Positions 1 through 64,000 of a DNA stretch of 64,000 nt are shown here, piece by piece. A program made the position numbers and the translations under genes. The notes beneath the pieces are model-generated. The model was not told where the DNA came from. It did no database searches and saw only the letters and a program-made list of their open reading frames with translations. Source of the DNA: Patescibacteria group bacterium (GTDB lineage: Bacteria > Patescibacteriota > Patescibacteriia > SG8-24 > DYFX01); NCBI GenBank assembly GCA_041659045.1, contig JBAZZB010000001.1, positions 198,111-262,110 of the forward strand, written 5' to 3'. Position 1 is the stretch's first letter. The number at the start of each line of letters is the position of its first letter.

Positions 1-28
1 TGCGCTTCTGCGCGACCGTCGATCAATT

Positions 29-1318
<1,290 letters not shown>

Positions 1319-1332
1319 CGCGTGAGAAGCAG

Positions 1333-1641
1333 TCAGTTCGCGAGTCGAAGTGTGTACAAGATGTAGCTCTCCTTGCCCTTGGCGCGATTCTTGTTGTCCA
1401 GGTGGACGAGGCGTCTCGTCTTTCTTGCGGCAAAGAGCGTCATGTCAGAACCGGACATATCGATGCTGGTACGCGTGCCTTTGGGACGATCAGCGACGCC
1501 GAAGTCCTTGCCAGCCGGCAAGGCTCTCGTTTTGACCTTGCTGGGCTTGGACGAATAGAGCACGAAGCGCACGAGCTTTTTCCCGACGGTTACCGCCAGG
1601 AACAGGTCTATTCCGGTCTCGTTTCTGATTCCGACCATCAC
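1333..1641 (-). CDS. hypothetical small basic protein
   Basis: 102-aa ORF; GTG then ATG start preceded by AAGGAG 6-9 nt upstream; Lys/Arg-rich; no family recognised. Confidence 0.45.
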
Positions 1642-1685
1642 GGCAGGCTCCTTTCCTGGGGCTGCGGCTAGTATACGTCATGTCG

Positions 1686-1720
1686 CAAAAATGAAAAGCC
1701 GCCCGTTTCGAGCGGGCGGC
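1686..1720 (-). terminator. rho-independent terminator after the GT4 gene
   Basis: Stem gccgcccg (1698-1705), loop tttcgag, stem cgggcggc (1713-1720); on the minus strand it is followed by TTTTCATTTTT (plus 1686-1697). Confidence 0.55.
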
Positions 1721-1739
1721 CGTTGCAAGCCGTATCAAA

Positions 1740-2855
1740 CTAGTTGGTCATCGACGCGTAGAGCTCGGAATACTGCGCCGCAATCTTGTCCCAATCGAAC
1801 TTTGCCAGACGTCCCGTAGCAGTTTTCGAGAGATGTTCCGCGAAGGCGTGATTCGACAACACGCGCGTTATGGCTTCCGCAAGTGCTTTCGAATCGGAAG
1901 GGGGAACGAGCAATCCGCTCTGTTCGTGCTCGATCACGTCGGGGATGCCACCGACGTTTGTGCCGATGACGGGTACGCCGAGTGCTTGTGCCTCGAGCAA
2001 AACGATACCCAATCCTTCGCCCAAGGACGGCAAGATAAAGACGGCAGATTGCGCGACCTCGGTCATGGCTTCAAGGTTCGGCTTTGCGCCGAGGAAGTGA
2101 ACGATGTCTTGCAGGCCGAGTTCGGTTGTATGGGCTTTCAACGGTGCTTCAAGCGCGCCGCCGCCGACAAGAAAAAGTTCGGCATCGGCAATGGAGTGCC
2201 TCACGATCTTGATTGCCTCGATCAGAAACGGCAGGCCTTTTTCCGGCGAGAGACGCGCGACGGTCACGACGCGGTTCGTCTTTTTTTCATGCCTCGGTAC
2301 TTTGGCGAGGTGGCCGAAATCGACGCCGTTTGGAATCGTTGCGGTTTGCTTCGCACCAAGTTTGGCGGCGCGCATCGTGAGTGCTGTCGAAATACCGATA
2401 ACGTTGGTTGGCGACGTGTGAATATGCTTCCACACAAAACGCGGAATCTTTTTATTCTTCGCGGGCATATCCAAATCACCAGACTGCAATGTCAGCAGCG
2501 TCGGTTTTGTGCCACCAAAAACGCGATACCACCAAAGGGCGATGCCGGCGTAGGACTCCATCACGGCGTGCACGAGATCGTGCGGTTGTTTTAGCGACCA
2601 GAGCGGTGCCAGGAGGGGGAACAGGAATTTGTCCCATTTCTTGCCGAAGCCGAGACGCACAATCTCGTAGCTCGAACCGTCTTCGAATTTTTTTATCTCG
2701 CGCGCAGGCAACTTGGCATCGAGCTTGGCGGTGACGACGCGAATCGAAAAACGTCCAGCCAGGCGGCGGACGGTTTCAACGACCATCACTTCCGCTCCGG
2801 AGACGAACGGTTCGTAAAAAGCGGAGTAGAGGAGGACGTGTTTACGCGGCGTCAT
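1740..2855 (-). CDS. glycosyltransferase, family GT4
   Basis: 371 aa; C-terminal GT4 signature EGLGIVLLEAQALGVPVIGTNVGGIPDVIEHEQSGLLVPP (E-x7-E motif). Confidence 0.8.
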   Translation of the reverse strand: MTPRKHVLLYSAFYEPFVSGAEVMVVETVRRLAGRFSIRVVTAKLDAKLPAREIKKFEDGSSYEIVRLGFGKKWDKFLFPLLAPLWSLKQPHDLVHAVMESYAGIALWWYRVFGGTKPTLLTLQSGDLDMPAKNKKIPRFVWKHIHTSPTNVIGISTALTMRAAKLGAKQTATIPNGVDFGHLAKVPRHEKKTNRVVTVARLSPEKGLPFLIEAIKIVRHSIADAELFLVGGGALEAPLKAHTTELGLQDIVHFLGAKPNLEAMTEVAQSAVFILPSLGEGLGIVLLEAQALGVPVIGTNVGGIPDVIEHEQSGLLVPPSDSKALAEAITRVLSNHAFAEHLSKTATGRLAKFDWDKIAAQYSELYASMTN

Positions 2856-3816
2856 GCTTCGTTTTCATGTACTCGTAGGTTTCGCGCAAACCGGCTTCAA
2901 GCGGCGTTTCCGCTTTGCAGCCGATCAACTCATGCATCATTGTGACGTCAGGCGTGCGATATTTGATTTCCATCTTGCGCACAGGCAAGTATTCGATCTT
3001 CAGGTCTTTTCCAGAAATCGAAGCGACACGTTCCGCCAGTTCTTGGATCGTTGTCGGTGAACCTTTGCCGACGTTAATCGTTTCGCCGTTCGTCGAATCC
3101 TTGAGCATCGCCGTTAGGATCGTGTTGATGTTGTCCTTGTAGAAGACAAAGTCGCGTGTGGCCGAGCCGTCACCAAAAATTTGGAGTGCTTCTCCTTTGA
3201 GAGCCCGGTCGAGGAAGATGCTGACGACAAAGCCGTATGGCGAGCTCTCTTGGCGCGGGCCGTAGACGTTGAAGAAGCGTAATGCGACCGTTTTTAAGTC
3301 GTACTGATGGAAATAGTGATAGGTCAGGTTTTCGCCAAGCATCTTTACGATGCTGTACGGGTCGCGTGGACTCGGATTCACCGGGCCATGCTCGCGCGTC
3401 GGCAGCACGACCGGTTCCCCGTAGACTTCAGAAGAAGACGAATAGAGGATTTTTTTGACCTTGCGATCTTTGCAGAACTCGAAGATCGCGCGAATGCCGT
3501 CGATGTCTTTCAAGACGTCGAGGGGGCGCTCTTCGACGCGCTTCACGCCGCAGAAGGCGCCGAGATGAAACACGTACTCGGGTTTATGCGCATCAAAGAC
3601 GCGATCGAGTGTTTCCCAATCGTTGGCGTTGCCGTGCGTAAACGTAAACGCCGGGTTGCCTTCGTGCTGTGAGAGGTTTTCGCGCTTGCCTGTTGAGAGA
3701 TCGTCAAGAACAACGACGCGTGCGCCGAGTTCAAGTAATCGATCGGTCAGGTGGGATCCGATGAATCCAGCGCCGCCCGTGACCAGAATGCTGGCTCCTT
3801 TATACGCTTCAAACAT
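2842..3816 (-). CDS. NAD-dependent epimerase/dehydratase (extended SDR; UDP-sugar epimerase or decarboxylase-like)
   Basis: 324 aa; N-terminal Rossmann motif ILVTGGAGFIGSHL; catalytic region YSSSSEVYG...YxxxK; overlaps the GT4 gene by 14 nt. Confidence 0.8.
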   Translation of the reverse strand: MFEAYKGASILVTGGAGFIGSHLTDRLLELGARVVVLDDLSTGKRENLSQHEGNPAFTFTHGNANDWETLDRVFDAHKPEYVFHLGAFCGVKRVEERPLDVLKDIDGIRAIFEFCKDRKVKKILYSSSSEVYGEPVVLPTREHGPVNPSPRDPYSIVKMLGENLTYHYFHQYDLKTVALRFFNVYGPRQESSPYGFVVSIFLDRALKGEALQIFGDGSATRDFVFYKDNINTILTAMLKDSTNGETINVGKGSPTTIQELAERVASISGKDLKIEYLPVRKMEIKYRTPDVTMMHELIGCKAETPLEAGLRETYEYMKTKHDAA

Positions 3817-3898
3817 ATGGCGTTAGTCTAGCCGAGGCACTCGATTTTTACCAGTAGCCACAGAGTGAAATAAAAAATCCCCCGTTCGCTCAAGGGTC

Positions 3899-4333
3899 TC
3901 AGATACCCTTGTCTTTCGGGGGTGGGGGAGAGGGGTTCGGCGGCGGCGCGCCTTCGGTGGCAGGCTTCACGATCGGAGCCTCCTTGGGGATGTCGACCTT
4001 CACGCCGTCGAACACGTTGCGGTCGAGCTTCTTTCCGACGTCCGTCGCGGCATCCTCGGCAGCCTTCTTCTGGGCGTCGCGTCCGCCCGGAGCCGCCTTC
4101 TTGATGGCGTCTCGGACTTCCTTGGTGGCGCCGCCCTTGTCGTCGCCAGTGGCCTTCTCGGCGCGCTTCGCCTTGTCGGCGTTGTCGCGCTTGATGCGGT
4201 GTGCCTCGCGGCTGCTGGTTCCCTTGGGGATCGGCTGTTCCTTCGGCTTGACGGTGACGACGACTTCCTCAGGCTTGATCGGCAGCTTCTCCTGTTCGCG
4301 AGGATCGCCGCCACTCTTTTTGTCATCGGACAT
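3899..4333 (-). CDS. lysine/glutamate/alanine-rich intrinsically disordered protein (hypothetical)
   Basis: ATG at 4333 has AAGGAG 7 nt upstream; 144 aa of low-complexity K/E/A/P-rich sequence (MSDDKKSGGDPREQEK...PPPNPSPPPPKDKGI); very high GC3 codon usage. Confidence 0.5.
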   Translation of the reverse strand: MSDDKKSGGDPREQEKLPIKPEEVVVTVKPKEQPIPKGTSSREAHRIKRDNADKAKRAEKATGDDKGGATKEVRDAIKKAAPGGRDAQKKAAEDAATDVGKKLDRNVFDGVKVDIPKEAPIVKPATEGAPPPNPSPPPPKDKGI

Positions 4334-4371
4334 GGCACGACTCCTTGTATGAGGCCATGAACGCGAACAGC

Positions 4372-4400
4372 TTGACATTTCAAGGGAAAAGTGTAAAGCT
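4372..4400 (+). promoter_or_regulatory. candidate sigma70-type promoter for the 4451 gene
   Basis: Perfect -35 TTGACA (4372-4377), 16-nt spacer, weak -10 TAAAGC preceded by TG; in a divergent intergenic region. Confidence 0.25.
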
Positions 4401-4450
4401 GCGGCAGTATCTGGTTCGCTACAAACAGATCGAATGAGGGGAAAGCGACA

Positions 4451-4912
4451 ATGAAACGCGCCAAGGTTTTGATCAATCCACGCGAGCTTCGGAAGTCTGT
4501 GCACCTGGGGGCAACGCTCATCACGAGCGGTCCGCAACACATCCCTGCACTGCCATCGACGCCGTCAGAACTGGTCGTCGAGGTGAAGCGCATCACCTTC
4601 CACGAACAGCCGGATGAGCAGGCCGCGATCGTCCGTCAGCTCCTCCGCTTGGAGCGGAACGGCAAGACCGCGATCATCGCGATGACCAAGAACGCGAAGG
4701 TGCGCGAGTGCTACGACCAGAGCCTCCTCTGGTGGGGCTGGACACTCGTCGCGAGGGGCGACGTCTTCACTGTTCAGATGGTGGTCTTCCCGAAGCCTGC
4801 CCGGACCGATCTCGTGGGGGAGGTCGATCAAGGCAGCGTCTACGAGGTTTCCACCAGCAAGATCACGCCGTGGGACGGCAAGATCCATCTGGACGACCGC
4901 GTCGCCGCCTGA
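4451..4912 (+). CDS. hypothetical protein
   Basis: 153-aa ORF with GAGGGG SD-like element upstream; consistent high-GC3 codon usage; no family recognised. Confidence 0.45.
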   Translation: MKRAKVLINPRELRKSVHLGATLITSGPQHIPALPSTPSELVVEVKRITFHEQPDEQAAIVRQLLRLERNGKTAIIAMTKNAKVRECYDQSLLWWGWTLVARGDVFTVQMVVFPKPARTDLVGEVDQGSVYEVSTSKITPWDGKIHLDDRVAA

Positions 4913-4925
4913 ACATCGCTCAGAA

Positions 4926-4951
4926 GGACCCGTACGGGCCCTTTTTCATTT
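4926..4951 (+). terminator. putative rho-independent terminator
   Basis: GC-rich near-palindrome ggacccgtacgggccc immediately followed by TTTTTCATTT, 14 nt after the stop at 4912. Confidence 0.4.
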
Positions 4952-4991
4952 GCTTGAAAAATAGGCGTCAAACGGGTAGGCTAGGCCTACC

Positions 4992-6386
4992 ATGGCACTC
5001 GATCTCGGACACGTGCATCGTATTCATTGTGTCGGTATTGGCGGCATCGGCGTTTCTGCCGCCGCTAAGTTTTTGCGTTTACAAGGAAAGGACGTGAGCG
5101 GTTCCGATACGACGCGTTCCGTCGTGACGGCTGATGCTGAGCGCGCCGGTGTGCGCGTGGTGGAGCCACTTGCCGAGAACATCACCCCAGACATCGATCT
5201 CCTCATCTATACGTCCGCCGCGCCGGAGACGCAGCTTGAACGCCAAGCGGCGGCTGCCTTCGGTATCCCGCAGTTCAGTTATTTCGAATTCCTCGGATTG
5301 TTGTCCGAGGGGTACAAAACAATTGCGATCTCCGGCACGAATGGAAAATCGACGACAACCGCGATGCTTGCGCTCATGCTTGAGAAAGCGGGCCTGGACC
5401 CGACCGTCATTGTCGGAAGTCGCGTGCCGAGTTTCGAATACGGAAACCTCCGCGTTGGAAAAAGCAATCTTTTTGTCGTTGAAGCTTGCGAATATCGCGA
5501 GCAGTTCATGAGTCTCTCTCCTTCGATGGTCGTGGTCACAAAAATCGTTGAAGATCACCTCGACTATTACCGCGATCTCGCGCATATCCAAGAAACCTTC
5601 AAGGCGTTTGCCGCGAAGGTACCAGCAGAAGGATCGCTTATTTGGAATGCGGATGACGCGGCGAGCCGCGAGACATTCAGCGGTTTCGAGCAATCAAACG
5701 GAACATTCGGTTTTTCAAAAGAGGCAGAGGTGCGCGCCGAACAGCATGAAACCGCCGAGGGTGTTCAGCGGTTTGATGCTGTCTTTAAGGACGGTGTCGT
5801 TTGGCACGGTTTGGAGATGCATGTTCCAGGGGCATTCAACGTCTTAAACGCGCTTGCGGCGATCGCTGCGGCGCGTTCGCTTGGAGCGAGCGAGGTGGCC
5901 GTGCGCGAGGCGCTGGCTTCCTTTGCCGGTATTTGGCGTCGCTTTGAAAAAGTTGGCGAGCGATATGGTGCGCCTGTTATTTCAGACTATGGACACACGC
6001 CCGACGCGATCGAAGCGACGCTGAAAGCTGCGAAAGAGTTTTTCCCAGGGAAGAAACTGATCGTTGCCTTTCAACCGCACCATCACGACCGCACGCGCAA
6101 ACTCTTCGATGCCTTCATTCCAGCCTTTGATGCCGCAGACACGCTCGTCCTTTCCGAGATCTACGGCGTCGAGGGACGCAAGGAGGGTGAGAGCGAGATC
6201 TCCTCGCGGCAACTGGTGGAAGCGGTCGAAGCGCGCGGGAAGGTGTCAGCCGTCAGCTACGCCGCCACGCCCGACGAAGCTCTGCGTCAACTCGAGGCGC
6301 TTGATACGGAAAATGCTATGATGCTCATTATGGGCGCAGGCGACATCTATTCCATCGCGTATCCACTATGCAGAACATCCCGATGA
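4992..6386 (+). CDS. murC: UDP-N-acetylmuramate--L-alanine ligase
   Basis: 464 aa; N-terminal IHCVGIGGIGVSAAAKFLRLQGKDVSGSD Rossmann region typical of MurC; Mur-ligase P-loop ISGTNGKSTTTAM. Confidence 0.75.
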   Translation: MALDLGHVHRIHCVGIGGIGVSAAAKFLRLQGKDVSGSDTTRSVVTADAERAGVRVVEPLAENITPDIDLLIYTSAAPETQLERQAAAAFGIPQFSYFEFLGLLSEGYKTIAISGTNGKSTTTAMLALMLEKAGLDPTVIVGSRVPSFEYGNLRVGKSNLFVVEACEYREQFMSLSPSMVVVTKIVEDHLDYYRDLAHIQETFKAFAAKVPAEGSLIWNADDAASRETFSGFEQSNGTFGFSKEAEVRAEQHETAEGVQRFDAVFKDGVVWHGLEMHVPGAFNVLNALAAIAAARSLGASEVAVREALASFAGIWRRFEKVGERYGAPVISDYGHTPDAIEATLKAAKEFFPGKKLIVAFQPHHHDRTRKLFDAFIPAFDAADTLVLSEIYGVEGRKEGESEISSRQLVEAVEARGKVSAVSYAATPDEALRQLEALDTENAMMLIMGAGDIYSIAYPLCRTSR

Positions 6387-8578
6387 AACCGCTCGATTCG
6401 TTCCTCTTGAAGCTCGTTCGCTACGGCTTGTTCGCGGTGTTCGCGATCCCGTTTCTTGTTTGGCTGAGCCACCTCTATCCGTGGGTGACTGGCAAGATCT
6501 TGAGTTTTGAAATTATCGTCGCACTGCTCTTCCCGTGCTACGTTCTGCTCGCCTTTCGTCGCAAAGAATTCCGTCCTTCCAAGTCGCCATTCCTCTACGC
6601 GATGCTCGCGTATTTTGCGATCGCGACGCTCTCGATGCTCTTGGGGGATAACGTGAACCGTAGTTTCTGGTCAAAGCCTGACCGTTTGACGGGCTTGTTC
6701 TTCCAATACCATCTCCTCGCCTTTTTCCTGATGGCGGGCGCGACCTGGCGTAAGGTTGTCGTGCAACCTGTGATTGCGGCGACGATTTCAGCAATCATTC
6801 TCTCACTCCACGCGCTCATCCAGGTTGCGCTCCCGGCTGCTGGTGCTGTTGACGTGCGCGGATCCGCGACGCTCGGCAACGCCAGCTATCTCGGGCAGTA
6901 TCTCGTGCCGCACCTGTTCCTCGCGGCGTGGTTGGTGCTCCGTTATTGGAAAACATCGATGCGCTGGCTCTGGCTTGCTGCCGGTGCGGTGGTGATGTTC
7001 GGCATCATCAGCACGAAATCCAAAGGCGCACTCTTGGGTGTGCTGCTTGGCGTGCTCGTCGCCTCACTCATCGCGGCGGTACGCGGTGGTAAACGCGCTC
7101 GGAAATTCAGCTTGATCGGGCTCGGACTCGTCGCCTTGGCCGTTGTCGCCTACCTGATCGGTAACCAGGTGTATCCGTTCAAACGCTGGTTGTACGATGG
7201 ACGCTTGTCGATTCAGTATTTCCAAGAAACGAGCAACTCTCGTAAACTGCTGATCGAAAACGCCATCAAGGGTATTTCGCAGCGCCCGCTTCTCGGTTGG
7301 GGCCCTGAAAACTTTGAGAGCGGCTACTACTACAACTACAATCCGAAGACGCTGGTTTTCGGCGAGTACGAAACGCGCCAGGACCGTCCGCATAACCTCG
7401 TCCTGGAGATGCTGCATAACCTTGGCGTAATCGGCTTCCTGGCCTACGCGGCGGTGTTTGCGTTCGCGGTGCGCTTGGCTGTTTCCAAAAAGCGTGAGGA
7501 TTGGGTGCTTGGTGGTGGCTTGGCTGTCGCTGCCTTCTCACAAGTCGGCACGAACCTTTTCATTTTTGAGACGCCGATGTCGTACTTGGCGCTCTTCTTC
7601 ATGTTCTCCTTGGTTGCGGCCGATGCGGCCTCGCACGAGGAGCGCGAAGAGGGCTCTGATGAATCGACGCAAGCCGCGGTACCGCTCGCGCTTATCGTTG
7701 GCGTGCTGAGTATCTGGTGCCTGTACACAGTTTCAACGACGATCCGCGCCGCGAAGATTACGGCACAGATGATCATGGCCTTGTCCCAACAAGGTCGTTC
7801 GGCCGAAGAGTGGAACGGCATGCTTACGGAATTGCGTAAAAATGAATCTCCGTTTTACGAACGCCATATTCGCGCTACGACGTCGCATCTGAGCCAAGCG
7901 CGCGGCGAATATCTTGATGGTCCGTATCTTCCGATTTTGATCGATCTGGCCGACGATGAATATCGGCGCTTCAAAAATCGCAATGACTACGTTCAAGCGC
8001 TCGTCATCTCATCAGCGTACCTGAGTTTCGGGCCGCGTACGCCTGAACAACAGGCTGCGCTCGAAGATGCCGCCGCCCGCGCGGCCGAACGTTCGCCGAA
8101 TCGGCACGAAGTCGAAATCATTCTGGCGCAAATCGCCTGGGAAAAGAATCAGCTCGATGAGGCGGAAAAACATATCGTCCGTTTCCGCGACCTTGATCCG
8201 GGAAACATCCTTGGCGATGCTTGGTGGGTGCGCTGGCAGCTAGAGTTCCGTGACCCTGTCGTAGCAGCCACGTATTTGGCGCAGAAACCGGAAATGAAGA
8301 ACAACCAAGACGCTTGGGATCAAGTCGAATACGGCACGTTGCATCTGCTCAACCAGCGCCGTTGGAAGGATCTCGTTGCCTTGCAGAAAGCTTCCGTTGA
8401 AGCGAAGTCTCGCAACGTCCAATGGGACCTTGTCGGCGCGATTGGTGCATGGGCGCTCGGTGACAAAGCAAAAAGCGATATGATTATCAGCGAGGCGCGC
8501 GCTCTCTATCCAGAGAAACTTGATTTGGTGGAAGCGATCGCCGGCCAGCGCGAAAGTATCGTTACGAACGGCGGCTAA
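6368..8578 (+). CDS. Wzy_C / O-antigen ligase family polytopic membrane protein with an approx. 300-aa C-terminal helical domain
   Basis: 736 aa; at least 10 predicted TM helices in the first approx. 430 aa; O-antigen-ligase-type motif HNLVLEMLHNLGVIGF after the periplasmic loop (GWGPENF); C-terminal soluble helical-repeat region. Confidence 0.6.
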   Translation: MQNIPMKPLDSFLLKLVRYGLFAVFAIPFLVWLSHLYPWVTGKILSFEIIVALLFPCYVLLAFRRKEFRPSKSPFLYAMLAYFAIATLSMLLGDNVNRSFWSKPDRLTGLFFQYHLLAFFLMAGATWRKVVVQPVIAATISAIILSLHALIQVALPAAGAVDVRGSATLGNASYLGQYLVPHLFLAAWLVLRYWKTSMRWLWLAAGAVVMFGIISTKSKGALLGVLLGVLVASLIAAVRGGKRARKFSLIGLGLVALAVVAYLIGNQVYPFKRWLYDGRLSIQYFQETSNSRKLLIENAIKGISQRPLLGWGPENFESGYYYNYNPKTLVFGEYETRQDRPHNLVLEMLHNLGVIGFLAYAAVFAFAVRLAVSKKREDWVLGGGLAVAAFSQVGTNLFIFETPMSYLALFFMFSLVAADAASHEEREEGSDESTQAAVPLALIVGVLSIWCLYTVSTTIRAAKITAQMIMALSQQGRSAEEWNGMLTELRKNESPFYERHIRATTSHLSQARGEYLDGPYLPILIDLADDEYRRFKNRNDYVQALVISSAYLSFGPRTPEQQAALEDAAARAAERSPNRHEVEIILAQIAWEKNQLDEAEKHIVRFRDLDPGNILGDAWWVRWQLEFRDPVVAATYLAQKPEMKNNQDAWDQVEYGTLHLLNQRRWKDLVALQKASVEAKSRNVQWDLVGAIGAWALGDKAKSDMIISEARALYPEKLDLVEAIAGQRESIVTNGG

Positions 8579-9719
8579 GCGAACGGTAGAGCGCCAAAAC
8601 GCTTTCTGTCATCACGGTTCCGGAGCGGCGTTCCGCAATGCGCGGGGCGCCGCTTTTGAGTTCTTGGTAGAGCGTGCGATCTGACAAAACGTCGCGAATG
8701 GCACGGCGAAGCGCTTCGCGGTCTCCAGGTTCTACAAGAATTCCCGTCTGACGATCGTTGATCAGTTCCGGCAAGGCGCCGACACGCGTAGCAATGATGG
8801 GGAGTTCTGCTAGCGAGGCTTCAAGAATCGTCCACGGCATTCCTTCTTTCGTGGAGGGGAGCACGAAGATGTCAAAGCCTTTCAAAAGCGTCGCGGCGTC
8901 TTTGATAGCTCCAGGCAGGTGCACGCGGTCCTTGTGTGGGAGCGCCGCATGAAGTGTTCGCAAGCGCGGCATCTCGGGGCCGTCGCCCAGAATGACAAGG
9001 TCGAGGTTCGTGAACTCTGCGGCCACGCCTTCGAAGGCCTCGAAAAGCATCGGTAAATTTTTTGCGGGATAGGCGTTGGCAATCGTGCCGAGTACCAAGT
9101 GTCCGAGACGCGTACCGCACAATTCCGCGAGTCGTGCGTGGGCGGCGTCATGCTCCAAGAAATCAACTTCGTCTCGATCGATGCCGAGAGGGATAACAGC
9201 CAGATTCTCTCTCGTCGCCAGTTTGTTGCGCAGAGCGACGTCCCGCTCCATGTCTGAAAGCGTGATCGTGGCGGTTCTTAAACGAGCGGCAATCTTTTCG
9301 CTGAGGAGAAGTGTCAGACGAAAAAGCGCGGAGCGGCGTTCGAGGAAACCCCAGCCGTGCGCCGTGTAGACGACGCGTGGTCGGTGCTTCGATCGCCACG
9401 CAGCGATAGCGCCAAGAAGCCCGGCCTTGCTGCTGTTGGTATGAAGAATGTCATACCCTTCACGATCGATGAGGCGACGCAGAGTACGTACGGCGAACAA
9501 GTCGCTGATGGGGGAGATGGGTTGCCGCAGCTCTGGAATCTCGATCGTGCGGATTGTTGATGGCAACGAGGAAAACAACTCGCTTTTTGGTGAATGACCG
9601 GCCGCAACCGTCACGTCAAACTCCGCCGAGGCCGCTCGGGCGAGGCGAGAAACATAGCGCTCGGCACCTCCCCACGCAGAGGAAGTCACGAGAAAAAGAA
9701 GTTTTTGGCGGGTCGACAT
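8562..9719 (-). CDS. glycosyltransferase, family GT4
   Basis: 385 aa; STKEGMPWTILEASLAELPIIATRVGALPELI GT4 C-terminal motif. Confidence 0.8.
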   Translation of the reverse strand: MSTRQKLLFLVTSSAWGGAERYVSRLARAASAEFDVTVAAGHSPKSELFSSLPSTIRTIEIPELRQPISPISDLFAVRTLRRLIDREGYDILHTNSSKAGLLGAIAAWRSKHRPRVVYTAHGWGFLERRSALFRLTLLLSEKIAARLRTATITLSDMERDVALRNKLATRENLAVIPLGIDRDEVDFLEHDAAHARLAELCGTRLGHLVLGTIANAYPAKNLPMLFEAFEGVAAEFTNLDLVILGDGPEMPRLRTLHAALPHKDRVHLPGAIKDAATLLKGFDIFVLPSTKEGMPWTILEASLAELPIIATRVGALPELINDRQTGILVEPGDREALRRAIRDVLSDRTLYQELKSGAPRIAERRSGTVMTESVLALYRSLSRRS

Positions 9720-9721
9720 GA

Positions 9722-9751
9722 TTGACGCTTAAAAAGCAGGATAGGTACACT
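9722..9751 (+). promoter_or_regulatory. candidate promoter giving a near-leaderless transcript for the 9760 gene
   Basis: -35 TTGACG (9722-9727), 18-nt spacer, -10 TACACT (9746-9751), then 8 nt to the ATG at 9760; no SD present. Confidence 0.3.
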
Positions 9752-9759
9752 ATACACGC

Positions 9760-11979
9760 ATGAAAGTCGTTTTTGCTACCGGCATTTTTCCCCCCGACAT
9801 TGGCGGCCCCGCCACCTCGGTTTCAGCGTTGGCTGAAGCCTGGAGCGCGCGCGGGCACCGGGTTACGGTTGTGACGTATTCAGAGCACGAATCTGACGGG
9901 ATTCGCTCCGCCTATTCCGTCGTTCGTATTCCTCGCGCTCAGGCAGCTTGGAAGCGTTATGTGAACTTCACTCGCGCTGTCTGGCGCGCTTCGGATGAAT
10001 CTGGTCCAATTTTTGCGCAGGACGCCATCGCTTCCGGCTTGCCGGCACTTTGTGTCGCGTGGCTGCGACGCCGCAAACTCATTCTGCGCATCGCTGGGGA
10101 TTTTGCCTGGGAACAGGCGCAGGTAAAATACGGCTACGGCGACTCGCTCGAAAAATTTCAAAACGACTCAAACGTTCCGTTCGTGCCGATGTTGTTGCGT
10201 GCCGTGCAGCGCTTCGTGTACCGACGCGCGGATATGGCGATCGCTCCGAGTCGATACCTTGCCGACGTCTTGCGCGGTTGGGGTGTTCCGGATCGCCGCA
10301 TTCGCATGATCAACAACGGTGTGCATCTGCCGGAGGCTGCAGCACAGCGTGGCAAGTTTCCACATCGCATCGTTGCCGCGGGACGTTTGGTGCCGTGGAA
10401 AAATTTTGACGTGCTGCTCAAAGCGCTGCCGCGCGTGCTCGAACGTTTCCCCGATGCGGAACTCTTTATCGCGGGCGATGGTCCCGAAATGATGCGTTTG
10501 CGCGCACTCGCGAGCGCACCCATGCTTGAACAGCGCGTGACGTTCGCGGGAAAAATGGAACGAGAAGCTCTTTGGAAGATGATTGGAGAAAGCGGCGTCT
10601 TTGCGCTCGTCAGTTCCTACGAGGGTTTTTCGCATCAACTCGTCGAAGCTTCGGCCTGTGGCGCGGCTGTTGTCGCGAGTCGGGCTGGAGGGAATACGGA
10701 ACTTATTGAAGACGGAAAGAACGGGCTCCTGGTCGAACCGGGGGACGCGAATGGTCTCGCCCAGGCCTTGATCCGTTATTTGGAAGACCCGTCGTTCGCC
10801 CGCGCCTGCGCGGACGAAGCCTTGAAAGATTCCGGGCGTTTTTCAATCGAGCGCCAAATTGCGGAAACGTCGGAAACCGTCCTTGGAAAGCCAGGGCTTC
10901 GCGTCGTGCTGGTGAGCCGCGATGGGACGGTCGTCGACTCGTCCTCGCGCACGGCCGCGCGCATGCGTGCGTACGGAGAACGTGTTGATCACTTGCGCGT
11001 CGTCAGTCTCGCCAAACAAGAACCAGCTTCGGTTGAGCTCTCCGCGCGCGTGCATGCCGATGTTATCGATGTGCGCGGCTACCCGCTGCCATGGAGTCTT
11101 GTTCGTCAGGTACGTGAAGCGATCGTGGCCGAGCAGGCGACGCTTGTTGTTGCGCAAGACCCGTTTGAAGCGGGAATCGTTGCTGCCGCGGCTTCTTACG
11201 CCGAGCAGGTTCCTTTTGTTGTCGAAGAGCATGGCGGGGTCTACCTGTCTGACCATTGGCGGCAGGAAACTTTAAAAAACAAGCTTCTTTTTCCCCTCGG
11301 ACTTCGCGTGCTCAAGCGCGCGTCGGGTATTCGCGTTGTGAGCGTGAAAATTGAGGAAGATTTGCATCAGCGCTTGCCCGCCGCTTCGATTACCAGAATC
11401 CCGGTCTATACCGAACCTCGGGTTTGTCGATCGAGCGCGCCCGCGCATGTGTTTGGCTACGTTGGACGTTTTGTGCCGCAAAAGAATCTGTTCGGACTTC
11501 TTGAGGCCTTCGCTATCGTCGCGAAAGCGCTTCCACAAGCGAAGCTTATTCTCGTGGGTGCTGGTCCGTTGGAGAATGCGCTACAGGCACGCTCGTTCGT
11601 GCTTGGAGTGTCAGGACGCATTGAATGGGTTGCGCACACGGAAAGCGTCGATGCCATTTATGAGCGCATCGGAACACTCGTACTTTCTTCGTGGTACGAA
11701 GGTTGGGCGCGTGTCGTGCCGGAGGCAATGTCGTGCGGCATACCAATTGTGATGACTAACGTCGGCTGCGCGAACGAGCTTCCGCGCAATGGTGTCGAAG
11801 GCTACGTTGTTCCGGTTGGAAACGACGAGGTTTTGGCCAAAGCGATGATCGATATCGTGCAATCCGGAAAACATGGCTTGATGGGGGCGGCCGCCAAACG
11901 ACGCGTTGAAACATCGCCGACGCCGCAAGAGCTCGGTGATCGCCTCGTTGATTTTTGGAAGCGACACGGTTCCGCCTAG
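9760..11979 (+). CDS. tandem double GT4 glycosyltransferase
   Basis: 739 aa; two complete GT4 units, each with its own E-x7-E motif (SSYEGFSHQLVEASACGAAVVASRAGGNTELIEDGKNGLLVEPGD and SSWYEGWARVVPEAMSCGIPIVMTNVGCANELPRNGVEGYVVPVGN). Confidence 0.7.
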   Translation: MKVVFATGIFPPDIGGPATSVSALAEAWSARGHRVTVVTYSEHESDGIRSAYSVVRIPRAQAAWKRYVNFTRAVWRASDESGPIFAQDAIASGLPALCVAWLRRRKLILRIAGDFAWEQAQVKYGYGDSLEKFQNDSNVPFVPMLLRAVQRFVYRRADMAIAPSRYLADVLRGWGVPDRRIRMINNGVHLPEAAAQRGKFPHRIVAAGRLVPWKNFDVLLKALPRVLERFPDAELFIAGDGPEMMRLRALASAPMLEQRVTFAGKMEREALWKMIGESGVFALVSSYEGFSHQLVEASACGAAVVASRAGGNTELIEDGKNGLLVEPGDANGLAQALIRYLEDPSFARACADEALKDSGRFSIERQIAETSETVLGKPGLRVVLVSRDGTVVDSSSRTAARMRAYGERVDHLRVVSLAKQEPASVELSARVHADVIDVRGYPLPWSLVRQVREAIVAEQATLVVAQDPFEAGIVAAAASYAEQVPFVVEEHGGVYLSDHWRQETLKNKLLFPLGLRVLKRASGIRVVSVKIEEDLHQRLPAASITRIPVYTEPRVCRSSAPAHVFGYVGRFVPQKNLFGLLEAFAIVAKALPQAKLILVGAGPLENALQARSFVLGVSGRIEWVAHTESVDAIYERIGTLVLSSWYEGWARVVPEAMSCGIPIVMTNVGCANELPRNGVEGYVVPVGNDEVLAKAMIDIVQSGKHGLMGAAAKRRVETSPTPQELGDRLVDFWKRHGSA

Positions 11980-12968
11980 GCTTCTACGTCGTAGAAGCCT
12001 TTTTCGTTCTTTGAAAACTCGCGAATTTGTTCAAGAGGGCTCACGCAAAGGTCATTCGGTTTCAAGACAAAAGGAGCAATGTGCTCGTGGACGAGCAGGA
12101 GGCCACCGACGCAGCGCACGAGCCATTTTCCGTTTGGAAAGACTTCAAGAACAGTTCCGGCGCCTAACGTGGCTTGTCCATATTCGATCGTGTCCGTCTC
12201 AAAAATGGCAGCGCGCATGATCGTGACTTTTTCACCGCGTACGTACGTGAAAGCTCCGTTGAAAGGCGGTGCGACGGCGCGAATGAAGCGTTCGATCTCT
12301 ACGAGTCCGGTGCGCCAGTCGATCAGGCTGTCTTCGGGATTGCGTTTCGGATAGAACGTCGGCATTTCGTCGCTTTGTGCTTTCAGCGCAAAACTCCCAT
12401 CGCAAAGCGCGGCAAGATTTTTGGTGATGAGGCGTTTCATCGCCAAGGCGTTTTTGAAATGCATCGTTTCGGCGGTGTCTTCCGGACGGATCGTAAATTT
12501 GAACGTGTCCAGTACGGCGCCGGAATCGACGCCGGCATCGTAGCGAAAAAGATTGGTGTAAAACGCGTTGCGGCCTTCCAGAATCGACCAGTTCATGGGT
12601 GAACGGCCGCGTCCCTTCGGCAGGTTCTCGGCGCTGCCATGCATGCCGAAGGCTCCGATACAGATGAAATCGAGAACATCGGCGGGAATCAGGCGCTGCC
12701 AGCCGATCACGAATGCCAAGTCGAGTTTCATGCCACGGATCGCTTCGATGTCTTCCGCGTCTTTCAAGGTATAGCTGCGCGCGACGTAGCAGGGGATCCG
12801 GTTAGCTTCGGCGAAAGCGCGCAGATCTTCATAATCGGCAACCTCGTTTTTGGCAGCAAGCTCAGGGGAGATCGTAATGAGATGCTGGACGCCTCCCTGC
12901 GCCAAGAGCGCCTCGATCATGAAGCGCGTCGTTTGCTTGCAGCCGAAGATGGCAATCTTCGCGCTCAT
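11976..12968 (-). CDS. sugar N-formyltransferase (Fmt/ArnA N-terminal-domain family)
   Basis: 330 aa; formyl_trans_N-type motif HGSAENLPKGRGRSPMNWSILEGRNAFYTNLFRYDAGVDSGAVLD; last gene of the coupled minus-strand operon. Confidence 0.7.
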   Translation of the reverse strand: MSAKIAIFGCKQTTRFMIEALLAQGGVQHLITISPELAAKNEVADYEDLRAFAEANRIPCYVARSYTLKDAEDIEAIRGMKLDLAFVIGWQRLIPADVLDFICIGAFGMHGSAENLPKGRGRSPMNWSILEGRNAFYTNLFRYDAGVDSGAVLDTFKFTIRPEDTAETMHFKNALAMKRLITKNLAALCDGSFALKAQSDEMPTFYPKRNPEDSLIDWRTGLVEIERFIRAVAPPFNGAFTYVRGEKVTIMRAAIFETDTIEYGQATLGAGTVLEVFPNGKWLVRCVGGLLLVHEHIAPFVLKPNDLCVSPLEQIREFSKNEKGFYDVEA

Positions 12969-13672
12969 GAAGAAATGCGACTACGATACGGGATGCAATT
13001 GTCCGCGACATGCGTTTGGAAGCGGTTGGTGCGCTCGACGACGAAACGATCGAGGAGATCCACGTTGTCTTTGGTGTTCGAGAACATCCACCAGAGCGGA
13101 TGAATGAGGAGATGAATGGCTTTCGTTTGCTTCCATTCTTCCGTTTCGAAAGGGTGCCCGAAGCGAAACATGCCTTGGGAATCGGAAACGTATTTGATGT
13201 CTTTAAAGTATTTGTTCTGGTAGGTGTGCTCGACGCCGCAAAGAGGCGCGTCGCAGCTTTTTAAAAAATCGTTCGGACGATGGACGCTCATGACCGCGAC
13301 CGGCACGCCGAAATACGATTCAAAAAGCGTTTTCTCTTCAAGAAAGCCTTGCTCGATGTTCTCATAGTGCGTCGGATCGAAATGGATGCTGACGCGGTGT
13401 CCACGGGCATGAATCGAGCGAATGTATTCAGCGTTCGCTCGCGAAAACGGATTGTAGGAATCGGAACGCATCAGGAAAAAATACGTCGCTTTCACGCCGA
13501 GCGCGTCTTCCGCCAGCGACATATCGTGCGCCAGCTTCACGTCAAAATCGACGTCGTGACGCACAATCAGTTCTCCGGGGGCACCCGTTGCTTGATCGAA
13601 AAAAATCGGGCGATACCCGTTGAGGGTGAAGCCTTGGAGGAGTGCGGGATATTTTCCGAGATAGCTTTCCAT
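12965..13672 (-). CDS. polysaccharide deacetylase-like (CE4-like) protein, putative
   Basis: Start taken at internal Met (MESYLGKY) at 13672, abutting the DegT stop; contains RHDVD and HARGHRVSIH His/Asp-rich motifs reminiscent of metal-dependent deacetylases; family call is tentative. Confidence 0.4.
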   Translation of the reverse strand: MESYLGKYPALLQGFTLNGYRPIFFDQATGAPGELIVRHDVDFDVKLAHDMSLAEDALGVKATYFFLMRSDSYNPFSRANAEYIRSIHARGHRVSIHFDPTHYENIEQGFLEEKTLFESYFGVPVAVMSVHRPNDFLKSCDAPLCGVEHTYQNKYFKDIKYVSDSQGMFRFGHPFETEEWKQTKAIHLLIHPLWWMFSNTKDNVDLLDRFVVERTNRFQTHVADNCIPYRSRISS

Positions 13673-13676
13673 GTGT

Positions 13677-14702
13677 TCAGTGAATCGGCAGGCTGATGAC
13701 GTGCTTGGCCGCGAACTCGGAATGCGGGAGCAGCTTGTGCTTTCCGAACAATCCGATATACGCCTGCTGCCTGTATACCGGGGTTTCGTAATAGATTGCG
13801 GATGGAATGCCTTCGCGTTCCAATGCTTGGGCAAAGGCCTTGCGATTGCGGACAGTCAGCGTAAAGACGTTATAGGTATGCCCGGGCTGCTCAGGCATCG
13901 CAAGTACGTCCGGATGTTCACGAAATTTTTTGAACCACGTTTCGGCTTGAGAACGGCGGACGTCGAGATCTTCCTCCAGCCACGTCATTTTTTCAAGTAA
14001 AACCGCAGCTTGGATCGTGTCGAGTCGGCTGTTGCCGCCGATGATTTGGTGCACGTATTTTTTCGGCTGTCCGTGGTTCTTGAGCAGCTTAAAACGTTTC
14101 GCGACCGCCGATGAGCGAATGGTGACAGCGCCGCCGTCGCCAAAGCCGCCAAGATTCTTGGTTGGAAAAAAACTGAAACACCCGACATCGCCGAAAGTGC
14201 CCGTACGCTTGCCGTCGTGCTTCGCGCCATACGATTGAGCGCAGTCTTCAACGAGTTTCAGGCGGTATTTCTTGCAAAGGCGCACGATCGGCTTCATGTC
14301 GCAGGCGAGTCCATAGAGATGTACGACAAGTACGGCGCGCGTTCTCTTGGTCATCTTCTTTTCAATCTGCGCGGCATCAATATTGAATGTGCGCGGATCA
14401 ATGTCGACAAGAACGGGTTTCGCGCCGACGGTCGCAATCGCTTCAATGGTCGCGAAGTAGGTGAAAGCCGTCGTAATGACTTCATCGCCCGGTCCGATAC
14501 CGAGTGCCTTGAGACCGAGGGTAAGCGCGTCGGTGCCGGAGTTGCAGGTGATCGTCTCGACGCCAAAATAGTCCGTCATGCGGCGCTCGAGTTCGGTGGT
14601 TTCGGGGCCTCCGATAAATTGTTCAGACGCGACGACGCGTCCGATGCGCGCCAAGAGGCGATCGGTCCTCTCTTTGGAAAGTTTTTGCGAAAAGAATTTC
14701 AT
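13677..14702 (-). CDS. DegT/DnrJ/EryC1/StrS-family PLP-dependent sugar aminotransferase (WbpE-like)
   Basis: 341 aa; fold-type I aminotransferase with PLP-lysine context FSFFPTKNLGGFGDGG; start overlaps the upstream stop (ATGA). Confidence 0.85.
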   Translation of the reverse strand: MKFFSQKLSKERTDRLLARIGRVVASEQFIGGPETTELERRMTDYFGVETITCNSGTDALTLGLKALGIGPGDEVITTAFTYFATIEAIATVGAKPVLVDIDPRTFNIDAAQIEKKMTKRTRAVLVVHLYGLACDMKPIVRLCKKYRLKLVEDCAQSYGAKHDGKRTGTFGDVGCFSFFPTKNLGGFGDGGAVTIRSSAVAKRFKLLKNHGQPKKYVHQIIGGNSRLDTIQAAVLLEKMTWLEEDLDVRRSQAETWFKKFREHPDVLAMPEQPGHTYNVFTLTVRNRKAFAQALEREGIPSAIYYETPVYRQQAYIGLFGKHKLLPHSEFAAKHVISLPIH

Positions 14703-15430
14703 GCGGATGTGGGTCCATCGTAGGTAATTTCGTCGTCGCCGAGTCGGCGCGGACCGCGCACGGTTTCACGTTCCTCAATAATTTGCGCTAGGAGTCCTGG
14801 GAGGCGTGCCAGCGCAAAGATACCGCGCATCGGTTCGGGACCGAAGCCCATGTCGAGCAGAACGGCCGCCATAGCTCCGTCAACGTTGAGTGGTAGAGGT
14901 TTTTTCGCTTCGATGTTCAACGCAGATTCCACGCGTTCGGCGAATGCTGAATATGGACCGTAGACACCCAAGGTTTTGGCGTGCGCGAAGAGCGCTGCGC
15001 TGCGACGGTCCTTCGCGAGCAACTTGTGCCCGTATCCGGGCAAGCGGCGGCTGTTGGCACGGGCGCGAGAAACGACGCTGGTAGGATCCTCCTGAGCTTG
15101 CGCAAGGAAAAAACGGGCCGCATCCTCGATCGCACCGCCGTGGAGCGTGCCTTGTGCCAAGATGCCGGCGGCCAAGGCAACATGAGGATCGTTGCCGGAA
15201 GAAGCGACCGCGCGGGCAGTGATCGAAGAAACAGGCGCGGCGCCGTGATCGATCGCGGCGACAAGTACGGCTTCAAGCATGGCGGCTTGTTCTTTGGTCG
15301 GCCAACTTTCGCGCAACAAAAGCCACGTGACTTCCGTAAACGACCGCGTGCCGATCAAAGAGATCAGGTCGTGGCCGCGAAGGATCTCGCGTTCCTTGGT
15401 GACGTGAGAGATGCGTGTGTGGATCTTCAT
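14699..15430 (-). CDS. small citrate-synthase-like protein (citryl-CoA lyase-like)
   Basis: 243 aa; citrate-synthase-type catalytic motif PGYGHKLL (cf. GFGHRVY); the size matches the C-terminal citrate-synthase domain of ACL and CCL; stop and start overlap both neighbours by ATGA. Confidence 0.55.
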   Translation of the reverse strand: MKIHTRISHVTKEREILRGHDLISLIGTRSFTEVTWLLLRESWPTKEQAAMLEAVLVAAIDHGAAPVSSITARAVASSGNDPHVALAAGILAQGTLHGGAIEDAARFFLAQAQEDPTSVVSRARANSRRLPGYGHKLLAKDRRSAALFAHAKTLGVYGPYSAFAERVESALNIEAKKPLPLNVDGAMAAVLLDMGFGPEPMRGIFALARLPGLLAQIIEERETVRGPRRLGDDEITYDGPTSA

Positions 15431-16323
15431 GCGTGGACGGTCGGGTGAATCAATTCTACGAGATCTTCGAAGCGTTCGGCAACCAAGGCTCCGGCGTCCT
15501 GGAGCGCCGCCATTTTCTCACGAGCCGACTGTCCTTTGCCGACGATCGCACCGGCATGTCCGACAACGGTACCTGATGGAAGCGTTTCGGCGAAGGCTCC
15601 TCCGATATGCACTGCGAGCGGCTTCGTGAAGCCGCCGTCCTGCAGTAAGGACACGATTTCCCGTTCGTAATTCACGCCCTGTTCGGCGTAGATCACGACG
15701 GCTTTCGTGGTCGGGTCGGCTTCCATTTCCTTCAGCACGTCAGCGTAGGTCGTGCCGATCAAGAGTTCGCCTCCGACGTGGACAGCGGTGCTCTGTCCAA
15801 GACCGGCCTGGCGCACCAGCCAAGAAAGCTCGTTGGTCATGCCGCCCGAGCGCGAGATGACGCCGATCGGTCCAGGCGCGTAGATTTCATCGACCAAAGG
15901 CCCGCCGACGACTCCGAGGCGACCGATGCCAGGGACGAGGCAGCCGAGTGATCCGGGTCCGATAATCCGCGCGCCGCGTTCGCGCGCCGCAGCGAGGCAG
16001 TAGGCTGCGTCTTTGAGCGGCATTTTTTCCGTCATGACGTTCACGAGCGTAATGCCAGCTTCCAGCGCTTCAAGGATTGCGGCTTTTGCGGCGGCAGGCG
16101 GAACGTAGATTGCCGAGACAGTGGTTTCGGGAAAAGACGTAAGCGCGTCACGGACGGTTTCAAAAACTGGCGCGCCATCGGCGACGTGGCCGCCCTTGCC
16201 CGGCGTGACGCCGCATGGCACGCGCGTGTGATACGCCCGCATGGCCGTGAGTGCCCGCAAGCCCTCCTTACCGGTGATACCCTGGATCAACACCGAAGTG
16301 TTTTCCGTGAGCAAGATACTCAT
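15427..16323 (-). CDS. succinyl-CoA synthetase alpha-like CoA-binding/ligase subunit
   Basis: 298 aa; N-terminal MSILLTENTSVLIQGITGKEG (cf. SucD MSILIDKNTKVICQGFTG); phospho-histidine loop VVGHAGAIVGKG conserved. Confidence 0.75.
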   Translation of the reverse strand: MSILLTENTSVLIQGITGKEGLRALTAMRAYHTRVPCGVTPGKGGHVADGAPVFETVRDALTSFPETTVSAIYVPPAAAKAAILEALEAGITLVNVMTEKMPLKDAAYCLAAARERGARIIGPGSLGCLVPGIGRLGVVGGPLVDEIYAPGPIGVISRSGGMTNELSWLVRQAGLGQSTAVHVGGELLIGTTYADVLKEMEADPTTKAVVIYAEQGVNYEREIVSLLQDGGFTKPLAVHIGGAFAETLPSGTVVGHAGAIVGKGQSAREKMAALQDAGALVAERFEDLVELIHPTVHA

Positions 16324-17390
16324 AGCATCAACGCTTTCATGCGCGCCACGGCATCGTTCATCGAGGTCTCTTTGCCAAAAAGTTCGATCTTCAAACCATT
16401 GCGTTCCGCGCAGGCGCGCAGGAGTTCAAGACCTTCGCGTTCACGCGGGCCAGCGCGGCGGACCACGATCGGATAGGAAGGCTTGAGGGCATCGAGCGCC
16501 TCGGCAAGACCCTCGAACGTTTCCTTGATGTCGGTGAAATTAGCGATGCCGCCGATGATCAGCGCGCCGCGCAGATCCGGCTTCGACAACACGAGCGTCG
16601 CGAGTTCGCGGACTTTTTCTTTCGGTGGGTTCCCGGAATATTCAGCGTAATTGGCCGCATGGAGTCCGGCACGCTGCATGGCATCCATGTTCACGAGGCT
16701 GGCGCCGCCGCCCGAAAAAAGCGTGGCGATGTCGCCGGAGAGCGGATGAAAGGACGCGCCGAAGGCCGAGTGATCATGCACGGCGTCATCGAGCGCGACT
16801 TTCGCATCGAGCGCCACGAGCGTGCCGTCAGCGCGCTCAGCAACGGGGTTCACTTCGATCTGCCTCGCATCTTCTTCAAAAAAAGCTTTAACGATTTTCT
16901 CGCAAAATTCCGGCAGTGCTTTGGCGATCAGGCCCAGCTCGCCGAAAATTGTCTCGAGCGAGCGGCGAGGATCGCGCGGATCAAGCGGAAAGGAACGAAC
17001 GTCGTCGCGCGTCTCGATGCCGGAGCCGCCATGTCTGCCGACGAGCAAAAGCGGACCGTGCACTGCGACATCGTAGACGCACGAGACGTACAGTTCTTGC
17101 GTCGAGACGATATGTTCCTCGAGAAGCGCGCTTGTCACGGGTTGGCCGTTCAGGCCGTCTTTCAACCAGCCGGACACGGCCTTTTCGACGTCGGAAACGG
17201 ATTCGCAAAAAACCACGCCGCCGTGCGCGGCGCGGTTCCCCGCGAGCACCTGCGCCTTGGCGACCCAGCAGCCACCGAGGCTCTTCGCGGCTGCTTCGAT
17301 CTCTTCGACGCGTGAAAGGAGGATTCCGGCAGGAATCGCGATGCCGTGCTTTGCGAGAAGCGCCTTACCTTCGTGCTCGTAGACGTTCAT
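16320..17390 (-). CDS. succinyl-CoA synthetase beta-like ATP-grasp subunit
   Basis: 356 aa; N-terminal [22 protein letters not shown] (cf. SucC MNLHEYQAKQLFARYGLP); ATP-grasp fold throughout. Confidence 0.75.
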   Translation of the reverse strand: MNVYEHEGKALLAKHGIAIPAGILLSRVEEIEAAAKSLGGCWVAKAQVLAGNRAAHGGVVFCESVSDVEKAVSGWLKDGLNGQPVTSALLEEHIVSTQELYVSCVYDVAVHGPLLLVGRHGGSGIETRDDVRSFPLDPRDPRRSLETIFGELGLIAKALPEFCEKIVKAFFEEDARQIEVNPVAERADGTLVALDAKVALDDAVHDHSAFGASFHPLSGDIATLFSGGGASLVNMDAMQRAGLHAANYAEYSGNPPKEKVRELATLVLSKPDLRGALIIGGIANFTDIKETFEGLAEALDALKPSYPIVVRRAGPREREGLELLRACAERNGLKIELFGKETSMNDAVARMKALML

Positions 17391-18438
17391 ACTCTTCCTT
17401 CACGCGCCGCACGAGCTTTTTGAGATTGTGATGTTCAACGACGATCGAGCGCAGCGACTCTCCCATGCGCGCGCGGTCTTCGGCCGACAACGAGAGGCAG
17501 CTGTTGAGCTTTGCCGCAAAGTCCTCGGGACTCCATTCGTAGAAAAGGTACGGCAGCCACTCCCCGAGGTACTCGTTGAAGACGGGTGTGCAGACGAGTG
17601 TTGGAACGCCGCATGACATCGACTCAAGAAAATTCTTTCCGGCGCCGCCGCCGCGCTGCATGGCGACAAACGCCGCTGAACCGCACAAGTAGGGGAGAAT
17701 CTCCCGGTTCGGCACCGGGCCGACGAATTCAAATGCGTCCGACAATCCTGCCGCCGCGATGCGCTCTTTGAGACCGGCGACGTAGGTGACATCGGCATCG
17801 GTGAGTGGGCCGCCAATCATTTGCACAACGAAATCGCGTCGCCCGTAGTTGTTTCTCAACAACGTGCAGGCTTCGACCAGCAAATCGTATTCCTTAATAG
17901 GGGAGAGGCGACCGACGCTCAAAATAACTTTCCGTTCGGGGACGCGCGTCGGTACCGGGCAGCTGAAGAGATCGGGATCGACGCCGTGGCCGACCGCCAT
18001 AAACTTGGGTGAATCGCTGCCACGGAAGCTTTCCTTTGAAACAGAGACAACGCCGTTGCCAATCCAAAGTGCCATGAGCCGCAGCCAGCTGCCTCCTTTG
18101 TGCGCGAACCAGAGCAGTGTCGTTTTGCCCATGAGGCGCCAGAAGAGTCCGCCGAGCGTGACGTACTCCGAGTTCATGTGCACGAAAACGCAATCGTACT
18201 CCTTGCGCAGGCCGAAAATATATTTGTAGAAACGCCAAAGATACTGCAAGCGCGAGCGGTGTTCCTCTTTACCCAGCGAGTGCACGCGCACGTTCGCGGG
18301 AAGATCGTACGCGCCTTTTTTCAAACAGATTACCTCGACGGATTCGAAGACTTCCGCGAAGCGTCTGATCCATTGGTGGATGGCGCCGAGGACGTCGTCG
18401 TTCTTGTCGACAATTTGCGTGATGATCAGGAGCTTCAT
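17365..18438 (-). CDS. glycosyltransferase (GT4-like)
   Basis: Start taken at [10 protein letters not shown] (18438), abutting the LbH gene stop; GT-B architecture; C-terminal Gly-rich donor-binding region. Confidence 0.6.
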
Positions 18439-19025
18439 GCGAGTCGCACTATTCCGCTTTCGAGACGATAGGCCTTTTCGCAACGCGCACAGGATGCCGC
18501 ATTGTTCTCAAACGCGAGTCTTCCACCACATTCGCAAATCCAGCCGATCGGTTTGGCCGGCACGCCGACGACAATGGCGTAGTCGGGGACATCCTTCGTA
18601 ACAACGCAACCAGCGCCAATGAGCGCGTGCGCGCCAATCGTTGTGCCGCAAACAATCGTCGCGTTGGCACCGATCGAGGCGCCTGTCTTAAGTAGCGTCG
18701 GTGACCACGAGCCAAACTTCGGGTAGTCGCGCTTCGGATATTTGGCACGCGGCACGAGATCATTCGTGAACACAACGGAGGGGCCGACGAATACGAAATC
18801 CTCGAGTGTCACGAGATCCCAGACGTCGATATTCGCTTCAAGCTTCACACCGTTACCGAGTACGGCTTTGCCGAAAATCGTGCAGTTGTGGCCGATACCG
18901 CAGTTCTCTCCGATCCTGGCGCCGCTCACGACCTGGCTGTGACGCCAAATTTTGGTACCCGAACCGACCGACGCGTCATTGGCAACGTCGGCGGTTGGAT
19001 GGATCGTTACGCCGTCATGCGGCAT
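18435..19025 (-). CDS. hexapeptide-repeat (LbH) N-acyltransferase (WbpD/PglD-like)
   Basis: 196 aa; hexapeptide-repeat-rich (left-handed beta-helix type) sequence; C-terminal C-x-C...C-x2-C ribbon-like tail. Confidence 0.8.
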
Positions 19026-19812
19026 ACGCGGTATAGAGGGAATCGACGAGCTCGACGGAGGGCAATGTTTCGATCGGGCGCACGCCTTTGCCTTCGAGGA
19101 GGTCGAGATAGACGAGGCGGTGCAAGTTTTCGTACGACAAATTATCCTTCGACGAGAAATTGTAATCCTTGCCGTTCACGACGAAGCGGCGCTGCTGGTT
19201 GGCACGATCTCGATAGATGCCGACCGTCCAGGTGCAGCGGTAGCGCTCGCCTTCGATCACGCCCTTGCCAACCAAGTCGTTTAATTCCGTCGTCGTCACT
19301 TTCGTCGGCGCTCCGAAGATGTGTTGGAGCAGATCGAAATAATGGATGCCGATGTTGTAGAGGGGGCCGCCAGAGCGCCTGTTGTCGCCTTTCCACGTGC
19401 GGAAATATTTCTCGTCGCGATAGACGGAGATATTCATGTCGATCTCGAAGGTACCGCCAGCAGCGACCTGTGCGCGCAGTTCATGCACCATCGGATGATG
19501 ACGCAGCTGCATAACGGTGAACACCTTGTCGAAACCGGCGAGCGATTTGACCGATTCTGCGGAAATGCCGAGAGGCTTCTCACACAAAACAAGCTTGCCG
19601 GCCTCGGCCGCCATGCGCGCCATCGGCACGTGCAGGTCGTTCGGGCCGAGAATCACGATGCAGTCGGTTTTCGGGTTGTCCATCACGCCGGTTTTCCAGC
19701 GGTCTTCGCCGTACGCGGTATTCACCACGTCGATCAATTTTCCACCCAAAGCTTCAATCGCTTCGGCGTGTCGTGGCATGATGAAACCGGTTCCAATGAG
19801 GCTGAAGTTCAT
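19015..19812 (-). CDS. Gfo/Idh/MocA-family NAD(P)-dependent oxidoreductase (WbpB-like sugar 3-dehydrogenase)
   Basis: 265 aa; N-terminal Rossmann [18 protein letters not shown]; first gene of the coupled minus-strand operon. Confidence 0.8.
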
Positions 19813-19820
19813 ACTTCGGC

Positions 19821-19849
19821 ATTATCGGCGCGAAAGGCGGTTTCGTCAA
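19821..19849 (-). promoter_or_regulatory. candidate promoter giving a near-leaderless transcript for the 19812-to-11976 operon
   Basis: Minus strand reads TTGACG (plus 19844-19849), 17-nt spacer, GATAAT (plus 19821-19826), then 8 nt to the ATG at 19812; no SD. Confidence 0.4.
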
Positions 19850-19892
19850 TCAGATCTAGGCAAAAACCGTTTTTTTTGGCAGGATAGGGTTG

Positions 19893-22241
19893 ATGAATAT
19901 CGCCTACGTCGCCAACGTCCGCCTGCCGACTGAGAAGGCGCACGGGCTGCAGATCATGTCTATGTGCCGCGCGTTCGCGAGGAACGGCCACAAGGTGCGG
20001 CTCGTCGTTCCGAAGCGTAAGAACATCCACGATGAATCACCGTGGGCGTTTTACGGTTTCCGTGAGGAGTTCGAAATCGTGCACGTGCCGATCTATGATT
20101 TTATTTCGCATGATCGTGTGCTTGGTCGCGTCGCGTTATGGCTCAACACGCTGCAATTCCTGATTGCTGCGCGCCGCACTGTCCGACGTTTCAAACCGGA
20201 CGTCGTGTATGCCCGCGAAGCGTGGTATGGGAGCTTGGCACCGGAAGTGCCGCATGTTTTTGAAGCGCACGACTTTACCTCGCGCGTGACGCCGTTGCAT
20301 CGCCGTTGGTGGAAGCGCGTTGCGCGTATTGTGACCGTTACGAACGGTCTCAAGAAAGTTTTTGCGGCACAGGGCGTGCCGGAGGAAAAAATGACCGTTG
20401 CTCATGATGGCGTCGACGAAGCGACGTTCGCCGTGCGTGATACAAAAGCGGAAGCGCGCGCTATCCTCGGATTGCCGAGCGAGAGTTTTCTTGCGATCTA
20501 TACCGGACATTTGTACGACTATAAAGGTGCAGACGATTTGTTAGAGGCTGCGGTCTCTGTACCGCAGCACGTCAAAATTCTCTTTGTTGGCGGACGCCCA
20601 AACGACCTCGCGCGTCTGAAAGCGCGAGCAGCCGAACTTCGAACGACGAACGTGCTCTTCGCGGGGCAGGTGCCGCACGCCAAGATCCCGACGTATCTTC
20701 GCGCCGCCGATGTCGCCGTGCTGCCGACGCGCGGAACCGACCGTCACGCGTCGGAGTTTTTGTCGCCGCTCAAATTGTTTGAATATCTGGCGGCCGGCAA
20801 GGCTTTGGTTGCGACCGATCTTCCGTCGGTGCGTGAAGTATTGTCAGGCACGACTGCACTTTTTGTGCCCCCGTCTGACCCCGCGGCCTTGGCAAAAGCT
20901 TTGAGCACGCTCGCAGAGTCACCAGCGCGCGTAGCTTCTTTGGAGCAGGAGAGTTTGCGGCTCGCTGCCACGCATACCTGGACGCGTCGCGCGGAGAGTG
21001 TGCTCGCAGGCCTGAAAGCTTCCAGAGAGGCGCAGCCTTGGTACGCGCGATATCGCGTCGAGTTGCTCTGTGCCGTGCTGGCTTTCGCTCTTCGGTCGCT
21101 GTACGTCGCATACGTCCCCCAACTCAATATTGAAGGCGGCGACGGTACGATTTACCTCAGTCTGTCCGATTACGTGCGCGGCCTTGTCGAGACCGTTCCG
21201 AAAAATGACCTCCGCTTTTTCCCTGTCGGGTATCCGTATTTCTTGGCGGCGATCCGTGGCATTTTTGGCAACGATCTTCTCTGGATCCGTCTTGCGCAGT
21301 CTCTGCTTTCAGCTGCGACTGTCTTCGTTGGCGCACTTGCCGCGCGTCATTGGCTCGGCCGTAAAACCGGACTCCTTGCGGGAGTCCTGCTCGCCACCTA
21401 TTCACCGCTTGTTCTTGAAAGCGGCATTATCTACACCGAGACGCTCTACACATTCCTGCTGACGAGCGCAGTTGTTGTCGCTGTTCTGGCTGTGCAACAC
21501 GAGCGCCTGCGCTACGCCTGTCTTGCTGGTTTTGGTTTTATGTTGGCGGGCCTTACGCGCGAGCTCGGTTTTTATCAAGCGTTGTTGTTTGGTGGCTGGG
21601 CGCTTCTTTCACGGCGTTCGTGGAAGCTCGCGGCGCTGCTCGTGATCCCTACACTTCTCGCGTTTGGTGGGTTGTCTTTGCGAAATACGGCTATTGCCGA
21701 AAAGCACGCGCTGCGCGAGCAGCCGCTCGTTTCGAAAAACTACGAGCAAGCGCTTTTTGAGCCGACGCTCCTCGAGTTCTTGTTCTCGCCGTCACGCTGG
21801 CATTTCTACGTCGAAGGCACGTATCTGTATTGGCGCTTTCCACATCGTTTGGGCGACGTTGGAGCAGGGGAGCCGGTCGAGGATAAAACGAATCCTGATG
21901 GCGATGTCGTGTACCACCTGAATCCCAAGGCTGGATATTTCATGGCGGTGCAACCCATGCGCCAGGTGATCGTCAAATGGCTCTTGGTGCTCACGCACTG
22001 GTTTGTCCTGTTTCTTGCCGCCTATGGTTTCTGGCGTGGGAAGTTCTCGCGAGAAGTGAAAATTGGTTTCGCGCTCGCGATCCTCTTCGCTTTCGGCACG
22101 ATCATGCTCGGCGGCATGCATCGTTTGCAAGCCTTCGAGGGGTTCGAACCGCTCGCGCGCTATCGATTCCCAACCGAGCCGCTTATTCTTCTTCTCGCTG
22201 TCGCCGGCGCACAGGCGCTCGAGCTTCGCCGCAAGCGCTGA
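19893..22241 (+). CDS. fusion of GT4 glycosyltransferase and polytopic GT-C-like (PMT/ArnT-like) membrane domain
   Basis: N-terminal approx. 370 aa GT4 (MMNIAYVANVRLPTEKAHGLQ...) then approx. 400 aa with 10 or more TM helices; the track ORF starts with TTG at 19890, ATG at 19893. Confidence 0.65.
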   Translation: MNIAYVANVRLPTEKAHGLQIMSMCRAFARNGHKVRLVVPKRKNIHDESPWAFYGFREEFEIVHVPIYDFISHDRVLGRVALWLNTLQFLIAARRTVRRFKPDVVYAREAWYGSLAPEVPHVFEAHDFTSRVTPLHRRWWKRVARIVTVTNGLKKVFAAQGVPEEKMTVAHDGVDEATFAVRDTKAEARAILGLPSESFLAIYTGHLYDYKGADDLLEAAVSVPQHVKILFVGGRPNDLARLKARAAELRTTNVLFAGQVPHAKIPTYLRAADVAVLPTRGTDRHASEFLSPLKLFEYLAAGKALVATDLPSVREVLSGTTALFVPPSDPAALAKALSTLAESPARVASLEQESLRLAATHTWTRRAESVLAGLKASREAQPWYARYRVELLCAVLAFALRSLYVAYVPQLNIEGGDGTIYLSLSDYVRGLVETVPKNDLRFFPVGYPYFLAAIRGIFGNDLLWIRLAQSLLSAATVFVGALAARHWLGRKTGLLAGVLLATYSPLVLESGIIYTETLYTFLLTSAVVVAVLAVQHERLRYACLAGFGFMLAGLTRELGFYQALLFGGWALLSRRSWKLAALLVIPTLLAFGGLSLRNTAIAEKHALREQPLVSKNYEQALFEPTLLEFLFSPSRWHFYVEGTYLYWRFPHRLGDVGAGEPVEDKTNPDGDVVYHLNPKAGYFMAVQPMRQVIVKWLLVLTHWFVLFLAAYGFWRGKFSREVKIGFALAILFAFGTIMLGGMHRLQAFEGFEPLARYRFPTEPLILLLAVAGAQALELRRKR

Positions 22242-22242
22242 T

Positions 22243-23052
22243 ATGGATTCTTCAGAGATCAAAGGTTTCTACGAAACGTACGGCGATCGCATTGTCGAGA
22301 AGCGTCTCAATTCGCCGTACCCGCTCCGGAGGTACGCGCACCGCATGGGCTACGAAACAATTGCAAAGTTCGTGCAACCAGGCGAAACGGTTCTCGATGC
22401 CGGTTGCGGTGAAGGCGTGCTCTCGTGGTACTTGGCTGAGCGCGGCGCGAAGGTGACGGCAATGGATATTTCCAAACCCAACGTCGAGAACGCACGAAAA
22501 TTTTTGGAAAAGAAGGGTGTGCAGGATCGCGTGACGGTTTTGCTTGGAGACGCCGAGAACTTGCCGTTTCCGGACGCGAGCTTTGATTGGGTGATTTCTT
22601 CGCATGTCCTCGAGCACCTTCCTGATTTCGACAAAGGTCTTTCAGAGATTCGTCGCGTCACGAAGAAGAAGGCGATCGTCGCGCTTCCGACCTGTCTGAA
22701 CCTGTCAGGCGCATCTCAACTTGGTGGTGCGGATTTCTGGAAACCATCACTGCGCATGTTCAAGGCGCTGCCGCTCGGTCTGCTGCGTATCCTTGCGAAT
22801 CTCGGACGTGAAGGTGTTCAAGAAGGGTATGCCGGCATCGGCGATCTCCCACATATCTGGAGATATCCGTGGGTCATGCGACGCCGCTTGGAGCGCGGCG
22901 GTTTTCGCGTGGTACGTTTCGAGGCCGGTACGCTTGTGACGCCCTATTTCAACTTCCTTCTGCCGCTCGTGAAGATGCTCGATAAAGGAAAACACCTGCC
23001 GATCCTGCGCGATTTTGGTTACGGCTCGGTCGCGGTACTTGAAAAACGCTGA
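22243..23052 (+). CDS. class I SAM-dependent methyltransferase
   Basis: ATG at 22243, 2 nt after the upstream stop; motif I VLDAGCGEGVLS, motif post-I AKVTAMDIS. Confidence 0.7.
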   Translation: MDSSEIKGFYETYGDRIVEKRLNSPYPLRRYAHRMGYETIAKFVQPGETVLDAGCGEGVLSWYLAERGAKVTAMDISKPNVENARKFLEKKGVQDRVTVLLGDAENLPFPDASFDWVISSHVLEHLPDFDKGLSEIRRVTKKKAIVALPTCLNLSGASQLGGADFWKPSLRMFKALPLGLLRILANLGREGVQEGYAGIGDLPHIWRYPWVMRRRLERGGFRVVRFEAGTLVTPYFNFLLPLVKMLDKGKHLPILRDFGYGSVAVLEKR

Positions 23053-23059
23053 TACACGT

Positions 23060-23998
23060 ATGCCTCAACTTGATTCGAAGATGTCTTCACCGGATTTCGT
23101 ACGCGCCGTGAACTTGGCGTATCACGAAGAAGAAGCCGCGAACTACGACAGCCGACACCCAGAGATTTTTACGGACGAACTTGGTCACTGGAGCCGCATC
23201 GCCGAAAGGATCGGGGCGCTCAAGTCAGAGCTCAAGCGACCAATCAAGGTTGTTGATCTTGGAAGCGGTACGGGATTTGTGCCGCTGCGTTTGAAATCCG
23301 TGCTCGATCAGCAGGATGAAATCGTCCTGACGGATTTGAGTCCGACCATGCTTGATCGCGCGCGAGAGTCCTTGGCGGCCGCGGGCTTTGCGCCGCGCGT
23401 GTCGTATCTCGTGTCGGGAGCGGAATCACTCGAACTCGCGCCGGAATCCGTGGATGTCGTGACGATGAATTCGTTCATCCATCATATTCCGGAGACGAAT
23501 CGCATTTTTGCGAGCGTTCGTCGGATGCTGCGCCCGGGCGGCATTGTCGTCGTCGCGCACGAGCCGAATCTTCTTCACTTTAAGCATCCTGTCATCGGTG
23601 GACTCGACCGGCTCATTCGCCTTTTGCGGAAAGCACGGTCGAAGAAAAAGAGCGGTGCTCCTTCGGCAAGTCCGTTCATCGATCGCGTGAACGCTCGGTT
23701 GCTAGAAAACGGCACAATCGAAAATTCGCTTTCAACGGAAAAAATTGAATCGATCGTGGACATTCATTCTCCGACGGCGGGGCGGTCTGTCGACGCCGCG
23801 CGCGGTTTTGATCCGCGAGAGATCGCGAGACAGCGCTTCTCTGGGTACGCGGTGCTGGATTTGCAGACCTACCGACACTTCGGAAAACTGGATGTCGCCA
23901 AACGCCCGCGTCTTGCTCAAGCACAGCATCTGCTTGAAAAACTTTGGCCGCTTGCTGGCGCCATGTTCTTGCTCATCGTACAAAAACCGCGGGCCTGA
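23060..23998 (+). CDS. class I SAM-dependent methyltransferase
   Basis: Motif I VVDLGSGTGFVPL, acidic post-I LTDLSP; start chosen at MPQLDS; alternatives at 23015 and 23081. Confidence 0.6.
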   Translation: MPQLDSKMSSPDFVRAVNLAYHEEEAANYDSRHPEIFTDELGHWSRIAERIGALKSELKRPIKVVDLGSGTGFVPLRLKSVLDQQDEIVLTDLSPTMLDRARESLAAAGFAPRVSYLVSGAESLELAPESVDVVTMNSFIHHIPETNRIFASVRRMLRPGGIVVVAHEPNLLHFKHPVIGGLDRLIRLLRKARSKKKSGAPSASPFIDRVNARLLENGTIENSLSTEKIESIVDIHSPTAGRSVDAARGFDPREIARQRFSGYAVLDLQTYRHFGKLDVAKRPRLAQAQHLLEKLWPLAGAMFLLIVQKPRA

Positions 23999-24007
23999 GG
24001 CTGCGTC

Positions 24008-25324
24008 TCAACGCCCTTTTCGTTTCAAGACGCTGTAGATCGTTTTCAGTACGATCGCGACGTCGAGCGCGAGTGAGCGATGCTTCAAATAGTAGAGATC
24101 GTGGCGAAGTTTCATGAGGTGATCATCATGCGTGGCGGCGTACGGGGCTGAAACCTGGGCCCAACCGGTCAGCCCGGGGCGCACAAGATGTCGTACAGGA
24201 AAAAGTGGAATTGTTTTCGCCAGCTCGTCTTCAATTTCCGGGCGCTCCGGACGCGGTCCGACAAAACTCATTTCGCCGCGCAGAATGTTCCATATCTGGG
24301 GAAGTTCATCGAGGCGAGTGGCGCGCAAGAATCGTCCAAGGCGCGTGACGCGTGGGTCGTGTTCTTGTGCGAAAGCGGCACCATTTTTTTCGGCGTCGAT
24401 GCGCATCGTGCGAAACTTCACGATCGAGAAGGGTCTGCCGCCTTTTCCAACGCGCGTTTGGCGGTACAGAATCGGTCCGCGATCCTCGATCCAGATCGCG
24501 GCGGCAATCACGGGGGAGAGAAGAAGCGTCGGCACGGCGAAAAGAACGCCGCACAGAATGTCGCCGAGATGCTTGACGTGCTCGTAGATCGAGTCGTCTT
24601 GATTGGCGAGATTGTCGATGATCCATCGTTCATCAAGCGCGGACTCTGGTACCGAATGGCGGATTTTTTCGTAAAAGTTGGGAAGATCGACGATGGTGAT
24701 CGCTTGGAAAAATTTCCGATACAAACGCGCCGTTAAGTCGGTGCGGCCTTGCATCGTCCGAGCCACAACGATCACGTCACTGGCAGGGAGCGTGCTTCCC
24801 GTCATCTCTGGCACGATGCCGACGGACGTGTAACCCAGGTGCGGGTTGCTTTGGAGAATATGATTGAGCGTTCGCGACTCCTCATCATCGCCGAGGAACA
24901 GCACGCGCAAGTGGAAGCGCGCCTGCGAGAAGAGGTGCATGGTGAACATTCTCCAGCTCAAAAAGAGAATGGCAAAGACGCCGAGCACGATGACAAGATT
25001 TGTTTTTGGTGTGATGCCGACGCCCGGCGTGAAGTAGAAGACGGCCATCGAAACGAGAAAGGCGGCAACAAGCGCTTCTGCCGCGCGGCCGAGTAATTCG
25101 ATACGGCTGCGCAGGGCGTCAAAGTCGTACAGGCCGACGATATAGAAAATCGCGAGCCACAACAGGAAGACGATCGTGAAGGGTTGCACGTGATTCGGCC
25201 ACTCTAGGGTGAGCGCGGTGCTCCCGTAGCGCAACGAGAGGGTCAGAAGTAATGCCGAAAAGGCTGCAAGCAAGTCGCCTGCAGCAAGGAGCGTCAATTT
25301 AAATCGGCGTGGATCGCCGTTCAT
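24008..25324 (-). CDS. polyprenyl-phosphate sugar-1-phosphate transferase (WbaP/CpsE bacterial sugar transferase family)
   Basis: 438 aa; N-terminal TM helices; conserved C-terminal catalytic region ...RPGLTGWAQV... characteristic of the family. Confidence 0.8.
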   Translation of the reverse strand: MNGDPRRFKLTLLAAGDLLAAFSALLLTLSLRYGSTALTLEWPNHVQPFTIVFLLWLAIFYIVGLYDFDALRSRIELLGRAAEALVAAFLVSMAVFYFTPGVGITPKTNLVIVLGVFAILFLSWRMFTMHLFSQARFHLRVLFLGDDEESRTLNHILQSNPHLGYTSVGIVPEMTGSTLPASDVIVVARTMQGRTDLTARLYRKFFQAITIVDLPNFYEKIRHSVPESALDERWIIDNLANQDDSIYEHVKHLGDILCGVLFAVPTLLLSPVIAAAIWIEDRGPILYRQTRVGKGGRPFSIVKFRTMRIDAEKNGAAFAQEHDPRVTRLGRFLRATRLDELPQIWNILRGEMSFVGPRPERPEIEDELAKTIPLFPVRHLVRPGLTGWAQVSAPYAATHDDHLMKLRHDLYYLKHRSLALDVAIVLKTIYSVLKRKGR

Positions 25325-25396
25325 AGCGACTCTAGGATAGCCTTTTCAGGCTTGAAAAGCAAGGTTGTAGGGAGTACGCTTTCGGAGATACCGCGC

Positions 25397-26476
25397 ATGA
25401 AAGTCGCATTTCTCACAACGACGCTGGAAGAAACGATCGGCTGGGGTCGTTACGCCGCCGGTTTTTTGGCGGAAGCGCGTCGCCGCAATGGCAGAGAAAA
25501 CGTTGTCGCGCCTAATCCAGCGCGCTTGCGTTCATCGGAGATTCGTTGGAAGCAGCCGTTTCTCGCACTCCTCGACGCCCTTGTCCTGCAAGAGGAAGTG
25601 AAAAGCTGTGACGTTATTCATGCGGCGACGGAGCCTGTGGCACCGCTCGCGATGATGTTGTCGTTTTGGACGGGGAAACCCTACGTCCTCTCGGCGCACG
25701 GCACGTATTCGGACGCCATGACGTATCCTTGGTACTTGCGCTGGCTGTACACGCTTTCTTTCCGCAGGGCCTCGCGGATTCTCGCGGTGAGTCGGTACAC
25801 GGCTGAGGTTGTCTCGCGTACCTTTAAGGCTCAGGCTGTCGAAATCGTTCATGGTGGTTTTTCGATCGTCCCACGAAGTCTTGAGAAGAGAGCTCTCAGC
25901 GCTGATCACCGCGTGTTGTCCGTGGGCGCCATCAAGTCGCGTAAAGGTTTTCATACGTTGGTTGAAGCTTTCGGTCTCCTGAAGCGAAAAGATTTTACGT
26001 TCAAAGCCGAGTGCGTGGGTCCGAAAGATTCTTCGTCCTATGTTGAGCGTCTTGAAAAACGCGTGCGTGAACTCGGGCTTGAAGAGCGGGTCGTGTTCCA
26101 TGGGCGTGTGTCTGAAGAAGCGCTGCAACGCTTCTATGCTGATACCGACCTTTTCGTACTGCCTTCTGAACACAGCGGCACCGCTTTCGAAGGACTCGGT
26201 CTCGTGTACCTCGAAGCGATGGCGCAAGGCGTACCCGTCATTGGTTGCCTTGATTCGGGCGCGGAGGACGTCGTGCGCGACGGAGTGAATGGCAGGCTGG
26301 TTACGCCTGGTGATGCCGAGGCTCTGGCCGCCGCGATCAAAGAAATTTTTGATGATCCTGTCGCCTGGGAAAAAATGGCAACGGCCGCTCCTGAAAGCAT
26401 CGAACGCTTTCGTTGGGAGAATGTGGGTGCCGACATGGACGCTGCTTACAAAACCGTCGTGAATGAGCGCTCATGA
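25397..26476 (+). CDS. glycosyltransferase, family GT4
   Basis: Start at MKVAFLTT; C-terminal EHSGTAFEGLGLVYLEAMAQGVPVIGCLDSGAEDVVRDGVNGRLVTPGD E-x7-E motif. Confidence 0.75.
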   Translation: MKVAFLTTTLEETIGWGRYAAGFLAEARRRNGRENVVAPNPARLRSSEIRWKQPFLALLDALVLQEEVKSCDVIHAATEPVAPLAMMLSFWTGKPYVLSAHGTYSDAMTYPWYLRWLYTLSFRRASRILAVSRYTAEVVSRTFKAQAVEIVHGGFSIVPRSLEKRALSADHRVLSVGAIKSRKGFHTLVEAFGLLKRKDFTFKAECVGPKDSSSYVERLEKRVRELGLEERVVFHGRVSEEALQRFYADTDLFVLPSEHSGTAFEGLGLVYLEAMAQGVPVIGCLDSGAEDVVRDGVNGRLVTPGDAEALAAAIKEIFDDPVAWEKMATAAPESIERFRWENVGADMDAAYKTVVNERS

Positions 26477-27555
26477 AACGTGTGCTTTGGTTTGGATTTT
26501 ACGATCATTCTTTTCCGCGCACGCGCGTATTGATTGCCGAGTTGCGCAAGCGTGGAATCGCGGTCGATGAATGCCGTGTTGATCCGAAACGCTCACGCCG
26601 GAAATTTTCCGAGATTCTCGCGCTTAGCAAATCATATCGCGGCGTGTCCTATGACGCGGTTGTCGTGGGGTACCCGGGCGCGAACGTCGTTTGGCTCGCG
26701 AAACTCCTGTTCCGTGCGCCGGTGGTATATGACGCTGGCTTCTCCGTGTATCAGTCGGAGGTTGAGGAGCGCAAAACATGTAAGCCGCATAGCCTACGTG
26801 CAGCGCTCTTGTATGCAATGGAGTGGGTGACAATCCGTTTGGCGGACGCGGTCGTACTCGACACGCGGGCGCACGTGCGGTATTTCTGCGACCTGTTTCG
26901 CGTGTCCGAGAAAAAATTTCTTCTTGTACCGGTTGGAGCCGACGCCGAACTATTCACGCCGTCCTCGGAAGCGTCTCCTTCCGACGGTGTTTTCACGGTG
27001 CTGTTTTACGGATCGTTTATTCCGTTACATGGCGTTGATACCATTTTGGATGCGGCAACGCGGCTTCTTCCGCGCAAAGATGTTCGTTTTCGTTTGATTG
27101 GCAACGGTCAAACCGCCGAACGCATGCGACGCTTGGCTGATGAGCGCGCGTTGACCAACGTTGTGTTCGTCGGTAGTCTTCCACAGACATCCAAGGATAG
27201 CGCGAGCGTGCTCGGAGAAATTCGGAAAGCGGACGTGCTCCTGGGAATTTTCGGCAGCGGACGCAAGGCGCAGATGCAGGTTCCTCTCAAAGTGTTTGAA
27301 GCCATAGCCTGCGGCAAACCGGTCATCACGGCTGATACGCCCGCCGTGCGCGAGCTCTTGTTGCCTGGCCAAGACGTATGTACCGTGCCGGCGTCTGATG
27401 GAGCGGCACTGGCTGCAGCGATCTTGCGTCTAAAGGAAGACGCGGCGTTACGCGTTTCGCTTGCGGCGCATGGTCGCGCGACGTTTGAAAAACGGTTCCA
27501 GCCGGAACACCTTTGCGACAGCTTTCTTTCTGAAATGACACGTCATTTATTCTGA
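26473..27555 (+). CDS. glycosyltransferase (GT-B, GT4-like)
   Basis: 360 aa; start overlaps the upstream stop (ATGA); C-terminal donor-binding region FEAIACGKPVITADTPAVRELL. Confidence 0.6.
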   Translation: MKRVLWFGFYDHSFPRTRVLIAELRKRGIAVDECRVDPKRSRRKFSEILALSKSYRGVSYDAVVVGYPGANVVWLAKLLFRAPVVYDAGFSVYQSEVEERKTCKPHSLRAALLYAMEWVTIRLADAVVLDTRAHVRYFCDLFRVSEKKFLLVPVGADAELFTPSSEASPSDGVFTVLFYGSFIPLHGVDTILDAATRLLPRKDVRFRLIGNGQTAERMRRLADERALTNVVFVGSLPQTSKDSASVLGEIRKADVLLGIFGSGRKAQMQVPLKVFEAIACGKPVITADTPAVRELLLPGQDVCTVPASDGAALAAAILRLKEDAALRVSLAAHGRATFEKRFQPEHLCDSFLSEMTRHLF

Positions 27556-27556
27556 T

Positions 27557-29071
27557 ATGTGCAGCATCGCTGGCTTGGTCGGAGTGACCGGCATCGAAAA
27601 AATGATCAAGGTGCAGGCGCATCGCGCGCCGGACGAAAGCGGTGTCTTTAAAGACGGACCGCTTGAACTTGGCATGGGGCGTTTGAAAATTCTCGATCTC
27701 ACCTCGGGCGGTCTCGCGCCGTATGAGGAGGATCATTTTGTCATTGTCTACAACGGTGAAATTTACAACTACGTCGAGTTGCGTAAGGAATTGAAAAGAC
27801 TCGGTTGGATTTTCCGCACGACCGGCGACACGGAGGTGTTGCTCAAGGCTTGGCGCGAGTGGGGGATGAACATGTTTGATCGCTTGAACGGCATGTTCGC
27901 CTTCGCGATTTACGACAAGCGTCGCAAGAAGCTGGTCTTGGCGCGAGATATTGCTGGTGAAAAACCTTTGTATTTTTATCGCAAAGGCCGAGCGTTCGGA
28001 TTCGCTTCCGAGGCCAAGGCACTTCACAAGGTGCTGCCGCTCAAGGAACGCGATGACGAGCATTTTCACGTATTTCAGCACATTCATCACAAGACGCTCT
28101 GGGAGCATGTCGAGGTGCTGCCACCTGCGCACGTTGCCGTTTTCGATATCGCGACGCGCGAGCTGCGCGTCAAACCGTATTGGACGTTCAAGCCACGCGA
28201 AATCAAATTAAAAACCGCTCCCGAGGAACTTGAAGCGCTGCTTGAACATGCGGTAAAAATCCGCACGCGCAGCGATGTTCCTTATGGTTTGTATTATTCG
28301 AAAGGCATCGATTCGTCCTTGATCGCTAGTTTGTATCCTTTCAAACACAAATTCTATTTCGACGACACGAAGGATTGGAAGCAAGATTTTTACGCCAAGA
28401 TCGACAAGATCGCCTGGCACCTCGATTTCCCGGTCGGCTCGCTGTCGTCGTATCCGCTCTGGAAACTCGCCGAGCGCGCCACGAAAAAAGTGCGCGTCGT
28501 GCTTTCGGGCGAAGGCGCGGATGAAATTTTCGGCGGCTACATTCGCTACATGCCGCTCGCGCGCGAATGGGAGATGCGTCAGCGCTATCCTTCGTACACC
28601 TACCTCTTCAATAAATATTACCCGGCCTACCTCGACGGCTTCGCACGCATCACGGCGCGTAAAGATTCGCTCGAGTTGGTGCGCGAGACGATTCGTCCGT
28701 ATTTCGAAATGTTCGAGGACCCGGTCAACGCCATGGGTTTTGCCGATTTCAAATTGGTGATGCCGAGCCTGCTCCAGATGGGTGACCGCATGGCCTCGGC
28801 GCACAGTCTCGAGAACCGCTGCCCGTTCCTCGACCGACGCGTCATCGAATTTGGTTTCAGTCTGCCTTCGGAATTGAAAATCGCCGGTCTTGATCAGAAA
28901 GTCGTTTTGCGAAAAATTCTCGCGAAGCGCGGCTTGTGGGTACCGCTTCGTAACGAGAAGAAGGGTCTGACGATCAAATTCAATACCTGGTTCGGCAAGA
29001 AGGATTGGGATCGCGGCGCCTATTTCAATCTCTTGATCGAACGCTGGCGCAAGGCATTTAGCCGAGGTTGA
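27557..29071 (+). CDS. asparagine-synthetase-family glutamine amidotransferase (WbpG/AsnB-like)
   Basis: 504 aa; N-terminal MCSIAGLVG (Ntn Cys2 glutaminase); class II GATase then synthetase domain; the PP-loop reads SKGIDS instead of the canonical SGGLDS. Confidence 0.75.
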   Translation: MCSIAGLVGVTGIEKMIKVQAHRAPDESGVFKDGPLELGMGRLKILDLTSGGLAPYEEDHFVIVYNGEIYNYVELRKELKRLGWIFRTTGDTEVLLKAWREWGMNMFDRLNGMFAFAIYDKRRKKLVLARDIAGEKPLYFYRKGRAFGFASEAKALHKVLPLKERDDEHFHVFQHIHHKTLWEHVEVLPPAHVAVFDIATRELRVKPYWTFKPREIKLKTAPEELEALLEHAVKIRTRSDVPYGLYYSKGIDSSLIASLYPFKHKFYFDDTKDWKQDFYAKIDKIAWHLDFPVGSLSSYPLWKLAERATKKVRVVLSGEGADEIFGGYIRYMPLAREWEMRQRYPSYTYLFNKYYPAYLDGFARITARKDSLELVRETIRPYFEMFEDPVNAMGFADFKLVMPSLLQMGDRMASAHSLENRCPFLDRRVIEFGFSLPSELKIAGLDQKVVLRKILAKRGLWVPLRNEKKGLTIKFNTWFGKKDWDRGAYFNLLIERWRKAFSRG

Positions 29072-29111
29072 CACCGGACGTTTTTTCGGAGAGGATCGGC
29101 GCGGAGGAATC

Positions 29112-29975
29112 ATGACCGCACCTGACAAGCAGTACACGTTCAACGCTTTCGACGAGAAGTGGAGATGCGCCCGCACATGGGCGACGGCAACTGAAGCCGA
29201 CTATCGCCAGTGGTACCTGACGCGCTACGGCTACGGCACGCTCGAAGGGCTCGCCACGTTCTTGGCCGGCAAGCGTCGGATCCTCGAAGCCGGTTGCGGC
29301 CAAGCGCGCGACAGTAAGATGTTCGCGGAGCTGAACTCGACGGCGGTGATCATCGCGATGGATCAGAGCGTGAATGCGCTCGAAGTCGCGATGGAAAACT
29401 TGAGCGAGTTCCCGAACTGCGCGATCATGCGCGACGACATCACGTCGTTCGCGTTGCCCGAACCGTTCGACTTCATCTCCTGCGACCAGGTGATGCACCA
29501 CACGCCGGATCCGGCCGCGACACTTCGGCATCTCTACAGCCATCTGGCCGTCGGCGGTACCTTGAACTTCTTCGTCTGCCGCAAGAAAGGTCCGGCGCGC
29601 GATCTCGTCGATGACCTGATCATGGAGTGGGCCAAGACGGCCACCTTCGATCAACTCTGGGCTTTCGCACAAGAGGTCACCAGGTTCGGAAAGGCGCTGC
29701 ACGGACTCGGCATCACGAACGTCACGTTCAAGGGCGTGGTCTATCCCGATCTGCAGCGCTTGGTGCACAACCTGCTCTTTCGTTGCTGGTACAACCCGAA
29801 CATCGACTTCGATCTCTCGATCTCGTCGAACTTCGACTGGTTCTCCGGGAATCCGCGTTTCGACGCGGAGGAAGTGCGTGGCATGATCATGACCTTGCCC
29901 GAAGGGTCGTTCGAGGTCACGCGCTTCTACGAGGACGACCCGTCCATCTCTGTTTCGCTGACCCGCCTCCGTTGA
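29112..29975 (+). CDS. class I SAM-dependent methyltransferase
   Basis: 287 aa; GGAGG SD 5 nt upstream; motif I ILEAGCGQARDS; very high GC3. Confidence 0.65.
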   Translation: MTAPDKQYTFNAFDEKWRCARTWATATEADYRQWYLTRYGYGTLEGLATFLAGKRRILEAGCGQARDSKMFAELNSTAVIIAMDQSVNALEVAMENLSEFPNCAIMRDDITSFALPEPFDFISCDQVMHHTPDPAATLRHLYSHLAVGGTLNFFVCRKKGPARDLVDDLIMEWAKTATFDQLWAFAQEVTRFGKALHGLGITNVTFKGVVYPDLQRLVHNLLFRCWYNPNIDFDLSISSNFDWFSGNPRFDAEEVRGMIMTLPEGSFEVTRFYEDDPSISVSLTRLR

Positions 29976-30006
29976 CAGGGGTGGGTCTTTTTGTTACGTT
30001 CGCGCC

Positions 30007-30903
30007 ATGAAAGCACTTGTGACAGGTGTTTCTGGGTTCATTGGTCCACACATCGTCGAAGCCTGCCTCGCAGCAGGCATGGAGGTGATCGGTATCGACA
30101 AGAACGACTACCCGTACGAACGGCCCGAAGGCTTCTCTTTCACGCAGATGGACGTTCGCGATCTCACGCCTGAGCGGATGCACGTCGACTACGTCATCCA
30201 CCTTGCGTTCGTGACGAACATTCCATTCTCGATCGAGCACCCGCTCGAGACGACGCGCGACAACATCGACATGACCGCGTTCGCGCTCGACTGGGCGGCC
30301 AAGACCAAGGTCAAGAAGTTCGTCTTCTCGTCGACGGCCTCGCTCTACGGCAACAATCCGCCGCCCTGGCGGGAGGACATGCCGTCCGACGCGATCGAGC
30401 CGTACTGCTGGCAGAAGTTCTGTGGCGAGGCTGCCTGCCGTATGTGGGCGGCACGCTACGGACTGCCGACGGTTTCGCTGCGCCTCTTCCAGGTCTACGG
30501 CGAGAACCAGCGGCACGACACGGCCTTCGCCAAGTTCTTCAATGCGAAGCGCACCGGCAAGCCGATCGAGCTGATCGAGACGACGGCGCAGTCCACCTTC
30601 CGCACCGGCCAGCGCGACTTCATCTACGTGAAGGACGTGGCCGAGGCCTTCGTGCGCGCCTGCCTGTCCGACAAGGTCGGCAAGGGCGAGATCGTGAACG
30701 TCGGCACCGGTATCGTTCGCACGATGGAAGATGTCGCCAAGGCGATCTTGGGCGACGACGGCAACGTCGTCTTCAAGCCGCAGCGCAAGTGGGAAGTCGA
30801 GCGGCACGAGGCGGACATCACCGCGGCGCGCACCCTCCTCGGGTGGGAGCCGAAGGCGACGGACGTCCTCGCCTGGCTTCGGCACCACGTGTCCACCTTC
30901 TGA
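30007..30903 (+). CDS. NAD-dependent epimerase/dehydratase-family enzyme
   Basis: 298 aa; MKALVTGVSGFIGPHIVEA Rossmann; extended SDR fold; very high GC3. Confidence 0.7.
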   Translation: MKALVTGVSGFIGPHIVEACLAAGMEVIGIDKNDYPYERPEGFSFTQMDVRDLTPERMHVDYVIHLAFVTNIPFSIEHPLETTRDNIDMTAFALDWAAKTKVKKFVFSSTASLYGNNPPPWREDMPSDAIEPYCWQKFCGEAACRMWAARYGLPTVSLRLFQVYGENQRHDTAFAKFFNAKRTGKPIELIETTAQSTFRTGQRDFIYVKDVAEAFVRACLSDKVGKGEIVNVGTGIVRTMEDVAKAILGDDGNVVFKPQRKWEVERHEADITAARTLLGWEPKATDVLAWLRHHVSTF

Positions 30904-30929
30904 GAACCCGTACGAGCAAGGAGAACATC

Positions 30930-32186
30930 ATGGAGCTCATTCGCAACAAGGGCTGCCGCATGTGCGGCACGAACACCTTCAAGACCGTCATCGACATGGG
31001 CGTGCACCCGCTGGTCAACAGCCTGGTCGCCAAGGAAGACCTCGACAAGGAGGATCCGCGGTTCCCGCTGGTGGTCAAGCAGTGCATGGCCTGCTCTCTG
31101 GTGCAGCTCGTCGAGATCGTCGACGCGCACGACATCTACAAGGGTCAGGACTACCTGTTCTACTCGTCGGACATGCCTGGTCTCTCGAAGTACTTCGCGG
31201 ACTACGTGGTGCAGGATGTCATTCCGCATATCGATCCCGGCGACTTGGTCGTCGAGATCGGCAGCAATGACGGCGTCCTGCTCCAGCATCTGGTCGAGGA
31301 CTATGAAGTTCTCGGCGTCGATCCCTCGACGAACGTGGCGCTTCGCGCCATCCGGAAGGGGATTCCGACCGTACCACTCTTCTTCACCGAAGATCTGGCG
31401 CGGCAGATCGTGAACGAGTACGAGGGCAAGGCCAAGGCCATCGTGGCCAACAACTGCATCGCGCACCTGAACGGCCTCGATGACCTGATGCGCGGCGTTT
31501 CTCGGCTCCTGGCCGACGACGGCGTGTTCATCATCGAGTGTAACTACTGGGGCGGGATGGTCGTGAACGGCAACTATTCGTTGATCTACCACGACCACTA
31601 CAGCTACTTCTCGGCGCATGTCTGGGAGAGCTTCGCTCGGAAGTTCGGGATGCGGCCGTTCGACGCCTGGGTCACTCCGGCGCAGGGCGGTTCACTCCGG
31701 CTCTTCCTCTGCAAGGACAAGCGTCTGCCCACGCAACGCTACATGGATCTTCTGAAGCAGGAGAGCGTGAGTGGCCTCAACACGTACGCGACGAGTCTGC
31801 AGTACGAGGCCGACGTGCGCGCTGCCGCTCTGGCACTGCGCGACGGAGTCCTGGCACTCAAGGCCGACGGCAAGACGATCGCCGGCTACGGTGCTGCGGC
31901 CAAGGGCTTCACCATCCTGACCATGTCCGGCATCGGCGCGGAGCACATCTCGTACTTCGTCGACGACTCGCCGGCCAAGCAGGGGAAGTACACGCCCGTC
32001 GAGCACATCCCGATCATCACGCGCGCCGAGGCGGCTGCGAATCCACCGGACGTGTTCCTGGTGCTCGCGCCCAACTACGCCAAGGTGATCATCGAGAAGG
32101 AGCAGGCCTTCCTCAAGGCCGGCGGCACGATTGTCGTGCCCTTCGGTCGCGACATCCGTGTCGTGACCATCGATCAACCCCTCTGA
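30930..32186 (+). CDS. NDP-hexose C-methyltransferase (TylC3-type: N-terminal zinc ribbon plus Methyltransf_13/14 domains)
   Basis: ATG at 30930 with AAGGAG 7 nt upstream; N-terminal C-x2-C...C-x2-C (CRMCG...CMAC); SAM motif VVEIGSNDGVLLQH; C-terminal C-methyltransferase domain. Confidence 0.7.
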   Translation: MELIRNKGCRMCGTNTFKTVIDMGVHPLVNSLVAKEDLDKEDPRFPLVVKQCMACSLVQLVEIVDAHDIYKGQDYLFYSSDMPGLSKYFADYVVQDVIPHIDPGDLVVEIGSNDGVLLQHLVEDYEVLGVDPSTNVALRAIRKGIPTVPLFFTEDLARQIVNEYEGKAKAIVANNCIAHLNGLDDLMRGVSRLLADDGVFIIECNYWGGMVVNGNYSLIYHDHYSYFSAHVWESFARKFGMRPFDAWVTPAQGGSLRLFLCKDKRLPTQRYMDLLKQESVSGLNTYATSLQYEADVRAAALALRDGVLALKADGKTIAGYGAAAKGFTILTMSGIGAEHISYFVDDSPAKQGKYTPVEHIPIITRAEAAANPPDVFLVLAPNYAKVIIEKEQAFLKAGGTIVVPFGRDIRVVTIDQPL

Positions 32187-32214
32187 CCGTCCCAACTTCG
32201 GGACGGTTTTTTTA
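32187..32214 (+). terminator. rho-independent terminator
   Basis: Stem ccgtccc (32187-32193), loop aacttc, stem gggacgg (32200-32206), followed by TTTTTTT. Confidence 0.6.
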
Positions 32215-32249
32215 TTGTCGAAGCCAATCGCTTGACCTACACTAGGGAC

Positions 32250-33224
32250 ATGTCTTCACCAACCCATCTCACGACGGCATTCGGCGACCGTCTTAAAAAA
32301 GACGAGCCGCTCGCCAAGCACGTGCATATTCGGATCGGAGGTCCGGCAGATTTCTATCTTGAAGCCAAAAGTTCCGAAGAAATCGCGCAAGCCGTCGAAG
32401 CGGCTGTTTCCGACAATCTTCCATTTGCGATATTTGGCGGGGGATCAAACACCTTGCCGAGCGACGAAGGTTTTCGCGGACTCGTCATCCAAGCGGCAAA
32501 CCGCGCATGGCGCATCGAGGGAACGCGCGTCATTGCCGAGGCGGGTGTTCCTTCTGGTTTTCTCGCTCGTAAAACCGCCGAAGCTGGTCTGACAGGACTC
32601 GAGTGGGCGGTCTCGCTGCCGGGAACCATCGGGGGAGCCGTGCGCGGCAACGCCGGCTGCTTTGGCGGTGAAATCAAAGATATACTCGTTTCCGTCGACG
32701 TGTTGCGCGTTGCTGACGGTCGTGTTGAACGCAACGTTTGTAAAAATGAAGAATGCAGTTTTGCGTATCGCGAATCACGTTTCAAACGGAGCCACGACGC
32801 CGTGCTGTCAGCGGAGTTCATGCTTGCTTCGGCAACGAAGGAATCTTGCCTCGCGAAACTTGAGGACGTGCTCTCAAAACGCAAGGCGGATCAACCCAAC
32901 GAGGCGCCGTCGGCCGGCTGCATGTTCAAGAATTTTGATTTTAAAGATGAGGCCGAACTTGCCAAGCTGAAAGAACATGTCGAAGTACCCGACATGTTCG
33001 TGCGCGCCAAACGCTTGCCGGCAGGCTGGTTGATCGAGCAGGCAGATCTGAAAGGGAAGACAATCGGCGGCGCCCAGGTCTCCACGAAGCACGGAAATTT
33101 CCTGCTGAATCTCGGAAACGCGACCGCCTCCGACGTCTTGCAGCTTATTTCGCTCATCAAGATGCGTATTCGCGACGACTACGGACTTCAGCTGGAAGAA
33201 GAGGTGCAGCTGCTCGGATTTTGA
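32250..33224 (+). CDS. murB: UDP-N-acetylenolpyruvoylglucosamine reductase
   Basis: FAD-binding PCMH-type N-terminal region (HVHIRIGGPADFYLEAKS...FAIFGGGSNTL) and MurB C-terminal domain; start at MSSPTHL. Confidence 0.8.
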   Translation: MSSPTHLTTAFGDRLKKDEPLAKHVHIRIGGPADFYLEAKSSEEIAQAVEAAVSDNLPFAIFGGGSNTLPSDEGFRGLVIQAANRAWRIEGTRVIAEAGVPSGFLARKTAEAGLTGLEWAVSLPGTIGGAVRGNAGCFGGEIKDILVSVDVLRVADGRVERNVCKNEECSFAYRESRFKRSHDAVLSAEFMLASATKESCLAKLEDVLSKRKADQPNEAPSAGCMFKNFDFKDEAELAKLKEHVEVPDMFVRAKRLPAGWLIEQADLKGKTIGGAQVSTKHGNFLLNLGNATASDVLQLISLIKMRIRDDYGLQLEEEVQLLGF

Positions 33225-33263
33225 CAGCGAGACGTTCGGGCAATTTCTCGAAGAGTGCTGCCC

Positions 33264-33292
33264 TTGCGTGGGACAGCCTTTTCCTTTAAAGT
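33264..33292 (+). promoter_or_regulatory. candidate sigma70-type promoter for hpf-secA
   Basis: -35 TTGCGT (33264-33269), 17-nt spacer, -10 TAAAGT (33287-33292); ATG at 33319. Confidence 0.35.
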
Positions 33293-33318
33293 AGAGCCAC
33301 TAAAACAGGCTGTTCCCT

Positions 33319-33630
33319 ATGACCATTGATCGCATCAAAGCCACCGGAATCGAACTGACCGACGCCATTAAGGACGCCGTCGAGAAAGACCTCGCCGCGC
33401 TCGCACCGATGACGGCGCGCTTCGGCGAAGCCACCTCCGTCGATGTCGAAGTCGGCAAGACGACGAATCATCACCACAAAGGCGATATCTTCCGCGCCGA
33501 GATGAATTTGCATATTCCCGGTAAGACGATCCGCGTCGAAGAGACCGCTGAAGATCTCTACGCCGCCATCAAGGAAGCCGTCCGCACGCTCGGACGCGAA
33601 GTGGTCAAAGAAAAGGAACGCCACGACTAA
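33319..33630 (+). CDS. hpf: ribosome hibernation promoting factor (short HPF/RaiA/YfiA family)
   Basis: 103 aa; sigma54-modulation/S30EA fold; sequence features IELTDAIKDAVEKDL and HIPGKTIRVEETAEDLYAAIKEAV. Confidence 0.8.
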   Translation: MTIDRIKATGIELTDAIKDAVEKDLAALAPMTARFGEATSVDVEVGKTTNHHHKGDIFRAEMNLHIPGKTIRVEETAEDLYAAIKEAVRTLGREVVKEKERHD

Positions 33631-33636
33631 TACCGC

Positions 33637-36366
<2,730 letters not shown>

Positions 36367-36380
36367 TTCGCGAACAGAAG

Positions 36381-36409
36381 ACCGACGGTTGACAAACCGT
36401 CGGTTTTTG
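36381..36409 (+). terminator. rho-independent terminator after secA
   Basis: Stem accgacggtt, loop gaca, stem aaccgtcggt, followed by TTTT. Confidence 0.6.
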
Positions 36410-36432
36410 GTATCGTCGAAGAGGGAGGAATT

Positions 36433-37200
36433 ATGCGGATCATCACGTTGAATTGCTGGTGCGGACGCGCGGTCGATCGCTTGATCCCGTTTTTCGAGCA
36501 CTATCGGACGCGCACCGACGTTTTCTTCTTGCAGGAGATCTTGAACGGCGACCAGCGCGAGATCGATCGGCGCCATCCCGGCGCCGGCTCGTACGCCGAC
36601 CTCTTCAATCTGATCGCCGCCGCGCTGCCTGGTTTCCAAGGGTTCTTCGCGGGTTTCGAAGATCCGGATCGCATGAGCAATGCCGTCTTCGCGCGCGATT
36701 CGCTCTCGATCCACGACATCTCTGAGCACGTGGTCTACGAGCCGAAGAATCCTGTGCACGAAGGACACGTGATCACCTCGAGCCGCAAGCTTCAGACGAT
36801 CACGCTGGACGTGAACGGCCACTCCGTCCTGTACGGCAACTTGCACGGCCTTTGGGTCAACGGTCCTAAGACGGACACGCCGGACCGCCTCAAGCAGTCG
36901 GAGAAGGTCGTCGAAGTCTTCAAGGGGCACGCCGGGCCAAAGACGCTCGTCGGCGACTTCAATCTGCTGCCGGACACGGAGTCCGTGCGGATGTTGGAAA
37001 CTCACGCCGGGTTGCGCAATCTGGTCGTCGAGCACGCCATCCCTTCCACGCGCACGCCGCTCTACCGTCACTACGACAATCCGAGCGAACCGAACTTTGC
37101 CGACTACGTCATGCCCTCGCATGATCAGCGGGTGAAGGGCTTCAAGGTTCTGCCGGATGTCGTGTCAGACCACGCTGCGCTCTACGCCGAGTTCGCTTAG
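36433..37200 (+). CDS. endonuclease/exonuclease/phosphatase (EEP) family protein
   Basis: 255 aa; EEP-type catalytic residues (LQEI...; GDFN; SDHAALYAEF C-terminal SDH motif); high GC3. Confidence 0.6.
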   Translation: MRIITLNCWCGRAVDRLIPFFEHYRTRTDVFFLQEILNGDQREIDRRHPGAGSYADLFNLIAAALPGFQGFFAGFEDPDRMSNAVFARDSLSIHDISEHVVYEPKNPVHEGHVITSSRKLQTITLDVNGHSVLYGNLHGLWVNGPKTDTPDRLKQSEKVVEVFKGHAGPKTLVGDFNLLPDTESVRMLETHAGLRNLVVEHAIPSTRTPLYRHYDNPSEPNFADYVMPSHDQRVKGFKVLPDVVSDHAALYAEFA

Positions 37201-37218
37201 AACCGGCGTTTTTCTTTT
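37185..37218 (+). terminator. putative rho-independent terminator
   Basis: Stem cgccg (37185-37189), 14-nt loop, stem cggcg (37204-37208), followed by TTTTTCTTTT. Confidence 0.35.
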
Positions 37219-37286
37219 AAAAATCATGCCCAATACGCTGCGAATCTTGCCATTTTAAAGAAAACCAGCCATAGTACGAGAGACAT

Positions 37287-37892
37287 ATGGAGCAGTACTT
37301 CAAAGAAGCGATCGACCTTCAGCACGCGATCTTGCGGGACAAAGTCCTGCTCGACGCGCTGAAAGAGAGCGTTGCCCTCATCGAGGGTTGTTTGAAGCGT
37401 GGTCATAAACTGCTGATTGCCGGCAATGGCGGCAGCGCGGCGGATGCGCAGCATTTTGCCGCCGAGTTGGTGGGCCGATTCAAAAAAGAAAGGAAAGCCT
37501 ACCCTGCCCTCGCGCTGACCGTTGATACGTCGATTATCACAGCCTGGAGCAACGACTATTCGTTTGAGTCGGTCTTCGCGCGCCAGATCGAAGCTTACGG
37601 TAACGCAGGAGATATTTTTATTGGCATTTCGACGAGTGGAAACTCTTCAAATCTTCTCGCGGCCGTGAAGGAGGCGAAAGAAAAAGGAATCTTCAGCCTG
37701 TGTCTTTTGGGCAGAGGCGGCGGCGCTCTCAAGGACATCTGTGACAAGGCCTTGATCGTTCCGTCCGACAACATTCCGCGCATTCAAGAAGTGCACGAGA
37801 TGCTTCTTCATATCATTTGCGAAGAGGTCGAGCGCGGTCTTGTCGGTGCGGAGGCAGCGCATGAAAACACTCTTCATCACGTCCTTTCATAG
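37287..37892 (+). CDS. gmhA: SIS-domain sugar-phosphate isomerase (GmhA-type phosphoheptose isomerase)
   Basis: 201 aa; hallmark GNGGSAADAQHFAAEL and SIS fold (GISTSGNS). Confidence 0.75.
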   Translation: MEQYFKEAIDLQHAILRDKVLLDALKESVALIEGCLKRGHKLLIAGNGGSAADAQHFAAELVGRFKKERKAYPALALTVDTSIITAWSNDYSFESVFARQIEAYGNAGDIFIGISTSGNSSNLLAAVKEAKEKGIFSLCLLGRGGGALKDICDKALIVPSDNIPRIQEVHEMLLHIICEEVERGLVGAEAAHENTLHHVLS

Positions 37893-39270
37893 CTTTATTT
37901 CGAAGAACATCCTGAACACGGATGTTCTGAGAATCCTGGGCGGCGCGTCGGATCTGCGCGTCGTGATTTTCGTGCCGCAAAGCAAAGTCTCTTTTTTCGA
38001 GCGTCATTACGCGTCTGAAAACGTTCGCATCGAAGGCGTCGATGTCGCTACGATCACCGAATCAAAACGCAACGTTTTTTTCAGCCGCCTGTTCTTTTTG
38101 ATGATTCGTTCGCACTACCTTTGGTACAAGAGAGTGGAACGGAGGGACGCGCAGCCGACACTTTTGGCGTGGGTAAAGTACGTCGTCTATTCCGGACTCG
38201 TGCGTGTCCTGAGCGGTTCTCGCGCGCTGAATCGTCTCGCACGTTTTGCATCATATCGCTTTACGCCCAAAAATATTCTTGAGGCGCACTTCGCGCGTTA
38301 TCAACCGTCGCTCGTTTTTTCGACTGACGTGTTCGACCCCGTCGACGCGCAATTTTTAAAAGAGGCAAAGTATCATCATGTCGCGACGCTGGGCATGGTT
38401 CGTTCATGGGACAATTGTTATAGCAAGGGTTTGATGCCCGTGTTGCCTGACGCTCTTTTGACGAACAACGAACTGATTAAAGAGGAGGCGGTCACGCTTC
38501 ATAACTATCCCGCCGAACGCGTCACCGTCGTAGGCTTGCCGCAGTTCGATGCGTTTGTTCGGGAGGAGCGGATCTCACGCGAAGCATTTTTCAAATCGAT
38601 CGGAGTCGATCCAAGCCAAAAGCTCGTCTTGTTCGCTCCCGCCGGTTCTATTTTGTCGGACACCGATTGGCAGACCTGTGAGATTTTGGAGAATGCGCGC
38701 GCGAAAGGGGAGATTCGTCATCCCGTGCACTTTTTCGTCCGAAACCATCCGGGACACCCAGCAGATCTCTCTCGCTTTAAGGAGAACCCTCACTTCACCA
38801 TTCAAAATCCCGGCCAGATATTTGATACCAACTCCAAGAACAACGAGCTGGATCCGCGCGATCAAAAAGAGCTCGCCGATCTTTTGTATCATTCCGACGT
38901 GGTGTTGTTTGTCGCCACAACGCTCGGACTGGACGCCACGGTCTACGACAAGCCGCAGATCATGATCGATTTCGATGGCTACGAAAAAAAGGACTACACG
39001 AAGAGTGTCGCGCGCTATCACGACGAGGATCACATGAAGAAATACATCGCGACCGCTGGCGTGCGCGTCGTGCGTGACGCGAAGGAATTGATCGATTCGA
39101 TCAACGCGTATTTGGAGAATCCTCAAATTGACTCCGAAGGCAGGGATAGTATAGTGAGGGAGCAACTTTTCAAAATCGACGGAAAATCCGGAGAACGCGT
39201 CGCAGAGCAGATCTTGAAATCCTTGAGTGCTTCTTATGGCAAAGAACGAAACAACCAAAAAGAAGTTTGA
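37861..39270 (+). CDS. CDP-glycerol glycerophosphotransferase-family (TagB/TagF-like, Glyphos_transf) protein
   Basis: ATG at 37861 with GAGG upstream; C-terminal pattern KLVLFAPAG ... VRNHPGHP ... SDVVLFVATTLGLDA matches TagF catalytic-region motifs; lower GC3 than its neighbours. Confidence 0.5.
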   Translation: MKTLFITSFHSFISKNILNTDVLRILGGASDLRVVIFVPQSKVSFFERHYASENVRIEGVDVATITESKRNVFFSRLFFLMIRSHYLWYKRVERRDAQPTLLAWVKYVVYSGLVRVLSGSRALNRLARFASYRFTPKNILEAHFARYQPSLVFSTDVFDPVDAQFLKEAKYHHVATLGMVRSWDNCYSKGLMPVLPDALLTNNELIKEEAVTLHNYPAERVTVVGLPQFDAFVREERISREAFFKSIGVDPSQKLVLFAPAGSILSDTDWQTCEILENARAKGEIRHPVHFFVRNHPGHPADLSRFKENPHFTIQNPGQIFDTNSKNNELDPRDQKELADLLYHSDVVLFVATTLGLDATVYDKPQIMIDFDGYEKKDYTKSVARYHDEDHMKKYIATAGVRVVRDAKELIDSINAYLENPQIDSEGRDSIVREQLFKIDGKSGERVAEQILKSLSASYGKERNNQKEV

Positions 39271-40369
39271 CCCTTCTCTCATCGAACCGCTCGACGGTTC
39301 GCCGATGATCAGTGCGAACTGCTGGAACGCGGTTCTTGAAACTGTCGATGAGCGGGCGCGAACGGAAAAGCGCTTGCGCTGCCTTGAGTGGGGAGCTGGA
39401 AACAGTACGATCAGTTTGGTGCGCAAAGGTAGGAAGATGGAAAACGATTTTGAATTTGTTTCGATTGAACACGAAACGAATTTTTTCCACTGGCTCGCAG
39501 AGTCTGTCCTGGCAGAGTTCTTGGACGGCTCCAGCACGAATTTGAAAATCACCTGGCAGCCGCTTGCGGGCGCCGTCATTCCCTTAGCAAGACTTGGAGC
39601 GACGTTGAAAGAACACCGTGCGCTCGAGTGTGCGTCGCTCAGCTGGCAGATTCTTTTGGGTAACCGAAGACTGCAATACATCGACGGCTTCCGGCCGCAA
39701 TTCGATTTTTCCGCGTTCAAGCTGTTCAAACAGGCGGCAAGATTGCTTTTGATGAAAATGGGCTATGCCCTGTGGTTGGTAAAGAGCGTTGCGCGGTCGT
39801 TTATTTCAAAATCAGCCCCTGCTCAGACGCACAAACTGGCTGCGCCCACGCTCGTACTGTCGGGTGCGTCCATTAAGAAAGGTGCCTTCTTCGAACATTT
39901 CGAGGAGAATCCTGTTCCCGGCTGCCTCACGATAGAGCAGTCCGGTGCGCGCGTGGAGTTATGGCACCTGCCCGCGCTGGAAACGGTCTTTTGGAACAAG
40001 GGGGTTCTGCTGGATGGATCGATCAAGCAGCTGTTCGAGTACGTATGCGTGCCGTTGAACGGCTCGTTCGATGTGGTGTTCATCGATGGTCGTGCTCGTG
40101 TTTCCTGCATCAAGCGAACGCATCGAGATAAGCTTCTGAAAGACGGCGGCTCGTTGTTCGTGCACGATGCCTTCCGTGCCGAGATGGCGGAAGGTTTCCG
40201 GTTGTTTAGCCCTTCGTTTTCGTTCATCCGCGGCTCAAACACGACGTTGAATGGGCAGTCGAGATGCGAGGAGAAATTCGGTATGCCCTTGGCGCGCGTC
40301 GGCGATGATCTGCGCACGTTGCGTTGGGAGATCACCCAGGAAATGTTCACGTATAAGAATTCTCGTTGA
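39227..40369 (+). CDS. hypothetical protein, possibly a TylF/FkbM-like SAM-dependent methyltransferase
   Basis: 380 aa; Gly-rich loop CLEWGAGNSTISL followed by acidic EFVSIE; the C-terminal VVFIDGRA...LFVHDAF resembles macrocin-O-methyltransferase-type folds; weak. Confidence 0.35.
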   Translation: MLLMAKNETTKKKFDPSLIEPLDGSPMISANCWNAVLETVDERARTEKRLRCLEWGAGNSTISLVRKGRKMENDFEFVSIEHETNFFHWLAESVLAEFLDGSSTNLKITWQPLAGAVIPLARLGATLKEHRALECASLSWQILLGNRRLQYIDGFRPQFDFSAFKLFKQAARLLLMKMGYALWLVKSVARSFISKSAPAQTHKLAAPTLVLSGASIKKGAFFEHFEENPVPGCLTIEQSGARVELWHLPALETVFWNKGVLLDGSIKQLFEYVCVPLNGSFDVVFIDGRARVSCIKRTHRDKLLKDGGSLFVHDAFRAEMAEGFRLFSPSFSFIRGSNTTLNGQSRCEEKFGMPLARVGDDLRTLRWEITQEMFTYKNSR

Positions 40370-40370
40370 T

Positions 40371-41264
40371 ATGCCGCGCCCAAAATTCCTCCAAAATTTG
40401 ATGAAAGGACCCCGACGCTTTGAAGGGGGATTGGTGTTGAATGCTTTTGGGTATCACGCGCTTCGTATCCTAGGTTTCAAGATTGCGTATGCGTTACGAA
40501 GGAAAATTGAATCACAAGACGCGAACGTGAAGCGGGTTGCAGAAGAGGTTTTGCGCGACGGCATTGTCGTGCTTCCAAACTATTTTTCTGAAGAGGTTTT
40601 TTCGAAAATTAAACGCGAAGCGGATAGCTTGAACCTTGCGACGGTCAACGAACGCGCGCCGCGAATTTTGCGCAGCGTTATTGTCGCTGACGGTCGACCG
40701 ACTTCAAACGAGACGCTTGAGACGTATTTCGCGAAAAACGATTTTCTTAACGGCGTCGCGGCGACGGTGCTCAGAAAAAAGATTCTTTTGACACCGACCG
40801 TACAAGTCGAGAGGAGCTGGTACGCTCAGGAAGACCTAGGCAAAGAGTCCACGGACAAGGCGGACAATCTGCATTTTGACGTCAGTTATCCGACGGTCAA
40901 AGCCTTCTTGTATCTCAACGACGTCAGCGCGGACAACGCCGCCTTTTCTTACGCCAGAGGCTCGCAAAAAATGACGCTCGCGCGTTTGTGGATGGAATAC
41001 AAAATGAGCGTCAAATTTTGGTTGTGGGACAAAAAGAGCCGTGAGACCATTACGCCAGAAGTGAGCCGCGAATTTCTCAAGAACAACGGATTTGAACTCA
41101 AGTCGATCGTCGGAAAAGCGAATACGCTACTTATCGTTAATACGATGGGTATGCACCGCAGAGGCGATTACGCCATGACGACCCCGAGAGAAATGGTGAA
41201 TGTGAGCTACCGCGTGCTGGAGACGTTCAAATTCTTTCTGCGCGAGCTTCGTCAAAAACGGTAG
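40371..41264 (+). CDS. phytanoyl-CoA dioxygenase (PhyH)-like Fe(II)/2-oxoglutarate oxygenase, putative
   Basis: 297 aa; H-x-D motif HFDVSYPTVKAFLYLNDV and a distal His (MGMHRRG) consistent with a 2OG-oxygenase facial triad; tentative. Confidence 0.4.
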   Translation: MPRPKFLQNLMKGPRRFEGGLVLNAFGYHALRILGFKIAYALRRKIESQDANVKRVAEEVLRDGIVVLPNYFSEEVFSKIKREADSLNLATVNERAPRILRSVIVADGRPTSNETLETYFAKNDFLNGVAATVLRKKILLTPTVQVERSWYAQEDLGKESTDKADNLHFDVSYPTVKAFLYLNDVSADNAAFSYARGSQKMTLARLWMEYKMSVKFWLWDKKSRETITPEVSREFLKNNGFELKSIVGKANTLLIVNTMGMHRRGDYAMTTPREMVNVSYRVLETFKFFLRELRQKR

Positions 41265-41267
41265 ATC

Positions 41268-41972
41268 CTAGCGGCGGCGAAATTTATCGAGTGCGATGTG
41301 CAAATCTTCCGGCGTGTTGATGTCGCCGTCAAAAAATTCGTCCATGACGAACAGTTCCACTTTGTCTCCGTAGAGGTTTGAAGGTTCCTCGTACAGATTC
41401 GAAGGTTTCAAAATGTAAGCGATGTCGTTTCTCGAGTAGCAGGGCGGCAAGTCTTGGCTTCGCGTCCTGATGCTTTTGAGCGAGACGCCGTCAAAAAGCA
41501 CGACGCGTCCCTCTTCGTTTTTCCGCAAGATCCAGTGTGGGTTTCTGTTGGCGCGCGCTTCGGATACGGTCACGACGGAATCCGCCGCAGTTTCTTTGAA
41601 ACGGGTGATGGCTTGGTCGAGAACTTCCGGCGTACGCAAAGGGTTCGTGGGCATGAGCAGCGCGATTGCGTCAGGAACGTACCCTTCGTTTTTTTTGAGC
41701 CACTCGAGCGTGTCGATCAGGACAGGTTCAATACCGATCGTGTCCTGCGCCAGCGCGGCCGGACGCAAAAATGGCACGTCAGCACCGTGTGCCATGGCGA
41801 TCTCTTGAATCTCCGCGTCATCCGTATTCACCAACACCCTGGAAATCGAGGGTGTTTTCAGTGCGGTTTCAATCGCCCAGGCAATAACAGGCTTGCCGTC
41901 AAAATCAGCAATATTCTTTTTGGGAATACGTTTTGAGCCTCCGCGCGCTGGGATAATCGCTAAAACTTCCAT
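41268..41972 (-). CDS. acylneuraminate/ulosonate cytidylyltransferase (NeuA/PseF/KdsB family)
   Basis: 234 aa; N-terminal IIPARGGSKRIPKKN and LRPAALAQD motifs of CMP-sugar synthetases. Confidence 0.75.
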   Translation of the reverse strand: MEVLAIIPARGGSKRIPKKNIADFDGKPVIAWAIETALKTPSISRVLVNTDDAEIQEIAMAHGADVPFLRPAALAQDTIGIEPVLIDTLEWLKKNEGYVPDAIALLMPTNPLRTPEVLDQAITRFKETAADSVVTVSEARANRNPHWILRKNEEGRVVLFDGVSLKSIRTRSQDLPPCYSRNDIAYILKPSNLYEEPSNLYGDKVELFVMDEFFDGDINTPEDLHIALDKFRRR

Positions 41973-42054
41973 ACGATCCGATGCTACATGATCGCCATTA
42001 TTCCTTCAATATAGAAAAAAGCCGCATACGAGTTGTATGCGGCCGTCGTGAGTC

Positions 42055-43767
42055 TCACATGTTCAGGATCTTCTCGATCTCTCCGTTGTCGGCGTAGGCG
42101 CGCGCCTCGAGGAACTGATCCATGGGCATCGCGCCGAAGTAGAGCGGTTCGCCGTGCTCGTTGTGCATCACCTTGGTGGCGTCATCGAGCTCGAGGATGT
42201 ACTTCCGCAGCGCTTCGTCGCAAACGGGTTCGCCGTCGGCGCCGAAGGTGAGACCGAACGTCTTCGCCAGGATGTCCTTGGCCGCGGGGTCCTTGAACAT
42301 CGCGGTGCCAGGGTAGGCGGTCGCCGTGAACATCCGGGCGTTCACCGAGGCGTATGCCGTCTTGTAGACGTCGCTTCCTGGCGTGAGTCCCTGCGTGTAC
42401 AGCTCGCGCTGCCACTGGATGAACGCGACGCTGGTCTTGAGATCCGCGAGCGTCTCGCCGGGGTAGCCCATGATCCAGGTGCAGTTCGAGTGGATGCCGA
42501 AGGTTCGACAGTTGCTGATACCCTTCACCATCGTGACGGGGAACTCGTAGGCGCGGCCGTCGATCTTCATCGGCGTCAGGCCGTACTTGAGGATGTGGCC
42601 ACCCTTGTTCATCCGACGCAGCATGGGATCGCTGGCGCTTTCCGCGCCGAAGCCGATGTAGACGCAGCCGGCCTTCGCCATGAGCTCCGCCCGTTCGTCG
42701 GCCGCTTCGTCGAGACGCGTGTGCGTGCCCCAGCGAACGCCGAGTGCGGCGTAGGCGCCGACGAGCTGCTCGATCCGCTTCTTCTGGACCGCGAAGTTGT
42801 CGTCGGGATGGCCCATGAAGTCGATCTTGTACTTGTCGACGCGCTGGCGAACTTCTTCCACCAGCTTCTCGGCCGACCGCACGCCGTAGTCGCGCTCGCC
42901 CTGGGCGCCGCGAAAACAGAAGTTGCAGGCGTAGGGGCAGCCGCGGCTGCTGACGGCAGTCAGACTGCGTTCCATCGTGAAGGGCGTCGCCGAACTGTTG
43001 TTCGCGGCGGTGCCCCAGACGGGCGTCGTGATGTACCACTCGAGAACGGGGTTGCCGAACACATCTTCTTCCAGAAGATCCCAAGCCGCGAACGGCAGGA
43101 TGTCCAGGTCGGACGCACGGTTGCCTTCGTAGAGAAAGAGTGGCCGGCCGTCCGGAGCGGTTCCCATGTGGTACGGGCTCAGTCGAGGAGAGATGATGGC
43201 CTTCGAGACCCCCAGCTCCTTCATGAGCTTCACGTCGCGCGCACAGATGAGCATGATGTCGTCGCCTTCGGAGTGGCCGACCGCGTCGAGTTCCGGAATC
43301 CAGCCGAAGAGGCCGGTCCGAACCTCGGTCGCGAGTCCGCCGCCGGAGATGATGAAGGCGTCCGGAACAAGGTTCCGGCAGATCTTCGCGACGTTCTCCT
43401 GCCAGCGCAGCGTCGTGATCATGCCGGTGAAGGCGATGATGTCCGGCGCGCCGTGCTTGTGGAAGTGCGCCGCGAGCAAGTTCTTGGCCTCTTCGTACGT
43501 CAGGTGTCTGCCGTTGGGCAGTCCCGCCGACGCGACGTCCGTGATGCGGTACGCGTTCAAGTCGACGATCGTCGGATCCGCGCCGTACTGGCGCAGCCGC
43601 GCGGCCAGGAGACCTGGTCCCTCGGGCGGCGTGTTGGGCTTGGCGGTCTCGCGAAGCGGCATGTTGATGAAGACGACGCGAACGCCGAGCAGATCGTCAT
43701 ACGTCATTCCGCTGACCAGCGTGCTCGGATGGGCCTTCTGCGTCTTCAAAACGGTGAGTCGGGTCAT
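42055..43767 (-). CDS. cobalamin-binding radical SAM enzyme (class B radical SAM, probable methyltransferase)
   Basis: Start at MTRLTV (43767) with GGAGGGAG SD; N-terminal B12-binding Rossmann region; radical SAM motif SSRGCPYACNFCFRG (C-x3-C-x2-C); very high GC3. Confidence 0.75.
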   Translation of the reverse strand: MTRLTVLKTQKAHPSTLVSGMTYDDLLGVRVVFINMPLRETAKPNTPPEGPGLLAARLRQYGADPTIVDLNAYRITDVASAGLPNGRHLTYEEAKNLLAAHFHKHGAPDIIAFTGMITTLRWQENVAKICRNLVPDAFIISGGGLATEVRTGLFGWIPELDAVGHSEGDDIMLICARDVKLMKELGVSKAIISPRLSPYHMGTAPDGRPLFLYEGNRASDLDILPFAAWDLLEEDVFGNPVLEWYITTPVWGTAANNSSATPFTMERSLTAVSSRGCPYACNFCFRGAQGERDYGVRSAEKLVEEVRQRVDKYKIDFMGHPDDNFAVQKKRIEQLVGAYAALGVRWGTHTRLDEAADERAELMAKAGCVYIGFGAESASDPMLRRMNKGGHILKYGLTPMKIDGRAYEFPVTMVKGISNCRTFGIHSNCTWIMGYPGETLADLKTSVAFIQWQRELYTQGLTPGSDVYKTAYASVNARMFTATAYPGTAMFKDPAAKDILAKTFGLTFGADGEPVCDEALRKYILELDDATKVMHNEHGEPLYFGAMPMDQFLEARAYADNGEIEKILNM

Positions 43768-43898
43768 GCGATCTCCCTCCAGGAGCGTTGTGCAAGGATC
43801 TGGGCGAAGCGTAGTGTTTTTTTGCCGAATTGTCAAGGTTTTCATGGGACGAAACGCCGGATTTTACGGTTTGCGCAGAGGTGTTATGATGCCCCCAT

Positions 43899-44390
43899 AT
43901 GAAGATCGAGTGGAAAGACATCTTGCTTTTGGTTTCGGATTTCGACGGCGTCATGACCGACGGTCTTGTTCTTGTCGACCAGGACGGGAAAGAGTCGGTG
44001 CGCTGCAGCAGGAGAGACGGTTTGGGCGTCGCGCTTCTCGCCGAGCAGGGAGTAAAAACGATCGTCATCTCGAAGGAGCGTAACGGCGTCGTTGCCGCTC
44101 GCTGTGCAAAGCTCAAGATCGAGTGTTTTTCCGGCGTCGATGATAAAATCCAGCTCTTGAAAAAAGTTTTGGAAGAAAAAAGCGTTGATCCCCGGCAGGC
44201 CTGTTTCATCGGCGATGACGTCACCGACGTCGATTGCATCCGACATATCGGTATCGGTGTCGCGGTTGCTGATGCGATGCCGGCGGCGAGGGAGGCGGCG
44301 GACTACGTGACGCAGGCGAAAGGTGGAGATCACGCGGTTCGGGAAGTGTGCGATTTGATCTGTCATGCCAAACAAGAACATGCATCTTAA
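43899..44390 (+). CDS. HAD-IIIA phosphatase, KdsC-like (ulosonate-phosphate phosphatase)
   Basis: 163 aa; motif I VSDFDGVMTDG and overall KdsC architecture (GDDVTDVD motif IV). Confidence 0.75.
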   Translation: MKIEWKDILLLVSDFDGVMTDGLVLVDQDGKESVRCSRRDGLGVALLAEQGVKTIVISKERNGVVAARCAKLKIECFSGVDDKIQLLKKVLEEKSVDPRQACFIGDDVTDVDCIRHIGIGVAVADAMPAAREAADYVTQAKGGDHAVREVCDLICHAKQEHAS

Positions 44391-45153
44391 TCTGGAGGGC
44401 GCGACAATTTTTGTTTCGGGTTCGACGGGCGGCATCGGCTACGCGATTGCAGATTCTTTTTTGGCTGAAGGTGCGCGCGTCTTGATCCATGGAAGAGAGG
44501 AGGCAAAGTTGAAGATCCGTTTGGCGTCGCTGATTGAAAAATATCCTGAGCAGGTCATGGGCGTCGCGGCGGACCTGACGGATCCGAAAGGCCGGAGCGC
44601 GCTGTTCGACGAAATTCATAAAAAAAGCGGCCAGCTCGACGTCGCGGTTTTTTGCGTCGGCAACGGCAACGTCGCTAAGGGGCACAATCTGAGCCAAGAG
44701 CAGTGGGATGAAATTTTCGCGCAGAACTTTTTCGCCAACACCCTCACGGCAACGACGCTCATGCCATTGATGAAAAAAGGGAAGAGCGCGAGTTTGTGTT
44801 TTATTGGTTCAATCGCGGGACTTCAATACCTCAAGGCCCCGACGGGATACGCGGTTGCGAAGTCGGCGCTCGATACCTACGTGAAGTGCGTGGCGCAAGA
44901 GCTTGCCGCTGACGGTATTCGCGCGAATATCGTGCACCCCGGGAACATTCTTTTTGAAGGCGGTCGGTGGGAAGAATTGCGAAAAGAACGCGGTGAAGAG
45001 ACGGAAACGTATCTTGCCTCAAACGTCGCGATGAAACGTTTCGGCACTCCGGAAGAGGTAGCGGCGGCCGTTGTCTTTCTCGCTTCACCGAGAGCGTCGT
45101 TCATCACGGGCGCGTCGATCCTTGTAGATGGCGGGCAGGTAAAATCATTTTAA
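44365..45153 (+). CDS. short-chain dehydrogenase/reductase (SDR)
   Basis: TGGIGYAIA Rossmann motif; YAVAKSA Y-x3-K catalytic motif; the start may be 44380. Confidence 0.75.
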   Translation: MPNKNMHLNLEGATIFVSGSTGGIGYAIADSFLAEGARVLIHGREEAKLKIRLASLIEKYPEQVMGVAADLTDPKGRSALFDEIHKKSGQLDVAVFCVGNGNVAKGHNLSQEQWDEIFAQNFFANTLTATTLMPLMKKGKSASLCFIGSIAGLQYLKAPTGYAVAKSALDTYVKCVAQELAADGIRANIVHPGNILFEGGRWEELRKERGEETETYLASNVAMKRFGTPEEVAAAVVFLASPRASFITGASILVDGGQVKSF

Positions 45154-45255
45154 AACCGAGGCTAGAGAACACGCCGTGCGTCGCTACTGGACGAAATGCC
45201 CTGCGCGCGCTATATTCTCGTGTCAGAGATTTTCTTAGAAAGAAAGGAACTAGCC

Positions 45256-46098
45256 ATGGAGCTTTCAGGATCAGCGACAATGGAGGCGTTTACCCTTACG
45301 GGTAAGGTCTACGTCATCACGGGTGGAGCGGGCTATCTCGGCACGCAGCACGCCGAAGCAATTCTCGATGCGGGAGGCAGTGTCGCGCTTTTTGATATCT
45401 CCGAAGGCGTTTTTGAAAAAGCGAAGCAACTTCAAGCATCGCGTAAGCAGCCCGTACGCGGCTATCGCGTCGACATCACGTCAAAATCGGACATCGAGAA
45501 AGCGGTCAGCTCGGTCGTTGCCGATTTCGGCGGGGTTGACGGGCTCATCAATAACGCGGCCTGTAATTCAGAAATGGATCGAGGCGGCAGTGGCTATCGT
45601 GGTGAGTTTGAAAACTTGCCGCTCGAACAGTGGAACAAGGAAATCGAAGTTGGACTCACGGGCGCGTTCTTGATGGCTCAAGTTGTCGGTCCGTTCTTGG
45701 TGCAAAAGGGGAGTGGCGTGATTTTAAACATCGCCTCCGACCTTTCCGTTATTGCTCCTGATCAGCGCTTGTACCGCAACGAGGAAGCGCCGGACGAACG
45801 CCAATCGTTCAAGCCCGCGACCTATTCAGTCACGAAACACGCCTTGGTCGGCCTGACCAAATATTTGGCGACCTATTGGGCCGACAAAGGCATTCGCGTC
45901 AACGCCATTTCGCCGGGTCCCGTCTATAAGGAAGGGGCGGATCCCAAGTTCGTTCAGCGCATCAGCAAATTAATTCCGCTGGGAAGAATGGCGAAGTACG
46001 ACGAATACAAAGCCGCCATTGTTTTTCTCTGCTCCGACGCGTCTTCGTATATGACGGGGCAGAACGTGATCATGGATGGAGGGCGAAGTGTTTGGTAA
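45256..46098 (+). CDS. short-chain dehydrogenase/reductase (SDR)
   Basis: VITGGAGYLGTQHAE Rossmann motif; YSVTKHAL Y-x3-K motif. Confidence 0.7.
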   Translation: MELSGSATMEAFTLTGKVYVITGGAGYLGTQHAEAILDAGGSVALFDISEGVFEKAKQLQASRKQPVRGYRVDITSKSDIEKAVSSVVADFGGVDGLINNAACNSEMDRGGSGYRGEFENLPLEQWNKEIEVGLTGAFLMAQVVGPFLVQKGSGVILNIASDLSVIAPDQRLYRNEEAPDERQSFKPATYSVTKHALVGLTKYLATYWADKGIRVNAISPGPVYKEGADPKFVQRISKLIPLGRMAKYDEYKAAIVFLCSDASSYMTGQNVIMDGGRSVW

Positions 46099-46912
46099 AA
46101 ACCAGATCGGCATCATCCAGGGCCGCCTGACGGCTTCGGACGGAAAACTCCAATGCTTTCCGTATGGGAAATGGAAGGAGGAGTTTTTTATTGCGCGGTC
46201 TCTGGGATTCGACTGTATTGAACTTATTGTCGAAAGAAAGGTTGGTGCGCCAAATCCGCTTTGGGAGACGGATGGTGTCCGCGAACTTCTCGCGGTTTCA
46301 AAAGAATCGGGCGTGCGCGCTTTTTCTTTGTGCGACGATCAGATCATGGACGCAGGACTGCTTTCCGCTGAAGGTCCTGGGGCTGCCGTGTGCTTTGAGA
46401 CGCTCGTGAAACTTCTTGGTCAACTTAAGCAGCTCGGCGCGACGAGATTAATTTTGCCGTTTCTTGAGGAGGCGAGTGTGAAAGAAAATCGCGAAGGTTT
46501 CCTGGCCGTCAGGGGATATTTGGAAAAACTCGTACCGATCGCGGAAGACTGCGGTGTCGAGATAATGCTGGAGAATGATCTTCCTACGCCGCTTTTGAAG
46601 GAGCTTGTCTCGACGACGGCTGGCAAAATCGGCGTGTGCTATGACACGGGAAACAGGACGTGGTTCGGCTTTACTCCAGGCGAAGAGATTCTTGAATTAG
46701 GGTCGCTCGTCCGGCACGTGCATATAAAGGACAAAGCCGCTGACGGAAAAAATGTCATGCTTGGCACGGGTGCGGTTGATTTTGCTTCCGTCTTTTCCGC
46801 GTTGCGGAAGATCAAATACGATGGCCCACTCATTCTTGAAACGTCGCGCGGCGACGAAGATGTTCAAGCGGGGCGCGAAAATATCGCATTCGTGCGACGT
46901 TTTCTTGGATAG
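46076..46912 (+). CDS. sugar-phosphate isomerase/epimerase (xylose-isomerase-like TIM barrel)
   Basis: 278 aa; AP-endonuclease-2/xylose-isomerase-like barrel features (IELIVERK, MLENDLP, VHIKDK). Confidence 0.55.
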   Translation: MEGEVFGKNQIGIIQGRLTASDGKLQCFPYGKWKEEFFIARSLGFDCIELIVERKVGAPNPLWETDGVRELLAVSKESGVRAFSLCDDQIMDAGLLSAEGPGAAVCFETLVKLLGQLKQLGATRLILPFLEEASVKENREGFLAVRGYLEKLVPIAEDCGVEIMLENDLPTPLLKELVSTTAGKIGVCYDTGNRTWFGFTPGEEILELGSLVRHVHIKDKAADGKNVMLGTGAVDFASVFSALRKIKYDGPLILETSRGDEDVQAGRENIAFVRRFLG

Positions 46913-47017
46913 TACCGAAGTTTTTTAACGCGTCTTACGTACCGTGAGTACGGGTCTTGTCAATTCCATTTTAAAGTGTTAGGGTCGCACCAAGGTCCTT
47001 ACAGCTAGGAGCAAGAC

Positions 47018-47884
47018 ATGACGAAGGTGAAGATCGGCAACTGCAATGTTGGTTCCGGTTCCCCGTGTTTCGTGGTCGGCGAGATCGGCATCAATCACAA
47101 CGGCGATCTCGCGATCGCGAAGAAGCTCATCGACGCCGCGGCCGACGCCGGCTGTGACGCGGTGAAGTTCCAGAAGCGATCCGTTGACGTGGTCTACTCG
47201 GCTGAGGAGCTGGCCAAGCCGCGGGAGAGCCCCTGGGGCAAGACCAACGGTGATCAGAAGCGCGGTCTCGAGTTCGATCTGGAGCAGTACGCCGTCATCG
47301 ACGCGTACTGCCGCATGCGCGGAATCCTGTGGTTCGCGTCCCCCTGGGACGAGGACAGCGTGGACTTCCTCGAGAAGTTCGATCCGCCGTGCTACAAGAT
47401 CGCGTCAGCGTCCCTGACCGACGACGGCTTGCTCCGGCACATCCGGTTCAAGAACCGTCCCATCATTCTCTCGACGGGCATGTCCACGATGGACGAGGTC
47501 GACCATGCGGTCGCCCTCTTGGGCAGCACGGACCTCGTCCTGCTGCACACCGTCTCGACCTACCCGGCGGAGAACAAGGATCTGAACCTCCGTACGATCC
47601 AGACGCTCGCCAAGCGCTTCCCGCAGCTGCCCATTGGCTACAGCGGTCACGAGCGCGGCACGACGCTCTCGGTCAACGCGGTCGCGCTCGGCGCCTGCAT
47701 GATCGAGCGCCACATCACGCTCGACCGTACGATGTACGGCAGTGACCAGGCCGCGAGCCTGGAGCCGACGGGCCTCAAGCTCATGGTCGACAAGATCCGC
47801 GCGCTCGAGGAAGCCCTGGGCGACGGCGAGAAGATGGTTCTCCCCGCGGAGGTCGCGATCAAGGCGAAGCTCCGGCGCAAGTAA
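47018..47884 (+). CDS. N-acylneuraminate/nonulosonate synthase family (NeuB/PseI/LegI-like) catalytic domain
   Basis: 288 aa; AGGAG SD; N-terminal CFVVGEIGINHNGDLAIAKKLIDAAADAGCDAVKFQ hallmark; there is no C-terminal SAF (antifreeze-like) domain before the stop. Confidence 0.8.
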   Translation: MTKVKIGNCNVGSGSPCFVVGEIGINHNGDLAIAKKLIDAAADAGCDAVKFQKRSVDVVYSAEELAKPRESPWGKTNGDQKRGLEFDLEQYAVIDAYCRMRGILWFASPWDEDSVDFLEKFDPPCYKIASASLTDDGLLRHIRFKNRPIILSTGMSTMDEVDHAVALLGSTDLVLLHTVSTYPAENKDLNLRTIQTLAKRFPQLPIGYSGHERGTTLSVNAVALGACMIERHITLDRTMYGSDQAASLEPTGLKLMVDKIRALEEALGDGEKMVLPAEVAIKAKLRRK

Positions 47885-47896
47885 GCTCTCAAGTAT

Positions 47897-47930
47897 GGGG
47901 AGGCACGTGTAGTGCCTCCCCGTTTTTTTT
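47897..47930. terminator. rho-independent terminator shared by convergent genes
   Basis: Stem ggggaggcac, loop gtgta, stem gtgcctcccc, followed by TTTTTTTT; the stop codon of the minus-strand flippase gene lies within the T-tract. Confidence 0.65.
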
Positions 47931-49128
47931 ATTCGCGCAAGCGCCTGAACAAGATAATCGAAGCGGCGGAACTCAGTGCGTTGCCGAGAATGAAGGCATA
48001 GACTGCACCCCAGACTCCGTACGGCGGAAGCAGGAGGAGAAGTAGAATGATGCGTGATCCGTTGACGAAAAACTTAAGAATGTAGAGCTCCCTCTGCCTT
48101 TTCTGCGCGAACATCGTTTGCGAAAAGAGAACAGCTGGATGAAACAGATATCCGAGTGCGAGCGCTTGAGACACGGTCACGGCGTCGAGGTACTGCGGGA
48201 AGATCCAACGGAAAACGAAAGGCGCGGCCGCGATATAGGCCGCGATAATGACGGCGTACGCCAAGAAAATTCTAAGAGATTTGTCGTAAATCGTGGCTCG
48301 GATGGTTTCCAAAGACGACGAACTGAGTTTGGGGAAGATAAGCGTCGTTAGCATTTTTGAAACGACCTTCAACTGCGCCGGCAAGCTGAAGCCGATGCTA
48401 TAGATCGCGAGCGGTACGGCGCCAAGATAGTGGTAGATCAACACCTTGTCCGCATGAAAGACGATGATGCTGATGATATTCAAAACGCTGACATGCTTCC
48501 CGTAGCTGATGTTCGAATAGTCCACCGTGTTTCCCGGCTTGTACTTCTGAAGGGTACGAAGGTAGAGAATGCTGCTTGTCGCCGCGTGCGAAAGAAAATA
48601 GGCGAGCACGATCACGATGACGTTGCGGGTGATGAGGATTGTCCCCAAGAGCGCAATGGCGGGAACGACGCTTCTGAAGATGCCGTAGATCGAATCGGTC
48701 TGAAAATCTTTTTTCCCACCCAGAAAGGAGGAATACAAAGAAGTGCTCTCGATGATAGGCAAGAGAGCGCCAGCGATTAAGAAAGAGATCGCGACGATCC
48801 AGTTATTTTGGATGAAGTAATAGGTCGCGCCGACCAGAGCGGCGAGAAGTACGAGCACGCTCCATTTCAGCTGCACCCAAAAACCCGTACGGATCATGCC
48901 TTCAAACCCTCTGGCGACGGCTTGAGTAACGGCGATGCCCATGCCGCTGAGAGAAAAGGCCGCGAGGATTCCCGCCAGAGAGAGGATGTATTTATAGTCC
49001 CCGTACACCTCCTTTGGCAGAAGGTTCGCGAAAGCGACGGCAAGCAAGAGTCCTGAAACCATCGAAACGCCCTGGCCCACCATGAGCCAAAAACTACCCT
49101 TCGCAAGGTAGAGCATGTCGGTTTTCAT
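47929..49128 (-). CDS. Wzx-type polysaccharide flippase (MOP/PST family)
   Basis: Approx. 12 predicted TM helices; PST-family architecture; start ambiguous (49128, 49182 or 49392 in the track). Confidence 0.7.
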   Translation of the reverse strand: MKTDMLYLAKGSFWLMVGQGVSMVSGLLLAVAFANLLPKEVYGDYKYILSLAGILAAFSLSGMGIAVTQAVARGFEGMIRTGFWVQLKWSVLVLLAALVGATYYFIQNNWIVAISFLIAGALLPIIESTSLYSSFLGGKKDFQTDSIYGIFRSVVPAIALLGTILITRNVIVIVLAYFLSHAATSSILYLRTLQKYKPGNTVDYSNISYGKHVSVLNIISIIVFHADKVLIYHYLGAVPLAIYSIGFSLPAQLKVVSKMLTTLIFPKLSSSSLETIRATIYDKSLRIFLAYAVIIAAYIAAAPFVFRWIFPQYLDAVTVSQALALGYLFHPAVLFSQTMFAQKRQRELYILKFFVNGSRIILLLLLLPPYGVWGAVYAFILGNALSSAASIILFRRLRE

Positions 49129-49293
49129 GTATTTCTCGCTCCAGCGCAAAAGGCGCACGATGCGGTCTCGTAGGATATCCATGAAAGGAGTATGCCACCG
49201 AAGGTCGAACGTTCCAAGGGTGACGTTGCTGTTCTGTCTCATCCGCGCTAGGATTTCCGCGCGTTCATTTTTGCGGCGCACAGAGGAGGTTTC

Positions 49294-49905
49294 ATGAACT
49301 ACAAATCGGAAACGATCGCTGCCTACGACGCGTACCCCGATCGCTTCGATCAAGAGTTCGAGCAGCACATGCTTCGGCACAACTCCGAGCACATTCGAAG
49401 GTTCCTCGCCGCGCTTCGCGGCCCGCGTGTTCTTGATCTCGGGTCAGGACCAGGTAATCACGCGGCTGCGTTCGTACACGCTGGTTGCGACGTTCTCTGC
49501 GGAGACCTATCTGTCGCCATGATCGAACAGTGCCGGAAGAAGGGTCTTGAGGCGGAGGTGCTCGACCTTGAGACGTTCGAGCTCGGTCGTCGTTTCAACG
49601 GTGTGTGGGCCAACGCGTGCTTGCTTCATCTGCCCAAGAAGCAGATCCCCGGCGTTCTTGATCGGATCAGGCGTCATCTCGAACCGACGGGTGTATTCGC
49701 TTGCGGTGTAAAAGAAGGGGAGGGGGAGCGTTTCGAGTCCGACGTCGACTACCCAGATACCCAACGCTTCTTCAGTCGCTACACCGACGAGGAGTTCCGT
49801 GCACTGCTCGCGCCGACCTTTCTGGTCGAACACTTCGAACGCACGTCCTCGCCCTCTGGCCGCACCGTCTTCCTCAAATATCTCGCGCATCCGCGGCACT
49901 CTTGA
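49294..49905 (+). CDS. class I SAM-dependent methyltransferase
   Basis: 203 aa; GGAGG SD 5 nt upstream; motif I VLDLGSGPGNHA, post-I CGDLS. Confidence 0.65.
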   Translation: MNYKSETIAAYDAYPDRFDQEFEQHMLRHNSEHIRRFLAALRGPRVLDLGSGPGNHAAAFVHAGCDVLCGDLSVAMIEQCRKKGLEAEVLDLETFELGRRFNGVWANACLLHLPKKQIPGVLDRIRRHLEPTGVFACGVKEGEGERFESDVDYPDTQRFFSRYTDEEFRALLAPTFLVEHFERTSSPSGRTVFLKYLAHPRHS

Positions 49906-49974
49906 CGCTGTTGGTCACCTCCGCGCTCCGATGGTAAAATCTCGCCATCGGATTTTTTATCCCCACCCGCCACT

Positions 49975-50388
49975 ATGCCCAGCCTAGAAGAAGTACACGG
50001 CCGTTTGCGCGTCAAAGCTCGCGAAAAGAGCGAATTGCAGAAGGCGTTCAAGGATGAACTCGCCAATAATCCTCGGTACCAGCAGATCTCTGAACAGCTC
50101 AAGGTCTTGAAAGAAGAGAAGAAATCGATCGAGAACCAGGTTTGGGCGGCTTCCTCGGCGGACGCGCAGAAGCTCGACTTGCTGGCACTCGACATCAAGT
50201 CGGATCGCGAGATGCTCTCCGAATTGGCGCTCAACATGTACGTTAAAGGAGAAACCGTGCAGATCGTCGACGAGTATCAGGCTCGCTGGGTTCCGAAATT
50301 TGCCGTGACGTTTAAGAAAGATGACGAGACGCAGGAGGAGCGTACGTCAGCCGCCGCTCAAGTCCCTGAACCGGATTTTGCGGCCTAA
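49975..50388 (+). CDS. hypothetical coiled-coil protein
   Basis: 137-aa ORF with heptad-like charged region (ELQKAFKDELANNPRYQQISEQLKVLKEEKKSIENQ); no family recognised. Confidence 0.35.
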   Translation: MPSLEEVHGRLRVKAREKSELQKAFKDELANNPRYQQISEQLKVLKEEKKSIENQVWAASSADAQKLDLLALDIKSDREMLSELALNMYVKGETVQIVDEYQARWVPKFAVTFKKDDETQEERTSAAAQVPEPDFAA

Positions 50389-50403
50389 CGATTCGTCCTC
50401 CGT

Positions 50404-51042
50404 ATGGAAGAAAAATCGATTCAAAAATTGAACGCGGCGATCTCCGTCGTGTTTATCGTGGCCGCGCTCATTCTCTTCGGTGTCGCGCTCAAAAATCGCA
50501 ACGTACCCGAGCCTTCTCCGGAAACTTCCGCACCTGCGCCTGCGCAAGAAACGCAGCAATACCAAGATCTCGCCGGCATGCGCCAGCTCGAACTCGCCAA
50601 GGACTTCGCGAGCTGGACGCCAGGCGCCAAAGTCGAACCTGAAAAAACCCGTAGCGCCAACTTGGTCGTCCTCGGCACCGTCAGCAAGGCTTTTTTGACG
50701 GTCAAAACTTCGGTCGACGGTAAGCCGCTCACGAAATACGAGAGTGTCTTCGTGAAGTTGAATGACGCTGGCGGACATTTGTTTCGCCCACAGTCACTCG
50801 CGACTCCGGGATCAGACGTGACGAGACTTCTCTTCTCTTTGAATGAGGTGCCCGTGCTTCCGAGTATTCCGTACGACGAAACACGAACGCCGTCCCAGGC
50901 AAATTTGCTCGACGTGTTGGAAGACGGAAAAATCGTCAAACTCACCGCTTTCATTTCTTCGCTTCGTCCCGCGTTGTTCGATGAGCTCTCGCTTTCCTAT
51001 ATGTGCGCCGAGGGTTCCGATTGCAGCGTGTCACTTCGTTAA
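50404..51042 (+). CDS. hypothetical membrane-anchored protein
   Basis: 212 aa; single N-terminal TM (AISVVFIVAALILFGVAL) then Pro/Ala/Glu-rich linker and a soluble domain. Confidence 0.4.
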   Translation: MEEKSIQKLNAAISVVFIVAALILFGVALKNRNVPEPSPETSAPAPAQETQQYQDLAGMRQLELAKDFASWTPGAKVEPEKTRSANLVVLGTVSKAFLTVKTSVDGKPLTKYESVFVKLNDAGGHLFRPQSLATPGSDVTRLLFSLNEVPVLPSIPYDETRTPSQANLLDVLEDGKIVKLTAFISSLRPALFDELSLSYMCAEGSDCSVSLR

Positions 51043-51119
51043 AAAGGTGAGGTGGATAACCGACCTGGCGCTTCGGCGACCGGGTCGGTATTGTTTTTCT
51101 GTTCCCCAAGGAGGAGTCG

Positions 51120-51833
51120 ATGGAGAAGTTTCATGAAATCGAATTGCGGATTTCGCGCTGCCTGACGCGCTTCCGCCGGCTCCGGCGGAACAACCCCAGA
51201 ATCCGTCCTTTCGTCGTCGAGCTGCTCGGTACGCCGAAGTCGGGCAAGACGACTATTGCGGAAGCGATCGAACACACGCTCAAGCGCAACGACGGCATCG
51301 TCACGGCGCGTCCCGAAGGCGCGACGGTTGTCGATCGCGTGAAGCGCGACACGCCGCACTACAACCTCGAGACCTGCCGCTACGCCCTTTCCGAGGTCAC
51401 GCAGCGATTGGAAAGCGATCTCGATCTCATCATCCTCGATCGCGGCCTCATGGACGGCATGATCTGGATGGAGTACTGGCAGAAGAGAGGAGATCTTTCT
51501 GAAGATGACTATGCCAAGGCGATCGCCTTCTACGGCATGGAAATCTTTCGTGATCTTTTCGACCTGCACGTCCTCCTGGTCTGCGAGCCCGAAGTCGCCA
51601 TGCAGCGCGAGCTCGCCAAGCGCCGCTCCAAGAAGGATGGCGACACGATGAATCTCGGCACCATTCAGAAGCTGCGCGGCTATCACGACAATCTCTGGAC
51701 TCGTCTGGACGGCAACAGCGACCATCGCATGTCGATGCACGATTCTTCCAGGGAAACTTCCGAGGAGACCCTCGACGTCGTTCTCGCACACATGGCTGAC
51801 GTCTTCGAACGTCGTCTCGTCGGTCTCAAATAA
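51120..51833 (+). CDS. P-loop NTPase, putative nucleoside/nucleotide kinase (dNK/TMPK-like)
   Basis: 237 aa; Walker A LLGTPKSGKTT; DRG(L) motif IILDRGLMDG resembling the DRY/ERS motif of dNK/TMPK kinases; tentative. Confidence 0.4.
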   Translation: MEKFHEIELRISRCLTRFRRLRRNNPRIRPFVVELLGTPKSGKTTIAEAIEHTLKRNDGIVTARPEGATVVDRVKRDTPHYNLETCRYALSEVTQRLESDLDLIILDRGLMDGMIWMEYWQKRGDLSEDDYAKAIAFYGMEIFRDLFDLHVLLVCEPEVAMQRELAKRRSKKDGDTMNLGTIQKLRGYHDNLWTRLDGNSDHRMSMHDSSRETSEETLDVVLAHMADVFERRLVGLK

Positions 51834-51858
51834 CCCACGATGTCGTGGGCTTTTATTT
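51834..51858 (+). terminator. rho-independent terminator
   Basis: Stem cccacga, loop tg, stem tcgtggg, followed by cTTTTATTTTA, right after the stop at 51833. Confidence 0.5.
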
Positions 51859-51878
51859 TATGTTAGGGTGGAAGCGCT

Positions 51879-52454
51879 ATGAATCCTTTGCGTATCGGCA
51901 TCGATTTCGACGGCGTTTTAGCAGATCATCGCTTGCACAAGCTTCGACTCGCGAAGGAGCACGGTTTCGCGCTCGACGCTTGGCAGACGAATTCAAACGT
52001 CATGCGCAACTTTCTTCCTCTCGAAGCGTATGAGAGTGTACGCACTATTTTGTACGGGGATATGACACACGAAGCTCCACCGGTCGCGGGCGCTCTCGAA
52101 GCAGTTGCACGATTGCCCGGCGAGCTTTACGTCATCACGGCGCGTCGGAGACCGAGCGTGCCAGCTTTAGAGTGGATGAAAAAACATGGAGTTGCAGAGC
52201 GTATTCCGCCCGAGCGCGTGCGCTTTTGCGGAAATAAGGAATCCAAAAACACGACCTGCCTCGAACTTGGTATTGATCTTTTCATCGATGATCAGCTTTC
52301 TTTGTTGGAGATCTTGCCGCAGAGCGTCACGAAGGTTCTGTTTGACAATGACGGCATTGCGGCGAAGCTGTCCGTTCCCGGAGATATTCGTGTGGTAGGT
52401 ACATGGGAGGAATTTTCTTTGCTTGCCACCAAGCTCGCGAATGAGAAGGTGTAA
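51879..52454 (+). CDS. HAD-superfamily 5'(3')-deoxyribonucleotidase-like (NT5C family) hydrolase
   Basis: 191 aa; N-terminal IGIDFDGVLADH matches the NT5C/HAD motif I D-x-D-G-V-L-A-D. Confidence 0.55.
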   Translation: MNPLRIGIDFDGVLADHRLHKLRLAKEHGFALDAWQTNSNVMRNFLPLEAYESVRTILYGDMTHEAPPVAGALEAVARLPGELYVITARRRPSVPALEWMKKHGVAERIPPERVRFCGNKESKNTTCLELGIDLFIDDQLSLLEILPQSVTKVLFDNDGIAAKLSVPGDIRVVGTWEEFSLLATKLANEKV

Positions 52455-52489
52455 AAAAAGACTCCAATGCATGGCATCGGAGCCGAGGA

Positions 52490-52945
52490 TCACTTCTTGC
52501 TTTTCGCGCTCGCTGCGACGCGCTTCTGGTCGCGTCGATCAACGATCTTGAGCGTGATCGCGCCGAGTAAGGTCGCTCCTCCACCGAAGGCGAAGGGAAC
52601 CCAGTGCGGCGCATAGAGAAGGGCCGGAAAGCTTCCGGCGACGGCGAGACAGGGGAGGAGAAGCAGCCACTGACGCTTCACGAAGGCGGCGAGCAGACCG
52701 TAGAGGCTGAGGATGCCGGCTGCTCCGAATGCGGAGCCGAGCGCCACCCAACCGCCAATCGCTTGCGTCTCCGTCGACACTGCGGATGTGAAGACGAGCC
52801 AGTCGTTGCGCGAGAGTCCCAGGCCAACCGCCACGGCTGTACCGAGCAGCGCCGCGAGTATCCAGAACGTGATGAAGAGCTTCTTGAACCCCCTTCCGTA
52901 GTTCTTTCCGACATCCGGAATGACGTATGAATTCGGATCCCTCAT
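52490..52945 (-). CDS. hypothetical small membrane protein (about 4 TM)
   Basis: 151 aa; AAGGAGG SD 6 nt upstream of the ATG; four hydrophobic helices. Confidence 0.5.
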   Translation of the reverse strand: MRDPNSYVIPDVGKNYGRGFKKLFITFWILAALLGTAVAVGLGLSRNDWLVFTSAVSTETQAIGGWVALGSAFGAAGILSLYGLLAAFVKRQWLLLLPCLAVAGSFPALLYAPHWVPFAFGGGATLLGAITLKIVDRRDQKRVAASAKSKK

Positions 52946-53028
52946 CGCGGCCTCCTTGTTGTTGCGCGTTGTGTTAGTCTAGGCCTCGTAAAGCTCAGTG
53001 TCAATATTCAAGGGTGTTTTGCCCCACG

Positions 53029-53057
53029 TTGCCTTTTTCCGCGCGCTTCTTTATACT
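53029..53057 (+). promoter_or_regulatory. candidate sigma70-type promoter for secDF
   Basis: -35 TTGCCT (53029-53034), 17-nt spacer, -10 TATACT (53052-53057); about 50-nt leader to the ATG at 53116. Confidence 0.4.
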
Positions 53058-53115
53058 GCCTCCGTATTGTGGATTGTTCGGACGTTCTGATCTGATTTGA
53101 CCCAGATTTTCCCGT

Positions 53116-55185
53116 ATGACTACTCGCAGCGGCCGGTCGTTTTTTTACTACGTGTCTGTTCCGTTCATCTGGCTCGGCAAAGCGCTCAGCCGGCTCGTTA
53201 AACCCTCGCCTCGCGGCAAAGTCCGCTGGGCGGTGTTGACTGTGCTCGTCCTCGCTGGATTGGCCGGGTTCTTGTCGTATCCGAACGTGTGGGACCGCGG
53301 TGCCAATGTTTGGAACGCTAAGGTTGTCGAGGCGTACAAGCTTCCTGGTGCGCTTAAGATTCCTCACTTCAAGAACGTTCCGTTCCGCCTTGGTCTCGAT
53401 CTTCAGGGTGGCACGCACCTCGTCTATGAAGCGGACACGAATGATATCGTTCCGAACGAGCGCGATGCTGCCATGGAGGGTGTGCGCGACGTCATCGAAC
53501 GCCGCGTCAACGCTTTTGGCGTCGCCGAACCGATCGTGCAAACCAACAAGTCGAACGACCGTTGGCGCATTATCGTCGAGTTGGCTGGCGTGAGTGATGT
53601 GAGCCAGGCGATCCGCATGATCGGCGAAACGCCCATCCTTGAGTTCAAGGAAGAAAACCCGGTGGAGAATATTCCTCTTACTCCGGAACAGCAGAAAGAA
53701 CTCGAGAAGAAGAATGTCGATCTCAAAAAACAGGCGAATGACACGTTGCGCAAGGCGCTCTTGAACCCGAACGACGCTTCGCTTACGTGGACGAAACTCG
53801 GGCTCGTGGGCGAATCGCAACAGCCAGAACTTTGGAAGTGGGCCGACACACATCGTGGCGCCAAAATTTCCGGCACGTTGGTTGAAGATCCGCTCGGTTG
53901 GAACGTGCTGCGCGTGAACGCACGCGATGCCGCCGCCAAAGAAGTGCGCGCAAGCCACATCTTGATCTGCTGGGAAGGCGCGCAAGGTTGTGGAGAGCCG
54001 CTCACAAAAGAGCAGGCTTTGGCGCAAGCGACCGCCCTGCGCGGTGAGTTGACGGTCCAAAACTTCGGCGAAAAAGCCAAAGCAAATTCAACCGACGGTT
54101 CGGCGCAAACGAACGCGGGTGATCTTGGTTGGTTCAGCGAAGGAGCGATGGTGAAAGAGTTCCAAGATGCCGCCTTCGCTCTCAAAACGGGAGAAATTTC
54201 CCAGCCGGTCGAATCTCCCTTTGGCTATCACCTGATCTACAAGTCCGGAGAACGTCCGCTCATCCGTTACGACGTGGACCGCATCTTCGTCGAGAAGGCG
54301 ACGGCGGCTGATGTTGCGCCGGAAGCGGATCCATGGAAGAACACCGGTTTGTCCGGCAAGCACGTGCAGCGCGCCCAGGTTGAGTTCGACCAGACCGTCA
54401 ATCGTCCGCAAGTGCTCCTGACCTTCAACGAAGAAGGGAAGGAACTCTTCGCCGAACTGACGAAGCGCAGCGTCGGAAAGCTGATCGCGATCTATCTCGA
54501 TGGCGAACCGATCTCCATTCCGCGTGTCCAGCAAGAAATCTCGGACGGCAACGCTGTGATCTCCGGAGACTTCGACGTCAAAGAAGCAAAACTTTTGTCG
54601 CAGCGCCTGAACGCCGGAGCGCTCCCGGTTCCGATCAAGCTGCTCTCGCAGCAGACGATCGGTGCTTCGCTCGGTCAGGATTCTCTCGCGAAGAGCTTGC
54701 ACGCCGGTATGATCGGTTTCCTGATCGTCGTGATCTTCATGACGCTCTACTACCGTCTGCCCGGCTTGATCGCCTCGCTTGCGTTGCTCATGTATACCGG
54801 CTTCAGCTTGGCAGTCTTCAAGATGCTCGGTGTCACCCTGACCTTGTCGGGCATCGCCGGCGTTATTCTGTCGATCGGTATGGCTGTCGACGCCAACATC
54901 CTGATCTTCGAGCGCATGAAAGAAGAATTGAAGAATGGACGACCGCTTGATTCGGCTATCGGTGAAGGTTTCAAGCGCGCCTGGACGTCCATCTACGACT
55001 CGAACATCTCGTCGCTCATCACCTGCGCGATCCTCTACACGTTCACATCGAGCTCCGTGCGCGGCTTTGCCGTCACGCTGGCGCTCGGCATCCTGATCTC
55101 CATGTTCTCCGCAATCACCGTGACGCGTACGTTGCTTCGCTTGGTCGCGCCGTGGACTACCAAATATCACTGGCTGTTCAAGTAA
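53116..55185 (+). CDS. secD: protein translocase subunit SecD with an inserted parvulin-type (PpiC) PPIase domain
   Basis: 689 aa; SecD TM1 and periplasmic head; an internal approx. 100-aa segment ASHILICW...AGDLGWFSEGAMVKEFQDAAFALKTGEISQPVESPFGYHLIYK matches the parvulin rotamase signature; C-terminal 6-TM SecD core. Confidence 0.85.
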   Translation: MTTRSGRSFFYYVSVPFIWLGKALSRLVKPSPRGKVRWAVLTVLVLAGLAGFLSYPNVWDRGANVWNAKVVEAYKLPGALKIPHFKNVPFRLGLDLQGGTHLVYEADTNDIVPNERDAAMEGVRDVIERRVNAFGVAEPIVQTNKSNDRWRIIVELAGVSDVSQAIRMIGETPILEFKEENPVENIPLTPEQQKELEKKNVDLKKQANDTLRKALLNPNDASLTWTKLGLVGESQQPELWKWADTHRGAKISGTLVEDPLGWNVLRVNARDAAAKEVRASHILICWEGAQGCGEPLTKEQALAQATALRGELTVQNFGEKAKANSTDGSAQTNAGDLGWFSEGAMVKEFQDAAFALKTGEISQPVESPFGYHLIYKSGERPLIRYDVDRIFVEKATAADVAPEADPWKNTGLSGKHVQRAQVEFDQTVNRPQVLLTFNEEGKELFAELTKRSVGKLIAIYLDGEPISIPRVQQEISDGNAVISGDFDVKEAKLLSQRLNAGALPVPIKLLSQQTIGASLGQDSLAKSLHAGMIGFLIVVIFMTLYYRLPGLIASLALLMYTGFSLAVFKMLGVTLTLSGIAGVILSIGMAVDANILIFERMKEELKNGRPLDSAIGEGFKRAWTSIYDSNISSLITCAILYTFTSSSVRGFAVTLALGILISMFSAITVTRTLLRLVAPWTTKYHWLFK

Positions 55186-55186
55186 T

Positions 55187-56098
55187 ATGTTGCGCATCAC
55201 GCATCACCGCAGAATCTACTACACGCTCTCCGGACTCCTGACCGGCCTCTCTTTGGCCGCTTGGCTCGTCTGGGGTCTCAAACCCGGTATCGACTTCACC
55301 GGGGGATCCTTGTTGGAGGTTGAGTTCTCCCAGAACCGCCCAAGCGTCGAGCAGATTGTTGAGATCGCAAAGGCAAACGTCGAAAGCGAAGAACTGACCG
55401 CGCAGCCCTTGGGGGAGAGCGGCATGGTTCTCAGAATGCCTCCGATCGAGGAAGCTGCACATCAGAAACTTTTCGCGGGGCTCAAGAGCAGCTACGAAAA
55501 GGACGGCACCGTTCTGGTTGAGAAGCGCTTTGAGTCGATCGGTCCCCTGATCGGCGAAGAGCTTCGGAAAAAGACGATCTACGCTGTCGTCGGCGCCATC
55601 TTGGCGATCATGCTCTACATCACCTACGCGTTCCGTAAGGTTTCCCACCCGGTCGCTTCCTGGAAGTACGGCGCCTGTACGGTCGTTGCCTTGGCTCACG
55701 ACGTCGTGATCCCGGTCGGCGTCTTCTCGGTGCTCGGTCACTTCTACGGTGTCGAAGTGGGCGCTTGGGTCGTGACGGCGCTTCTGACGGTTCTTGGTTT
55801 CTCGGTCCACGACACGATCGTCGTGTTCGACCGCGTTCGCGAAAATCTTTCGCATGGACGCCGCGAAAGCTTTGAGGATGTCGTCAATGTGAGCTTGAAT
55901 GAAACGCTAGGTCGCTCGATCAATACGTCGCTTACGGTGCTGTTCGTGCTTTTCTCCGCCTATTTCCTTGGCGGCGAATCCATTCGTAACTTCATCTTGA
56001 CGATGATTATCGGTATCTCGGTCGGCGTCTACTCATCGATCTTCCTGGGCAGCCCGCTGCTCGTCAGCTGGCACCTCCGCGATTCCAAGAAGGGCTAA
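55187..56098 (+). CDS. secF: protein translocase subunit SecF
   Basis: 303 aa; SecF-type N-terminal TM, periplasmic domain and C-terminal TM core (RSINTSLTVLFVLFSAYFLGG). Confidence 0.85.
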   Translation: MLRITHHRRIYYTLSGLLTGLSLAAWLVWGLKPGIDFTGGSLLEVEFSQNRPSVEQIVEIAKANVESEELTAQPLGESGMVLRMPPIEEAAHQKLFAGLKSSYEKDGTVLVEKRFESIGPLIGEELRKKTIYAVVGAILAIMLYITYAFRKVSHPVASWKYGACTVVALAHDVVIPVGVFSVLGHFYGVEVGAWVVTALLTVLGFSVHDTIVVFDRVRENLSHGRRESFEDVVNVSLNETLGRSINTSLTVLFVLFSAYFLGGESIRNFILTMIIGISVGVYSSIFLGSPLLVSWHLRDSKKG

Positions 56099-56142
56099 GA
56101 AAAGGGAAAAAAACACCCTTCCAAGAAGCCGAAAAATATGCT

Positions 56143-56180
56143 ACGCTTCCGTTGATTACGGAAGCGTCGCTTTTTTCTTT
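56143..56180 (+). terminator. strong rho-independent terminator after secF
   Basis: 9-bp stem acgcttccg (56143-56151), loop ttgatta, stem cggaagcgt (56159-56167), then cgcTTTTTTcTTT. Confidence 0.7.
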
Positions 56181-56184
56181 GTAC

Positions 56185-57504
56185 ATGCCTCAGATCGTCT
56201 TGGACTTGTCGCCGCTCTACGCGCTCTTGGACCAGTCGCCACTCCAGATCGCCTGGACGTTTTTCATGTACGGCGGTTGGATCCCGTTTGCTTGGATCCT
56301 CTGGATGGGTTTTTCGGAAATCTGGATCGGTTCGCGGCAGGACAAATACGCCGGCACGATCAACTACGTCCTCTTGAGCGTCAACATTCCGAGAATGAAC
56401 GAGCAGACGCCGAAGGCTGCCGAGCATATTTTTTCGCATCTTGCCGGCACGTTCTCCTCGCCGAACTTTAAGGAAAAGTGGCTCATCGGAAAATTTACGC
56501 CGGGTTTTTCTTTCGAGTACGCCTCGATCGATGGCTATACCCAATTCATCGTCCGTTCTCCGATTCAGTTTCGCGACCTGATCGAAGCCTCGGTTTTTTC
56601 CCAGTATCCGGACGCAGAAATCAGCGAAATCGCCGACTACACAAAAAACGTGCCGCTCAAGCATCCCGATCCGGAGTGGGATTGCTGGGGCACGGAGTTT
56701 ACGCTCGCGAAACCGTCGGCGATTCCGCTGCGCACCTACACGGAATTCGAACACACGCTCTCGCAAGAGCTGAAGGATCCGCTTTCGACGTTACTCGAAA
56801 CACTTTCGCGTCTCAAGAGAGGGGAGCAAGTCTGGATCCAGATTCTGGTCTATCCGCGCGATCAAACGTGGATCCAGGAATCAATCAAGGTTGCCAACAA
56901 AATGAAGGGCCGCGAGGTCAAGAAAAAACCTCCAGCGTGGCAAAACCTTGTCGAAGAAGGCTTCAGTCTTATGACGGTTGGTGTCAGCCAGATCGTCGGA
57001 GTCGGTGCTGAGGAAAAAGAAAAGAAAAAAGAGGAGAGTCGCGTGCCAAACCTTTCTCCAGGCGAGAAACGGTTGCTTGAAGGCGTCGAAAACAAGATGT
57101 CCAAGTTCGGCTTCGGTGTAAAAATTCGTTTTGTCTACGTTGGCAAGCGCCCCGTGTTCCGTAAAGGACCGATGATCTCGATGGTGCGCGGCGCCTTCGG
57201 CTTGTTCGGCTCACTCGACGGCAACAGTCTGAAGAACTATGGTAAAGCGGCTCCGAAGTCAGATTACTTCTGGCAGAGGTGGAGCACGGAAGAGAAGAAG
57301 ACGAAAATTATTTCACGGTTCTCAAGCCGTTCGGGCGAGGGTGCTGAGAAATTCATTTTGAACGTCGAAGAGCTGGCAAGCCTGTGGCACTTCCCGCAGA
57401 TCCTGATCAAAGCACCGCTTCTGAAAAAGGTTGATTCCCGCAAAGTCGAACCGCCGTTCGCGTTGCCCGAGGCGCCGGACGTCTTGTTGCCGACTGAAGA
57501 ATAG
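56185..57504 (+). CDS. hypothetical membrane-anchored protein (partner of the downstream ATPase)
   Basis: The track ORF begins with TTG at 56152 inside the terminator loop; the first ATG is 56185 (MPQIVLDL...); N-terminal TM segment(s) (IAWTFFMYGGWIPFAWILWMGF); the remaining approx. 380 aa are soluble with Lys-rich patches; no family recognised. Confidence 0.5.
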   Translation: MPQIVLDLSPLYALLDQSPLQIAWTFFMYGGWIPFAWILWMGFSEIWIGSRQDKYAGTINYVLLSVNIPRMNEQTPKAAEHIFSHLAGTFSSPNFKEKWLIGKFTPGFSFEYASIDGYTQFIVRSPIQFRDLIEASVFSQYPDAEISEIADYTKNVPLKHPDPEWDCWGTEFTLAKPSAIPLRTYTEFEHTLSQELKDPLSTLLETLSRLKRGEQVWIQILVYPRDQTWIQESIKVANKMKGREVKKKPPAWQNLVEEGFSLMTVGVSQIVGVGAEEKEKKKEESRVPNLSPGEKRLLEGVENKMSKFGFGVKIRFVYVGKRPVFRKGPMISMVRGAFGLFGSLDGNSLKNYGKAAPKSDYFWQRWSTEEKKTKIISRFSSRSGEGAEKFILNVEELASLWHFPQILIKAPLLKKVDSRKVEPPFALPEAPDVLLPTEE

Positions 57505-57510
57505 AGCCCT

Positions 57511-59397
57511 ATGCCGTTTACCGCGCCGCCCTACAATCACGATCACGAAAACGAAGTCATCCCGTTCGCGGAAACGAATTTTCGCGGAGAGAATCGCAAG
57601 TTCGGCATCAAAACCGACGACCGGCGCCGCCACGTCTACGTCATCGGTAAGACGGGTATGGGTAAGACGACCCTGCTCGAAAACTTCGTCATGTCCGACA
57701 TCTACGCCGGTCACGGTTTGGCGTACGTTGATCCGCACGGTGACACGGCTGACAAAATTCTCGATTTCATTCCGCCGTGGCGCATCAACGATGTTGTCTA
57801 TTTCAACCCGGCCGACATGGAGTTTCCGGTCGGTTTCAATATTCTTGAAATTGCCAACGAAAACCAAAAGCACCTCGTCGCATCCGGACTCATGGGTGTT
57901 TTCAAGAAGATTTGGCCGGATGTTTGGTCGGCGCGCATGGAGTACATCTTGCTCAACTGCGTCTTGGCGTTGCTTGATACGCCCGGCTCGACGCTCTTGG
58001 GTATCAGCCGTATTTTGGCAGACAAGGATTTTAGAAAAAAGATCGTTGAGAACGTCAAAGATCCAGTGGTGAAGGGTTTCTGGGTCAATGAATTCGCCAA
58101 GTACACCGACAAGTTCGCCTCGGAAGCAATCGCACCGGTTCAAAACAAAGTCGGTCAATTTTTGTCGAACACCGTCATCCGCAACATCGTCGCGCAGACG
58201 AAGTCCACGATCGACATTCGCAAGATCATGGATGAACGGAAAATCCTGATTGTGAACCTGTCGAAAGGCTTGGTCGGCGAAGACTCGAGCAAGCTTCTGG
58301 GCGGCATGCTGATTACGCGTCTGCAGCTCGCGGCCATGGAGCGCGTCGACATGCTCGAAAAAGACCGCCAGGACTTCTATCTCTACGTCGACGAGTTTCA
58401 AAACTTCGCGACGGAATCTTTTGCGAACATCTTGTCTGAAGCGCGTAAGTATCGCTTGGCGCTTATTACGGCTCACCAATACATCGAACAGCTCGAAGAG
58501 GAAGTCGCGGCCGCCGTCTTCGGTAACGTCGGCACAATCATCTCGTTTCGCGTCGGCGCCAATGATGCCGAGCATCTCGCGAAGGAGTTCGCGCCGGTCT
58601 TCGTCGAAGAAGATATCATCAACCTCGCGAAGTACGAGGTGTATCTCAAGCTCATGATCGACGGCGTGGCCTCTTCGCCGTTTTCAGCCAAGACGCTTTC
58701 ACCGATCGCGAAGCGAACGGATAGTCGCGAAAAGGTTGTGAAGGCATCGCGTGAGCGCTATGCGTTAACGCGCGTCGATATTGAAACGAAGGTGAATACC
58801 TGGGCGGGTTTCGATGAATCGACGGGTACGTTCACTGGCAAATCGGCTTCCGAAGGCGGTCCGAGCACCTCGGCAGGGGAGGCACCGCGAGAAAATTCAG
58901 ATCGTCAATACAAAGCGAATTGCTCGCGCTGCAACAAGGAGTTGCATTTGAAGTTCCCGCCCGATCCGAGTCGGCCATTTTACTGCAAAGAATGCTTGCC
59001 GTTTGCGCGCGCCGAAGCGTCCGCTGCTCCAAAGCCACCTATGCGAGCTGTGAGCGCGCCGTCTTCAGCGCCGCGACCTGTTCAGAAAACGACGGCGCCC
59101 GTTCCATCTCCAGCGCCGACGCCCGCGCCGGCATTGGCACCCACGCCCGCCGCGCCGCGACCCCCGAAGGTCGAAGCGCCGAAAGCGGCTCCGAAGCCGG
59201 CCGAACCAGCAAAAACAGACCGACCTCTTCCGCCTCCCCCGAAGCCTGGAATGTTTGCGGGGAAGATTCGTGTGGTGACCGGCGCACAGGAGCAAGAGAC
59301 GCTCACCCCTCCAAAACCACCAGAATCCGCGACAGCCCCTCTGCAAAAGCCAGCCCCGCCTCGTTTACCACCTTTGAGCTTAAAACCACGCGTTTGA
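57511..59397 (+). CDS. FtsK/HerA/TraD-superfamily P-loop ATPase (VirD4/TraG coupling-protein-like) with C-terminal zinc ribbon and Pro/Ala-rich tail
   Basis: 628 aa; Walker A VIGKTGMGKTT, Walker B YLYVDEFQNF, T4CP-like YVDPHGD and YFNPADMEFPVGFNIL segments, Q-rich LALITAHQYIEQL; C-terminal CSRC-x17-CKEC ribbon then PAPTPAPALAPTPAAPRPPK low complexity; 7 nt downstream of the preceding gene. Confidence 0.6.
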   Translation: MPFTAPPYNHDHENEVIPFAETNFRGENRKFGIKTDDRRRHVYVIGKTGMGKTTLLENFVMSDIYAGHGLAYVDPHGDTADKILDFIPPWRINDVVYFNPADMEFPVGFNILEIANENQKHLVASGLMGVFKKIWPDVWSARMEYILLNCVLALLDTPGSTLLGISRILADKDFRKKIVENVKDPVVKGFWVNEFAKYTDKFASEAIAPVQNKVGQFLSNTVIRNIVAQTKSTIDIRKIMDERKILIVNLSKGLVGEDSSKLLGGMLITRLQLAAMERVDMLEKDRQDFYLYVDEFQNFATESFANILSEARKYRLALITAHQYIEQLEEEVAAAVFGNVGTIISFRVGANDAEHLAKEFAPVFVEEDIINLAKYEVYLKLMIDGVASSPFSAKTLSPIAKRTDSREKVVKASRERYALTRVDIETKVNTWAGFDESTGTFTGKSASEGGPSTSAGEAPRENSDRQYKANCSRCNKELHLKFPPDPSRPFYCKECLPFARAEASAAPKPPMRAVSAPSSAPRPVQKTTAPVPSPAPTPAPALAPTPAAPRPPKVEAPKAAPKPAEPAKTDRPLPPPPKPGMFAGKIRVVTGAQEQETLTPPKPPESATAPLQKPAPPRLPPLSLKPRV

Positions 59398-59467
59398 ATA
59401 CCTGCAGGTTGCGAGTCTGTAAGTTTTTTGTTGTACTTCCGTCTTATCTAGTGAACTCGATCGCGTA

Positions 59468-60022
59468 ATGGAATGGCTGAAAGAGGCAACGCTTCTGCGC
59501 AGAATCCGGTCGGGAGACGAAACGGCGTTCGTTGAGACGTACGAGCTTTTCGGCCCGAAAATCTATCGACACGCCTTATTTCGCACCAGCTCGCCAGAAA
59601 CGGCTGACGACATCATGAGCGAAACCTTCGTGCGCGCTTGGGAAACCATTCGCGTGAAGGCGGCTGAAATTCAGCGTCTACGAGCCTTTCTCTATCGGGT
59701 CGCGGACAACCTCATCATCGATCATTACCGTCGCAACGCCCGCTCCGCCGTCTCGATGACTGACGAGATTGAGGAATCCCTGCAAGCCCCGGGGGACCCG
59801 CACGCTGAGATCGACCGCTTGCTGAGGAGTGAACGACTGGCACAGGAACTCGCGCAAATGAGACCCGAAGTCCGCGACCTCCTTGTGATGCGTTACGTCG
59901 ACGACCTCTCGATCGAAGAGATCGCAAGCGTGACCGGAAAGAAAAAAAACGCCGTCTACGTCGCGCTTCATCGCGCCGTCAAAGAATTGAAACTCGCATG
60001 TCCTGCAATCCCAGAGAATTAA
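59468..60022 (+). CDS. ECF-type RNA polymerase sigma-70 family factor
   Basis: 184 aa; sigma70 region 2 (YRHALFRTSS...ETFVRAWE) and region 4 HTH (LSIEEIASVTGKKKNAVYVALHRA). Confidence 0.8.
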   Translation: MEWLKEATLLRRIRSGDETAFVETYELFGPKIYRHALFRTSSPETADDIMSETFVRAWETIRVKAAEIQRLRAFLYRVADNLIIDHYRRNARSAVSMTDEIEESLQAPGDPHAEIDRLLRSERLAQELAQMRPEVRDLLVMRYVDDLSIEEIASVTGKKKNAVYVALHRAVKELKLACPAIPEN

Positions 60023-60801
60023 AAGAACTCCGACGCTTTCCGGTTCCGGCGAGCGCTCTTGAGACTGGTCGTGAACGGTTGCGTATCGTCATGGCGGAAT
60101 TGCCGTTCGTGCCGGGGACGAGCCGTCGATTCGGCATTTTTATCTGGAAGCCTGCCATGACCTTCGCGTTGGTGTGTGTGCTTGTGCTTTCAAGCGGGGG
60201 AGTCGTCATGGCTTCTCGAGGCGCTGTTCCTGGCGAACGTTTGTACCCGGTGAAACTCGTTTCCGAGGGCGTCCAAGAGCGTCTGGCAGTTTCGCCTGCG
60301 CGGAAGTTTACGGTACAAGCCGCGCACGCCGCGCATCGTTTGGAAGAGACGGAAAAACTTATCGTCAACAAGAAATTGATCGAAGAGGATCGTGACGAGC
60401 GCATCCAAACTGCCTTGCAAGGTTATGAAGATCACCTTTTCACGATGAGTGCGCTTGCGGTGCGCTTGTCCGTAGATCCGCCAAAGCTGAAAGCGGGTGA
60501 CCGCGCGCTCCAGGCCGCTGAGCGTATGTTCGACCGGCACGCCGAGCTTGTCGATTCGGCGACCGTCACCCAACTCGTCTTGGCCGAAGCGGTGCTTGAA
60601 CCTATCGACATGACGCTTGATTTGCAGAACGAAGTGCTTGAGGCCAGGATGAATCGTGGTCGAGAGCGAGGTGACGAAAAAGACCACGACGAGCTCGAGG
60701 AACGTCATCATGTGCGCTCCGAAAAAATTCAAAAGCGTTTGAGAACGTTCCAGTTTGAGCTTGAAGCCGTAAAAACACTTGAAAACATTCCAAAAAAGTG
60801 A
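59998..60801 (+). CDS. putative anti-sigma factor / DUF5667-like membrane protein
   Basis: Overlaps the sigma gene by 25 nt; single TM (MTFALVCVLVLSSGGVVMA) then an extracytoplasmic helical domain; call by position and architecture only. Confidence 0.4.
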   Translation: MSCNPRELKELRRFPVPASALETGRERLRIVMAELPFVPGTSRRFGIFIWKPAMTFALVCVLVLSSGGVVMASRGAVPGERLYPVKLVSEGVQERLAVSPARKFTVQAAHAAHRLEETEKLIVNKKLIEEDRDERIQTALQGYEDHLFTMSALAVRLSVDPPKLKAGDRALQAAERMFDRHAELVDSATVTQLVLAEAVLEPIDMTLDLQNEVLEARMNRGRERGDEKDHDELEERHHVRSEKIQKRLRTFQFELEAVKTLENIPKK

Positions 60802-60818
60802 TATACTTTCTCCGGAAT

Positions 60819-61520
60819 ATGCCGGAAAAAGTTTTATCTTTGAAAGCCGTCCTCGCGTCATCCGCCCTGTTTTTCTTGTTGGCCTCGCCGGCCGACGCTT
60901 TTCAGCCTTCCACATTCGATACGGACGGGGATGGCTATGATGATGCGACCGAAATGGCATTCGGCTATACGCCGTACGGCGTAGGTCGCTTGGATACGAA
61001 CGATGCGGACAGCGACCATCTTTCAGATGGCGATGAGATTATTTTTGGAACCGACCCGCTGTTGCAGGATTCGGACCATGACGGCTACGAAGACGGTGTT
61101 GAAGTAAAATCGGGCTACGATCCTGCCAGGGGCAATGAAGCGCGACTCAAGAAACGCATCGTTATTACGCTCGCGTCACAGACGTTGACGTATTCGATTG
61201 GTCCGAAAAAAATTGAAACATTCTCCGTTTCAACCGGACGTCCTGGTCGCCCAACGCCGATTGGAACGTTCACGATTCGCGACAAAATGCCGAGGGCGTG
61301 GTCGCGGAGCGCTAAGCTCTGGATGCCATATTGGATGCCGTTTATCGGTACGACGTATGGCCTGCATGAGCTGCCCGAGTGGCCAGGAGGCAAAAAGGAG
61401 GGCGAGGACCACCTCGGCACGCCGGTTTCTGGCGGCTGCGTCCGTTTAGGTGTCGGACCCGCGAAAACACTCTACGAGTGGGCTGAGGTCGGTACGGAAG
61501 TCACGATTTCAAAAACCTGA
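60819..61520 (+). CDS. L,D-transpeptidase (YkuD domain) with N-terminal Asp-rich calcium-binding-like repeats
   Basis: Signal peptide MPEKVLSLKAVLASSALFFLLASPADA; three D-x-D-x-D-G repeats (DTDGDGYDD, DADSDHLSDGDE, DSDHDGYEDG); YkuD catalytic region HELPEWPGG...GTPVSGGCVRL (His/Cys). Confidence 0.75.
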   Translation: MPEKVLSLKAVLASSALFFLLASPADAFQPSTFDTDGDGYDDATEMAFGYTPYGVGRLDTNDADSDHLSDGDEIIFGTDPLLQDSDHDGYEDGVEVKSGYDPARGNEARLKKRIVITLASQTLTYSIGPKKIETFSVSTGRPGRPTPIGTFTIRDKMPRAWSRSAKLWMPYWMPFIGTTYGLHELPEWPGGKKEGEDHLGTPVSGGCVRLGVGPAKTLYEWAEVGTEVTISKT

Positions 61521-61523
61521 GGC

Positions 61524-62045
61524 ATGAAAAAAATTCTGTTGGACGAAAAAGAAATCGGTCTTGATGGAATGGATTTTCCGATTCTGATTCATGGAAGCGA
61601 CGGCTCAGGTGCCTCACTGTACACGATTTCGCTGGCTGCGGCTGCTCATGCGGAGGGTGAAAATCTGCTTTTTCTTTGCGGATTCCCGATGGCCGAGAAA
61701 GAATTCGATACGCAGGTTGGCGCGTCACATCCGCGCGCGCACTTTTTTACCAAAGAACATCTTGAAGAATTTAAGGCACGTTTGGAAAGTACGGAGCAAA
61801 ACGTTCTCTTCGTAAAAAACGCGGAGCTGTTTGATGAGGATTTGATCAACTCGGTCGTGCGTCACCAGCGCGCCGTCATTTCGGGGGATATTGAACGCTG
61901 TGCGGCGAAGGCTCTGCTTCTTGCTGCGCAATTTCCGACGAGAATTCTTTTTTCAAAGCTTGGGACGGAAGATGTTCCGGAACTTCAAAAATATCAAGCT
62001 TTTTATACCGGGAGCGGACGGAACGGTCTGACTTCACTCGCTTGA
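61524..62045 (+). CDS. hypothetical protein with a degenerate P-loop-like motif
   Basis: 173 aa; ILIHGSDGSGASLYTISLAAAA resembles a Walker A lacking the Lys; stop overlaps the start of the HD gene. Confidence 0.35.
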   Translation: MKKILLDEKEIGLDGMDFPILIHGSDGSGASLYTISLAAAAHAEGENLLFLCGFPMAEKEFDTQVGASHPRAHFFTKEHLEEFKARLESTEQNVLFVKNAELFDEDLINSVVRHQRAVISGDIERCAAKALLLAAQFPTRILFSKLGTEDVPELQKYQAFYTGSGRNGLTSLA

Positions 62046-63379
62046 CGCTGTCTATGTACGAGCTGCGCGACCCCATCCACCAAACGATTGATTTTGATGA
62101 GCGCGAAAAAGCGGTTATCGATCACCCTGTTTTTCAGCGCATGCGCTACGTGCGACAGCTGGGGTTGTCGTATCTGGTCTATCCTGGATCGACGCACGAT
62201 CGCTTCAGTCACATGCTGGGCGCCATGCACATTGCGGGACGCGTCTGGGATAACATCGCGAGAGTCAGCGCGGACGTGCTCACTCCGATGTATACCAAGC
62301 GCGATCTCACGTACTTCCGTACGATTCTTCGTTTCGCTGCCTTGCTCCACGACGTTGGTCATGCGCCATTTTCGCACGTTTCCGAAAAATTAATGCCGAA
62401 GTTCTCCGCGCTTGAAACGCCGCGGGAATGGTATCGCGCGTATGATCTTGATGCTCCAGCGGAGCACGAAGATTATTCGGTCATGATGATTGCGGCGCTT
62501 GGGCGCGATCGCTCCGTGCCGATCGAGCCGTACATGGCACAGGATATCGCTTCGCTTTTGCATCACGGCATCAAACCATCGGCGCGCTGGAATAAAAAAT
62601 ACGGCGGCAAGAAAGGCGCAATCCACGATCTGCTCAGCTCGCTTATTTCTGGCGAGCTGGATGTCGATCGTATGGACTACTTGATGCGCGATGCCTACTT
62701 CACGGGAGTGGCGTACGGTTTCTACGACATGGATCATCTGATTCGAAACCTCGGCGTCACGCTCCTGAACGGACGTCCGACGCTGACAATCGACTCGACA
62801 GCGATGCGCGCTTTTGAGGATTTTCTCCTCGCGCGCTACCACATGTTCCTCCAGGTCTATCATCACAAGACGACCAACGGTTTTGATCATTTCTTGAAAC
62901 AGGCTTTCATGCGACGCGAGGTTCAGATCCATGTGCCTGGCACGGTTGCCGGCTATTTGGAAATGCGCGACAGTACGTTTCTTGAAGCGCTGTTCATGGC
63001 GGCGAAAGATCCCAAAAACGTCTGGTCACGACGCTTCGCAGAACGTGAGCCGGCCAAGCGGCTCTTCACGGCAAGTGGTGATCATCCGGAGTCGCGCGTC
63101 ACCATGCGAAAGCTGCGCAAGACGCTGACGAAAGCGGGCGTGCCTTTTTTCACCATCAACTCACATCAGTATCTTTCCAAGCTCGATGCCTTCCGCAAGT
63201 TTAAGAAAGCGGGGGACGCACGCATGTATGTGCGCGAGAAGTCCCTTAGTCGGAAAATCTACACGCCCGTCGAGCACTACAGCGCGCTTCTCAAGAAGTA
63301 CAACGAGGTCATTGATATCGTGAACCTCTACGTCTTGCCTGAGCACGAAGCGAAAGCGTTGAAAGCGATTGGGATGTAA
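62042..63379 (+). CDS. HD-domain phosphohydrolase, dGTPase/dNTP triphosphohydrolase-like
   Basis: 445 aa; N-terminal DPIHQTIDFDEREKAVIDHPVFQRMRYVRQLG...HDRFSHMLG and second HD motif LLHDVGHAPFSH match the Dgt/SAMHD1-type HD family. Confidence 0.7.
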   Translation: MTLSMYELRDPIHQTIDFDEREKAVIDHPVFQRMRYVRQLGLSYLVYPGSTHDRFSHMLGAMHIAGRVWDNIARVSADVLTPMYTKRDLTYFRTILRFAALLHDVGHAPFSHVSEKLMPKFSALETPREWYRAYDLDAPAEHEDYSVMMIAALGRDRSVPIEPYMAQDIASLLHHGIKPSARWNKKYGGKKGAIHDLLSSLISGELDVDRMDYLMRDAYFTGVAYGFYDMDHLIRNLGVTLLNGRPTLTIDSTAMRAFEDFLLARYHMFLQVYHHKTTNGFDHFLKQAFMRREVQIHVPGTVAGYLEMRDSTFLEALFMAAKDPKNVWSRRFAEREPAKRLFTASGDHPESRVTMRKLRKTLTKAGVPFFTINSHQYLSKLDAFRKFKKAGDARMYVREKSLSRKIYTPVEHYSALLKKYNEVIDIVNLYVLPEHEAKALKAIGM

Positions 63380-63450
63380 GGCTGGACACGTCATTCGCGA
63401 ATGACGTGTCTGGACACGGAGCGTTTTGCGTGCTAGAGTCGCGTATCACT

Positions 63451-64000
63451 ATGAACCTCGTAAAGCTCGCCAGCGCATTGGAAGGCCAACCGGCCTATCG
63501 CGTCGCCCAGGCGGCGGAACTCGTGTTTCGCGGCCTGATTTCCGATTGGGACGAGGCGACGTCGCTCTCCAAGGATCTGCGCGCCAAGCTGAAGGCAGAG
63601 GTGGTAATTTCGAGTGTCGAAAGCGTACGATCTTCCGCATCGATGAAGGGGGATACTCAAAAGGAAGCGCTTCGGCTGCATGACGGACAAATCATTGAAA
63701 CGGTGCTCATGCGCCATGAGGATGAGCGTGCGACGGTCTGCGTGTCGTCTCAGGCCGGGTGTCCCATGGCCTGTGCTTTTTGCGCGACGGGTACGCTCGG
63801 TTTGAAACGCAACCTCACGTCCGAAGAAATTATCGATCAGGTGCTGCACTTTGCGCGCCGTTTGAAAAAAGAAGGTGAGGCGGTCACGAACGTCGTCTTG
63901 ATGGGAATGGGCGAGCCGCTTCACAACTACGATAACGTCATGGAGGCGCTCAAATCGCTCAACGATCCGAAGGGATTCGGTTTTGGCGCGCGACGTATGT
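63451..64000 (+). CDS. rlmN: 23S rRNA (adenine2503-C2)-methyltransferase, radical SAM (5' partial, runs off the window)
   Basis: MNLVKLASALEGQPAYRVAQAAELVFRG N-terminus and radical SAM motif CVSSQAGCPMACAFCATG; no stop before the window end. Confidence 0.8.
   Translation, partial: MNLVKLASALEGQPAYRVAQAAELVFRGLISDWDEATSLSKDLRAKLKAEVVISSVESVRSSASMKGDTQKEALRLHDGQIIETVLMRHEDERATVCVSSQAGCPMACAFCATGTLGLKRNLTSEEIIDQVLHFARRLKKEGEAVTNVVLMGMGEPLHNYDNVMEALKSLNDPKGFGFGARRM

Follow-up and report, generated by a model that had tools for sequence, protein, structure and literature searches.

The window analysed here, a 64,000-nucleotide stretch of a Patescibacteria genome, carries two consecutive forward-strand genes downstream of secD (53116-55185, +), which has an inserted parvulin/rotamase domain, and secF (55187-56098, +), the Pfam assignments of both sec genes being taken from their orthologues. 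Gene A (56185..57504, +) encodes 439 aa from an ATG at 56185 and belongs to the DUF8128 family (PF26449); gene B (57511..59397, +) encodes a 628-aa ATPase of the type-IV coupling protein (T4CP) type, similar to TrwB/VirD4. Both ORFs and their lengths, as given in the original prediction, were confirmed from the sequence, except that the spacer between the gene A stop and the gene B ATG counts 6 nt (57505-57510) rather than 7. With homologues reaching E = 1e-279 for gene A and E = 0 for gene B, both genes are far beyond chance. The interval between secF and gene A holds an intrinsic terminator (56143..56175, +) in which a stem (56143-56167) of 10 GC-rich base pairs plus two outer pairs closes a 5-nt loop and is followed by a T-run. 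The hairpin has a free energy of -19.9 kcal/mol (z = -5.67 against shuffles, none of 200 folding as well), in keeping with the strong terminator proposed earlier, although its stem had been put at 9 bp. A longer form of gene A, beginning at a TTG at 56152, is unlikely because this codon lies inside the terminator hairpin. A search upstream of gene A for a sigma-70-type promoter found none, and neither tRNA genes nor Rfam matches were detected across the window.

The window ORFs scanned for domains (20, mostly the largest) encode cell-envelope glycosyltransferases, SecA, SecDF, an ECF sigma factor and a YkuD protein, and none contains a T4SS, relaxase or integrase domain. The same three categories are missing within +/-10 kb of the orthologous pair in five annotated loci (L001, L003, L005, L088 and L006, the last checked with a shorter upstream flank than the others), and the claim that no conjugation genes lie nearby thus holds for both sets. 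Upstream of the pair and on the same strand, secF is found in 45 of 71 informative loci, at no more than 600 nt in 29 and no more than 2.5 kb in 43, and the secD-secF-A-B arrangement is seen repeatedly, in loci titled Paceibacter, Uhrbacteria, Magasanikbacteria, Kerfeldbacteria and Buchananbacteria. We therefore regard secDF as a frequent upstream neighbour of the pair, a description of the neighbourhood that claims no functional link.

The products of gene A and gene B

The gene A product has a single strongly hydrophobic, aromatic-rich segment at aa 22-40 (56248..56304, +; Wimley-White -15.8 kcal/mol), the sole such 19-mer, situated within a modelled helix spanning residues 19-56. No other segment of the protein falls below -2 in the Wimley-White scan, and the "TM segment(s)" of the original prediction can be narrowed to exactly one. 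The protein is predicted to have its N-terminus outside and its C-terminus inside the cell. The DUF8128 domain must be cytoplasmic, because a fused paralogue (see below) runs from a TM equivalent to that of gene A (aa 17-48) through a RAHARR motif and DUF8128 to an ATPase, with no further TM. Gene A is thus single-pass, exposes about 20 residues externally and lacks a P-loop.

The assignment to DUF8128 was made through precomputed PF26449 annotations of homologues, present on all of the best 120 full-length ones (42-92% identity) and on the orthologue in L001 (91% identical). The large soluble domain had been described as belonging to no recognisable family; it is in fact DUF8128, a family comprising over 3,000 clusters when grouped at 50% identity, with a probable VirB4 N-terminal-domain fold. 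The structure model of gene A matches TrwK/VirB4 by two methods, and the part matched is the N-terminal domain of VirB4, since no P-loop ATPase occurs among the matches. As modelled, the large soluble domain resembles the VirB4 N-terminal domain in fold. The DUF8128 profile gave no match to PDB sequences at E <= 10, hhalign of the DUF8128 alignment with pSK41 TrsD gave nothing, and a broadened alignment (split plus fused N-terminal halves) gave nothing significant against TrwK, the TrwK N-terminal half, TrsE, TrsD or TrsD+TrsE. Custom DUF8128 HMMs likewise matched none of TrwK, TrsE, TrsD and the 854-aa VirB4-like ATPase of the Bacillus plasmid described below. Given these results from profile, hhalign and HMM comparisons, the link between gene A and VirB4 (TrwK of R388; the split TrsD+TrsE of pSK41/pGO1) is one of fold only, with no sequence similarity.

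Judged against Pfam gathering cut-offs, gene B passes three T4CP models, TrwB_AAD_bind (40 bits, cut-off 20.5), TraG-D_C (29.2 bits, cut-off 22) and T4SS-DNA_transf (22.8 bits, cut-off 20.1), which bears out its proposed resemblance to type-IV coupling proteins; no NCBIfam equivalog cut-off is reached. Pairwise BLAST aligns it with TrwB (21% over 296 aa, E = 9e-7) and not with TrwK (E = 5), and hhalign aligns it over 296 columns with the VirD4-like TrsK of pSK41 and over 98 C-terminal columns only with the VirB4-like TrsE. The VirB4 model TIGR00929 gives 24.5 bits, under its cut-off of 643, and covers aa 285-374 only, and Pfam CagE_TrbE_VirB and AAA_10 do not match. By sequence, then, gene B is T4CP-like and not VirB4-like. 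All the motifs listed earlier are present: the Walker A motif GKTGMGKT (aa 46-53; 57646..57669, +), of which G46, K47, T48, G49, G51 and K52 are invariant in 40 homologues, YVDPHGD, the Walker B region YLYVDEFQNF (aa 290-299; 58378..58407, +), with Y292, D294, E295, F296, Q297, N298 and F299 invariant in the same number, and LITAHQYIEQL. The nucleotide-binding domain has an all-alpha insertion (aa ~117-241; 57859..58233, +) that resembles the all-alpha domain of T4CPs. From its sequence, gene B is a catalytically intact T4CP-type nucleotide-binding domain. No hydrophobic segment was found in it, consistent with the proposal that it lacks a membrane domain of its own.

Downstream of the ATPase lies a CxxC-x17-CxxC zinc ribbon (aa 466-497; 58906..59001, +; C471-x2-C474-x17-C492-x2-C495), also foreseen in the original prediction, which scores just above the cut-off of Pfam zf_Tbcl_2 (27.3 against 27 bits) and under that of NCBIfam TIGR04272 (28.2 against 36 bits). 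In 40 homologues C471 and C474 are invariant and C492 is conserved in at least 90%, and the region is ordered in the structure model. It is followed by a Pro/Ala/Lys-rich C-terminal tail (aa 506-628; 59026..59397, +; P 31%, A 17%, K 9%) predicted to be disordered, with pLDDT < 50 over most of its length; the Pro-rich character noted earlier is real, its extent being 123 aa rather than approximately 100. Homologues of gene B mostly end in GQxI[KR]F[DE], a motif that has diverged in this lineage.

Split and fused members of the family

The adjacency of the two genes, with B after A, is kept in 59 of 72 informative related loci, and in some relatives they overlap by 4 nt; in a Falkowbacteria-like subclade, gene A has no gene B within 8 kb. 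Both parts can also occur in one polypeptide. A single ORF in another locus (L066:1-2130) holds the A and B parts, and its best 120 matches are all of ~840-865 aa and carry PF26449 together with at least one T4CP or HerA-type ATPase model, in most cases PF10412. The members of this ~850-aa patescibacterial family have the same modules in the same order as the A-B pair (TM helix, DUF8128, ATPase), and the alignment is collinear, gene A corresponding to residues 73-413 of the fused protein and gene B to residues 415-820. Unlike the A-B pair, the fused paralogues have neither the zinc ribbon nor the Pro-rich tail, and their genes usually adjoin corA, not secDF; in one genome, the split and fused paralogues both flank secDF. 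The earlier suggestion that the upstream partner supplies the membrane anchor gains support from the conserved adjacency and from the fused TM-DUF8128-ATPase proteins, and A and B very probably form a two-part motor.

More distant fused homologues, at 22-27% identity, are found in phages and plasmids, where both halves are detected by custom HMMs as well as by BLAST, and these versions lack the membrane helix as well as, like the patescibacterial fusions, the zinc ribbon and the Pro-rich tail. The protein family phrog_5156, which includes SPO1 gp27.4 and phage G gp156, spans A and then B in order. SPO1 gp27.4 adjoins a nicking protein (nickase), and a 913-aa homologue on a Bacillus subtilis plasmid lies beside Tcp-like transfer genes and a gene of the relaxase family, and is the only T4CP in the annotation of that plasmid. 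VirD4 of pLS20 was considered as the plasmid homologue and rejected, the Bacillus plasmid cluster being Tcp-like and not pLS20-like. A scan of IMG/VR with DUF8128 motifs gave no relative; it used exact-motif patterns only, and PHROGs and GenBank phages do hold the distant fused homologues. Occurrence of the pair inside mobile elements, which the original prediction saw as arguing against itself, was never encountered among close relatives, but it does apply to the distant fused homologues of the plasmid and SPO1-like phages. We found no published function for fused DUF8128-T4CP proteins.

The conserved adjacency, the ~850-aa fused paralogues and the distant fused homologues beside a relaxase-family gene or nickase suggest that the pair is best placed within a "long" T4CP family, as a chromosomal branch in which the gene has split and A serves as the membrane anchor. 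Since the outgroups are fused, the split pair would have arisen by fission of an ancestral fused gene, and we consider a fission origin from a T4CP lineage of mobile elements to be likely.

Relation to known systems and possible roles

Like VirD4/TrwB, gene B combines a nucleotide-binding domain recognised by curated models with an all-alpha insertion. It differs from T4CPs such as VirD4, TrwB of R388 and DotL, which have an N-terminal TM domain in cis, in having its anchor on gene A, and it carries in addition a zinc ribbon and a Pro-rich tail. T4CP genes are associated with relaxase and/or T4SS channel genes, whereas the A-B pair has no relaxase or mating-pair-formation genes nearby (VirB3, VirB6 and VirB8-type genes are absent beside it in all annotated loci), and its locus is chromosomal and looks vertically inherited. 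A VirB4-like N-terminal partner domain also falls outside the T4CP description used for this comparison (PMC7431656). A recognised class of T4CPs (class iii of Llosa and Alkorta) lacks a membrane domain and depends on a membrane partner; it includes TraJ/TraI of pIP501, in which a membrane protein encoded by a separate gene is proposed to recruit the soluble ATPase to the membrane (PMC7431656). The A-B pair shares with TraJ/TraI this combination of soluble ATPase and separately encoded membrane protein, but lies outside conjugation operons, in which TraJ/TraI-type pairs are located. The partner in such pairs is a small membrane protein that is not known to have a VirB4-like domain. Similarity to EccE and EccC of type VII secretion is weaker than that to VirB4 and TrwB; EccC, unlike gene B, contains three ATPase domains together with membrane helices of its own, and none of the EccB, EccD, MycP and WXG100 genes of those systems accompanies the pair.

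Patescibacteria make up a very large, mostly uncultured share of bacterial diversity and live on other cells, and the pair bears on how macromolecules cross their envelope. The T4SS is essential in the only genetically tractable species. The ATPase homologues had already been counted in the literature: VirD4-like T4CP homologues are near-universal in Patescibacteria (5,713 in 2,918 genomes) and are rarely near virB4 (PMC12102498). These scattered T4CP-like genes, until now left as 'possibly exapted', gain an anatomy here, namely a DUF8128 anchor partner, a predicted VirB4-like fold, split and fused forms, and relatives adjacent to nickase or relaxase genes; the pair is an unusual hybrid of both signature type IV secretion ATPases, and a domain of unknown function acquires a testable hypothesis. 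Literature searches found no paper on PF26449 or DUF8128, nor any naming a DUF8128 partner, fusion or secDF linkage.

We are inclined, by a modest preference, to see A and B as the two parts of a single translocation ATPase that is anchored in the membrane and belongs to the T4CP (VirD4/TrwB) lineage. A would keep B against the cytoplasmic side of the membrane, in an arrangement comparable to that of VirB4, whose N-terminal domain rests on the ATPase domain of the same protein, and B would form a TrwB-like ring and hydrolyse ATP, with cargo recruited by its all-alpha domain, zinc ribbon and tail. With a single helix and barely any residues outside the cell, an anchor such as A cannot by itself be a conduit, so the motor would have to work into a separate channel whose genes lie elsewhere, and the stand-alone translocation module proposed earlier is not borne out. 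That this channel is the patescibacterial T4SS is a tentative suggestion, to which we give somewhat less than even weight. In Southlakia, the T4SS cluster has no recognisable coupling protein (PMC12102498; PMC10633639), and the T4SS genes are essential while the t4cp homologue is not (PMC12102498); the two paralogues could mask a requirement for it. A T4SS role leaves the frequent secDF linkage unexplained, and the annotated loci have no T4SS gene in the vicinity of the pair. We discarded the occurrence of T4CP in 96% of genomes against VirB4 in 80% as evidence for T4SS independence; it can be used neither way, because two copies versus one at ~80% genome completeness gives the same numbers.

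A broader reading, which we think rather improbable, is that DUF8128-T4CP is a 'bridge' family with a VirB4-type N-terminal domain on a T4CP-type motor, both patescibacterial paralogues having been taken from a monoderm mobile element as a conjugation-independent cytoplasmic motor. If true, it would bear on the origin of coupling proteins from VirB4-like ancestors, and the split zinc-ribbon form (often by secDF) and the fused form (by corA) would be the long-sought motor by which nucleic acids or proteins, whether derived from the host or acting as effectors, pass through the membrane of the epibiont.

The pair might act instead at the Sec/SecDF translocon or on Sec-inserted proteins, either as a VirB4-like dislocase that pulls membrane proteins such as pilins out of the bilayer or by using ATP to assist export, and would then be no coupling protein of a T4SS. 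VirB4 reportedly extracts pilin from the membrane, and the predicted VirB4-type N-terminal domain of gene A, the recurrent secD-secF-A-B order with secF so often close by (29 and 43 of the 71 loci at the two distances), and the genome in which both paralogues flank secDF are consistent with such a role. We nevertheless judge it unlikely: a strong terminator parts secF from gene A in the window, another gene intervenes in many ABY1-type loci, about one third of loci have no secDF in the flank, the fused paralogue is usually by corA, and in phages and plasmids the homologues are accompanied by nickase or relaxase genes, not Sec genes; retained ancestral gene order could account for the linkage. 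Equal odds attach to a T4SS-independent, membrane-tethered DNA or RNA translocase, serving uptake (with ComEC or another pore) or, FtsK-like, chromosome handling at division. Descent of the family from DNA-handling partners (the SPO1 nickase, the plasmid relaxase-family gene), the fold that gene B shares with the TrwB, HerA and FtsK DNA translocases, its zinc ribbon and basic tail, and the dependence of Patescibacteria on scavenged nucleotides all favour it, as does the import of host RNA reported for one cultured member (bioRxiv 10.64898/2026.06.21.733656). FtsK/SpoIIIE translocases, however, combine an FtsK_SpoIIIE motor domain with a DNA-recognition (gamma) domain, whereas gene B stays below the FtsK_SpoIIIE cut-off (13.9 against 24 bits) and no gamma or KOPS-type DNA-binding domain was detected in it; papers on Saccharibacterium TM7x mention FtsK, and ComEC is dispensable in Southlakia (reviewed in PMC12857230).

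Anti-phage defence, by an ATPase of the MADS mad8/DptH/HerA type, is a far more remote prospect. Gene B matches mad8 in PADLOC (5.8e-16), but gene A has no PADLOC match. In MADS, mad8 stands in an operon with other mad genes including a methyltransferase, and no methyltransferase, nuclease, mad or dnd gene adjoins the pair here or in annotated related loci. Gene B is 60-75% identical across related loci in a fixed housekeeping context, which is typical of a vertically inherited core gene rather than of a defence island. Just as improbable is a remnant of an integrated conjugative element or prophage, that is, mobile DNA with no host function, as the distant homologues in phages and plasmids might suggest: no IMG/VR relative shares the exact DUF8128 motifs, GC content reveals no island, and neither an integrase or relaxase nor a tRNA gene or repeat boundary is present. 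The position beside secDF instead recurs across several named lineages, and a complete 1.17-Mb genome shows full synteny over the region, its proteins being 67-96% identical in amino-acid sequence and those of the pair and secDF 85-96%.

The two genes behind secDF

Genes A and B lie on the forward strand, co-directional with secD (53116-55185) and secF (55187-56098). The ORF listing places the start of A at an ATG at 56185 (439 aa) and B at 57511-59397 (628 aa), with 6 nt between the A stop codon and the B start. An intrinsic terminator (stem 56143-56167 followed by a T-run; -19.9 kcal/mol, z = -5.7) sits between secF and A, and an alternative TTG start of A at 56152 falls within its stem. A has a single strongly hydrophobic, aromatic-rich segment (aa 22-40), while no hydrophobic segment was found in B. 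B contains the zinc-ribbon cysteines C471-x2-C474-x17-C492-x2-C495 and ends in a 123-aa tail that is 31% proline. The original description of a membrane-anchored protein and a split T4CP-like ATPase after SecDF is confirmed, and every motif quoted in it was found in B. Two long ORFs on the reverse strand, one opposite B (57322-58575, 417 aa) and the other opposite secA (33286-35700, 804 aa), gave no family matches where tested; most likely they are non-coding and a consequence of the 55-57% GC content.

Evidence for a partnership of A and B

We gathered 86 loci from public genomes and metagenomes, 72 of which have enough sequence downstream of A; B follows A directly in 59 of these 72, and the two genes overlap by 4 nt in some relatives. 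At one locus (L066), a DUF8128-like part and a T4CP-like ATPase directly after it form one uninterrupted ORF. The best 120 matches to this ORF are all proteins of ~840-865 aa with PF26449 and at least one T4CP or HerA-type ATPase model each, PF10412 in most cases. In one such fused protein (P0388), residues 73-413 align with A and residues 415-820 with B, and the fused and split forms occur together in one genome. The adjacency and the fused family support the core idea of the original prediction, that A may supply the membrane anchor of B, and the anatomy of the pair is well supported. A belongs to DUF8128 (PF26449), and the earlier view that it has no recognisable family needs revision. In the fused protein, basic residues follow a clear membrane helix at aa 17-48 and there is no further helix, so the DUF8128 domain must be cytoplasmic, on the same side of the membrane as the ATPase.

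The fused paralogue, unlike the split pair, adjoins corA and a gene for a conserved ~160-aa protein without a Pfam match (9498-9995 in L088, 9510-9992 in L089 and 9499-9990 in L090, three loci carrying the fused gene). The latter ends 5-10 nt before the fused gene, its C-terminal half is ~50% identical between loci, and corA lies upstream of it, divergently transcribed; it has no counterpart beside the split pair or elsewhere in the window.

A Falkowbacteria-like subclade has A without any B within 8 kb (L031, L035, L038, L051-L053, L059, L077 and L083, around position 8000-9500). Here the DUF8128 gene is flanked by a ~345-aa sigma-70-region-4-like gene and a GT4 glycosyltransferase; this sigma-like gene also intervenes between secF and A in other ABY1-type loci, e.g. 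L088. In a locus titled Uhrbacteria (L019, 8259-9704), the regular B is immediately followed by a 481-aa T4CP-like gene with 40% identity to B and no zinc ribbon, and L081 (1-552) and L064 (11410-12093) carry partial extra copies of genes resembling A or B. Many DUF8128 proteins carry a C-terminal PPxNLP[FLV]A motif after a disordered linker, as do most B homologues with GQxI[KR]F[DE]; the C-terminal ends have diverged in the window lineage (…LLPTEE in A, …LSLKPRV in B).

Relatives on phages and plasmids

With the fused protein as tblastn query, full-length homologues were found in Bacillus phage G (gp156, E = 1e-42), in SPO1-like myophages and on Bacillus, Streptomyces, Embleya, Clostridium and archaeal plasmids. 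A PHROGs family of unknown function, phrog_5156 (824 positions), aligns with A at positions 62-291 and with B at 385-792. Its members are the 900-aa fused DUF8128-T4CP homologues of phage G and SPO1-like phages. One of them, SPO1 gp27.4 (4536-7256 in locus L093), adjoins both a partition protein and gp27.3, annotated 'replication initiation by nicking'; gp27.4 and the nicking protein look like a conjugation-like DNA-processing pair within a lytic phage. On a 63.6-kb B. subtilis plasmid, the gene for a 913-aa homologue precedes one of the replication-relaxation family and a Tcp-like transfer cluster, with no further T4CP among the plasmid annotations. Custom HMMs recovered both the DUF8128 and ATPase halves in these phage and plasmid proteins, which are without a membrane helix.

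B shares 45% identity with the Patescibacterial fused paralogue, against 25-27% with the phage and plasmid proteins. Judging from these identities, the most economical history would be that a fused 'long T4CP' moved from monoderm mobile elements to the chromosome of Patescibacteria, where it gained a membrane helix; this gene would then have been duplicated and one copy split into A and B, with B acquiring its zinc ribbon and tail.

Possible function and genomic setting

T4CPs that have no membrane domain of their own and rely on a membrane partner are a recognised class (PMC7431656), which A-B resembles by analogy in having an ATPase that would depend on a separate membrane protein. It differs from this class in the predicted VirB4-like N-terminal domain of the partner, in its chromosomal location without a relaxase, in the zinc ribbon of B and in the existence of a fused sister family. 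By sequence the pair does not qualify as VirB4, and it does not qualify as FtsK, MADS or T7SS either.

The membrane contribution of A is limited to one helix and ~20 external residues, and the pair therefore cannot be a conduit by itself, so that the 'stand-alone' module proposed originally needs revision. For this reason we favour a role for A-B as a docking motor that would feed a separate channel; the Patescibacterial T4SS is the most plausible candidate. In Patescibacteria, 5,713 VirD4-like homologues have been counted in 2,918 of 3,035 genomes, only 148 of them near virB4, and their role was left open by the authors (PMC12102498); the essential T4SS cluster of Southlakia is without a recognisable coupling protein (PMC10633639).

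It is also possible that the pair has a Sec-linked role: in most loci secDF immediately precedes the pair or is separated from it by a single gene (within 2.5 kb in 43 of 71), and the terminator between secF and A argues against obligatory co-transcription in the window. A T4SS-independent nucleic-acid pump is likewise possible. A defence function, suggested by a match of B to PADLOC mad8, is much less likely than either of these, as the pair has no defence context around it.

Every annotated locus has the orthologous pair embedded in housekeeping DNA, and a complete 1.17-Mb genome shows full synteny with the window locus. The window has an even GC content and no tRNA genes. The 20 ORFs scanned in it encode envelope glycosyltransferases, SecA, an ECF sigma factor, a DUF5667 protein and a YkuD protein, and none of them contains a T4SS, relaxase or integrase domain. 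The ECF-type sigma gene (59468-60022) comes immediately after B, no terminator being detected between them, and overlaps the gene for the DUF5667 protein (59998-60801), a possible anti-sigma factor; next comes a YkuD L,D-transpeptidase containing TSP3 repeats (60798-61520). This arrangement is kept in the closest relatives (L001, L007) and not in more distant ones.

SecD carries a parvulin-type PPIase (Rotamase / Rotamase_3) between SecD_1st and the P1 head, making it in effect a SecD-PrsA-like fusion; all related Patescibacteria loci with Pfam annotation (L001, L003, L005, L088) have this insertion. Further upstream, a ~30-kb stretch (1740-32186) is dominated by cell-envelope glycan genes, with several GT4 glycosyltransferases, one of them a 739-aa double GT4 and another a 783-aa GT4-PMT_2 fusion, together with a Wzy_C O-antigen ligase-like protein, a sugar transferase, an asparagine synthase and a C-methyltransferase.
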